DNA of 64,000 nucleotides from Perna viridis. Its lineage: Eukaryota. The notes beneath the pieces are model-generated. The model was given only the letters and a program-made list of their open reading frames with translations, was not told the origin of the DNA and made no database searches. The translations under genes and the position numbers were made by a program. Below, piece by piece: positions 1 through 64,000 of the stretch (the stretch's first letter is position 1; each line of letters opens with the position of its first letter). The DNA is taken from assembly GCA_037379345.1 (NCBI GenBank), contig CM074516.1, positions 13,640,001-13,704,000 on the forward strand, read 5' to 3'.

Positions 1-333
1 ACATGCCACAGTGAAGACTAAGGCTTACATAGTATCATTACTATCTCTAGACAATTCATCAGGACACGACGAGACGTTATGGCTCAACTGAAGTTCTAAC
101 ATTACAAATATATTTTCACGAAAGGAAATAAAGTCAAAGCAGATTACAAAGATCAAGTTTAGGATAAAGAAAAATGAGTTTGGTAATAAAGAAAATTATA
201 GAGACAGGATTGATTTGAAAGGTGATAAATAATTTGACATCACATGACATTATATTTTGAAAAGAAGTAGTTTTACCTGAAAACTATTTTCTCTTTTAAA
301 TATTTTCACAGCAAACAATTGCGGTTTAAAGTT

Positions 334-646
334 AAGATTAATCAAAGGAACCAAGATTCCAACAGAAATCAAAAGAATGTATTTCAGGGACAAAGATCAG
401 ACATGGAAAACTGACGCACGTACACAAAAGGGTATGAATAACCAAAATAATACATACAAAGTAACAAAAGTAAATAAGCAACTCGAACTCCAAAAAAAGT
501 GAGAGCATGGACCAGGTGCACCGGTATGGTAAGCGTCCTCTGCTCTTCTAAAAAGCACCCACCGATTTGCTCATAGAAAGTCAAATCCAGTGCAGACGAA
601 AGAGGAAAGGAAAACTTTGACACGTTGAACAAATCAGTTTTCATTG
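334..646 (-). mobile_element. Family R dispersed repeat (probable 3' end of a non-LTR retroelement)
   Basis: Core ...GGACGCTTACC(C)TACCGGTGCACCTGGTCCATGCTC... and a common terminus ...CCCTTGATTACTCTT shared by many copies, with variable truncation at the other end. Confidence 0.85.
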
Positions 647-1069
647 TGTAAAGGGAATAAGAATTTCGAATCTGAATATGGGATGATGAATGGGGAGATT
701 GGGAATCTCAGCATACAAAAAAAAACAACAGTAATTTAAATAATTTAAAATCTCAATTATAAAATATAACTTGGTTATGTATATTATTAAGAAAAATGCA
801 ATGATGATTCAGTGGGGAATGGGTATATTTCTATGGAGAATGCCATATGGGAATTGGAGATGGGGACATCGGAAGATGATGGGATGGGGTAATATGGTGT
901 ATTGTAAAGTTTATTCACTGGGAAATGGGTATATTTCCATGGAGAATTCCCTATGGGGATTAGAGATGGAAACATTGGAAGATGGAATGGGGCTGATATG
1001 GTGTAATGTGAAGTTTATTCCATTCAAGGGATGAAAATAAGGTAAATGCGGTCGACCAGGCTAAGGATC

Positions 1070-1210
1070 GCAACTCTTTAATCCACTGATATGGTCTTAC
1101 TTACTACTTTTGGTTAAATGCCACCCCCTATATAGTATCAAAAACACACTGAACCTAGAACTATGCAAGAGCATCTGTGTGTGTTGATCAAAAGTAATCA
1201 AAACAAAGCT
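1070..1210. repeat. Dispersed repeat fragment, inverted homologue at ~15422-15578
   Basis: CAAAAACACACTGA..CTATGCAA..TGTTGATCAAAAGTA versus TACTTTTGATCAACA..TTGCATAG..TCAGTGTGTTTTTG. Confidence 0.7.
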
Positions 1211-1579
1211 TAGAATGTGTTCTTCAAAATCATATTTGTAATTTTCTGCAAAAGTATATGAAAATTGTGTGAGTAATTTGCCTCCATTGTATTAGTTGCC
1301 AGAAAAGCTAAACATTTCGACTGTCGGTATTAATTATTCGAGTCAATTTCGTGAAAAAATTCAACAATCATCGTATCATCAGCATAATGATTTTGAAAGC
1401 CTTCTTCTCCAAGCATCGCTATGGTATACATCATAAAGATGCCATTTGACCTGGGAATTCACAGTGAAACTTTGAATATTAATTTTTTGACATGAAAAGT
1501 AATGGGAAAGTTAGAATTGGATAGTGAAAGCTATGCTTGTATTATATTTAATTTAATTAGAGTCTGTAAAGCATATTTT

Positions 1580-1755
1580 TTACCAGGTTCATGCACCCAG
1601 TCTTTAGTGGAGGCTAGTTTGTTCATTTACCTTTGAATCTTTGTCCATGTATTTTGTTAATTCCATGTTCTTTGTTATGTGCCTTTTTCCCTGTCTAGCT
1701 TTATCCTTAGAATATATTGATTTCTGCCCAAATATTGATTCCCTTTATTACACTT
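1580..1755 (+). mobile_element. Family R repeat, diverged fragment
   Basis: CCCAGTCTTTAGTGGAG...CCCTTTATTACACTT aligns by eye to the family R 3' half. Confidence 0.65.
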
Positions 1756-2522
1756 ATGTAAAATAAAATAGTTTACACAAATGTACTAATGATTTATAAG
1801 GGGTATGTCCTTTTCACCCATATCTACCTCCTTAAATCAAGAATATGTAATGAATCGATTTCAGACAGAATCATACTGTTTATAACTTATATTTTTAAAC
1901 ACCACAGTATTGTTGTTAGTAATGTAAATTAAATTTGGATATCAATAACCTTTGCGATTGTCAGTTGCAAAAATAGAAAAGTCCTCTTTAAGGCACTTCA
2001 GTAAAATACCTACAAAGTGCAAAGTCAGACTAAGATTTTCATGAGAGACATATTATATGCTTATTACATTTAAAGGTGTTAAGCTTTGTACAATGTACTG
2101 ATACACATTGTGGAGAAGAGTATTATACTTCGTACACTTTCGATCATTAACATTTTACATTACTTTATTTATACATGTATTAAGCTGCCTGATATATTTT
2201 CCTATGGATGGTCCATCGACAAAAATATTAATAACGTTATCCATAGTCAAAATATTATCACAGTTTGTCTCTGTGTTGTCTGTCTACAAAGTCGTCAAAC
2301 TCAATACCCTTTCACAGAATAAAAGAGTTTGCTTGAAACAGCAGATTTTCTTATCATGTTGTCATTTGCTAGTAATCTCAGTAAGGAGCATATTACAACA
2401 ATATAATACCAATAAAGCGCAGGATTATTTGCTCTTATGTATGTCGCCAGAAGCTAAAACATATTTCGCTTAACAAATACAAAATTGGGTGTATATTTTC
2501 GTTTTGTTTGTTTGTTTGCTTG

Positions 2523-2554
<32 letters not shown>

Positions 2555-4371
2555 TTGCTTTTATAATAATGCGCTCTAAATAAGTTTCATTGCCTTTATT
2601 TTTGTATAGCCTGACTTTGCCTAGGGTCCAATTGACTTGGTTTTACATGTTTAGACCTACAAATATGAGGTGTTGTTATTCATTGACAAACTGATATTTT
2701 GAAAGAAAAAGGATTGTTATTTAAAACATTTTTATAATAAATCTTGATATCATTTATCAGAATTTAATTCTTTTATCATTGTGTAAGAAGTATGGATGAG
2801 GATGAGTGCCATCAGAACATGTGTCACACTTATACAGCAATTCAATACAGCTTCCCAAGTCATGTATCCAAATATTCTGCCATATTAAGTCAAAGAGTGT
2901 GTATGCTAAAACAAATGAACTTTGTTATTATATCACTTGCGAGCTATCATATTGAGAAGTAAAAACCAATTGAACAAGTAAATAATTGCTATGATTGACA
3001 ACCTATCAGTCTCATGTATGTATGGCTTTAAAGACGTAAAAACATTTCACCATAAAAATTCCCTTTTCATTAATTTATCTTGTTTTTTGTTTTTTGTTTT
3101 TTTGTCTTTTTTTTTTGATTTTTTTTTTTTTTTTGTTTTTTTTCTTTCTTAAGCCTATCAGGCTTAGCATCGCTTCTTTTATACTTCTCTTTTGATTGAC
3201 ATAGCCTTACAAATCTGCATGATCTGGCTCTGCCACAGTATATACTTAGTTATAAAATGTATTTTGAGTTGTTATTCAAAGACATTGTAATTATTGGTAT
3301 TCAAAACGAAAAGAAAGTTTCTTGATTTTTTTTTAAAATGGTTTCCTTTTTTTTAATGTACATTTTTTTGCTTATTACTTAGTAATTGCAAACGTTTTAT
3401 TGCACGATACAGAAGTGAAAGAAAACGTGCCCTTATAAGACGTGATTCATTATTACTGTCATATTCACGATCGCTCTCATACATTAAGTTAAAAAGTATG
3501 CATGTTCAAAACAAAAAAGATCTCCTAGTCATTATGTCATTTGCGAGTTATCACAGTTAGAAACAAATCAGACTTCTATTAAAACCATTAAACAAAAGAT
3601 TAGTCGCCAAGTTCGACAACCTATCATTCCAATAATATCATGGCTTCACAGAGCTAAAACACGCTACGCAACAAAAACGATCTTTCTTTTCTAATTACCT
3701 TGATATAATAGCTCTTGTTAAGCGAAGATCACGTGATATTCTGTAGTTCATTTCAATTATGAAAGATTGATGCCAGAATGTCTTGAGTTTATTGCCACAA
3801 AAACATATTTTATCTTCTAATTCCAAAAAATGTGTTTTAGAAAGCCCTGAAGAATGAAAATTTACATTAACATGGAGTAATTACCATAAATGCTTTCAAA
3901 GAATAGTAGGTTATTTAGATAATAACTCTGTTCTGACTTAATGCACAAGAATTCATCAGTATCAGGGCATCTACTTTGCTTCAAAGGGTGATAAAACTAT
4001 CTACATATTTTATTTAACAGGCATGTGATCGTTAAGCCATGAAGGATGTTTGTGTGTTAAGGCAGGAAGTGCAAAAGGAAAATACTCCTGTTATGCCGTA
4101 TTTTGAAGAGCAATCTTAAATTACATACCAATAAAATACTTTATTTCCTTTTGTCAGGAAATATTTAAAATAATGTACCTTTAGCGTCGATTTTGTAGCT
4201 CAATTTGCCTATGGGTAGACTTTTTATTGTTTCGTTCATTACTGTTTTCTTAAGTAATTTTGAGATTATTTTGTTTGTAATGATTTTCAAAGTACAGATT
4301 TGTGTTATTATCATTCAAAAATATGTCAGGTCTTAGAACAAAATGCTTTTTGGGAACTTTTGATTATTTAA

Positions 4372-4720
4372 AAGAGTAATCAAGGGAACCAAGGTTATAG
4401 CGGTAATCAAAAGAATATAATCCAGGGACAAAGACCAGACATGGAAAACAGACACACACAACAAAGAAGATAAAGTAACTAAAATCATACATACAAAGTA
4501 ACAAAAGTAAATGAGCAACTCGGACTCCACTAAAAACTGGGAGCATGTACCAGGTGCACCGGTAGGGTAAGCGTCCTCTGCTTTTCTAGAAACACCCGCC
4601 GAGTTGCTCATAAAAAGTCAAGTCCGGGGTAGACAAACGAGGAAAGGAAAACTATGACCCGTTGAATAAATCAGTTTTCATTATGCTGATGGATACATCA
4701 TAACGATCCACGAGTTCATG
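4372..4720 (-). mobile_element. Family R repeat, long copy
   Basis: Near-identical to 20596-20940 and to the reverse complement of 13657-13891; source of spurious ORFs 4333-4611 and 4364-4546. Confidence 0.9.
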
Positions 4721-6204
4721 ATGACGACTATCCTTATGCTTTTCATAAATTTAAAAACACAGTTCCATGATGAGAAGAAAATAAGATTGTTGATTCAATT
4801 CCTACGAATAAGTTGTAAGGCACACCACATTTTCTACAATTCAGTTATTTTTTTTATTTTTTTACACACAATATTCAACAGAAGGAAAGGATCAACCATG
4901 GTTAAGCGTAAAAAATGCATCAGCGTAAAACCTAAATACAAAATTTATATTTTCAGAGTTCACCAAAAGACCTTCAACAAGTCTAAGGATACCTTTAAGT
5001 AAGCTCTAAATAGCCCCGAAAACAAAAGTGATAAAATCGACGATAACCAAACGATGATAATTCATCAAAATTCAACTAAAAGGTGATAAAACGACACTAA
5101 GACACATTAAGACTAACATATCCTAAATGTGAGCAGGCGAATGAAATCTTTGTTGGGGTAAAATTAGTTTTATAAGACTTAATCATCCCCTTTATTGCAA
5201 GGTTAAAAATGGACTGAGACCAGACATACACAAACCATACAATTCACTCAATACTACATCCATTTCTTTCCCTGGAATATCTCAACAAAATGCGATATCC
5301 AATTAAAGAACGTCGCCTACAGTTATTGTTTATTTGTTTTCTATGTGTGTTTAATGTTTGTGTGCAATTTAAAAAATTCAAATCAAACCGACATTTGATG
5401 TAGCATCATCAGAATAATACATACTTGGAAATATACTCCAAGATAAAACACTTCTAGTGATTTTATGATTGGGGCGTGTGCTTTGTGATATCATTTAACT
5501 GTTTTACTTGCTTTATGTCGATTTTCATAACTTTGGAATAGTCGTTTGAATTTCGCATTGCACTATATAGCGAGCTTGAAAAAAGAACTTAATGCTGCAT
5601 TTACTAGGTTGTAGTGTGTACAATATAAATATCTGAAGATTGTAGTTTACAACGAAGTAGACCAATGACTGTTATCTAAAATCTAGCTATAATTATCATG
5701 TAATATTTTGGTTTAATAAAGAATACCTTAGTCATCTTCAGGCGGGGGATAAGTTGCTTAAAAGAAACTCAATCATTTGGAATGTGGATACCTGTAGTCA
5801 TTTTTGTCGTGAATAATAAGTTTAATGTAAATCAAATGCTTTTTTTCATCAAATGTACTTCGTTTGAATTTGGATTTTAATCTACCTATGTACAGTAACA
5901 TTATTGGATTCTTACGCTGCTGGTGAGAGATTTTTTTTTTAAACACGCGAACAGCATATCCAAATCTACAATATGTCTGTATTAACCGAAATATTGTTCA
6001 GGCAATTCTGTGCAAGAACTGTTCATTAATTGAATATCTGGTGATCACAAACATAAAGTCGTTAATTGGCATCGTTTTTGAATAGTTGTCAAAGTTTCGA
6101 GATCTTTCCTATAATTTAATTAGAGTGATTACATGCATTCTGATTGAAAAAAAATATATCTATCATTGCGTTAACCTACTTTTGTTAGTGACTGATCTGA
6201 TCCA

Positions 6205-6556
6205 CTTTTTTCCGACACATTCGGTATTCAGTTCGCTTTGACATCACATGACACCAGTATGCTTATACAAGGCAACGTCAACCGATGGAACTTACAACCT
6301 CACATTATATTAGACAAAGATGATAGCAACCGTGAAATTAAAGGCCCCGTTTGCGGTATTGGTGTCCGGAATATTTTCAATCACGTTTCTATAATCTTTT
6401 ATATAAGAATAGTTTGAAATAGGTTACTTGTTGAAACAACTATATAATTAAAATACGAACATATCACAGTGATCCTACAGTTCACCAAATAAAATCTAAT
6501 TTCGGATTTGAAATGAACAATGCGTCGGATACTTTTTTTATAGATAGTACTTGTTT
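6205..6556 (+). repeat. Dispersed repeat shared with 50985-51341
   Basis: TTCGCTTTG..GATAGCAACCGTGAAAT..TTACTTGTTGAA..ATGCGTCGG..GTACTTGTT colinear in both. Confidence 0.8.
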
Positions 6557-9000
6557 AATGACGTATTTAATAGTACTTGTTTGTTTGTTTTGTTTTGTTT
6601 TGTTGATGGTTTGTTTGTTTGTTTGTTTTTGCGTTTATAATTAACTTTGATACCAAAATTATAATAATATAGGATGTCTGTTATAATCTGCTTATTTGAA
6701 ATAGTCTCAATGCACGTTGTGCGCACAAAATAACCCGTAAATGAAGGTTATTAAAAAAAATATATGCAGTCATTCCTAAATACGGTGATTTGTTCTATTG
6801 TAAAATCTTGCTCTAGTATTCCACATGAGCTAAATATTAGAACAATGATTGCCGGTTGGATTTCTTGTTTTTTTTATTTTCTCACACGGAGAGGGTAATC
6901 ATCCTGTATTTATCCTATCCGCCATGCAAAACAATATTGTCAATATCGAATAAAAGTTAATTAATGAGATATAAAATTCTATTTATCTTAGAGCTAAAGG
7001 CGACAGCTGTTACTGTTATATGATGGATTAAAACATTTACGTAATCGAACGAAATGACTTTGTAGTTTGAAATTATACTAATGTAAATGGTGGTGAAGAA
7101 TGAAGGTCGATAGGAAAAAATACGAATCCAAAAACAATTTACTTAGGAGTGATTCCTGGCCACTGTTTATATATATACAATAATCTATAATTTATTTAAC
7201 CAATGAAAACTGATCGTTTGAATTATTGACCTTAAATGGGTGAAAAAAGGTTGATATATCATTTATTTACGCATTCTCAATAATGCCATATAATGTGCAC
7301 TATTTTTGCATGTAAGATTTCAGTCGCCAACTTCATGTTTTAAAACTTTAATTTTAAAATAGAATTTATTAACGTATCAATTTCAGGTTTCATTTGCAGT
7401 CTTATTACGCATATTTCCGGTGAATCGAATTGGGAAGACTTGTAATGCGCAAGAATGACAAGCGGTTATAAACATAAAATAGTTGCCCGTAACCTTTATT
7501 TTTTTCCATTATAAAAAGTACATGTGCCAAATGTGAAGCTCGTTTTTTTGCAAATAAGAAAAATCAATAAATAACATGTTATATACATGTAGGTAAAACA
7601 TGTTTGTATGATACTTTAGCCATGTTGTTTTGGCATTGAATATTATATTTGTCAAAATAATATACTCGATAAATCCATTTATTTTTCACCATTTTAACGC
7701 ATCATTACCAAAAATGAACAATCTGATTTTGTAGTGAAAACAATCTTTGGAACTTTAGTATTTTTAATATGCAAAATGATTTGATCTATATCAGATTAAT
7801 GCGTCATGGTTTACTTCAAGTCAATAACACTACAAACATTCAGATCACCACTGCTTATGGACACCCATATATCAAGGACGCAAAAATAGCCTGCTAATAA
7901 ACCGGTGATAGCTGTTCCTTGAAGTGATCCATCAACTTATCTATCAGGTCTTATTATTGAATTACCTCGCCTTTTATTTCACCTTTGATTTAAGCGTAAC
8001 TCGTTGCAGCAATGAAATCTCAAGAGGAACTACTGTATATGTAGGAGGTTAATAAAGTAATACATTTATACAGATTTGTCAACGATAAATCGCGTACATA
8101 GAAAATTATGATATATATTTTACCCATTGCTCGATGTTATCTGTTCACAATAATTTGCCAATATCATTTATAGATGCAACAGCATGCACATAAAGTTAAG
8201 ACTGTTTCTGTGATTACTTTTTACAAATATCGCTAAATAAATAATCACCCTTCCTGTGCACCTGGTACTGTCACCCATTTTTTTCTTTATCTGTCACTTT
8301 CTTTGATTTTATTTCAGTTTTGCATTGATAGTGGTTACCTTTGGTGCATATTTCAGTGTATTGCTACTTTTCAGTTATAGTTAAGAACCGTTTTCGTCAC
8401 TTGTGACAAAGTGAAAGCCGAAAAGTTCTGTTAATGTATACACTACTTAATTTGATAACATAAGTATTTTCGTGCGCGTGCACGTGTTCCGTGTATCTGG
8501 AATTATTCATTCGAACTGTGATAATGCTGATCTCTATGAGCTGAAAATTAAATTCTTGACATTTTATGTAACAAAACAAAGCAAAGCTGAATACTAGTAA
8601 CGCATTGGTTACTCGTCATGCAAAGCTTCAAAATGATTTTCGTGCATAAGTTCTAAAACAGAAAAAGCTAAAATTTTACAGTTACAAATAAGTAAAATTT
8701 CAACTTGAAAAGAATCTGACAAATACAACGGTATAACAGTCATTATGCAAATAATGCTAAATCAACCCGGTGTCAACAAATTAGTTTGTTCTCTAGCAGA
8801 ATAACACTTTATATTATATAATATAATATATTTTCTGTACATGCGTAGTTATATTCTAAAATCCGAAACGGAACTGTCACAACTCAAACTCATATAGGAA
8901 TGAAATGCAATTCTGTGTTTAAGCATCTAATATGCCATGAAAACGGCTAAATTTGTATTTTATTTTTAAAGCAAATTCAAACTCAAAACAACGTATTGAA

Positions 9001-9165
9001 ATAGTAATCAAGGGCATCAAGATTATAGCGGTAATCAAAAGAATGTAATCCAGGGACAAAGACTAGACATGGAAAACAGACATACACAACAAAGAACATG
9101 GAGTAACTGAAATCATACATACAAGATAACAAAAGCAAATGAGCAACTCGGACTCCACTAAAAAA
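9001..9165 (-). mobile_element. Family R repeat, truncated
   Basis: AGTAATCAAGGG...GAGCAACTCGGACTCCACTAAAAA. Confidence 0.85.
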
Positions 9166-9186
9166 ATGAAATAAATCAATATTCAA

Positions 9187-9346
9187 TTAAGAATTGGCTA
9201 TGATAAAAATTTTGTCTATTGAAAAATAACATAAATTTTCCATGTGCATATTTTGTTTATTGCACTTCGCCCAAAAACAATATGCACATGGAAAATTTAT
9301 GTTGTTATTTTTCAATAGACAAATTTTTATCATAGACAATTCTTAA
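9187..9346. repeat. Near-perfect long inverted repeat (collapsed palindromic element)
   Basis: TTAAGAATTG.CTATGATAAAAATTT...CCATGTGCATATT / AATATGCACATGG...TTTTTATCATAGACAATTCTTAA, ~65-bp arms. Confidence 0.9.
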
Positions 9347-12300
9347 ATAAATTTTAATACATATTTTTATGTTTAAACATGAGAAAAGTAGCTCTGAATT
9401 TAACTGAATAAGGTCGTGTCAATATTGTTTTTATCCATTGAGATATAACAAAATTATTTTCACCAATCAGATTACAGTATTTATCTCAAATTATTATTTT
9501 TTTCTTTTTTTTTTTTTTTTTGCCTATCACATAAAATCCGCTTGGTAGTCCATCAGCACTCATTTATTCGAGAGAGACTCTTAATCTTCCTTAATACAGG
9601 CGAAAATATTGGATGCAAGCAATACTCAAGAGATAGAAAGGTTAACGCTATATTTTCATTCATGTAATTTTTTCCTTTTCCAACTATCCATCACAGCTGT
9701 TAATGGCCAAAACCTTATTTCTAAAGCAATCAACATTTACTGAGTTATAAATGGATATGCAACATGAACTCAGTCACGTGCTATTTCGATGCATATTCAG
9801 CATACGACTAAGAATACCGAACAAAGCCCTTGTTTACTTGTACATAAATGTTTTTAAGAATGAAAGGAGGAATACTTTAGTGATAATTTGTGTTAATTCC
9901 GATGATTTAAAATACATTTATTGTAAGTATTAGTAATGTTGGTATTTCAGACAGTATCAACACGTCTGGAGACCATACATTTTCAGTATTCTACTACCTC
10001 ACATGTAGTTGAGTTATGAATTTCATGACCAATTTCTTTTCTAATGTTATGTTTTGTTTTGTTGTTGTTGATTTCAGTATTGTTTTTTATTTGTTCAGGG
10101 AACACTTAGTATGTACTGATATGTTCAAATACTTAACACATTACGATATTGGACCACTTGTCTTCAAATCCATAGCAATTCTTTTACATGAAGAATGTTA
10201 GCATACTAAAAAGGGGAGAAAGTGGAAATGTAGAATGGGTAAACAGCTCTGCCATAATGTTTCGACCGAAAGCAGTCAAAATATCTTCGAATTTGACTTC
10301 GTCTTTTGAAACAAATTAGCAAAGAGAAGTAAAATTCCAACCCGAAAAACTGGTTTATGGTCCTGCTGGAGCAATGGACAAGAGTATCCCTTAAATCAAG
10401 TCATTCGCTGTAAATGGAGTTGCGGAAAGTGCAATTCGGTAATTATTAGTGTGAAAATGCTTTAAGCATCCAAGACAAATATTCCATTTCCAAATGAGAC
10501 CTCCAACCATCGTGTCGTGTGTTCATGATGGACGTCCCTTTGAAAAATACTTGCTAAAATGTCTTGTATCCCGTAAATAACAAAAAATGTCTATTGGCTA
10601 TTGCTATTTATGGAAATTTTTAAAACTACTAATGTACTACCTACGGTAAAACCTTCCGTAAACTACCCAAAATCAACCGGAATCCTAACCAAACCAGCCT
10701 TCATCTGTACAAACCGAACACCATCCTAAAGCAAACAAATACTACAGTTCAAAAGGGCTTCGATTTAGACAGATTATACCGTTTTTAATTTAATAATCGA
10801 TTTCGCAAAAGTAAATATAAAGTTGATCACAACCTAAAATAGAATTGTGACGTCATAATTTTCGATCGATCAATTTCTGTACCACTATACTGTAACGCTG
10901 GTCAAAACAGAAGCATTTTTGACTTTTCTATTGGTTTGGCTTAATATGTGTTCGGTTTACAATGTTAAACATTACAACTCATAAAAATTGGTATAAAGTG
11001 AATAAAAAGTGTCTTGTTTAGATGGGATTTCGAAATAGGTATGATTGAGTCGGTTTTGACAGGTCTGATGGTTATAGACAGGTTTGAGTGAGTGACAGAT
11101 AAACGGCAATTCACACCATTCAAAATCCAAAAAATATTACATTTTCATTGATGTTTCTACAAATCATAAACGTATATCTATATCCCCGTAATTCCAATTC
11201 AAGAACCATCTTTTCGTTTTATTGTATCGTAAATCATTAAGCAATTCATGGGAACTGTAATATCTGATGCGCTAATAGGAAAATTAAATCGAATCATTGA
11301 AGATAAATTGTCTTCCCATGTCAATTCTAGAATACTTCCAAAAATTAAACTAACATATGACTTGATTTAGTTTCAAGCTTTTTTACTTTAAAATTAAACA
11401 GTGGTAAGATCAATTTAAAAGTTGGCATTTGCTGAATATGACCTACGGCATTACACATGTAAACCTTCTGATGCTTGTAATCTTGTCTCCAAACTGTTTG
11501 TGACCGCCGAGAAATTTGACATGTTTTTGGTAGGTGTGTTATTCTTGGCGTGTACAATATGTGTTGTCCATCCCCGTTTGCTCGACCAATACGTCCTCGT
11601 TCTGACATTTTTTAGCTTCCAATAAAGTTTGACCAAAACATTGTTTCTAATGTAATAACTTTTGCTTTGTTTCGTTTTTCTCCTTTTATTTGTCAAATTT
11701 TACATCATCTAGGAAAGGCCATGAAAGAAACAATACAATTGGAAATCAATGGAGTTAGATTGTATTTCAATGCATGGATAGTCCTACTAAGCTGGTTTTC
11801 TGTTGTCCATTTGCAAATTTGTTTATAAATAAGCAAAAATGCCAAGGAAGACAATTTGTGTATATTATGTTTGGTACATTGTCTAAAAGGACTAAACTTT
11901 TGATTTTTACAATTTGAAAACAGGTGGGGTTAAAATAAACCAGGTCACAAATTATTTTGCTTCAGCTAGGTGTATTGCTTTCAAGGAAGAAACATTAACT
12001 ACCAAAAACAAATAAAAATACAAAAAAACATTAGTTCTGAAAAAAGTAGGACCTACAAACTGATCAATCATCTAATACATCAACACTCATTTCTCAATCG
12101 ACTTTCCATCTTCCTTTCACTCCTAACGTAACATGACACGGCACTGGCTTTTCTTTTACACACTTTCTTTGATGAAGTGTAATGGATTTCTCTCGAGTAA
12201 ACAAATTGCCAAGATTACAAAAGGCATACTTTTTAGAGTGATGGACAAAACGATATCAAAACGTGGCAGACATTATCAACAAAGTGGTCAACCTATATAT

Positions 12301-12548
12301 AGCGTTTCATTTCCATTATTTTTTTATACATTTGATATTTTTTGTACTTATTATTTTTCACCGAATACTTTGTTCGTATAGAAATATACCAAAATACGCC
12401 AAAGGTTTATTACACATACATTCAGAAGAATAGGATATTGATGAGAAGCCATAATCAACATATCTTTTAGAAATGTTTATTACATCCAAGTACGAAATCT
12501 ATTACCAATCACATTTCAGAAAATGCACTTTAACATTGGGACATTTTA

Positions 12549-12690
12549 AAGAGTAATCAAGGAAACTACGATTCTAAGAAGATAATGTAACTAAAATCAT
12601 ACATACAAAGTAAAAAAAAGCAAATGGGCAACTTTGACTCCACTAAAAACTAGGAGCATGGAACAGGTGCACCGGTAGGGTAAGCGTCTT
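12549..12690 (-). mobile_element. Family R repeat with internal deletion
   Basis: AAGAGTAATCAAGG terminus joined to ...CAGGTGCACCGGTAGGGTAAGCGTC. Confidence 0.8.
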
Positions 12691-13656
12691 GGGAAATTAT
12701 GAAATGTGCATACGAGCTCGGTCTTGTTTCTAGAAATTATATGTAGTTAATGTTAATAAACCTTGTATCTGAAGATTTGATTTTTCTATCATAAATTATG
12801 CATGTTTTTGTTTGTTTGTTTGTTTTTTGTTTTGTTTTTGTTTTGTTTTGCTGTTTTTCTTTTTGTTTTTTTTTTCAATGCTAAATTCAGGTCGTTAATT
12901 CTTTCGGTTCTTACATTCCGTTTCCCTTGCAATCACCCCATGTCACTGAACATGAACATCTATGTAACCTGATATACAATTATACATGACTATAGTTTCG
13001 GTATATACTGTGCGTGTATGTATTACCACGCTAATGCCATGAGAAATACAAACTAGCACGACTTCTTTGACAAGACTCAAATCGTAAGTTTTGGTATTTT
13101 GTCCAATAACCACTAAATAGGAATAAACAACAAACCGCATACAGCGCTAAATTCAGCCCAAAAATTATATAAGATGTGCATTAATGTACAATGCATATGA
13201 CACTTCTTTAAAAGTTTTGAAAGTTGAGCGACTTTGTTAACAATTGATTCTTTATGTGCCCCGACATCCCTATTTTGCTTTAAAATTTTACAAATTAAGT
13301 AGCACTCCAGGAAAAAATCATGCAAGTTCTGAAAAATGTGATACACCTTAAAAAGGTACATATTTTTACTTTTGTTATTATGTTGTTATGTAGGTCTATA
13401 TGATGACGTGTATATTTATTCATTCAAACCTGTCTGCTCTTACGAGATAATCCACATGACAAATCTAATAGTTTCTATTGAATTTTATTATCATTTACAT
13501 AGTTATTTCCCACAATTTTGAATTCTACAGTACATTCTATATAATCTTCAACTCCTCTGATCATGGGTTGAAAAGCCACATGTTAATTTCTGTTAACTAT
13601 AACATATTAAACAAAATTTCAAAAATATAATTAGGTAGGCTTTCCATACATGAATC

Positions 13657-13891
13657 AAACTCGGCGGTTGTTTCTAGAAAAGCAGAAGACGCTTACCCTA
13701 CCGGTGAACCTGGTCCATACTCCCAGTTTTTAGTGGAGTCCGAGTTGCTCATTTGCTTTTGTTACTTTGTATGTATGATTTCAGTTATTTTATGTTCTTT
13801 GTTGTGTATGTCTGTTTTCCATGTCTGTTCTTTGTCTCTGGATTACATTCTTTTGATTACCCTATAACCTTGGTTCCCTTGATTACTCTTT
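13657..13891 (+). mobile_element. Family R repeat
   Basis: Reverse complement of the 4372-4610 segment. Confidence 0.9.
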
Positions 13892-16800
13892 CACATTTTA
13901 ATGATTCTTACATGGAGTAATATTTAATAATAGATCAAACTAATTAAGAATAATTATTTCAAATAAATGATTCAATATTTAGGAATAGTAACGTTAAAGT
14001 AGTCAATGGGCATTGGTGTTTCTGGTGTAAAATCGAATCCTTCCTCGTTTGCACTTTTTAATCTTACACTTTCTACTCATAGATAGGTATGATGAAAAGC
14101 CTTCTGGTGTTTTTGTGAAATCATCTGATTAACTGTAAGCATATCACAACCTAATAAATATTTAACCTTTGTGTCTCCTACTGTTTCATAAAATAATAAG
14201 GAGGAGAGTTGCATCTTATACCTTTGTCATAATGATATAAAATTATTGGGATTTTCTTTTTGGATTCTATGGTATTTCATGCCGATATTTTGTACAAACT
14301 ATAGCATCTGCCACCAAAGTACAATTTACTTAATTGTTATGAGGAGCGGTACTTTGATAATACTTCATTCCTTGTAAATAAGTAAATGGAACCAACACTT
14401 TAAAAGTACTTTAAATATCACTCCAATCATCAAAAATTGTTATTTTCTATATAGTAATCTGTTACACTAACAGTAAAAATAATGGTTTTCCCATGGCTTA
14501 ATAAACCATCTTGAAGAAACACTTCATCTCTCTTGAAATTGTAAATTCGCATACTCCTATTAAAGCTCTTGAAATGAAATTGTATTAGCTAGTAAGTAGG
14601 TGAAGAAGTGCTGGTAAGTTTCATTTTAAATTTTATATTCATGTTTTGTTAAATAATACTTCGGCTAAGTACTAAAAATTCCCAAAAAAAATTGTTGGCC
14701 TAAAATTAGTGATTCAGAGTGTATTTACGTAGAGCGTCATGTTTTTCGTCGTAGGCTTTTGTTACTTTTCAATTTATCTGGTCGGTGTGTCATCACTTGG
14801 CGCTCATCCTCCGTATGAATTGTCGTCTGCACAAAGATCCAAAAACAATTAAATACCAAATTACGAATTATATATACATTGCAAAATGCAATATGCTATA
14901 CTCGTGTTTGAATGAGTAATTGATTACTTCACATCATGCAGCTACTAAAGTCTTTATAAGGTAAAAAAAATCTAACGACTCTTTGAAAGGGAGGCAAAAA
15001 GTGACCTCCATTGCATTTATTATCTTGTGTCTTGAAAATCATAATAGACAGGAAGAAACAATCAACTGATAAATGGTCCTAATTAAGGTATTTAAAATTC
15101 TCCTTGTGTTCAAGGTCTCACCAACCACTTCTATCCTTTCCATTACTTTACATGTTAAAAAGGTAGTTTTCAAAGTTTCAGTTTGACTTCCCAGGGCAAA
15201 TGACATCTTAATGCTGCATACCACTGCGAAGCTTGGAAAATAACGCCTTCAAAATCTACGACGATTGTAGAAAATTTTCAGAAAATTGACTTGAATAAAT
15301 AATACTGAAAATCCATATTTTTACCAACTGACAGTATGGAAGCAAATTACTCACTCGTTTACAATATTCATACACTTTTGTAGTAAATTACAGATATAAT
15401 TGAAAGAACACATCCATCCTCTGCTTTATTTTATATACTTTTGATCAACATACACACACATTATGCTCTTCCATTGCATAGATTTAGGGTCAGTGTGTTT
15501 TTGACACAGCATAGGAGTTGGCCATTTGACCCGGAAGTGGTTAGTGAGACATGGAGACTATTTAGAGTTATTTACCTTTAAATCGTTGTCTTCGTTCCCT
15601 GTGTTGGATAGGGCTAAAAAATTATATTTTCTTGGATAAATTATCGGTGCTGGATTTGGCTCCGTATTAGATATTTTTGGTTTAAAGTACTTCCGGTATA
15701 ATCGTTAATTTCCTTCGTATTTTGTTCTAATATCGCTGATGAGAGATTACTCTTTGAAGCAAATGTACAGCATACGGAAATATCTATATGATTGAGATAG
15801 TTGTACCTCGACAGATGAACGATAGTTATCGTTGTAGTTGTAAGTTAAGTATATTTTGAAAAATAGAAACTTGTATTGGTGTTTAACATAGCAAAAAGTG
15901 TAAGGACGGGTCTAATTTAATAATGGGATCATTATTCACCTTGAAAAGTATGTCAGTATATTCTGAATAATCTACTTTATAAATAATGTACTATTCTGAG
16001 ACTAATAAGTATTCTCAGGGTGTAGACTTGCTGATGTTAAGTTGTGTATGGGCTATTTGAGAAGATCATCAGAAAATAAATATATTTTCAAGATTGAGAT
16101 GGACATACAATAACAATCTATCGACTCATGGTGATGAATGTTTTAACTGACATCGGTGAATTCACAAGAGAACATCAAAAACGTTTAACACTCATAGCAT
16201 TAGACAAGTTTATTTATCAGTTGAATGCTGAATTCTCCGCTGTATATAAAGTGAAATGATCTTGGGTTAATGCAATTCCAAGGTAATCTAGATGTTGAAA
16301 CTTTTCGAAGCAGCTATATAGTATATGTATATATGTATATCTATTGCGTAACTGTATATGACATATTTATACCTCTGTAATAAGTGCAACGCGATAAAAC
16401 TGTCAACGTTATTGCATTTTAATTCTAATAGGCAAGTTTGAAAACATAAGTCAGTCTCTTGAAAGATTTTTATTACATAATGGTTGATTCATGTGGAATC
16501 AAGTTAATTACGCTTTACCTACCCTTTTGTAAATCTAGGATAGAATTATTATTAAAAAAATGTACTACGACACGTCTGGGAGTACATGTAATCGATACTA
16601 GTCTTTTCCATACTACCAATGTTTTTTCTGTATTGTTCTTTTTCTTTGTTGTTTTGTTGTTTGTTTGTTTGTTTGTTTTGTTTGTTGTTATTTTGTTGTT
16701 GTTTTTGGGTTTTTTTCTGGTTTTGTCGCTTTATTTTATTCTTCGAGTATATTACAAGTTTCCTGTATTTAGTGTTATCTGTGATGACTTCAACATCTGT

Positions 16801-18959
16801 GCTTTTATGTCAATAAAGATATCAACTAAAATATTTAAAAGAGTTCAGCGGGTTTTTTTTCGTATCACACATGCACATGTCATAAAAACCCAAAGACACC
16901 CACATTTATTCGATGTTATATATTGGTCAATTCAGCGTTATGGTATGTGATATGGGAAAATCCATATAATATGTTGAAACCTATTAAACCGTTAGTCATG
17001 TGACATTGTTATGGATTTTCGTCTGTTTTTCTTCGGTTACAGACGAATTAAATTTAGCTTATACCACTAATGTAGAAAACCTCTATGCTTTACAAGTGTA
17101 TTGTAATTCTTTCAATTCTAATCACAAAAAAATGAAAATACATTTCAACTTTTCATAATGACCCTCATTCAGTGAAATCGACATTGCAAAAGGCGGCATT
17201 CAATCGAATACGTGACACAGTTGTCCATTTCAATATTCAAAGTAAACAAAGGCTACTATTTGCCATTTTTCTTTTTCAAATTCATGTTCTAAATATTCGA
17301 TGTCGAAAATCAAAAAGAAAAACAGAACAAAAATCCGTTTCATACCCTTTCAATTGGCTCAATATTGTATGATGAGCCGATGGCTGATAGGTTTATTTAC
17401 GATACTGAGAATATAAACTAGTAGATGAAATTGTGTGTCACCGCAGAGGCTGTATACAATGAACAACTAATTATAATGCACGCAAAATATTACGACATGT
17501 ATATGAATTAGACCGGAATGTTTATAGCGTATTTTTTAAGAATCAGTCGTAACGGTTATAAAAATCAGACAGGAGGTGATTCATGTATATCAAAAACCTA
17601 CCAAATTCACTTTTTTTGTTCAGAATCGGCCACAAACCATATAACCAGTCATAGTTTTTCATCTGGTTATTGCACTGTTAATATAAACGTCATATAAAAT
17701 GTGTATGAAATTCACACATTGCAAGAGTTATTGTCCTTGATTTGGTTGATATGTGTGGGAGGTTAATGAATGTTTTTTTTTCTCAAAAAACGCAGATTTG
17801 AATACGGAGAGGCCCATCGAAACGTGAAAATATAGCATACGTGCACATGTATGTAGACCGGAAAAAGATTGTAAGTTCGGTAGATTTTTCTAAACCACAA
17901 ATTACCTCTACCATAGACATACCAATTTATATGGACCGGCACTTAACTCCTATATGTTGTTGTTTCAGTGTTTTATTATTATCGTCAAGGGTGGTCTTTT
18001 ATAGTAGACTACTATTAAAATCCTGGGGGTAGAGAACTGCGTGCTGAATAATACCCTATGACATGACGGCCAGTCGCAAAATCAAAATACCACCGAAGTA
18101 ATTAAAGTGATGTAAACACAAACCTTTCGATTAAAATCCTTTATTCCAAAATTGTATTATGCGTCTAGTCAGACATTTATACTGGGGTATAAATTGCATT
18201 ATCTTCAAAATTGAAATGATTACGCATTTTTGTGGCGTCTTACTATGGTTTAATTGTATATCACAAATTAATATGCAGTGATGCATCAGATCCTTTATGG
18301 GTATTCGAAATTAATATCAACTTAATGAAATAAATAGTATAGAAAAGATGCCGGTTTAACTTATCAAAAAACTGTTATAAGTATCAAGTCAAGAAATGTA
18401 TAACTGTGCTGGTGAAACTGCTAACTTGATGACCTTTGGTCTTGACATTTTTTAAACTACTTATGGAATCAATATTTAATACATTGAGGCAGAAAGAATT
18501 CATATGTGATTTTTACGAAAATTAATTTAGAGCAAAAACTAAGACATTAAAAAATCGGCAATTGATTGGGTGTGCGTATGCATCTTATATTAATCTGGTT
18601 CCCTGGTCAATATCATAAGCGACCCTAGGATCGCTAAAATATAGACTCAGGTCACCATCGACGGATATGCAAAATAAATGGGTAAATTGCTGCTTATGAA
18701 ATAAAATAAAAACAAAGATGAGACTATCTGAATTAACTTTATAATTGCGCATTTATATCAAAAGATGATATAAGTAATTTGGAAAAAAATATTTTAACGT
18801 ATTTTCCTTAAATTTGAATATTGGAACGTATAAAAGTAAATAAAATAACGTCATATTCGCTCAGCCAATCAATAGACAGAGGACGTCATTGGGTTACATT
18901 TGAGAGAAACTTGTGGAACGAAAATATTACCCGGGTTTCCAGGTTACACCTTAAATGTG

Positions 18960-19468
18960 TTTGCTTGTTTGTTGGGGTTTAACGTCCGAGCAGCAATATT
19001 TCAGCTATATTCAGACGATGAACATGAAATTGATGATAAAATGAACATGAAATCATGATGAAATGAAAAAAAGATGGGACACAAGGACAATGGGGTCGAC
19101 AAATTTTGATTGCCACTGGAAATAGGGAGAGGTGGGTACGGTCGGGCAATTTAGCCTCCTGTGGCGGAGCACTATGGTTCCTACTCCGGGAGAATACCAC
19201 AGTAGGGTTCTTTAACGTGCGAGGAACGTGGCATCTTTCCCAACACGGTGCACCACTATGGTTTGCGGTCAGGTTTTCAGCCTGACAACCCCAGCATGTA
19301 ACACGCCAGGGGTACCCCATTCAACCACCTGGGGCACACATCCCAGTTACTCTGGGGGCAGAGCGCCCTAGCCCCCGGCTAGGGTTCTGAGCACTATTTA
19401 GTCGCCTTTTACGACAAGCTTAGCGCTGCTGCAAGCCTATTCTTTTAACACCCGGACCTGCACGGGTG
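18960..19468 (-). mobile_element. SINE-like retroposon, family K copy 1 (pseudoknot head, Nin/Deu-like middle motif, AAAC tail)
   Basis: 11-bp TSD CCTTAAATGTG (18949-18959 / 19469-19479); highly similar to 50412-50960; minus-strand 3' end GGACGTTAAACCCCAACAAAC... Confidence 0.92.
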
Positions 19469-20595
19469 CCTTAAATGTGCCTTTTTTCATAAAACTGCTA
19501 CATGAACATACAATTGCAGAAAGTATACTATATGTAAAGAACTGTATTTACGTTGTAATAAAGTCATATTCAGGCGAAAAATTTCAAATTTCAGATTAAT
19601 ATTTTTTTTTTTATAAATCGTAGTGTAAATCGGGATCTTTAAATGGAAAAGGGGAAATATATTGTGGTCAGTGAATAGGGTAAATGGAAGTTTACACCAT
19701 AATGAGGTTGTATCTGATAATATGATGAATGTGAAACCTTTTAACGCTCCCGAAGAAACATTAATTAAAAACAACTTTGATAATTTTGTCAGCTCTCTCC
19801 CCAGATTTGATATATTATATTTATAACCTTCAAATGTGGTAATTTTTGCACTTATATGTCCTAGCGTATTATACTTATTGTCATAGTCTGATATGTCTAT
19901 TGGCAGAAATGTCCGGCATTCATAAGGACTTATTGATTTTCATGGTCCGAAATGTCTTTGGGTCGCATTGTCCGGCACGGATAAACATTATGGTTCTTGT
20001 AATTTAAAATAGTTCTTTTATTCAACTTAGTTTTGCTTCATTCTGTGTCGATTTATATCGTTTAATTATGTTTTTATTATGATTTGATTTATTTTATCGT
20101 ATTGATTCGTTTCGATTCTTTCTTTTATCGATTACTTTCGTTTCGTTTTCGTTTCGCGATTTTTATGACCCGAGAATTATGGGTAATATTGACTACGTAA
20201 TTTTCGTAAACATCCGGGCGCCATACTGCAGACTATAAGGTCAACCCTATCTTGGAAAAGCTATGATTCGATTTGTATTTAATTATTGAAACTAGCAAAT
20301 ATTTTCCGAGACTGGTTTGGCTCTCAATCGCACATATACAAGTATACGCAAATGAAGCTGCCATTATGCTGTTTTTGAGCTCCTGAAAATGCAGGAACAA
20401 ACCGGATATTGATGCTTTTTCTTGCCATAAGTATATGGAACCAAGTTGATAATACAACCATAAACGCTCCCTTCGGGAGCGTATTAAACAATTGTCTCAA
20501 TAATCCAATTGCAAATTTGTGGTTATTTTAATTATTAGTCATAATTTGAGTTTTTTTAACTAAACAGCTAAAGGAAAGTATTGCTATTGTCGGAA

Positions 20596-20940
20596 AGAGT
20601 AATCAAGGAAACCAAGATTCTAGCGGTAATCAAAAGGATGTAATCCAGGGACAAAGATCAGACATGGAAAACAGACATACACAACAAAGAACAAAAAGTA
20701 ACTAAAATAATACGTACAAAGTAACAAAAGCAACTGGGCAACTCGGACTCCACTAAAAACTGGGGAGCATGGACCAGGTGCACCGGTAGGGTAAGCGTCC
20801 TCCGCTTTTCTAGAAACACCAGCCAAGTTGTTTATAAAAAGTCAAGTCCGGGGTAGACGAAAGAGGAAAGGAAGACTATGACAATCAATGTTCATGGTGC
20901 TGATGGATACACCGACAAACTGCATGGGTCCTTGATTTCA
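20596..20940 (-). mobile_element. Family R repeat, long copy
   Basis: Colinear with 4372-4720. Confidence 0.9.
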
Positions 20941-22741
20941 TTTTTAATACAAGAGTTAAGAATGACAGTCCAAATATTCGAAAACTCAAGATTTGAGATT
21001 GTTGTCAAACATTTATCTGGTTTGTAACAGTTTTATACAAAAGTTTGTTCTTTTTAAATAGCACATGACACTGTTAGTCAAATCGGATTGCTATATGAGT
21101 ATATATCATATATAGATAACAGTGATTTACCGAATGTTTCCACAGTAAAAAAATCACAATGGAAAATAAATTAGGTATAATTTCACTCTAGCACTTTCTC
21201 CCGCCGGAACGTCACAACACGAACATCAGTCCGCCGTTCAGAATTTTTTTAATTTATGTTGAAAATAGCAACGAATAATGGAGAAAACCTATATAATAAA
21301 TAGGATAATCAATTGTTTGTAGTGAATAATCCGCATATAATCACTCGTGCCAAGAACGCATTAAAATTTAACTCGTGCGCAGAACAATTTCCGCACTCTC
21401 GTTAAATCTAGGCGTACTTCGGCACTTGTATTTTGGTTATTTACTCTTTCCAATTAATTATCTTATTAGTATTTTGAATTGTAAATAGATTCAGCGGAAA
21501 CTACTCGTGTTAACATGGTTTCATAGAGCACAAGTACATGTTGGTTATAGAAGACTATAGTAACATATGGTTTAGGTTGAAAATGTTACTTCCTGTTTGC
21601 ACGACAATAAGAAACAAGATAGTTCACGCTACATCATACTAAGAAGTCTCCCTCCAAACCATTCCTGTTAAATTTGGTAAAGAGAGATACAGTACTACGC
21701 ATCATGAAAAAAACGATATACTGGATATCTAAGCATACCCTTCAATATCTGTTACGAAAATTCACATTATGCATAACCTTAAAAAAGTCGTGTGACACAT
21801 TTTCTATGACAGCCCGAATGTCATGCAAGTGAACTATATACTTTTATTTCAATTTTTCTTTTCCTCTATAGAATTTTTGCTACAATCATCTGTACAGCAT
21901 TTCTATGGTTTTAAACTAAATTGGAAGTATTTTACTGACAGTGCTATCCTCAAGAGGGAATAAAAGCGGAGATCCATTTATATAGCGTCATTGCAATAGA
22001 CAAGTTTATTTATAAGTGAAAAATTAAATTCTCTGTTGTAAAGTTAGGTTATAGAACTGCTGCTAAATATAATATAATTTCATATTGTCAAATATTGCAA
22101 TTAATGCTAGGCAGGCCGCAATTAAAAAGGTATTATTTCGTTGATTAATGCTGTGATCTTACCCGATTATGCAATTGATGACGTCATGGTAATTCGACAT
22201 ACGCATCTTGGGTAACACAACTTTATATAATTCACTATATTGTACACTATTCAGGGATAATTTTGCGGAATTCATAATCATCAGAATCAGCCAATATTTG
22301 TTCATACAGTCGCAGAACTCTCATTGTCACGTCATTCAAATGTAATTAACGCATGTTTGTAAGGAGCATACCGACTTTGTACGTGGTGTGCATCCAAGTG
22401 TAACGTTATTTTACTACTTTTTTTTTATTTAGCATGCATTTATGTATGCTATGACATGGTAGTAAACGGTGATGATAGTGTTATCGGTGACGACGAGAGG
22501 TTATTTTTGATAAAGATGGTTTGTATGTGATTTACATTTATGTAATGCATTGTCGAACATGTATTTTTAATGCAATTTAAAGGAATTTAAAGTATTAAAA
22601 TCGGCATTTTAATCTTCACTTTGCAGATTTTAATTCGTTTCGAATATTCGTTGCATCCGAACTGTTTCTAATACATACGGGTTTGAATGCTGCCAACTTC
22701 CAACAATTACGAACTGTACGTGATATTAAATTGTTGTTGAT

Positions 22742-22962
22742 TTAAGGAGGCAGACATAGGTTAAGGGACACAACTCATTACAAATCATTGGAACGTTTGT
22801 ACTCTGCATTTTACATCAATGTAATGTAAGCATCAAAGTAACTTGGATTGATTTCAATCTATTTCAAATGAAAGCTTTATAGGCTTTGTTGAAATTGAAT
22901 AAGATACAAACATATCTCTGATTTCATGAGTTATGTCCCTTCCCCTAGGTCTACCTCCTTAA
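22742..22962. mobile_element. TTAA-flanked MITE (Kolobok-like, non-autonomous), copy 1
   Basis: TTAA-GGAGGCAGAC...GTCTACCTCC-TTAA terminal inverted repeats; two further full copies in the window. Confidence 0.88.
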
Positions 22963-24294
22963 CTGTTCCATTTACAAGTAACTATTTTATTTTTTGTTTC
23001 CATCAAGTCATGCATTACACGATGTATGTAAAAATTTGAATGATAAGCATGGTCGTATATCAACTGTAAATGTCTTCGATGATATATTTTGCACTTACTA
23101 GTCTGGACGATTCATTCAAAGTCTTTACCTCGATAGCAAAAATATAGAAAGAAATGACATTTTTATACCCCATTGCAGTTACTATCACGCAATAAAGATA
23201 TCAAGAACACTACATTCGGGTGCAATATTTACATGCTAACAAAATCTGACGATATATAAATGTCTCCTAAAATGTGTATTTAAGATCTAGACCTGCACGT
23301 AATAGTTAACAGCAATTAATGGATGAATATTGGTCGTAGTAAAATAGTCTATTATTAGTAAAATAGACAGTTTGGGCAAAAGTTAACTTAACAGGCTATC
23401 GTGCAGACTAACATACCTAACTTCTCGCCTTTTTTCGTGGGAGACAAAATAACACATCAAACCTTTCGTATGAATATCAAATATTCAAAATATTAAAATA
23501 TTTGGTTGGGTCCAGTCATCGTGCAGAACGATGTCTGTTTCAAGTCTGCACACCTCATTTCACGCAACAACGCAAGGGTCACGTTTTATTTTTACAGGTT
23601 ATATGAATATATTTTTGTCTAAGATTGTCAATTGATTTAAAACCTTGTCACTGTTTATGCAATACTCATAATAATTTTGTGTGTGCCACTCCCTTCCATA
23701 AAACATGCATTAGAAATCGCTAAAACTGCTCTAAATCGATTGTATATGAGGATAAGTTCAAATAAGGCACATCGTAAGCACAAATTGATATAAGTTTGTT
23801 GCTTCAGCCCGATCAAAGCGGGACTAAACAAGTTAAGATAAAAAGTTACGAAACTACAAGCGTCAAAAAAATTAATTTTGTAGTAAAATTGCCTGTCCCA
23901 GTGGACAAACTGGCGATCTATCTTCCAGTTACAGTTCTGTAATTCCGTCCAATAATAGATTTAAAGGGAAAAATGTCATTCAAATTTGTCTTGTAGACAA
24001 TTGGGACTTTAAATCACACTTAACAAAGAAACAATTACAAACTTCTGGTTGTAAATTGGTTCCATAATGAAGCCAGTTAGGCTGTATATTAGTTTGCAAA
24101 TCGAAGCAGACGAGTGACATAAACGTCTAAACTACCAAGGGACGCTCCAAAATTATGTGATTACGAAACTGTGGAACATCTTCCGCTTGGATACTTAAAA
24201 AAAGTAGCTCAAATACAATCTCGTTCATTGTAAAAAATGTACTATTTTTTTTTCTTTTGCAACCAAGCAGTATTTTGTTGCATTTTATTTAGTG

Positions 24295-24615
24295 TCTATA
24301 AAGGCGGATCCAGAGATGTATAAATGAGTTAGGGTACGTACATGTACATGTACGTGTCTATAGGGGCGGATCAAGAGATGTGTATATGAGTCATGGTACG
24401 TACATGTACATTTCTATAGGGACGGATCAAGAGATGTGTAAATGAGTCATGGTACGTACATGTACATTTCTATCGGGACGGATCCAGAGATGTATAAATG
24501 AGTTATGGTACGTACATGTACGTATCTATAGGGGCGGAAACAGAGATGTATAAATGAGTTATGATACGTACATGTTAATATCTATAGGGGGGATACAGAG
24601 ATGTATGAATGAGTT
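24295..24615. repeat. Minisatellite, ~56-bp unit, ~6 copies
   Basis: TCTATAGGGGCGGATC(C/A)AGAGATGT(A/G)TAAATGAGT(T/C)ATGGTACGTACATGTAC repeated head to tail. Confidence 0.92.
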
Positions 24616-26307
24616 CAATCAAGAAATGTAATTAAGGGGAAAGTTTCGAGGCTATTATTTGTTTATTTTTGTATATACTACACAATTTTCTAACAAGAGG
24701 TGTTTCAAACTCCAGGATTGGACGCCTACGTATAAGGAGAATGGATATGGTGAATATGTCTGTGAGACAACCTCATCTGGGTGAAAAATGTTAGTATGTA
24801 TATACTGGAATCACATTATAGCTCCTTGAATTTGAGAATCCATCTGAAATTACTGTTGGTTTGATATTACTAAAAAAACATAAAACATTTCCTTCAGCGA
24901 CCAGTTGTTCAAGGTATCAAAGGGCCATCACATCTATTTTGGTCCATTGAATAAGATATATTTTCGCTTTCCGTCCCTTTGTGCTCCCTGTGCAATGGCA
25001 GATCAAGAAATTCCGAAAAGGGAAGTCTTAGGGGCCAATATCGTCATCCCAATTATTTTTTTTTTCGAGCAGTAGGGGCTGGCTTACAGTACGCTGCGTC
25101 ACATTTACCTACTTTTAATGTTGTTTCAATGACATATGATATCGTTACCCCACTTGGGTAGATATTAGTAGGTATTATATCATATCATTGCGCACGCATC
25201 GCTGATTAAGTAGCGTTAATGACCAGGTTGCAATAAACAGTCAAAATTTACATTATTCTTCAAAGCAAGGGTACTTCTTCAGTTTATAGTCTAAACAATA
25301 AATAATGAATGGACAGAATGTCTTTTAACTTGGGTATCCAGTTTTTCTTGTACTATAAATACATATGTACTAAGTCTTGTTCTATTGTCAATCAAGTGCG
25401 TCAGTTTTAGATGGGGAATTAGTACACGTAGATAAATGTTCTATTTTGTGCTTTTGTTTGCTCTCAATAAACAAAATATTGTTGCTGAATACATCGTGAA
25501 TATGTTTCCATATTGAAACGATTTATCAACTTCCTGTCACCTTAATCACAGGTAAGGTATATGTAATTATTGGTATATAGAAACTTATATCATTTAATTA
25601 GTATGTTACATTTAGAAACTTTTCATGGTTTTGACATGATACTTATTTTCAAAAAGGGCAACTTAAAGAACTATTGAAAAAAAGAAAATTACATTTATTT
25701 TCCAATTTGTCCCTTAAGAAATGAATTTCCCATCTCTTACAGACAGGTGACAAATTTTGCGAACTCTTTTTCAATGACGCTTAAAGTTTCAAATAAGCAC
25801 AATTTATAAACATACTAGCTCTACCCTTTGAAGGAGAATATAAAAAAAATTGTCTTAACCAGCTCTAGTTTGAAGTCAAAATAAGTAAGTTTCATCCAAC
25901 ATCAAGCAATTTTAACGACACATCCTTTATTGTTAATGATTCAGCTTGACAAATAAACGCACCTTTATGTAATGTGAACTTAACAAGTTATAGCTTGAAG
26001 ATTGCGTTTAGTAGTATAAACGATCGGTTAATTGATTCAGCTGCTAACCATCTTTAAATACGGAGTCAATATAATGAAGTTTTTTAACTGGGCATTTCAC
26101 TGCACAACATTAAACTGCGATGTAAACATATGAAAGCTACGGCGTTCCATATTAATTACCTGAAATGAAGATGGGACATTGCCTATCATAAATCGCTATT
26201 CTAGTACTTGGTGAGAAGGTCTCATCATGTTGGCTTTTTTATTTTGTGATCCTATGAGATTGCAGGGGAATGTGGTATATGACGTGTCATGTACAGTTGA
26301 GATCAGT

Positions 26308-26778
26308 TCTAATCTCTAAGGTGAACCATCAGAAGAGCCGGCTATAGGACAGTTCTAAAAGTGATATAGAACAGTTCTGGAGCCAACTCTTCTCACAGTT
26401 CTACTACCGGAACCGGCTCTATGAGAACAGTTATATACTACTAGAGCCAACTCTTCTCACAGTTCTACTACCGGAACTGGCTCTATGAGAACAGTTATAT
26501 ACTACTAGAGCCAGCTCTTCTCACAGTTCTACTACCGGAACTGGCTCTATGAGAACAGTTATATACTACTAGAGCCAGCTCTTCCAACAGTTCTAGTAGA
26601 GCCGGCTCTACACAAACAGTTCTACTAGTAGAGCCAGCTTTATGAAAAAGTACTACTAGATAAGTCAGCTCTATTCGAACTGTCAGAAGAGCTGGCTCTA
26701 GAGCCGTCCCTGAGCTGTTCTATATCTGTCATAGAACTGTTGTTCTGACAGTTCTAGGAGAGTTTTGTGAGAGGTTAA
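26308..26778. mobile_element. MITE-like element carrying an internal 63-bp tandem array
   Basis: About 3 near-perfect AGAGCCAACTCTTCTCACAGTTCTACTACCGGAAC...TACTACT units (26381-26585); both ends match 31015-31250 in reverse orientation. Confidence 0.75.
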
Positions 26779-27580
26779 AACTGATCACACATGTAGTAAC
26801 TATGATAGTTCGAAACATGTACATGTACTGTTAACCCCGCTCACTTAGATAACATCGGAGAGTTGGACACACCTCTTTGATCAATACTAGGGGTAATAAA
26901 ACTAACGATAAAGTTTATTTAATATCAGCAAACAATCTTATTGGTTAAAAATCATTAATATGCGTTAAATTGTGAAGAAGGCATCGCCACATGATAATGC
27001 CAGGGCATCACCTTACGATAATGCTCCCTTCAGATTCTTCGATGGTCTTTACCTTTACAGTCAATATATTTGCTTTTGTAGAAGAAACCTACAATGACTG
27101 TCCAAATATAGGGACGTGATATTTTCTTTCAACATTGATAATGCCCTCGCCCTCGGTTTGAAGCATTCGTGTCCCTCGAGCAGTCAATTTATTCTGATAA
27201 TGCCCTCCACATAAGAAACTATTGTAAAAATAAAAGCAGTGATTTATGCTCAGTGGTAACAAATTACCATACCCATTCATTTTATCTCGACTTTAAGTGC
27301 GAATCTATTTCTGTCCAAGTATTCAATCAGATGGAGACATAAGTCATTAACAAATTATCAACAGTGTCATTAGAACAGTATCTACATCATTGCTAAGTTA
27401 TTTGATCAGTATCTCCATAATCGCCATTTTGTGGCAAATTTAGACAGGTTCATGTATACTGTAGTACAATGTACATGCATAGAGTAATGAGATGGCAATT
27501 TCTGTTGTGAGTTGCGTACTATAAGAGCAGTGTGTATTTCAGATATTACTAGTATCATTAAAATAATAAAATTCAATTTG

Positions 27581-27760
27581 CAGTGATGGATCCAGAGGGG
27601 GTGAATGTGGTTGGCACCACTTTTGTATTGGAAGATTTGTCATTTTCATGCTAAAATTGACAAAAAAGGTAAATAATTTAAATAATGTCCTAACACCTCA
27701 CCCTTTTTCTGAGGAACCCCGGCTGGCACCCCCTTTTTAAAGTGTCTGGATTCGCCCCAG
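27581..27760. mobile_element. Degenerate hAT-like MITE
   Basis: CAGTGATGGATCCAGA...TCTGGATTCGCCCCAG imperfect TIRs. Confidence 0.6.
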
Positions 27761-30700
27761 GTTTGCACATCATAATTATTACATGTATCACTGTACAGAT
27801 ACTATGAAAGCCAATTAGGGTCAATTTTATGCTGGACTCGTGTCCTCAAATTTTTAAATATTTTCTCCAGTGTAAAATTGACCCAAATATGTTTCCGTAG
27901 TTGCATATAACAGTATACTTACAACAGATTCAAACAATCTCATATATCTTTTTCATTTTTCATTCTAGATCTAATCAATTAATATACGCAAATGTGACAA
28001 TAATTCTTCTTTGAAATATATTTTGTAGCGTTAATTATTGGGAAGGTGTCATTCAGCTGGGTAGCAATGTCCAAAAACCGTTTTAATACGACCGCAAAAT
28101 AAACCGCGGTTGTATGGCGCTGTTGTCGTGATCGTCCAGAGTCTTTGGACATATGGTATTTAAAGTCCAGACACTAATGAGTTTAGTTTAAGTGCAAGGA
28201 CCTCTAATAAATTTGTGGCATACATCTGTATACCACAAATGAAAGTTGTTTTTTTTTTTTGTTTTTTTTTTTTAGGGGGTGTAATTTCAAGCGTTTAGTA
28301 GTAAAGACAAAAAAGGACCAGGAACATGAGGGTCCTTGCTGTCTGGACAATAGAATGGAAGTGTTTGAATCTCTTTGAAACTGTACCTCAAGATGTCATA
28401 CCGTACACGACCGTTTCGGATTAGTTTAAGAATAAGCGGCTACAAAAAGATGCAACAGAAAATTATTCGCAGAGGACCGAACGACACCCTGAGTAAAAGT
28501 ACATGGATCTCTTTTTAACTGTAACACAGTACATACCATTCCATCAGAAAAATGCTGAACATAATTATTATGGCTTGAATCTTATAAACTTTTAAACGTT
28601 TAAACGAATCTGTTCCTGAATTGCGCAGTTGGTGTTTTCAACACTTTTCAGTCACATGCATGCATTTTGTTGTACATGTAACGCTCGATTTTCATTCTTT
28701 TGTTAATTTTAAAAGTTCAATCTATCGCTTACCTCTCTGCACTCAATTATAGAATATAAATAATACAGGGAGCGTTGAACGATATGGTTTCAGTCCCAAA
28801 TTATAAATCTGATTAGAAGGAAAATATTATCTTACAACAAGCAAAATGTAAATCGTATGCATTCTAACGGGTCTTTTTGAAATACTTATTTATTGAGATA
28901 ACTCCACGGATTCTTGCATGCTGCTTTTCAAATAAAAAAAGAAATATATGCGAAGTTATTACCCATGTTTATAGCATTTCAGTATGTAATCCAGCGCAGA
29001 TAAGATAAAACATTTGCAGAATAACTTATTGCTTATTAATCTATCCTTGAGTGGAAATCCTGCACTCTATCAGCAGTATTTAATAACTATACTTCAAGTG
29101 GAGTCATGTTGAGTTATTGCAAATGAGAGCAGTGTCATTACTTTTTCGGTTGATCTATGTGCATGCTCTATGCTCTTTGTCGACAAAGGAAGCCACAAGA
29201 TCAAAACCATGCACAAATGCTGAGCTAATGTTATACATATATAGCCTCAATCAGTGAGGCTTCAGTAATCCTAAGCTTAACCGCGTAATGGTATTTTTTT
29301 CTTAACCCCATGATTTTTAATCATTTTATTTTTTTAACTTCTTGCGTTTAATCAGTGAAATTTTGAAAAATATCAGATGGATCGACTCTTTAGTTAAAAG
29401 AAAGACTTTGACGAGAATAAATTCAAATCATCAGAGATCTTTGAAGAGTATCTTTTACTGTAAACATTACAATACTTCAAAATTTTCCCTCATCACATTA
29501 AAATAAGCACGACTTAAACTCACAGATATCACAAATTAAATAATGAAGTGTTTCATGCTTTTTGTGTAAATTTTCAATTAGTCAGAAATGTGTTTCATCG
29601 AATTATTTTACGAAACGATCGTTGTACATGTATTATAAATTTCTTGTCGATATTTGTAACATTTCGTTATCAATAATTGATCACACAGTATTATGGTTTC
29701 GTTGCAGAAAATCATATGATATATTTACTACAATTTTATAGTGTTACATGTGTAGAGTAATTAGCCTATAAGCAATGTAAGCAATTCAGTTCTCATTTAT
29801 GATAACATAAATACATGTACATATACATGTATATTTGTATCTTCTTCTAGTTATTCCTTTTGTCTTTAAGGTGTAGCTTTAAAACTGTTTTACTTGCAAT
29901 TTGTAAACATTCTGTGTTCAGCTAGGATATGTGAACACACTTAGAAACTTATCTGGATGTGGGTTAACTTTTCATTTTATTGAAGTAAAACGGGACAATT
30001 GTCAAGGGGAAATTGGGCACTTGGATGGAACAAATTGATATTTGTCCCCGTATAATAGGCTTTGGCGGGACAATTTCACTTAGATGGAGGATAACAAGTT
30101 TGTTGAAAGGTGTTGGTACCAGTATATCATTCATATTTTTTCCCAGGACCGAAAGCCCAATTGAGCTATTGCGCCCGTTTTTTTTTTTTTTTTGTTCTCC
30201 TTTTAAATAAGCGTGAAAGCGAACTAAGCTTACAAACTTTGGTCCATGTGTCTATGATATCACAAATAGAAGAGGATCGATTGACATGCCGATTTGAACT
30301 AATAACTTATCAAATTTGGTGTAAACTTATTTTTTCAACCACGATGTACTTTTCAAGTTAAAAAATACACATGTAACAAATTACATTGATGTTCAGGAAT
30401 ATAGACTGACAGTATTGCAACTGTCCGATCCGTATGTTTTGCGGGATACTAAATAGTATGTCAATGGTAGACCTATACATGTACATGTACATATATTCAG
30501 TCAAGTGGATGGAACACACAGTAATATAAAAGGCGGCGACCATTTTTATCCTGAATGGGGCCTATGATTTGATGTCGGATAAGATTTATTTTCTTTGCAA
30601 GCGAAAATTTTTATTTACTTTTCAGCAGCAAACGAAATCAATTGTGTTTTTTTGATTATCTAACAATACAGATTTTCCGAATCATTCATTTGTCTAGTCT

Positions 30701-31014
30701 GATTAAAATAAGATCTTAAAAATTTTACTACATGTGTTCGTTACCTAAATGAAAAATCTGAAATTTACTCATTGGTACCTTCTCTGGTGTATTGTGTGTC
30801 ACGTTAATCCTGGTTACACTGAATGGCGAAGTTAATCTAAGTCTGATTATAATGGGTGGGTGTTAGATCTAGCGTGCCAATAAAGAAATACATTGTTTTC
30901 GTTTCCATGTGAATAAATATATCATAATAACCACCATAGGGATATACATGGAGTCATCAGACTTGGCTGCATAAAACACTTTTAGGAAATCAATCATGTA
31001 CAGATGAGGTCGGT

Positions 31015-31250
31015 TCTAACGTCTCACAAAACTGCCCTAGAAGTGTCAGAAGAACAGTTCTATGACAGATTTAAAACAGTTCTAGAGTCAGATCTACTGA
31101 CAGTTCTAGCAGTAGAACCTACTCCACCAGTGGAGATGTTCTCGTAGAAACGGCATTGCTATAACTATCAAAAGAGCTGGGTATAATAGCAGAAATATTT
31201 TAACTGTCCTAGATCCAGCTCTTCTGACAGTTCACCTGAGAGATTAGAAT
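31015..31250. mobile_element. Shorter inverted copy of the 26308-26778 element, without the expanded array
   Basis: CTCACAAAACT...TGTCAGAAGAACAGTTCTATGACAGAT and GTTCACCTGAGAGATTAGA are reverse complements of the 26 kb ends. Confidence 0.72.
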
Positions 31251-31258
31251 TGCATGAT

Positions 31259-31396
31259 NNNNNNNNNNNNNNNNNNNNNNNNNNNNNNNNNNNNNNNNNN
31301 NNNNNNNNNNNNNNNNNNNNNNNNNNNNNNNNNNNNNNNNNNNNNNNNNNNNNNNNNNNNNNNNNNNNNNNNNNNNNNNNNNNNNNNNNNNNNNNN
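31259..31396. other. Assembly gap (138 N)
   Basis: Run of N. Confidence 1.
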
Positions 31397-31661
31397 TTTG
31401 ACAGGGATTTGCAGACATGTTTCTGATATGAGAATCTTTATGCCACCATTCGGAGATTACTACTTATGAACTATTATACCGATTTTCCCAAAAGCATATT
31501 AGCAGTTTCCAGATTTATAAACCCCATTGCAAATATTTTAATCTCCTTATGTATTGTATTGAAAAGCCATCAGCTGTAATAGTTTATCTGAAAATTCATT
31601 CTTCTCTTTACCTTTTGTTAAATGGTATTCAATATTTCATACAAATGGCAAATGTAGAAAC

Positions 31662-32165
31662 CTTTTATACACCCTACTCATATTGCAATCACCTTGTCCG
31701 TCCGTCCATCCAGTACACGTTTTTCGTAACAGATTTTTGAGCTTCTATTGGATGAATGCTTAGATATTTGTAATGTAGCTTTCTCATGATGACTTGTACC
31801 ATGTCTCCCCTTTTCAGGTTCGTCGCTCATCTATACTTCCTCTTTATTGATCGACTTTGCAGTTTTTAGGTGTTGCATAATGAAATTTTTGTAACAGATT
31901 TCTCAGCTTCTATTACAGGAAATGCTAAGATATTTGGTATATTGCTTCTGCATTGCGTGCAACATCTTGCTTTATTATTGGCCAAAAGTTCTTGAATCCG
32001 CGTGCCTATTCGGCTTATGGTAGTCCAGTATATGGTTGTTGGACCTCTAGCATGCAAATTACTTGCACACCTATTATCTGCTACGAAATGTTCGCCGTTG
32101 CGGGTGGCATATACAAAATAGGTAATTTTCTCTTGACGGCTATAGTGACCAAATATTGTGTTTTC
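31662..32165 (+). mobile_element. Helentron-associated (HINE/pearl-like) non-autonomous element, degenerate
   Basis: TTTTATAC start, GTCC microsatellite (31695-31710), two copies of a ~165-bp core (TTTTCGTAACAGATTT...GCTTCTATT at ~31720 and ~31887); right boundary approximate. Confidence 0.6.
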
Positions 32166-32211
32166 GTTCTGAATGGTGAATAGCCTTAAAGGAGAAGATT
32201 GTAGGGTTTAT

Positions 32212-32433
32212 TTAAGGAGACAGACCTAGCCAGGGTAAAGGACGCAACTTTTACAAATCATTGGAACGTTTGTATTCAGCATTTTATAAATCTCATGTAA
32301 ACATATAAGTAACTTGGACTGATTTCATTGCGTTTCAAATGAAAGCTTGTTAGGCTATGTTGAAATTGAATATCATAGAAGCATATTACTGATTTCAAGA
32401 GTTATGTCCCTTAGCCTAGGTCTACCTAGTTAA
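32212..32433. mobile_element. TTAA-flanked MITE, copy 2
   Basis: Colinear with 22742-22962, TTAA at both ends. Confidence 0.86.
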
Positions 32434-33706
32434 GGTCACTCTGTCAAGAATCTGACGATTTGAGTGTGATGGTGGATATATCGATTGTTTAAGTTTTGAC
32501 CTAGTTTATTGTTGGGGTCCTACTTCGTGTCCGTCCAGACTGTTTCCACTCTTAACCTTTGATAGAACTAGACCAATACTAACCCAGAAGAAAGTTTGCT
32601 ACTTCACCTAATTTCACCTCTCCTGTCCCCTAAATGTGGATGATAAACGTCTAAACCCGACTGAAAAAAGTGAAGTTTAAGAACGAAAACTAAATAGTCT
32701 GTCATGATACAAGCATGCAGTCATGGTTCTTGTAAACCAATTCACTCACCAATTATATAATTCCTTCTTATACGTAATATTTATGTTAATATAACAATTT
32801 TGTAATTAATTTACAACTCGCTGATTACAGCATCTTTGTTAAACCAAGCGAATGTTATGATATATTTTGTAATATCTTCCTCTCCTATAGAGATTCGCAA
32901 TGTTTCTAAAATTAAGAATATGTTCACTCGTGATCAGACGGAATGTTTTGTACATTCAATATACCTATTTGCTGAAAATTCGTCTTGTAAGTGATAACAT
33001 GATTTTGAAAGCTTTCATGGTGCCGAAACATGCCAAAACCTTGTCAAATTGATCCCCTTGGATGCGTCTGTTATGTTTGACAAATACTTACAAATATTTT
33101 GGCAACAATGTAAAAAACAAATTACTGGCACAGTGACAAAATTTAAACCTGTTTTTGTTTAGCAGACGAGAGGTATCAAGCTTATTATTTTTAGACACAC
33201 GCGCAAAATGGCGGTAAAAACTAAAAAATATCAGTTAGTTAGTAGAGCTGGGCAAAATTAGAGTTGTTAAGACAAAAATAATATAACTGATATCGAAAGT
33301 AACGATATATTTGTTTGGGTAATTGTAACGCCTCCTGGTGGGTATGTAGATATAAACTTGCTGTCTATTAGCTTAATTAGTTACCAAGCTTATCGGCACG
33401 TGGAAGATGCATTTATTCTGAATACACAGATATGTTTATATTATATACTGGCAGTCAGCACGTGCACTTTATGGTCGGTGGGGTTCACTTCCTTTGTTTA
33501 TAAATTAATCATAATTTAACTAGTAGTTGAAAGTGAAACACTTAACTGGGTTGATTACTGAGACAATGTACAGAAAAGAGTCTCTTCTGAGAAGATAATT
33601 TGTAAGTGTGCTGTCACTACATGCTTAATAAATATCTTTTATAAGTACTGGTACATTGTACAAAGAGAAGACTTAAAGATGTAAAATGAGAAACGTTTAA
33701 CCGAAA

Positions 33707-33921
33707 TTAAGGAGGCAGACCGATGGTAAGGGACACAACTCTGAAAAATTATTGGAACGTTTGTATTATAGCATTTTACATCAATCTTATGTAAGCATCT
33801 AATTAACTTGGATTCCTTTTATTCGGACGAAAGCTTGAGAGTTTTTGGAGAAATTAAATATGATATAAACATATCACTGATTTCATGAGTTATGTCCCTT
33901 ACCCTAGGTCTATCTCCTTAA
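33707..33921. mobile_element. TTAA-flanked MITE, copy 3
   Basis: Colinear with 22742-22962, TTAA at both ends. Confidence 0.86.
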
Positions 33922-34257
33922 GCACCGTTGGAAAACACGCTTGTTTAACACACTAGCAGGGCAAACGAGGTGGAACAAAATTTGTGACGTGTCTAAACTT
34001 CAAAAGAGCGATCGATGACGTTGTTAACACCTGTGGTCGGGGTGGCTTACATGTGTTAGTTTTTCGTGTTTCTGGCTATGGTGGAAATTTAATTTTTATT
34101 TAGAGAGCCGGCTGAGCCTCAATACCACTTTTAAGGAGTCTAACCCTTTTAGTTTGTGTATACAAATGCGCATTCGAGAGCTATATGGTTCATTAAAATG
34201 CCCAAGGGAAGGTAATTACTATATTTTACAGTACGGGATGTGCCGAAAATATGGGTA

Positions 34258-34523
34258 TGTCGATTGGTGGTTTATACGGTCTTGACTATCCTTGCGGATC
34301 TCGCATGACCGCCCCTTGAGGGAATTGTGTTAGTATATGTCTATAGGTAGTTGGAGGTAGCGAAGCCCAGCCTTCGGGATACCTGACCGAAGAACTGTCA
34401 GAGTATGTCCTACTAGCGGCTAGGCTGCTTTGTTGATGCTCTGGCCTACTCCCAGACCCCACGTGGGTCCGAGAGCGTTTCCTCACTCTAACTGTTTGGG
34501 AGTACGTCAACGTGAAGAGTGAC
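34258..34523 (-). mobile_element. Short structured retroposon, family H copy A (no tRNA head)
   Basis: 9-bp TSD ATATGGGTA (34249-34257 / 34524-34532); colinear homologue at 45986-46244; 3' stem-loop followed by ...CGTATAAACCACCAATC tail. Confidence 0.88.
34432..34523 (-). ncRNA. Candidate HDV-like (nested double pseudoknot) ribozyme-shaped RNA at the 5' end of family H copy A
   Basis: Manual pairing gives P1-P2-P3-L3-P3'-P1'-GG-P4-CAGA-P2' in HDV order; L3 and the first base pair are non-canonical. Confidence 0.4.
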
Positions 34524-37500
34524 ATATGGGTACATGGTTTTCCGCTAGTGATATATAAATTTGATTGTGTAATTTATTGTCAACTATATAAATTCCATAT
34601 GGTTTATAAGCCTATTATGTTATGTTAATAATGACCCTTGAATTACTATAAAGTACATGTAGTAATACAAACAATTTTCAATAAAGATATGAAGGGAACC
34701 AATGCAGCTTCTCTAATTAATCAGAAACTCAGCATGGAACAAAACATACATCCCATTGACTACAAATTACAAATTGATGTCCACTCTAAGTGTACAGATG
34801 AGTGATTAATTCAGTGTTTATATAATCATGGGTCAGGTTTGAGCTTGGAAGTATATAAATATCAGTACTTTTTTTAAAGCGTATTTGGTACACCCCAACC
34901 TTGAAAAATTGGAAGTTACACGTATCCCCCGGCGGGTAAAATGACACCAAAGGTCTTAATGAGTCAGTCTCTGTATGAATTGTGCGAAAACATATGCTCG
35001 TGTTCAGTACCAACAAAATAGAAGTTAAGCTCAATTTTTGTTAGACCATTTTGAGCATTTTGCCATCTCCCTTTATCAAAATTTCGTGACGGGGTATCAC
35101 TTAATGTTCCTTTTATTGCCCTATTTTTGATGATTAAAAAGCGGAACTTAAGATTTATTCATTTGGAGAAACATTTCAGTACAATTTTAGCATTTTTGCG
35201 AAAAGAATTCGTAAAATCTTGGCTCCAATCACTAACAATGAAACAACACATTGCCAAATTGGCTTGGTTTTTTTTCAGGATTTGTTACAGCTAGTTTCTG
35301 TATAAAAGACTATAGTACTTGAGATACCTTGGAGAGTCAATAAGACACCAGTGCAACTAATTCTGTGTAAAGACGTTCAAAAAACGACGCATTTTCATGC
35401 ATTTGGTATGATGTCCAAACCTTGAACTTTGAAACGTAAGATTAAGTGCTCCCCAACAAAGATCTAATAGCATTGCAAGCTATATCTCCATTCAAAAAAT
35501 AAACGAATACAAGTCCCACAAGCCCTTGAAAAAAGTTTTCATGAAACTGGTTAAACTTAACGGAATTAGCGAAGGTCATCAGTGTTTACGTTTTGAAAAA
35601 TGTGCACGAACCGTCACAATAGAGCTACATTAATATTTATATGTATCGTAATGGTGCATTTGTACTGTCGACATGCTACAATTAATATTGTACATTTCTA
35701 TTTTGAAAAGTACAAGTATTTCATTACAAATGAATTTAAAGTTTCATCATGACTATTAAAATGATGACAATTCTACGTGTATCAATATTTTTCTACAGTG
35801 GACGTACATCGATATACACACTGTTGCCCAGGAGTAGACTACTCATTTTTTCAAATGCCGAAAATTATTAAGAGTAGTATCATAGAATGTATACATGTAG
35901 CTGTACAATTTTTCCACGTCCCTTAACATCATTTAGAGCAAGATACTGACTTCAGCAAAATGTTTCTTATTTTGTCTATCATTTACATGTACATGTATTT
36001 TACGTGTATAAATATCATGAATTATCAAGATAAAACTTTAATTTCTACTGCAAGAGAGGTAAAAGTTCATTTAAATTTTTCAAAAACTGCATCGTATGCG
36101 AAAGGTAAAAATGAACTGCCATCGATGGAAGATGGAAGAAATATTTATTGAATTAACGCACAACTCTTAAGTAAAATGATTAATACGATTACTTATCTGG
36201 TAATGAAATAAATGAACATTTGACGCATGAAATTACTGATGCCATGGACTTTCAATTTAATTGGAGGTCTACATATGTACTGATGTAAATTAAATTCGTC
36301 ATTTAAAAAAAAAAACAATTAAACAATAATTTCACACTTACACTGGAATTTGAGATAGTATTAATTATTTTATTTACATTCAATTTCCTTATTGTCAACA
36401 AACAACACATTATCATTCATATAATTTAAAGTCTGTATTTAATTAAATTCGATCACACGTGAAGGTACAAAAAAAATATAGTTGGCCTCGGTTTGACAAA
36501 TATACGTTTTAATTATACAATTTGTTGATTGAAAAGTGAACATCAATTTCGTTCTATATATTTATTTCTTTGTTATTTAAAAGCGTTATTAGCGGTATAT
36601 GAATATTTTCGTCAATAAATTAGAGTTCTTTTCAATTTGACAGGTCCGTTCACTCTATAACGGAGATAATTTCTTTAAATATAGCCTTATTTCAGTTACT
36701 GTCAGTATATACTGGTACATATTGTGTATATCATGTTGAACCGTCTTTATTTTTAACCTTCTGGGCACTGCTTTGAAGCCAAAGTTCAATTGACTATGTT
36801 TTGGCTTTTCGTAAAACATGATAACCGATAACATTATATTCCCCTGTTTTCATTACACACAACTTACAAAATTTATCCGTAATTATAGAAAATGGGAAAA
36901 ATAATGTGATTGTAAAATTTCGGTATAAAACCAGTCAAAAAAATTGAAAGATGGATAAATTCGTGCGTGAGATCTGAAAATATAAGTATTCCATTACGGA
37001 AAGAAGAAAACCAGATGAAGACTTTAAGTTTAAAACACACAAAAAAAAAAATGAAGGATTGAAAAACATCCATGAATTAACCTTCAAATTTGAAGTATAT
37101 CGCCAACTTGCAAAAAAAAAATGGTTTCAATGTACGACTTTCTCATGAAACATTTGGAAAAAAATCCGTAACTCTTTTAAGTATAATATTTAAATACACA
37201 ATGTATACATACGCAGAGAAAGTTTAAAGCTTGGTAGAGATTGTTTATTTTCAATGGATTTATTTGAATTTTAAATTTCTTAATTGAAGCGTTTAAATAA
37301 AAATGCTCATTTATCGAGTTTTACGGATGTTTGCGAAGTATACCTTTATACGAAAGTGTATGACATAGGTAAGTACTGTCGACTCTTCTTGAATGGAGGT
37401 GCTAAAACATGCCATGGGGCGAAAATAAAAGGTTTCGAATTAATTGAGTAATGAAAATGTTTTGTCAGGGTTTTCTCTCACTTTGAGTAGTCTAGTAGTT

Positions 37501-39045
37501 TTTGATGCTTATGAAAACAACGTTATTATTAATATGGGTGGGATATAAATCAGACTATATCATTATACTTACTTATTAATTAGACAGAGTTAACATTTTG
37601 ATAAACAAGGTAAGATCATTTTGATATCAACTAAAGTTAAAATAATATTGTTACTTTTTACCAAGTAAATAAATGCACATTTGCTGTACTTTCCATTTTT
37701 TTAGCCGAAAAATGTGTATGATGTTACGTAATTGAAAGATTAATTTTTTGGGTTACGTACATGTAGTAGATAAATGACGGATGAGCTGCACTTCACATTG
37801 GATTCGCGGCGACAGTGTAATACGTACTACACGTACTAGTTGGAAACTATTGAACTACATGTACATTGTATCTTAGTCCAACAGTATTTCCGAAAAAAAA
37901 ATCTTAGAAACGTCTATTTAAAAATTAAATTGTATGTTTGAAGTCTAAATAATGCAGCAGGTTTCAAAATCTGCACATAGACATACATTTTTACAAACAT
38001 TTGCGTTTCCAATCTATAAAAGGGAGCAATAAATTAATAACATCGAAATTTTCCAACAAAAAAGGAGGAGTTCAGTTGCACAGACATCCCTCCCTCCTGA
38101 ATCCGTCACTGCGTCTAATATACGTAAAATGAACCTAAACGTTTCGTAATTACATAACATAATTTACATGTCAATGATTTTCCTACATGTACAACCCGGC
38201 TGCCATAATTCACGCTTCAGTCCCCATATCTGTTGTTGCACTTCGGCTGCAGCACTACTTGTAAATGTAGCTACATTTGTACCATTTGATAAAATATATA
38301 TTAACATCATATCTATGGGTCATACATCTATGAATACAGTAAGAACTGGTCCGTTCATATTATTTATACAAATAGCAGTAAACGACTAGAAATTCTCGAA
38401 GCACATCAATTTGCAATAATCTTATAAAACATAACTGATTAAAATTAGTTATGAGGGCGAATTCAAGACGAGTGAATTATATTTCTGCATCTGTTGGCAC
38501 GGAATGCCGCAATGCAATTTAAACATGCATGCACATGGATTATTTAATACGGCATGATAATTAATATGCTCCATATATTATCATTTCCTGACTGAATTCA
38601 ATTTTATTTCTGGTGTATGGTTTCAATTTGTCTTCACATAATATACACAAAGCAATTATTTTAACACTAAAAAGGCCACATGGAATAAATTAACTATAAT
38701 CGTACAAATGCACAATTTTTAAAACGTGTTAAATTTGTGCATTAAAGTCCATCATATAATTCGGCATAATATTTCATTCTCAATTTATTTTACACAATAC
38801 TGGGGGTTAAAATCAGATTAAAAACCATTTCAAAGGAGTCGAATTCATACACTGTGTAGGTGCAATATACCTATATGTGAAAATCACAATTAAAGTCTAT
38901 TCAACGTGTATAAACATCTATAAATTATTCCCCGTTTCGTTTTATTATTTGTAATCGTTTACTTAAGTAAATCGCTTCATATTTGTTCGCCTTTTCTACA
39001 CGGGTTAATTGTGGGATATACAAACGGTTAGTGAGTAAGGAGACG

Positions 39046-39320
39046 ATTGTAGGGGGAGGCGTACACATTTTGCTATCAGGACGTTCAGTATCTCGCTAGT
39101 GTGCCATGTGAGACCACGGATTTTGGTAAGGTGTTTCATTTATAGGAGGGGGCGCATTCATTTTGTTGTCAGTCTCTTGCCACCGTGCCATGTGAAACCA
39201 CGAGTATTGGTAGGGAGGGGATTGTGATCTCAATCTACTAGTTGATTTTTTTTATTGTAGGGGGAGGCGCACTCATTTTGTTATCAGCACGTTGCAGTAT
39301 CTCGCTAGTGTGCCATGTGT
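39046..39320. repeat. Three imperfect direct repeats upstream of the GRIK start codon
   Basis: GTAGGGGGAGGCG..CATTTTG.TATCAG..GTGCCATGTG at ~39048, ~39143 and ~39257. Confidence 0.8.
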
Positions 39321-39653
39321 CTGGTGTTTAGTCATTTTGATTAGTAACACACATTAACTCGCTTTCATTATAATCTATTTCAGATATTGCCAAAGGATTT
39401 TTATAACACGCTGAGAGGTGGAAAAAGTTCTTACGCGAAAAGATTTTATTTGGAGTGAACGTTTCTTAGCCAAAAGTCAGGATTTAATTTAATTCCGGAA
39501 ATACATTGCGACGGATAGACGTCTCGTAAATATATTCTTTTAAAGAAGATGTGGTAAACTCACAATGGATTAGTGGTACTTGTGAATTAAGTTGAGAATG
39601 AGATAAGTATGACATTTTCCGTGTAGTGATTTTATTTTCGATTTTCATTAGAA

Positions 39654-39747
39654 ATGGAGACGATGAATGTATTTTTGTTTTTATTATGGATTTACCACCA
39701 TGTAAGCCTCGTATTATCTTCAGCACTTCCAGACACTATTATAATCG
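39654..39747 (+). CDS. Kainate-type iGluR (GRIK-like), first coding exon: signal peptide METMNVFLFLLWIYHHVSLVLSSALPDTIII(G)
   Basis: ATG at 39654, hydrophobic leader, LPDTIIIG like the invertebrate kainate-receptor mature N-terminus, and strong phase-1 donor G|GTAAGT at 39748 that joins the next exon in frame. Not in the ORF track. Confidence 0.8.
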
Positions 39748-42700
39748 GTAAGTAAATTTAATTTTTATCGCATAAAACTTCATTTTCTGTCAGGTTTATC
39801 TTTTCTTTGTTTCAATGTATATCAAATTACACAGGAGTAATGGGTGTGTTTGTTAACACATTTTAAATTATAATTTTATTTCAAAAATGTACATGTTCCA
39901 GCTTGTTGCTTTTTATTGTTTCTAATTTTCCATTTCTGCTTAGCATTAACGAATTCTTATTTAATTTAACATGAATGTGGTTTATTGCTGTTGTTTTGTT
40001 TAGCCCGTTGACCTGCCAGTCCCGTTTGACTACGTTAAGTTTCAGATTGCTTTGATCTAAGTTAGCGGTCCATATAGAAGTAGTCTTCATGAAAATATTC
40101 CTGTACCTTGTACTTAAAAGCAGAATGAGTAAATTGAATAAAACTATGATTACTTACCGATTATTATCAAATACTTGTGTTAGTAAGTTTATTCGTATAT
40201 TATCTTTTTTTTTTTTTAGATGGATCAATTTTCGTTTTCAAATTTTCTTTCGTTTTGGGATTTAACTTTATTGAAAACTATTGGACTGTATGAAGTATCA
40301 CATACACATGTATTTATTCCGTACTAATTGATGATACAAGTAATAAGAGACGCACTTAAACTGATGAAAAAATGTCAACATTTGTAAATGTTCATATATT
40401 TCGCTTTAACCTTTAACAAAATAACATTTCACTTGAGTCGTCTATGGTTGACATTTATACATTGTAGTTGGGCAACATTGTTCTAATATAACACCCCCTC
40501 CCCCCACAGAAAAGAAAAATGTACTCATGGAACAGAGTTTAAATCTTTACTGGTTCGATTACCCGTCCCTTGAAAAACAACTAACAAATAATAAAAAAAA
40601 ATAGCAAGAGAAATTGAGATTTAGAAGAAAAGAATTGCATGATCATGCATGATAAATGAAAAAAAAATATATGAATTATATTATCAAATGTCTTGCAATC
40701 GAACTACATGAAATTTTAAGAAAGTGAGTTTTCCAAAAATACTTCATCATTTCGATTGAATCGGGAGGAAGCATTATGCAATTTTTCGTTTTTGCCGCTA
40801 AATCTACAATGCTTGCGTAACAGTAAAATGCTCCCGTGGCTCCGCAGATGTTTAGAATCAACTGCCTCGCCACCACGCTGCGATGACCCTACGATAAGGG
40901 CTGTAAATATTATGTAGATACTCAAATGTTTGAAATAATTAGTTTATTATCATCTAAGGATGACAGGCCGATGAAAGATTTGCACGGTGGGAGGGAGAGC
41001 AGTAATCTGAATCTCGATAATTAATTATATAAAACATATATCGCTGTCAACGATAAATTATAATTACGTTTATCGTGACTATGTCTTTTTTTATCAAATT
41101 TTAGTAGAAGTTGCTGTCTTGAATTCCTCTGTACCATTTAAAATATCTATTATATTTGACTTCTTCTGTCAATGCACGAATGATAACCATATTGTAGTAG
41201 GAAATCCTCTTCGCTCATTGTGTATACAGATCGTCTCAGTGTCCCGTTTTCATGTTTAGATCATGTATTTAGATTTCGTCTTTCTATTTTTAACACTTCG
41301 GTTTTTTTTGCCGATATGCTGAACAAAATGAGCTTACGCGAAGAATATATAAAAGTAAGCATACACGAATGTATCAAAATGCTAAAACACCTTCAGAAAA
41401 TGTACATGATACAGAAATATGCAAACATGGGATTAGCTTTATACGTTTTGTACATGTAGGTATTGGGAGTCGTTTTTTCTTTTCTTTTTTTTTTTGTTGA
41501 TGAAAAACGGGGATTTCGCTGTTATGTTTCAACGTTAATTGATTTCAAAACACGAACTTAAATTACTTAACTTATTGAGTAACAATACATAAAGTGACGA
41601 ACTTTTAGACATGAAATATTACCAGGAGCAATTCCGTCACATTACGATCCAAGCATTCCTATAACATATTTTAGATTTCCCTTTAGAATGTAAAATGCTA
41701 TTAATTCCTCTGTATAATCCAGTTTGATAGGGTTTCAAATTCTTAAATATTATGATAAGCTATGTTTATTGAATGGACATAATTATACCTCAGTTCAATA
41801 TCATTTTAAACTTTAATCCAAAGCATATAATAGCATGGTCTTTTAAACTATCAACGCCAAATATCAGTTACTGGGCTTCTTTGTTGTTTACGGCTTTGTC
41901 CACTGAATACCAATTTTGACGATATAGCATGATGTAAAATATTTATCTAATTAAGGCCTTTTGACAAAGACGTCGGCACCACCGCTCATTAAGGAAAGCC
42001 AACATAAATCATATGGTATTTACCGTAGTCCTTTAGGCCATTCTGTTGGCACCAGACTAATCAGAGGAAGCCAAAATACCAAGTACATATATGATACAGA
42101 AATATATGTGTATATACCCCAAAAAAGAGTAAATACTATGAAAGCTGCACGTAGTCTCTGCACATTGACACTTCGTATTCTTGTTTTTGCTTCAAGTATC
42201 AACTCCTTTTGATGAGATATTGAGTGATGCAAACTATACATTCACAGTTTCATAATTCAAAAACGATAATCTTTAAGAACATGACTGTATTAGTCATGTT
42301 AGTATATACCTAAAAGCCTACTTTGTAATTTGTTATAATAAGCTTGTTTCTAGTTGTAATTTGCACTTTCTGACACCGGTACTTCAAAGTTGTTATTGGA
42401 GGTATCGCGATATAATATGAATTAGTATACATGTAATTGACTGTCAGGCTTTATATCATTACATGTACAGTACTACATGTATTACATATACATGTACACC
42501 TACTAATCCATCTGCACAACATTCTTTCGCAGTAATTGAGAATAAAGAGACCTTAGTAAGTCTACTATGTTAATAAATGTTAACATGATCCCATAAAATA
42601 AATAACATCCAAATGTACATTTACATATACAAGAGGATAATTTCAATGATTTTGTGCAAAATACAGGTACATGTTCATGCTCCAAGGTTGATAAGTTTTT

Positions 42701-43318
42701 ATAACAATATAATGTCTTGTTTTGATTATTGCCAACAATTTGCTTAATTTCCATTGTTTTGGAGAACAGAATAGCAACGTATACTGTGACTTGGCAGTTA
42801 CCTCAAGGTTAAAATCACAAATACCCTTCAAATAGTATCATAATTACGCCCGTTTCTCCAAACTATGGTAGTGGAATAACAGAACACAGCTCGATTATTC
42901 TTTTAATTCCGTTGCGAACCAATTATTATCATTAGCCTAAGGGTAGTTTGAGGGGCCCCTAGCATTATATTTCAGTTATGACGTAAATCTGGTATAAAAT
43001 TTTAAATTATGGCGGGAAAATGATTTCTCTAGATCTTTCATAGGCTTTGTCTTAGCAGTTTTTATGACGAAATTACAAAGATTTCATAAAAAGTTCCGAA
43101 ATAACATTTTAAGGTGTATGTTTTATGAAATTTGGGGTCACTTGGCAAAAAAAGACGATGTGTGAAATGGATAAAACTTGAGGAATCCGAAAGTGTGACA
43201 GAAATGGCTGTACATGACCAGACAACATCCTTAGACTTATACATATAGACCGATGATGAGCAGTGTACGTGTACTTAAACTAACAGTTTAATACAACATT
43301 ACCATGTACTTTTACTAT

Positions 43319-43505
43319 CAGGGGCGTAGCTAGGCCTGTTTTATTTGTACGCAAAATTACGCCGAGGGGTCTGGGGGTCGCTCAAGGCCCCCAGTGAGTC
43401 ACTGCATAAATCCTTTATTTCAACATTAAAATGTGTGTTTTTATTTTTGTTCCTTTTTCCGAAAGTACGCAACTGCGTATTTGCGTATTGGCAGCTACGC
43501 CCCTG
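43319..43505. mobile_element. hAT-like MITE
   Basis: Perfect 13-bp TIR CAGGGGCGTAGCT/AGCTACGCCCCTG, flanked by a direct ACTAT. Confidence 0.8.
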
Positions 43506-45985
43506 ACTATTTTACTGTTTTCACATTTTGTTACAGTATACACGTACATGCAGAATATGGATTTAATCCACAAAAAAGTACATGTACAACCGTAATCATT
43601 ATACTAATCTATTAAAATGATACAGTATGTCAAATTCAACATGTAATACTACCTGTATATAAATTTACCTAAACGAAATCGCTTCTACCCCTCCGCGTTA
43701 GTTTTAAATATGTTTTTTTTATAAATTCGAATTGAAGTCATTTGAAAATATGTATTCATGAATCAGCATTATAAAAGGATTCGTTAAAATCATGTTTTAA
43801 ATTATGATATGAATACCACAGCAGTATGAAACAATCAATAAAAAAAATCAACAATTTTGCGGGTCAGTACAAAGTAACACGAGGAGTGCATACGCGATTG
43901 TTTCCATTAACAAAACATACCAAGGTTCATATGAATAAGTAGCCAAACTTCTGTAAATTACTAGTAAACATCAGAATCTGACAGAAGTCATTAGCAATAC
44001 AAACAGAATACGCTGGCGTTCTCTGCCATCAGATGATTATTAATGTCAAAACTGTGTGTGAATTCATTGTACTTTTGTCGTTTTTGCATGATTCCATGTG
44101 GTGGAATTCGCTAAAAACTAAACCAAAATGTCCCTGCACATTTTTCTTCGACTTTTAACATATGCAAGGATATTCTTTATCCCTTTGAATGATCATGGCG
44201 ATACGTCATATCTTACTCTGCTTTAAAAAAAAAGTACACGCGCGGAGAAAGTCGTACTCCATATTTTCCTCCTTTTTATAGCATTTCGATTTGCAAATGT
44301 CCATACTGTAATCTTTGTCACGTTTGTCAAATTCGCTATTGTACGTATTTTTTTTCTTGAAAACCGAAAACTGCACATGTACATGTACTTCCTCTTTCTA
44401 CAGTCACGTCATTAGCATATTGGTACAGAGAATGAACGCCAACCTTGAATGGCTTAAGATTCCCCAGTTTAAAAAATCGGAGAGGAATGTTCAAGAATAT
44501 ACCTCGTGTATAAATTTGGAGTGATCATATTCTGGTCCATTTATTTGAAGAAGTATAAGTACGTTCGAACCTATCCTGATCATTTTCTAAACAGGCTCAG
44601 TCGGTACATGTGCTTCCGTGAGGTAATTTTTACACTTTCTAACAATTTAAAACCTTTAACAGATTTCAACAAAATAATTACGGGAAAGTGTTGCAACTTC
44701 CTCGCGGAAGTACCGACTGAGTCTGCCCAGAAATCAGCACGAAATGGTCTATTATTGTACCCTATTGTAGCTGACTAAATTTTATTTACATGTACTTAGT
44801 AGACCTTTTGCACGTTGGCAAGTTTAATTGAATAAATACACGTATTCACTATGTTCACAAACATCTTTATTCAGGGACAGACCGTGAGGGGCCGATATTC
44901 AAAATCGATCATCAAATGGGGATAGACTAGACTTGCTTTATTAGTCCCCCTTTATTATATATATACACTATGACGCAGAAAATCTTTGTAATTTACCTCT
45001 CTGATAACGCCACTACTAATTTCTCCTGTAACAATTTAACAGATTTGCTATCAGAGGGATACATGCAATTAATAAACTTTTAAATATATTCTTTAATATA
45101 AAGAGAGGGACTTGTAGCAAGTCTAGGGGAAGACAGGCACTTAATGGTTAAAACTTGTAGCAATTCAATTAACTCCTACCCGAGTCTGGTTCATGGTACA
45201 TAATGCATGTGCAGATCTGTACATGAAGTTTGATCTGTACATCAGAGCTGTACTATTTATACAAGTTTATTAATTGTAATTATTTATTTGTACATGTATG
45301 TTGAACCCATCAGACGTCCTTGGCTTATAACAAATTATTATTTTTGGCCCTATCTAGACAAAAAGTTATAACCTATCTATATATTTTCTTAACTTTAATC
45401 ATCTCTTTTATAATAAGGACACAATAAACTGCCAAGTCAAAATCGAGAATAATGGAATTACAAATAAATAATTCAAATAAACAAATTCTTGAGGTCCTTA
45501 CTAGTTTAATGGTGTGTATGTATTTTACGCTTTTAAGTGTACGGGTACAAACTGTCTGATGTTTGTAGAATCTAGCATTCTTGTTTCCCATTGCTGACGA
45601 TTTGTTAATGAAATGCGTGCGTGAATATTTTACGTTGCACTTTCTTGCGTAAGGCGATTTAGAATTTAATATATATTTTTCAATTGTATGATATGTCCCT
45701 CTATTTTGCGGACAAGTTATGTAAAATCGACAAAAAATCGACGTCAAGCCAAAATCAAGACCAGGCTAAGTTAGACATTGTTAATGAGACAACAACAACT
45801 CTAACCAATATGATTTTTCATCATGAAAGTTATACCCTCGCTTCTTTAGTAAATTATGACATTTTGTTGAATAAAATGATATCGCCAAATTGTAAATTGT
45901 TTTTGATTAGGTTCTATTGTGGCTCGGGTCGTAAAGCTGCATAATTTTCGCTAGACTATTAGCAGATTATACTCCCTTGCAATAT

Positions 45986-46244
45986 CACACTCTACACGTT
46001 GACGAACAGAGTGGGGAAACGCTCTCGGACCCACGTGGGGTCTAGGAGCAGGCCATAGCGTCAACAGAGAAGCCCATCCCCTAGTAGGACATTCTCTAAC
46101 TGAGTTCTTCGGTCGGGTATCCCGAAGACTGGGCTCCGCTACCTCCAACTACTAACAGACATTTACTGACAGAATCCCCCTAAGGGCTGGTTGTGCGTGA
46201 TCCGTAAGGATAGTCAAGACCGTAAAAAAAACCCAATCATCATT
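45986..46244 (+). mobile_element. Short structured retroposon, family H copy B (GRIK intron 1, sense)
   Basis: 9-bp TSD TTGCAATAT (45977-45985 / 46245-46253); CCCAATCATCAT tail; sits directly against an older family-R repeat fragment. Confidence 0.88.
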
Positions 46245-49200
46245 TTGCAATATGACGGGTGACAGAGGCGGAGCAGGACATGCTTACCATGTCAAAGCAC
46301 GTGGTGTCACTGTTGTTTTGTAAGAGTTCATATTACTGGTGATTTAGTATTTGTTTCTTTATTTTCAGTTTTTATATGTTATTTAGTTTATTCGGTTCGC
46401 CATATAGTTTATGTGCATGTAGATCATAATAATTTCCTGTTTTCACGTTCAGACCATTTACTTGGATTTTACGTAACTGAATTGCCCTATTGTTGACGTT
46501 TCGGTATTATTTTTTTTGCCGATATAAAATAGGGCTAACCCTTAGACCGAAAAGACGTGGCACGTTTCAACTTGGTTAATGAAAAAAAACTCGTTTGATC
46601 ACCTAAAGTACATGCAATATCGTCGAAAACAATGTACAAATTTGTAGGTTCAAGAAAAACAGTTAAACAATAAAAATAAACCTTTTCCTTAATGGCAATA
46701 CATTATACGATTTATGACATTCGTGTCCTAGGATGAATCGTTTATACTTGACATAGGGAAAAAACTAACAAATCAAATATCAATTTAACAAAATTAATGA
46801 AAGCAATCATAAAGACGCAATAACAATATTGCCTTCGCTGTAAAAATATTGCCGAATTAATATAAAATTCTATTCCATTTCTGAACGTTACTGGTCACTG
46901 CGACTTCCCGCTTCAAAAAACGTTCGTTATTCTCTATTGGGGTTAACGACCAATTTATTGTTATATTTTCCCATTATGGGTCGTTGTAGGAAGAAAATTA
47001 GAAAACGCACCGTACTAATTTGACATTAGAGAATTGTTTTATTAGCAGTTGTGTCTGTGGTTACCGATTTAAGATTGTTTAAGCAATATTTATAGTTCAT
47101 GTTTGATAACATTTTTTATCTGTTCATGGCCTCTTTTCGGGGACATCGATATGACGATCTATATAATGGTTAATTGTATGTCGTTTCAATCTGATTTGTT
47201 TTCGATTCAATTTTGTTTGATAAAATGTTATTTTTTTCTTCGTCTATTTTGCAATTGGACATAAATTAACGAACTGTTAAATATAAATACAATGCACATG
47301 TGTGCATTTGTACACTATCAAAATGGTGAAGCTGACTATTATACATGTACATATCTACATCGGAACGAGTATAACGGTTCAGTGGTCGTCTTTAACCGTT
47401 GACCCCCTGACATTTGTTGAGGAACAAATAACTTAATTTATATAAACACACCCAGGACCTTTAGATGAAGTCGTGTAAAACGTACATGCTCTTGCGAGTT
47501 GACAACGTACATGGTATCAGAAATAGTAAAGAAATATTCGTCCTCAAAATCACGCACATGTACATACGTTAAGTCCGTTGGGACCGGATGTTTACATTGT
47601 AGTTGGTTGCTCATACGGAGTCCACCCACTATGATCTCCTAGAAAAAGAAGTGGTGCTACAGATGTAGCTACTGTATATTGCATGAATAGTACGAAGTCG
47701 AGATTCATCACCTAGTGGAAGAAGTCCTATCGCTGAATATGTAGCAAATGGACTCTACATGGCGGGTCTTTTCCTCTGTTCGTCAATATTTTTCTTATTT
47801 TGTCTTGTCGAAAAGGTACGCTGAATATGTGTGCCATATCAAAATTAATTCAATAATCTTAAAAACAAGGTATACCCTTGTATGGCATGCTTACCCTTCC
47901 GAAACACCCGATACCACTCGATCCCGTTTTTTTCGTTGAACTAAGTTCATATTGCCAGTTTTTTTTTAGTTTTTGTGTGATGTCTGGTTTGCCTTGTATT
48001 TTATTTTGTTGGCTGCATTGTGCATGAAGCTCGTCTTTGTTTCCTGTTTACACGTTAAGGCCATGTACTTGTATGTCGATGTATTTGAATTATCATATTC
48101 TTGCCTACCTTACACCCACCCTACAACACTACAGTGCCGTGTAAAACTTAGTTCACAAGTACTACCATTCTACAATTCTCTCTAGTTTTATACAACTGCT
48201 GGTGGAATCGATCTCCAGATGTGAAATATCGTTCTTCAATGATAGATAATGCCAGTGGATAAACGAAATGGCAGGTGTATAAAGAAGAGCTTACAAGTTC
48301 CGTTTTACATTAATCTTCCATCATACAACTTGATAAATTAGAGGTTTAACATACGCACGTATTCATAGAACCAGATGTTGAATTGCCATATCGTGCATGA
48401 GCACGTATATCTGACCTTTGAGGGCTAATTAAAAACACACATCGTTTGTCATAAATTTATATTCTACCTGGCATGTCGGGACAGAAATGCACATGGTGTT
48501 TTAGATTTATGACTGCTTTGGAATGTGCAGATATTTTCTTTGTTCAGTTTTCTTTGAAAATGAAGTGAAATGCCATGGCTGCCCCTAAGATCTGGATTGA
48601 TGAATGGCGTATCCTGCAGCCAAGTCTGAAATCTGGAATTGATCTTCGTTTGCATTGTGTATGTTTTTCCTATTGTTATCGAACAAGGCTATCTGAGATT
48701 AATTTTAAAACTTTGAGAGACATTTGCAATGAATTTTATATATTTTATGACGCACGGGGTAATCTGAAATGTCTTAAGTAGTTAAAATTAATTTCTGGTC
48801 TCTACATCTATTACGAATGAGGTTTAACTTAAAACTGTTGCTGGAACAGCTCCAGAAACTGATTTTTAAAAAGGGGGTCCAATCCAGTCATTTCTGAAAG
48901 GGAGTTTCGGGGGTGGGGGAGTGGAGGGCAGATCCAGTCATTTCCGAATTCGAGTTTCAGGCCGTCATTTGCTGTATACCTTTGCCAAAATATTACACAC
49001 AATAACTAAGTAATAACAACAGAACCGAACTGATGAATTATAAATAAAATCGAAAAGGGGGTCCGATCCGTATGATCTTCCCTTGGATCGGCGACTGTAT
49101 ACATTTTGTATAAAATCATGCAATTTATCATGACTTAACATACAGGAATTTATCAACAACTGTAATAATTTAGCCAAACCTTTGTAAAATTGAGTATCTT

Positions 49201-50411
49201 GGACGTTAAATGTACATGTACATGTATATTGATCTGATAATCTGTATACATTTACACTTTATCCGTACCTTTAAAAGGTTATTAAAAGATTAATACAGGA
49301 TTAACCCGCTTTTAATCATTCAAAGGACAAATTTGGTTTTAGGGTGATATAAACGTAAATCGTAACCCTTGCCAAGGGTGAAGCTCTAATTCTTGACAAT
49401 AGCTTTACAGATTTTAGCTTGAAGGACATAAAATTAATGTTATTATGTCTACCAATAATCCAGCGAATTATTTCAATGCATTCATCTGGAATGTTCGAAC
49501 TTTTGACTAGTCATTTGGCCCTTCAAGTATCGGTAGAGACATTTGTAGGACAAAACAAAAATACGAAGGCTTGATTCCGGTATGATTTTCATGACATTTA
49601 GTTATATAAACTATAAAAAACGAATGTTTAACAGAACACCACTTCCATTTATCAAATGCAGTCATATTTCTTTCCGATAAAATAATATAACTTCAAACTT
49701 GAAACCGTTGCCTGGGGACTTGAATTTGCCTTCTATTCAATGCATTTCCTGACGATTGGAGTAGTGCAGTACAACTTTTCAAAGCTAAGTACAGAAATGT
49801 CACGTGGAAATGTAAATGAAATAAATATATTTTCTCTGATATTTCCAACATGCTATCTAGTCAAAAGACAAACATATAAAGTTACAACGTTTAAATTTAA
49901 GCCATAACACCTCTAACAAGATTGCGACATATCTGATCACTCTTTTGCAATCCTTATTGTTAATTATTTTCAATTTGTGCTTAGTTCTTGGTACCTGAAG
50001 GGTATCAATTCCTAAGTACCGTGCTACAAAGCGATTTATCAATGCGTGTAACAATTAAATATTAGCTTCTAAAATTGCAATCTCTGCCATTTATATCTCA
50101 ATCATGATCCGGTTTCTGATAGATGTCGTAAACTTCCGCTAACATCTGCACAGTTTGATTAACTAATTAAACATATTGTAATCGATACGTTAAAATTACT
50201 GATTAGTGACTATGTTAGAAGCAGAAGAAATCAGACTAAATTGATTTCTTTGCGAAAGAATCATGCAGGAATCCGGTCTTTGAGAAATTGACGTGATATG
50301 GCCCATAACTCGCGTATCACATCATGTTAGACTGAGTACGTTTGTAGTATTTTGTTTACCGTTTTAAGTAGCACATCAACTAAGAATCATGCAGATATGA
50401 TTCATTGTTGG

Positions 50412-50960
50412 TTTTGTTTGTTTGTTTGTTGGGGTTTAACGTCCGAGCAGCAATATTTCAGCTATATTCAGACGATGAACATGAAATGGATGATAAAATG
50501 AACATGAAATGATGATGAAATGAAAAAGGGATGGGACACAAGGCCAATGGGGTCGACAAATTTTGATTGCCACTGGAAATAGGGAGAGATGGGTATGGTC
50601 GGGCAATTTAGCCTCCTGTGGCGGAGCCCTATGGTTCCTCCTACGGGAGAATACCACAGTAGGGTTCTTAACGTGCGAGGAACGTGGCATCTTTCCCAAC
50701 ACGGTGCACCACCATGGTTTGCGGTCAGGTTTTCCGTATTATAGCCTGACAACTCCAGTATGTAACACACCAGGGGTACCCCATTCCACCACCTGGGCAC
50801 ACAACCCAGTTGCTCTGTGGGCAGGGCGCCCTAGCCCCCGGCTAAGGTTCTGAGCAATATTTAGTCGCCTTTTACGACAAGCTTAGCGCTGCTGCAGGCC
50901 TATTCTTTTGACACCCGGACCTGCACGGGGCTTCTTTTGACACCCGGACCTTCACGGGGC
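50412..50960 (-). mobile_element. SINE-like retroposon, family K copy 2 (GRIK intron 1, antisense) with a 29-nt duplicated 5' end
   Basis: 11-bp TSD TTCATTGTTGG (50401-50411 / 50961-50971); (AAAC)n tail; 50932-50960 duplicates 50903-50931. Confidence 0.92.
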
Positions 50961-50984
50961 TTCATTGTTGGAAAGCTTACGATA

Positions 50985-51341
50985 TTTTCCCGATGCAGTC
51001 GGAATTGACTTCGCTTTGGCGTCACGTGATACCCATGATGCTTAACCATGACAACGTAACCGATTGAGCTTACAACCTCGCATTTCATTGGACAAAAGTG
51101 ATAGCAACCGTGAAATGCAAAGCTCCATTAGGGGCATTGTTGTCCTGAATATTTTCTATCACGTTGATACATTGAATTATGATCTTTATATACTGATTTA
51201 TTGGAAAAAGCTTACTTGTTGAACCAATTAAATAATTGAATTACTAAACGTAGCACAGTGTTCATACAGTTCACAAAATAAATTTGGAATGAACAAATCG
51301 AGAAAATGCGTCGGCTATCTTTTTGAAAGATTGTACTTGTT
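50985..51341 (+). repeat. Dispersed repeat shared with 6205-6556
   Basis: Colinear match as above; immediately right of the family K copy 2 TSD. Confidence 0.8.
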
Positions 51342-52350
51342 CCATTTTGATATTTTGCTTAAAATTTTATAATAGTAAACAGAAACTAACGTGTTCATCA
51401 TGTAACCATTGGTCTTAGGAAATATAAACTATGTAATTTAAATTAAATAATAGGAGATAACTGTAAATGAGACTGAAATGAAATATGAACTATTTGATTT
51501 TTAATGTGAACTTTCTCCTAATGAAGACAGATTGGAATGAATAATTATATACAGTTCATCATATGGACCCATTTAGCAATACAAATAAAAAAGACTTTTT
51601 TGGAGGCTTACATGTACCACATATTACAGGATTTGCATGATTCTTACAAAGCCTGCTAATTAAGTACAGGTCAACCTTAGAGTCATGAAAATAAAGAAGA
51701 AAAATGATAAATTTATTGTCAAATTCCTTAACAACCCAATTCTTTCAGAGTGTCACATTTCTGAGGCTGGGGAAATAATTGAAATTTTTCAAAACTATTT
51801 AGTTGAATTACATTGAATAGTTCACGCCATTTTTTTATTTCATGTCACTACTTAAAGTTTGACCTTTTCACCTATATAAATTTAAACTATTTCTCCACAT
51901 ACATTTTCCATTATTATTTTCATTCGTTTTCAATTCATTAGATGCATTTACATTATCGTAAAAAAAAATCTGCACGATCCTTAGGTTAAATTGTATCCTG
52001 TACTTAAATGGAGAAGTACTTCTACTAACAGCCGTTTCCAAACACGTGCACTAACACACGTGTACCGCAGTTGATATGGTTGTGGCAAGAATACACAAAG
52101 AAAAATGTAACTATATGAAAAATTATTTATTATTATCTTCACCAAACGAACTTACAATGTACGTTCATCTCCCAATCACCCGCATTACCAAATCTACATA
52201 TACAGTTATGTATTAGGAGATACGTAGATATTATATGTATATATTTTTCACCAACCTCATTTCACTAAAAGCCTCTTTACCCTCCAATACAATTACAGGT
52301 ATGTATTTATGAAATGGATAAAACTTGATTCAGTACTTTTATATTTGCAG

Positions 52351-52509
52351 GTGGGCTCTTTGAAGCAAAAGACAGGGGTGTAGAAATAGCATTTCGGAAC
52401 ACTATGGAGAAAATCAATCTCAGGAACGATATTTTACCACAATCATTGCTCATTTATGATAAATATGCTGATGTTACTGAACAAGACAGTTTTGAAGCAT
52501 CCAAAAAAG
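52351..52509 (+). CDS. GRIK-like coding exon 2 (GGLFEAKDRGVEIAFRNTMEKINLRNDILPQSLLIYDKYADVTEQDSFEASKK)
   Basis: tttgcag| acceptor, G|gtatgt donor, 159 nt phase 1-1; GGLF, AFR..IN and DSFEASKK motifs of the kainate ATD. Confidence 0.93.
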
Positions 52510-53001
52510 GTATGTACATGCTTTAAGATTAATTCTACTTTCCTTGTGTACGATATATATGTATTTTTTTTCCTCCAAGAACTGGTGTCAGTAAATTGCG
52601 ATCTGAAAGCAACTCGTATGGATTGAATGAAAATATCCTTTAAATACAATTAGGCAGTGGTGTTGTCAGAGGGATCTTACAACTGTTTCATAAAACTCAA
52701 CGATGTTTAACATTTTACATGTACATTTACAAATTATATTATTAATTACACATGTTTAGCAAATATTATATTTCATTTGTATCACCATTCATGAGTGACT
52801 TCTTCGGCACATTTTATTTTTCGGAAAGGGAAGTGATGTTCTGATATAAAGGGATTGAGGAATTAATAGAAAACATTTGCCTGTGCAACGAAATAAAGGA
52901 AGTATAGAAAAAAAAAGAATCTATTTCCTCCATTGTAAACACTCCTTATCGAGTGGTAGCAAGGACTTTCAGTAGTAATATTTACTGATTATTACATGTA
53001 A

Positions 53002-53555
53002 AAAATCTGTATCACATGCTATATAAAACCAAGACCCTATATAACCCCAAGGGCCACAAGCCTGAGGGCGACATAGGTCGAGGGTTCGTACGGCATTAAA
53101 TACAGATTTGGCATGTCATGTTCGTTACACTTAATCATTTATTTTAATGTCTAAAATACTAAATGTGTGTTCCGAGTAACGGTGCGATACAGGGCATGTG
53201 TTATAAATGCAGGCTTAAAGGTGTGATTTAGGTTATGCGATATACATGTAGGCCAGGGGTATGCGATATAAACTAAATATTGCATGTCAAAATCTGTATG
53301 ATATGCTGTATCAACCCGAGACTCCTATATCAACCAAAGGGCCACCGGGCCTCGGGTGATATAGGTCGAGGGTTGATACAGCATGCGATACAGATTTTGA
53401 CATGTCATGTTCATAATATCACATATTTTAACCATACTTCGGGTATGGCCAGTGAAGGAGTGCGATATAGGTATGCGATATAGGTCTAGGTATGTGATAT
53501 AGGGTATGCTATGTAGGTCTAGAGTTGTGATATAGGGTGTGCGATATAGGGTGTA
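53002..53555. repeat. Two tandem palindromic hairpin units plus GTATGCGATATAGG short repeats
   Basis: AAATCTGTAT...GGGCCAC..GGCCTCGGG...ATACAGATTT at 53002-53112 and 53281-53406; short repeats at 53455-53555. Confidence 0.8.
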
Positions 53556-54892
53556 TATGGTTTAAACAAATACTTATAATGCATATACAACAAAGTTATA
53601 TTTTTATGTAAATATATGATTTAGGGTTTAAACTATCAATTATAATGCACATACAAAGACCGTATAATTTTATTTTAATACTTGATATACTTTTATAACG
53701 TATTAAACCCACGAATAATCACATGCCCTGATACATGTACAACGTATTAAAAGTGACTCTACATAGACATAACCATCAAAAACAGTTATTAGCACACCTC
53801 GTTATCAATTTGACATGAATACTCAGTGTAGCTGCAACTTGTTAGTAACATTACGTCACATGAAATGAAGATGATGAACAAAGTTATTTTGAGAAATAAA
53901 AATGGTTTCCACAGAAAATCTTCCACTCACTTTAGATCAAAGGCCTGGAAGAAAACAACATCTGATTTAGATTAACACATATAATGGGTTTCCCAATATT
54001 TTGTTATCGGTAATAGTGCTTTATCGGCGAACAGTAACGAGTTATGTCCCTTGGGGAATGTAAATCTAACAAACAAGACATATTGTTGGAATGTTTTTTT
54101 GCAATAATTTAATTCAATATAAAAGACGTAATAATGTCGCAATTATTTTGACGCCAGACAGTAGCTATAGGTAACCTGCATTATTGGAGATGCTTTTCTC
54201 CTGTTTCGGTCATGGCGGATAGTTAAAGCTTGTCGGTGGTCTTACATAGTAACTATAATTATTTGAAGAGAAATAAGTGCAATGGTACCGCAACAATGAG
54301 TCGTATGTGATTTAGGTATAGCAATGCTGTCCCTAGAGAGTTCTAAAAATTGTGTGTTACGTATAGTAGATTAAGAACTAGTAAATAAAAAGAAATGTAT
54401 CCTTTATAGCTCGGTGCTTTAAAATGGCAAAGCAATTGAGTATTACCACAAATATGCTAGTCCGTTGCACATGGCCATTATATTACGTTCTAAAGTACAC
54501 TTCCAAAGCCAAATTTTACAGTTTATCATATCACTGCACCTTGAAATTCTTACTCAAAACCATCAAAAACAATGAGTATACATGGTATCACCTATACAGT
54601 AAAATAATACTTTAAGTCTATCAATATTTTATATGTAATGCTTAGTCCGGTGGTAGCTTTGGAGACTCTGACGTGATATCTCCCATAGTAGCACTTTTTT
54701 TTTAAGCTTTAAATTTGACATGAGAGATTTGCTGCATTCTTATACTTGTACTATATTTTGGTATTTGATTAATTAAGAAAAAAACTAAATAACTCAGTTT
54801 CGAAGTCTTTGATCATGAGTCTGTTTGGCACTGAATGTAGGGCTATCAATACAAAATGTACAGGCAGAGAATTTTGCGATGCCCTCGATAGC

Positions 54893-55121
54893 TTCTTCGG
54901 CGGATGTTCCTAGAATAACAGAGGACGCATACCCTACCGGGGCACCTGATTTACCTCTCAGTTTTTAGTCCGAGCTGCTCATTTACTTTTGTTCCTTCGA
55001 GTTCGTTGTTTTCTTTGTTTCATGTTCTTTGTTGTGTATGTCTGTTTTTCCTGTCTAGTTTTTATTCTTGTATAATATCATTTTGATTTCCGTTCGAATC
55101 TAGGTTCCTTTGATTACTCTT
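54893..55121 (+). mobile_element. Family R repeat in GRIK intron 2
   Basis: GAGGACGCATACCCTACCGGGGCACCTG...TTGATTACTCTT. Confidence 0.85.
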
Positions 55122-56439
55122 AAATTATCCCACACCTAAAAGCGCTGTCTACACAAAATGCACATGTACATGTAGTACGTTTTGCGCTGCTCTTAATCTG
55201 TAGCTTTCATCTCTCTCCGTTTTAAAAACTACTCTTAGATTTACATTAATACTTCACAACCTTGACTTCCCGTTAACTCATCTGTATATTGCTTAACCGA
55301 TCAGCATCTATCATACTGAATGACATATCAGTCTTAGATACCACTATCTCTTTATGGCTTTAGTATCAAGGCACTTCCTTTTTATGACCGAAATCTTCAT
55401 TGAGGAATTAAGATCGTATTATTCCCCTCACCATCAGGACGTAAGAAACTGCTTACAATTAGCCTTTTGACGCCGACAATATTTCCTGTAGCAACAGAAC
55501 TGAAGATGACAAGCTATTAATACAGACTCAAAGAACAATTTGAAGATGTTACTTTTAAAGATAGTTCGAATGAATAGTTTTCTTTTCCATTAACCTTTAT
55601 CCATATGAATATGCATCGCAGACAATGGCATCCATAAATCTAGAAATTGTATAAGTCTCTCACGACAATCGATATGTTTTACTGTCGTCTTCAGTCGATG
55701 AATGAGTCTTCAAAGTAGAGAACAACACGTCTAAATGCTAGCTGTCATCTCGAGTCAACATTTTCTATGTTTGCATACATAAAAAATGATTCATTTTTCA
55801 ATTTCTGTCAGTATTAATAACGGTTTAAAAATATGAAATCTAGGAATTGTGTTTATTTTGATGTGAGCTTTCCAATTCTGATTTCTTTGGCCGGTAATGT
55901 CAGAACTGTCTAGAAATTTGATTGATCTTGCAGTTTGCTGTTTGGAACTTAAAGAGATATTTCTTGAACTTTCACCATCAAGGACCTTTATCTCGAACGA
56001 ATTGTAATCTTAAAAGCTGAAGTTTGTTTTTAATGAGAAAGGAAAGTGGATATTCTGAAAATAAATATATATTTTCAAAACGCAAGTTTACCAGAGCCAA
56101 ATCTAAGTCAATTTAGAGTATATTTACTTTTATAGTAAACTGCTGATCGTTCCACCTTTTATTCATGTGCGTGTTCCTCAGATACCATCAGGATATTGAA
56201 TAGTCTGGCTATAAAAAAAATCGTTGGCATCATCTCTGACCATTGGAAAAAGTATATTATTTCTATCCTAATCACCAGATCTGATTATTTTGTTGTGGGA
56301 GAAAATAAACATAGATAGGATGATAATACAAACTGTAGTATGGTGATAATTAATAATATCAGCCCGAGCATGCAGTGATAATCGGATTTCGATCAATAAC
56401 AATTCAGTAGTATATTTGTCTTTGCGTACACTATTGTTT

Positions 56440-56670
56440 TGTTACATAGCAGAAAAAGTAACAATTCCAAAGGTACATGTACATGTAATAACAAAACACA
56501 AGTAACACCAAAATGACACAATACGATAACTACCGTACAACACAAAAGAGCTAAAAAGTACACACTGAATAGCCAACAAACACGAACCTCACTACACCCG
56601 GGGGTAAACTCTGGTATTCCGGAAGACCGAGCAGTTTCTTCTTGTTTTAAGACACCCACCGTGCTGCTTG
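56440..56670 (-). mobile_element. Family R-related diverged subfamily, GRIK intron 2
   Basis: CACGAACCTCACTACACCCGGGGGTAAACTCTGGTATTCCGGAAG...AAGACACCCACCGTG parallels the family R core. Confidence 0.6.
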
Positions 56671-56774
56671 CTTAAAGTTAGCCCGGTATCGGAGAAAAAG
56701 TGTTACTGTATGACTGATGGTGGTTGTAGGTAATATTGAAAACCGACTTGGATTTGTTCACCAAGTCATATTTG

Positions 56775-56993
56775 TCCTCGGCTGGTATTTCTATACAAGC
56801 AGCAGAGCAGAGGACGCTTGACCTACCGATGCACTTGGTCCATGCTCGCAGTTTTTAAGTGGAGTCCGGGTTGCTCATTTACTTTAGTTTCATTGTACGT
56901 GTTATTTTGGTTATTTCATGTTATGTGTTTGTTTTCCCTGTCTATTCTTTATTCTTGTAATATATACTTTTGATTTCCACTTGAATGTTGGTT
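56775..56993 (+). mobile_element. Family R repeat in GRIK intron 2
   Basis: AGCAGAGGACGCTTGACCTACCGATGCACTTGGTCCATGCTC...GTGGAGTCCGGGTTGCTCATTTAC. Confidence 0.82.
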
Positions 56994-57353
56994 TTGAAGT
57001 AGAGGTTTTTCAATACTGTTTTGATGTTGTGTCGAGCCCAGTACAAATGACGAGCCGAGGATTTCCAAAAACCTGCCGTGCATGGCATGATGGTTTCAAC
57101 GATTTGCCATTAACTTTGGCCTTTTCTCCTCACAAATACCGGTATCTTACTCTTTCTCAAACCAGAATAGAATAAATTGTGAATCCTCGCAATAGTACTA
57201 GTATGAAAATATACGAAAACGAACTAAATGTTCACAATCGGGATTGCCAAATGAGATTATTAAATTATTCACTAGTAAAGTTGCCAGATGTTTATGTAAG
57301 ATATTTTCGTAGTTGCCTTTTTTATTATTCATCAATGTCATTTATTTTTGCAG

Positions 57354-57605
57354 TTTGTAAACTGATAAAAAATGGAGTTGCAGGCATTTTTGGACCATCA
57401 TCACAAGTTTCATCAGGCCACGTCCAGTCCATTTGTAATGCTTTATCCATTCCACATGTTCAGACATTTTGGGATGCGAGAGAATCGAGAGACTATTTTT
57501 CTATTAGCTTATATCCACATTATGAAGTATTAGGCAAAGCCTATGTTGATTTGATTAAATATTGGAAATGGTCTACTTTTACAATTATATACGAAGACAA
57601 CGATG
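57354..57605 (+). CDS. GRIK-like coding exon 3 (VCKLIKNGVAGIFGPSS...VQSICNALSIPHVQT...YEDND)
   Basis: tttttgcag| acceptor, G|gtaagt donor, 252 nt; GVAxIFGP and VQSICNALxIPHxQT are characteristic GluK ATD motifs. Confidence 0.96.
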
Positions 57606-57953
57606 GTAAGTTCATTCTTGTATAGGTCAATTAGGGTCAAAGTCATAAATCAATGTCAAAGTTCAGGTGTGAATGGTAACTATCTTACATTAACAATTTT
57701 ACACATTTTTATGATCATAAAATTTAGAAAATTGCCAGTGTTTTGTGAAGTGCTTATTTTATAGAACGAAGATACATGTACTATCGCCTAATCTTAGGCA
57801 ATTATTGAAAGTGATGTTGATGCCTAATTTGTCATGCGCATTGTTTAAATTTCGCATAGTACATGTATATTTTAGCCTTAATTATATATATTAGAATATC
57901 TCATAACGTGCAATCGGCAATTCATTTAAGATCTAAAACTTTATTTTCAATAG

Positions 57954-58135
57954 GGTTGATACGACTGCAAGAAATTCTGCGATTTTCCAAAGGTGAAAAA
58001 GTGAATATAACCGTCCGAAAATTAGATCATGACCCGGGAAACTGGGTTTATATGTTTAAAGACATGTCAGATAAAAAGGAGAAGAGAATTATTGTAGATT
58101 GTGACGTTTCAAAAGTATTCAAGGTGCTCCAAAAG
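57954..58135 (+). CDS. GRIK-like coding exon 4 (GLIRLQEILRF...RIIVDCDVSKVFKVLQK)
   Basis: aatag| acceptor, AAG|gtagga donor, phase 1-0; GLIRLQE and IIxDC motifs. Confidence 0.95.
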
Positions 58136-58219
58136 GTAGGATACCCTTTAAACAGGGATAGTCTTCTAAAAGGGAGCATGCGTATTGCAAGTTTGTCTCT
58201 GTCAGTTTTTGCGTACAGA

Positions 58220-59207
58220 TATGGAAGTCTATTTCTGTAATCAAGATAAATAAAAGTCGCGAAAAATTATCTCGAAAAGTCGTGATAATTGGTGTATTTT
58301 GTCGACATAAATGACAATTTCATCTCAAAAAGTCACGATAATTTTTCGTGATAGTTAAGATTATTATGTCGACTGTTCGAGTTAATTATCAGGACTTACA
58401 CAGAGTCATGCCAATATGTAGCTTCCACATAAATATTTTCGCTGTAGCTTTTTACCAAAATCACGACATTACACTAATTTTTGTGACAAAATGGAGACAA
58501 GTTATTTCAACTTGTGAACGTATTGATATCTGCCGACATAAACTATCGCAATTTTATAGTTTAAAGTTATGAAAACGCCAAGTAGTGTCAGTTACAAAAT
58601 GTATACATTGTGATAAATCATATTGATTTTTTTGTGAAATAATTTGAATTGTTGACATAATATTTCGACGAACGTGTAATTTCGTGATGGGTTATCGTAA
58701 CTTACCAAGAAAAACTAGCTTTTGTCGAGATTTAAAGTCAATAAGTCAAGTTATTTCACGAAAAAGTCAACATAATATATCGTAATTCACATGTTTTGTT
58801 GTTGACACTACTTGGCATTTTCACAACTTTAAATTCTCAGATTGCGATAGTTTATGTCGACAAATATCTCAGACATCATAACTTTTACGACCAGTTGAGA
58901 TGATAAATCACGATTTGTCATGATAATTAGCACATAAAGTCGTTGTATTAGTATAAAGTTGTCACATCTTATCGTGAAAATATTTTATGTCAAAGGCATA
59001 AGTTGTCGTCGGTTCCCTTATAGTCGCGATAATTCATGTTATTATATCGAACGGTCGACATAATTATCTTAACTATTGCGAAAAATTATCGTGACTTTTT
59101 GAGATAAAATCGTCATTTACGTCGACAAAATACCCAAATTATCACGACTTTTCTAGATAATTTTTCGCGACATTTACTTATCACGATGACAGAAATAGAC
59201 TTCCATA
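58220..59207. mobile_element. ~1 kb foldback non-autonomous DNA transposon (IS3EU-like termini) in GRIK intron 4
   Basis: TATGGAAGTCTATTTCTGT...ACAGAAATAGACTTCCATA termini, 6-bp TSD TACAGA, inverted similarity extending hundreds of bp inward. Confidence 0.85.
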
Positions 59208-59950
59208 TACAGATAAAAATCCGAAAAATCTTTTCTGCACATATTATTTTTATCTCCACGCTTCCAAAGAAAAAGAAAAAAAACCTTGTCCTTTAGTTAG
59301 ACGAGGATAAAAAGTATTCGAATTTGAAGATGTCCTTAAGTGAAAGAATCGGAGGTAGTTGCACGTCGTTACGACAAGGAATTCACTGATTCAGTTAAAT
59401 CCGGCTCCTTGATGATAACAAACATGTCCAGAACTGAACTAGGTACAAATGTACATGAAGCATTTTAAAAAAAAACTTTAAAATATAATGTTTGATGTCC
59501 CAACAAACTCATTAAAAATAATTCTCAAAATACGTTTTTTTAGTAAGAACATGATTGGCTGATATATATGACAAACTGTATTTCTACTTGAAACAAAAAA
59601 AAAAAAAAAAGAACGGCTTTGTTTTACATTTTCTAAATCCGGACCGGTGACGAAATTATAGGAAACAAATGTCAATGACTTATCCTCTTAAGTTGTAGAT
59701 TAGTTCTATTCGGAAATACCATTTGTCATGATGAATGTTTACCACTACACAACTTAAGCATTGACTTGCATTCTCCGTCAATTTTGTCATGGTGTTTTTG
59801 TAACAAAATTAAGACGAAACTGAAGTCAATTTCTTTTACCTGTGTACATATATATCTTTTGCATTCAAACCTACGATGCATTTTCTGTGAACACGATGAC
59901 TCGCTTCGATGTTTACGATATAGAATTATGATATAACTTATTATTTACAG

Positions 59951-60004
59951 GCTCAACAAGTCAGCATGACCAACGAATATACACATTATATGTTCACAAC
60001 ATTG
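59951..60004 (+). CDS. GRIK-like coding exon 5 (AQQVSMTNEYTHYMFTTL)
   Basis: tttacag| acceptor, TTG|gtaagt donor, 54 nt phase 0-0; matches the short GluK exon motif M.EY.HY.FTTL. Confidence 0.93.
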
Positions 60005-60804
60005 GTAAGTTGTATTCAGGGTAGTCATAAATGATCCTGACAAAGTTTGGGCCACACACCCGTTTATTTAGGAAACATTTAATATACTTGTAGCGAATGT
60101 TTTTGGACTTTCGACATGAACATTTTAAGGTTAGACATTTTCTGTTACAGTTGCAGTCATATGCATGCAGGCAGTCTTGGTTTACAGACCGATTTTTCTG
60201 ACATACTTGAATGTGCGTTATTTCTTCTAATGTCTGTTGATTATGCTCAAAGAAACCCATAAAGTTAATCCTATTACACCTATCACAGAACACTTACCAT
60301 AAGATATAATTGGTTAAGAACCATTAGAGAGTTAAATACAAAAAAAACCTTTAAGACGGTCTTACTTATAAAACCATGAAAAAGGAAATTAAAAAAAAAA
60401 AAAAAAACGAGAAAAAAAAGAATTTTGATTTACCGGGAAATTGTCCTAAGCACAAACAATACTTTTTATCTTAATCTTTGATGTTTTCATACTTGTAGCC
60501 AGTATGATCCATAATCCCCTAGTGCAAATTTGAATTCTTATTTCTCTTAGGACAAATTAGAATTCTAATTTACACTGTTTAAGATCCAGAGCAAATTGGA
60601 ATTCTAATTTATCCTAGGAGAAGTTACAATTTCAATGTGCCCTAATAGGATTCCGGATCTTACTGGATTCCAATATGCCCTAAGCTAAGATACGTTCAGA
60701 TGAATCGAAATATATTATCATTATTAAATATTACATGTCTATACTATAGTGATGCTTACAAATATTTTGTCACACTACAACAAATATACTAATTTGCATT
60801 TCAG

Positions 60805-60972
60805 GATTTAGGGCTTGTCGATTTAAGTACGTTTAAATATGGCGGTGCCAATATAACGGCATTTAGACTTGTCGATCCCAAAAACCAAAAAGTTATGGCT
60901 GTCAATGAGGACTGGGTATTCGAGGAACTGAATAACAGAGAGTCGCCTCTGCAAGGGCAAACCACGATACCG
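60805..60972 (+). CDS. GRIK-like coding exon 6 (DLGLVDLSTFKYGGANITAFRLVDP...GQTTIP)
   Basis: tttcag| acceptor, CCG|gtaggt donor, 168 nt; DL..DL..FKY.GxNIT.FRL motif. Confidence 0.94.
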
Positions 60973-62979
60973 GTAGGTAACAGTTATGATATTTTTTTCC
61001 TAAAATTTACAAATTGAATTCGAAGACGTTTCTTGATTAAATGACAATGGTTTCCCTTAAAAATAGAAGAAATCAAATCCGTAAAAATTTGGACTTAAGA
61101 CAAATCTCATGTCAATTGTGTTATGCGTTGTTGAAAAGTATATTTTTTAAAGTATTTTATATGCAAGACATTGAATTAGAGCTCGTTTTATAACTGCTAC
61201 AACCTGCCCAAATATAGCGCTTACTTTCAATCCTCGTTAGATAGAATTTTATGACTGTCCTGTCCAAATAAACTATCTTATTTAAAATTTGTGGTGTAAT
61301 TCAGATATTTTCAAGTTGGTTTAGAAGTTCCAAATGTCCCGTGTAAAATCTGCCTATGATGTCCATGTTAAGAGCATGAGATACAGCCTAAAACCGAGGC
61401 ACTTTCCTCACTTATATATGTATTAACGTCTGTGACATCTAAGTTATTTAAATAAACTTTCTTAAAACGTTCATTGAAAGTAAACGGTTAATGCGGGCAG
61501 ATTGTATAAATTCCATTTTATTTCTTGCTGCTTCTGGACAAACAAATAGAACAGCTATCTTAGTCTTTACAACAAGACAAACAGCATGGAGGTATTATAT
61601 TTGTTGTAAATCTGTAACGTTTGCTTGCTCCTCATTCAAACACGAAAATTCATCAAGTTATTCAACTACTGTTACGTCTGGATACTAGTTTGAGGAAACG
61701 TGGGCCATTCGGGGAACAGTTGACAGGATAAAGGGAGATAGGAAAGATGGGGCAACAGAAAGGGTGGGAAGAAAAGAAGAAATGGGGCGGGAGAAAAGAG
61801 AGAAGGGTGGGAGAAAGAAGAAAGGTATCCCTGTCCATCCCGTCATACGGCAGAACCTATTTTATCGTACATATATAAAACAGAATGAACATTGCGTTTG
61901 TTTTGACGCTCCTTCAATGTAGGAATGGTTCATGCATCTTTATGAAAAATAACTACAACCAATTAATCAATACTGTCTACCATTTAGATTTCTAAGTTAT
62001 CGGAGAATGTAAAAAAGTTTTCAATTTTGATAACACTACATATTATCGTACCTGAAACATTATGATGAAGTGGTTTTCAAATCAATTTGTTTGTAGCATT
62101 TTAACTTATCTTTTGGGCTCGGTAATGACATTTTCTAAGCTTTCATTATTTTTGTCTGTGATCACAAATGTTAATGTTGTCCTCTATGCATTTTTCTCAA
62201 CATTAATCAATTTTCTAGATACATATTACCGCCATTAATAATGAGAATGAATGAGGAATTGCGTTTATCAAATTGGAATAAGACATTTCAGAGGCATTCT
62301 TTACTAACGTTACAAAGTTTACATATTAATATTGGCTCGTCTGAAATAAGCAAAATGTAATATTTCAATTTTCTTTATATCCACAAAGTGATTTACACGA
62401 TGCTAAAGTATGGTATTTGGTAAAGTGTTCATTTCAATTTTTAACCAACATACATAAATATACTTACCGAAAAAAAAAAGATTGCTTATTTGGATTGGAT
62501 CAATACCATGGTTGTCTGTTTCCAAATAATTTAATTTTAAGAGGAACAAGTTTTCTGATTGGATAAATATTTTTGTCCATTATATCTTCGACCAAATTTT
62601 GTAATGCGACTGTGATGTCATCAACTTTTTTTTTATTATTTAATCGTTAAATTTTGATACTGAAATTAGGTTATATGTAATGACTGTTATACTTGTAATT
62701 GTTTCTGCTTTTTGAAATAACATCAATGCGAATTCGAAGCAAGTCATTTAGTTTGCACCACGTGATTGGGGTTATTCCTTCATAGACAGAAACAATTATA
62801 AGTCATTCCTTAATTAGGCGGCATTTTGATTATGCTCACATGATTCTTCATGGCTACATGTGTATATACATACAAGATATGACAGCTTTGTTTCCAACAA
62901 TGCATATATAGGTCTTTCGAAATTCTTTATGTACAATGTGTACATGTATGTAATTTGTGTCAATTTTACTTATTTTCAG

Positions 62980-63135
62980 ACAGACGTAGCTTTAATGTAT
63001 GATGGTGTTTTTCTGGCTGCTCTGGCCCTACATGAAGTTGGCAAAGCTAAAGTGGTCACAACAGACAAGGAATTATCTTGTTCCAAGTCAAAATCATGGG
63101 CTGACGGTATCAGCGTCCTCAATTACATGAAGACG
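62980..63135 (+). CDS. GRIK-like coding exon 7 (TDVALMYDGVFLAALAL...LSCSKSKSWADGISVLNYMKT)
   Basis: ttttcag| acceptor, ACG|gtaggt donor, 156 nt; ALMYD and C....W.xG..L.NYMK motifs. Confidence 0.95.
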
Positions 63136-63887
63136 GTAGGTTTGCCTGAGCAATTTACCTTTGTTACTTTATCAAGCTACGAACAGCGTCAGACATTCAA
63201 AATTTACTTTAGACGCTGTAGCCAGCCCTCTCATAAAAGGCAAGAATCTTGTAAAGTCGAGGAATTGTGAACGATTTTACACGACGTTATCCGATCGTCA
63301 AACTGGGTTTGACTTGAATAATGTCAGAGAACTTCGAAAGTCTTGTCTGCAGCGGTTAGTATTACATATATAATAGAGGAAACGAACGACTGCCGCTGCG
63401 TGGAGCTATTGCTGTATGTATAGCATTAAATCTTTAGAGACCAATTTGCGAGAAGGTGACGAAATTTTGCATGGTGCACAATTCATCCGAATTTACATGT
63501 ATCTTATAGATACTATGGGTTGATGTTTATTAATCTACCAAAACATTTTCTACATTAAGCATAAAATACGAATACTGATAGAACATCTCTGTAAATGTTA
63601 GTTGTTCCTATAAAATGCTTTTTTTTAATTGTTTTTGATAGATCAAGAAAAGAAATAAAATTACTGCGTTTAAACAACGATTTTGCTTGACATAAATTTG
63701 CCCCAATTTCTTGTTTTCAACAATATAGTGCACATGATAAAATAACTGCCTCTTTCTTATTCATTTTTGCATGTGGTTAAATTAACTAGAGAATCGATTT
63801 GCACTCAACACGAGTGTTTTACTAAAGCTGTCACCACTTTTTAATTAAAAGATAAGATAATATTATCATGTAATCTTTTGTGAATAG

Positions 63888-63989
63888 ATGGACTTCGAAG
63901 GTTTGACGGGAAGAGTTCAGTTCGATAACGGCGAGAGGAAGTCTTTTAACCTTGATATTGTAGAGCTTGGAAAGACGGGATTGGAGAAG
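63888..63989 (+). CDS. GRIK-like coding exon 8 (MDFEGLTGRVQFDNGERKSFNLDIVELGKTGLEK); gene continues beyond the window
   Basis: aatag| acceptor, AAG|gtaaat donor, 102 nt; GLTGRxxF..G.R..F.LDI motif. Confidence 0.94.
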
Positions 63990-64000
63990 GTAAATGCGTG

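Follow-up and report, generated by a model that had tools for sequence, protein, structure and literature searches.

A predicted pseudoknot and invariant hairpin in the LP head of Perna viridis SINEs and in viral contigs: a candidate block to 5′-3′ exonucleases

An LP-headed SINE family in Perna viridis

The window (the whole stretch of 64,000 nt of Perna viridis DNA analysed here) carries on its minus strand two copies of a retroposon of ~520 bp, flanked by target site duplications (TSDs) and ending in a (CAAA)n tail, which are 93% identical to each other across 517 bp. Copy 1 spans 18960..19468 (−), with the first bases CACCCG at 19468, the head module at 19390-19468 and an 11-bp TSD at 18949-18959 and 19469-19479. 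Copy 2 spans 50412..50931 (−; ~520 bp; 3′ end GGACGTTAAACCCC(AACA)n) and lies between an 11-bp 5′ TSD, ccaacaatgaa (50961..50971, −), and the same sequence as 3′ TSD (50401..50411, −). Within this TSD pair, the full head is preceded by a 29-bp partial duplicate of the 5′ head (50932..50960, −) with the loop variant UGAAGGUC. An earlier note on this DNA, made from the letters of the sequence, had both TSD-bounded copies start at the head motif; this is so for copy 1, where CACCCG adjoins the TSD, whereas in copy 2 the 29-bp duplicate intervenes. A partial head upstream of a full one was seen in 3 of 45 copies examined, and head duplications resembling that of the window, either tandem or partial, were also noticed at the 5′ ends of elements elsewhere (L105:1372-1521, L030 and L056). 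The longest reading frame in the SINE is 120 codons from stop to stop, and the element therefore has no coding capacity.

Exons with an ANF_receptor domain are located at 57176-57625 and 62830-63270 (+), and both SINE copies are antisense to them; in our own judgement, these exons resemble an ionotropic glutamate receptor. The window further contains long imperfect palindromes (58219-59208, 9159-9369, 53260-53425 and 60488-60677), probably MITE-like elements, and a second repeat family with copies near 334, 4371, 8996, 13658, 20593, 54897 and 56777.

The genome contains 5,235 occurrences of an exact 35-mer of the SINE head and none of the reversed control, and a DNA search of the genome yielded 4,597 candidates, 40 of which were scored. 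Variable TSDs, directly flanking the element, could be detected in 57 of the 79 full-length copies at fetched loci, 30 of these 79 having been chosen by best BLAST score, which biases the set toward full length. The TSD ends exactly at G1 in 28 of the 57 TSD-bearing copies and between −4 and +1 in 48 of them, and the 5′ boundary of the SINE is thus sharp, two bases ahead of stem S1 (described below). Among tail-bearing copies at loci selected on the hairpin only, 44 begin within the first 8 bases and 4 at positions 9-70. The upstream flanks of 74 full-length copies have no sequence in common, ARAGORN detected no tRNA in the SINE, and a single A-box-like site (at 141, with 1 mismatch) has no B box nearby. 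The tRNA-like head with A and B boxes that characterises tRNA-derived SINEs is therefore absent from this family. The proposal of the earlier note that a pseudoknot and a hairpin stand in place of a tRNA head is borne out, and the contrary outcome that it had named, a tRNA head upstream of most copies, finds no counterpart in any shared upstream sequence. A search of the Perna viridis genome for other LP-headed families or for an LP-headed autonomous LINE returned the same SINE family only.

The earlier note had also taken the module to be undescribed, which does not stand: the head corresponds to one of ~70 bp that Matetovici et al. (2016; PMC4758252) described in mollusc SINEs and in LINEs of the Nimb and RTE types and named LP, for 'LINE promoter'. 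According to that paper, this head is common to Nimb-17_LMi, I-3_DR, RTE-9_CPB and the pectinoid MESC SINEs and replaces tRNA heads; its authors proposed it as a promoter, likened it to the ribozyme-promoter of ingi/L1Tc and called experiments necessary. In a by-eye comparison, all blocks of our head match the 'Nimb-17 homology' segment of supplement 4 to PMC4758252, and the scallop head given there has the same block order and, by eye, loop-partner complementarity and GGCGACTAA. Like the LP-SINEs presented in that paper, the window element has, exactly at its 5′ end, a ~70-bp head that is not a tRNA head, together with TSDs and a short tandem-repeat tail with GGACGTTAAA; it differs from the scallop element in that its body contains no tRNA-derived segment. 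With a Nimb-17_LMi-type head, variable flanking TSDs, a tandem-repeat tail and no coding capacity, the window family is, judged by its sequence, a new LP-SINE member. The main text of PMC4758252 contains 0 occurrences of 'pseudoknot' and the paper apparently mentions no viral occurrence; among the matches listed in the openly accessible literature, no publication tied the LP head to a pseudoknot, an xrRNA or viruses. The sequence of the head is therefore already known as LP; its pseudoknot fold and its viral occurrence are apparently undescribed in the searchable literature.

Predicted fold of the head RNA and its compensatory changes

A model built from copy 1 recovered the head module of copy 2 at 50853..50931 (−) with 73.2 bits. 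The predicted fold of the head is best drawn as an H-type pseudoknot (S1 of 4 bp, L1 of 1 nt, S2 of 7 bp and an A-rich loop ending in AGAAUA) with a conserved hairpin behind it. In copy 2, stem S1 (CCCG/CGGG; 50914..50929, −; 50926-50929 paired with 50914-50917) encloses the 8-nt loop UGCAGGUC, in which the U at 50925 would form L1 and positions 50918-50924 (−) the 5′ strand of S2. The A-rich loop ending in AGAAU(A) (50901..50913, −) is predicted to cross the minor groove of S1 and would contact it there. It is followed by the 3′ strand of S2, GGCCUGCA (50893..50900, −), the pseudoknot partner of the loop. The remainder of the module (50853..50890, −) is predicted to consist of stem P3 (50884-50890 with 50853-50859), an internal loop and the invariant hairpin GUCG-UAAAAGG-CGAC followed by UAA (50861-50878, −). 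Among the members compared, the hairpin lies 9-19 nt 3′ of the pseudoknot strand. P3 (AGCGCUA/UAGUGCU) is a 7-bp stem with one mismatch in copy 2 and closes the internal loop beneath the GUCG/CGAC hairpin. The sequence and pairings that had been noted before at 50861-50931 (−) and 19398-19466 (−), including a G.U pair in copy 1, are as described, but the module does not end at 50861: it runs 8 nt further, to 50853, because of the P3 stem. Pairing of all 8 loop bases, likewise claimed, is present in this copy; across 18 family representatives the first loop U is paired in only 8, so it is more likely a 1-nt L1, leaving S2 with 7 bp rather than 8.

Covariation was assessed in an alignment of 19 representatives, chosen by eye, one per family, from ~130 hairpin matches, with decayed copies omitted and the pseudoknot registers set by hand. 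AGAAU is invariant in 19/19 of these sequences, S1 is 87.5% paired across its 4 columns, and both sides change between families in 7 of the 8 pseudoknot pairs; the lack of compensatory changes, which the earlier note had said would tell against it, is thus not what we observed. Double-change cells numbered 43, compared with 16.4 ± 3.4 after shuffling, and 0 of 500 shuffles reached 43; the number of pairs with double changes is by itself a weaker signal, reached by 29 of the 500. Sliding the S2 partner out of register lowered pairing from 86.8% to 26-54%. When partners were swapped among 23 members, the observed 160 of 184 pairs stood above both the mean (136.8) and the maximum (149) of 5,000 swaps, and for the 8 viral copies only, 60 of 64 pairs were observed against a maximum of 54 (14,833 swaps). 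P3 also follows its own partner (score 242 vs 164 ± 13, maximum 215), with just 2 bp in 3 of 7 viral members. By eye, the loop begins with UG in 20 of the 23 members.

Approximately 22 bases are invariant. Most of them belong to the 3′ hairpin, in which no covariation was seen, and this invariant core lies 50-70 nt away from the 5′ end. The hairpin served as search key, which makes its invariance partly circular; among true members, relaxed scans freeing its loop or its stem added a single variant of the loop and none of the stem. The distance from the start to the hairpin differs by tens of bases among families, and the A-rich loop carries insertions of 30-60 nt in some SINE families (L121, L136 and L211). 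The folding energy calculated without the pseudoknot was unremarkable (z 0.25 and −1.17) and is not informative. A search of Rfam with the window, the SINE element and nine viral loci returned no family, and the match to a characterised Rfam family that the earlier note had considered as an adverse result was therefore not obtained.

Within the genome, compensation is visible at loop position 4, where the partner is C in 12 of 37 G-loop copies vs 44 of 5,324 A-loop copies (hand count); this corresponds to one subfamily event, which CpG decay may colour. Loop position 3 gave a null result: of 289 variants, 2 carried a compensating second change. Where the third loop base differs, heads matched 236 times in forward and 53 times in reverse orientation, a skew that may be due to a tandem array on a later contig, the first 100 matches listed being balanced.

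Occurrence in retroelements and viruses, and HDV-like folds at other loci

The exact hairpin pattern was found in at least 122 metagenome stretches. Among the matches listed, grouping by downstream sequence revealed three large repeat families of at least 43, at least 33 and at least 18 members, plus small groups and singletons, some of the latter being single merely through short flanks. In one SINE group (L137, L149, L154 and L088), the LP module lies directly ahead of a tRNA-like head. GTDB contigs, which we infer to be animal DNA inside bacterial assemblies, contained 9 hairpin matches, five of them with the full pseudoknot. Other SINE families, and LINEs that encode an endonuclease, also carry the module at their 5′ ends. 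L213, with the full module, and L209, with the hairpin part only since the contig ends before the pseudoknot, both have a ~510-aa ORF and then an endonuclease ORF downstream and represent LINE 5′ ends with the module upstream of ORF1.

In viral contigs, the whole module was identified in 7 of the 9 first matches. Relaxed scans, which gave overlapping sets of 15, 8, 40 and 52 stretches, added a single member (L202); the remaining stretches lack the pseudoknot and were not accepted as members, and L065/L069 and L214, with the hairpin only, were treated as chance. The module is located on the coding strand in all six of the distinct small virus contigs, 6, 10, 23, 74, 99 and 198 nt past the stop codon of the last long frame, with the contig end 14-119 nt away. 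Four of these contigs (L064, L066, L068 and L202) encode an RdRp, L062, a contig seen in two samples, encodes a Peptidase_A21 tetravirus-type capsid, and the remaining one, with a 1,217-codon frame, is unclassified. L061 harbours a second copy of the module in tandem, with compensatory changes. The module is also present between genes of a large DNA virus (a 212,482-nt contig with NAD ligase), 215 nt before an ATG; the possibility that this match is the published HDV-like ribozyme of CIV was rejected, the sequence being different (8-kb locus searched).

Assembly chimeras are unlikely, since loop and partner differ in sequence from one viral copy to the next and none of these copies is joined to a SINE body. 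A module that RdRp-encoding viruses retain on their sense strand, with compensatory changes, almost certainly acts as RNA, and its location after the last stop codon, on the coding strand, in RNA viruses also argues for a job at the RNA level. The deep conservation suggested in the earlier note is supported by the presence of the module in other SINE families, LINEs, RNA virus contigs and a large DNA virus.

Folds of HDV-like topology were noticed at several other loci. An active I-group LINE of 6.07 kb (L352:1201-7271 and nine further loci, L353-L361; copies 98.6-99.8% identical) encodes an ORF1 of 491 aa and an ORF2 of 1,247 aa with endonuclease, RT and RNase H, and ends in a (CAAT)n tail; its head and tail differ from those of the LP-SINE. 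It starts sharply at a C run; by eye, the fold of its head fits an HDV-like topology, although position 1 is C instead of G, and Rfam has no match for it. A motif of HDV-like topology with the same L3 (UUGUCGU) and ACUAA segment is present at L366 and ~60 related phage loci, again without a match in Rfam. At L398:1201-1222 (−), the phage motif is located among tRNA genes, a context in which theta ribozymes lie. In a 112-kb viral contig (L364:1400-1560, −), a single candidate example, HDV-like P1/P3/L3 precede a proximal partner strand and a hairpin, GUCG/CGAC, that recalls the LP hairpin. A superfamily uniting the I-group LINE head and LP through the same proximal pseudoknot was considered and dropped, since the phage relatives show a distal P2 of HDV type.

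Candidate functions and comparison with known RNA systems

We consider it about an even chance (probability around 0.5) that the LP-head fold blocks the 5′-3′ exonucleases XRN1/XRN2. Among the three functions put forward in the earlier note (ribozyme, 5′-exonuclease block, RT or translation signal), the exonuclease block fits best because the module is also found at the start of viral 3′ UTRs: one explanation is needed for the 5′ end of a retroposon and for the start of a viral 3′ UTR, once in tandem, and this one covers both. The SINE would be carried by longer read-through transcripts, whose head would fold in cells into the predicted pseudoknot and hairpin and stall XRN1/XRN2; trimming back to the knot would then leave a protected, exact SINE 5′ end without a tRNA promoter, and a LINE reverse transcriptase would use the (CAAA)n tail. 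In viruses, the module may serve to produce a subgenomic 3′ RNA. The HDV-like fold in the same 5′ slot of the active LINE of this genome, which is devoid of LP, suggests that this slot is used for RNA processing. Several observations count against a roadblock. PMC10321173 describes ordinary frameshift pseudoknots of the H type as unable to stall Xrn1, also when a hairpin is added. Invariance without covariation in a hairpin so distant from the 5′ end is more suggestive of a catalytic core or a protein site than of a purely mechanical block; the insertions of 30-60 nt in the A-rich loop and the 2-bp P3 of 3/7 viral members also weigh against it, as does the fact that the search of this genome found no LP-headed autonomous LINE. 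The frequent G1, if a cap-derived untemplated base, could point to a capped Pol II start.

Alternatively, the module could cleave itself at or close to its 5′ end as a ribozyme of a kind not yet described, with the hairpin and internal loop as catalytic core, a reading that we regard as rather unlikely. The exact 5′-terminal position and the many invariant bases speak for it, and the GACUAA found at the base of the hairpin recurs as J4/2-like segment in the HDV-like head of the active LINE of the same genome. Ribozymes are present in UTRs of toti- and tombus-like viruses (PMC13725137), and the LP paper itself points to the ribozyme-promoter of ingi/L1Tc (PMC4758252). However, viral ribozymes as surveyed in PMC13725137 mostly occupy 5′ UTRs, precede ORFs or form tandem pairs, and a viral RNA cut where its 3′ UTR begins would lose its 3′ replication end. 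The LP module has neither HDV topology nor an Rfam ribozyme match, no base is conserved at the 5′ boundary across families, and the large-DNA-virus match differs from the published CIV ribozyme motif in the 8-kb locus searched. Were the head self-cleaving, it would represent a new ribozyme class; the broader scenario of such a class, in which the pseudoknot docks on the invariant internal-loop hairpin and which has moved among LINEs of the Nimb and RTE types, many SINEs without a promoter, a large DNA virus and several groups of RNA viruses, appears unlikely.

We are equally doubtful, or slightly more so, that the module, as a cap-independent translation enhancer or a signal for RT/RdRp recruitment, offers a platform to which a host factor, a ribosome or a polymerase binds, with the 5′ end set otherwise. 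Hairpin invariance without covariation fits a conserved protein partner, and the module is found upstream of LINE ORF1 (L209 and L213), 215 nt before the ATG in the large DNA virus and in tombus-like 3′ UTRs, where translation enhancers are common. It may also resemble the SELEX pseudoknot aptamers of HIV RT. Such a platform leaves the start of the SINE two bases before S1 unexplained, gives no reason for non-coding SINEs of many families to keep the module, even before a tRNA-like head (L137 and L149; PMC4758252), and would need partners shared by Nimb-like and RTE-like RTs and by several RdRp groups. The published hypothesis for LP, an internal Pol II promoter acting at the DNA level with the RNA fold incidental, seems to us very improbable: the 5′-terminal location in LINEs and SINEs and the replacement of tRNA heads (PMC4758252) agree with it, and a dimeric DNA-binding site could reside in the invariant inverted repeat, GTCG-N7-CGAC. 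Against it count the compensatory pseudoknot changes, the retention of the module on one strand in viruses that encode an RdRp and lack a DNA stage, and a start-to-hairpin spacing that varies by tens of bases between families. A dual promoter and RNA role, as in Pr77, is possible.

If the block of XRN1 is real, the LP head would add a new fold to the xrRNAs and be the first that animal retrotransposons use, as well as a part common to LINEs and RNA viruses; through it, the SINE would gain an exact, protected 5′ end out of host read-through with no Pol III promoter. In any case, the ten-year-old 'promoter' assignment is decidable on an 80-nt RNA, the natural covariants providing break-and-rescue pairs.

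Compared with known systems, the LP head shares with the HDV-like ribozymes of LINE 5′ ends, as presented for Pr77/L1TcRz (PMC3383444), a short module at the exact 5′ end, swapped among unrelated LINE 5′ UTRs, and a C-U-A-A after a hairpin. It differs from them in having no P3/L3, no nested double pseudoknot and no conserved first base: the P1, P2, P3/L3, P1.1, P4 and J4/2 cytosine of the HDV-like fold could not be assigned in LP, where the strand pairing after UAA directly precedes the hairpin and leaves no room for P3/L3/P1′. HDV-like ribozymes are known at the 5′ ends of further LINEs. The three-way junction and double pseudoknot of class 1/2 flavivirus xrRNAs are not found in LP either, which has a simple H-type pseudoknot plus a hairpin and no Rfam match. 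Class 3 xrRNAs of plant viruses, according to the features given in PMC12397905, resemble LP in an apical loop that forms a long pseudoknot with a 3′ strand, and in a conserved AG-containing junction before this strand; the nuclease stop at the base of the first stem in this class would be shared by LP as well. The coaxial P1/P2 with J1/2 bulge and the spare T-loop-like L2B of this class are absent from LP, which has a single short stem and a loop wholly used by S2 and L1.

The closest parallel is provided by the coremin xrRNAs, which have an obligatory second hairpin, tolerate loops of up to 8 nt, halt Xrn1 just before the first stem and occur as repeats in UTRs of tombus-like and dsRNA viruses, as reported in PMC10321173 and PMC10520033. 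Common to both are a 4-bp S1, a loop starting with YG, a 1-nt L1, an A-rich loop on S1, a pseudoknot to the spacer, a second hairpin behind, location in viral 3′ UTRs and repeats. The order of 4-bp first hairpin, spacer and second hairpin is thus found in the LP head, whereas the loop consensus and spacer sequence are not, and a 7-bp S2 follows the spacer. In the two coremin types as described, xrRNA-C and the Watson-Crick type xrRNA-WCC, S2 has 2-3 bp instead of 7; the loop consensus is YGAD or YGNNAD, of which LP loops of 8-9 nt retain the first YG alone; and hp2 is conserved in structure only, whereas the downstream hairpin of LP is invariant in sequence. The LP head, which unlike coremin xrRNAs is found in animal retrotransposons, is on these features not a coremin xrRNA member. 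By analogy, the genomic 5′ boundary of the SINE fits an Xrn1 stop of the coremin type, just before the first stem.
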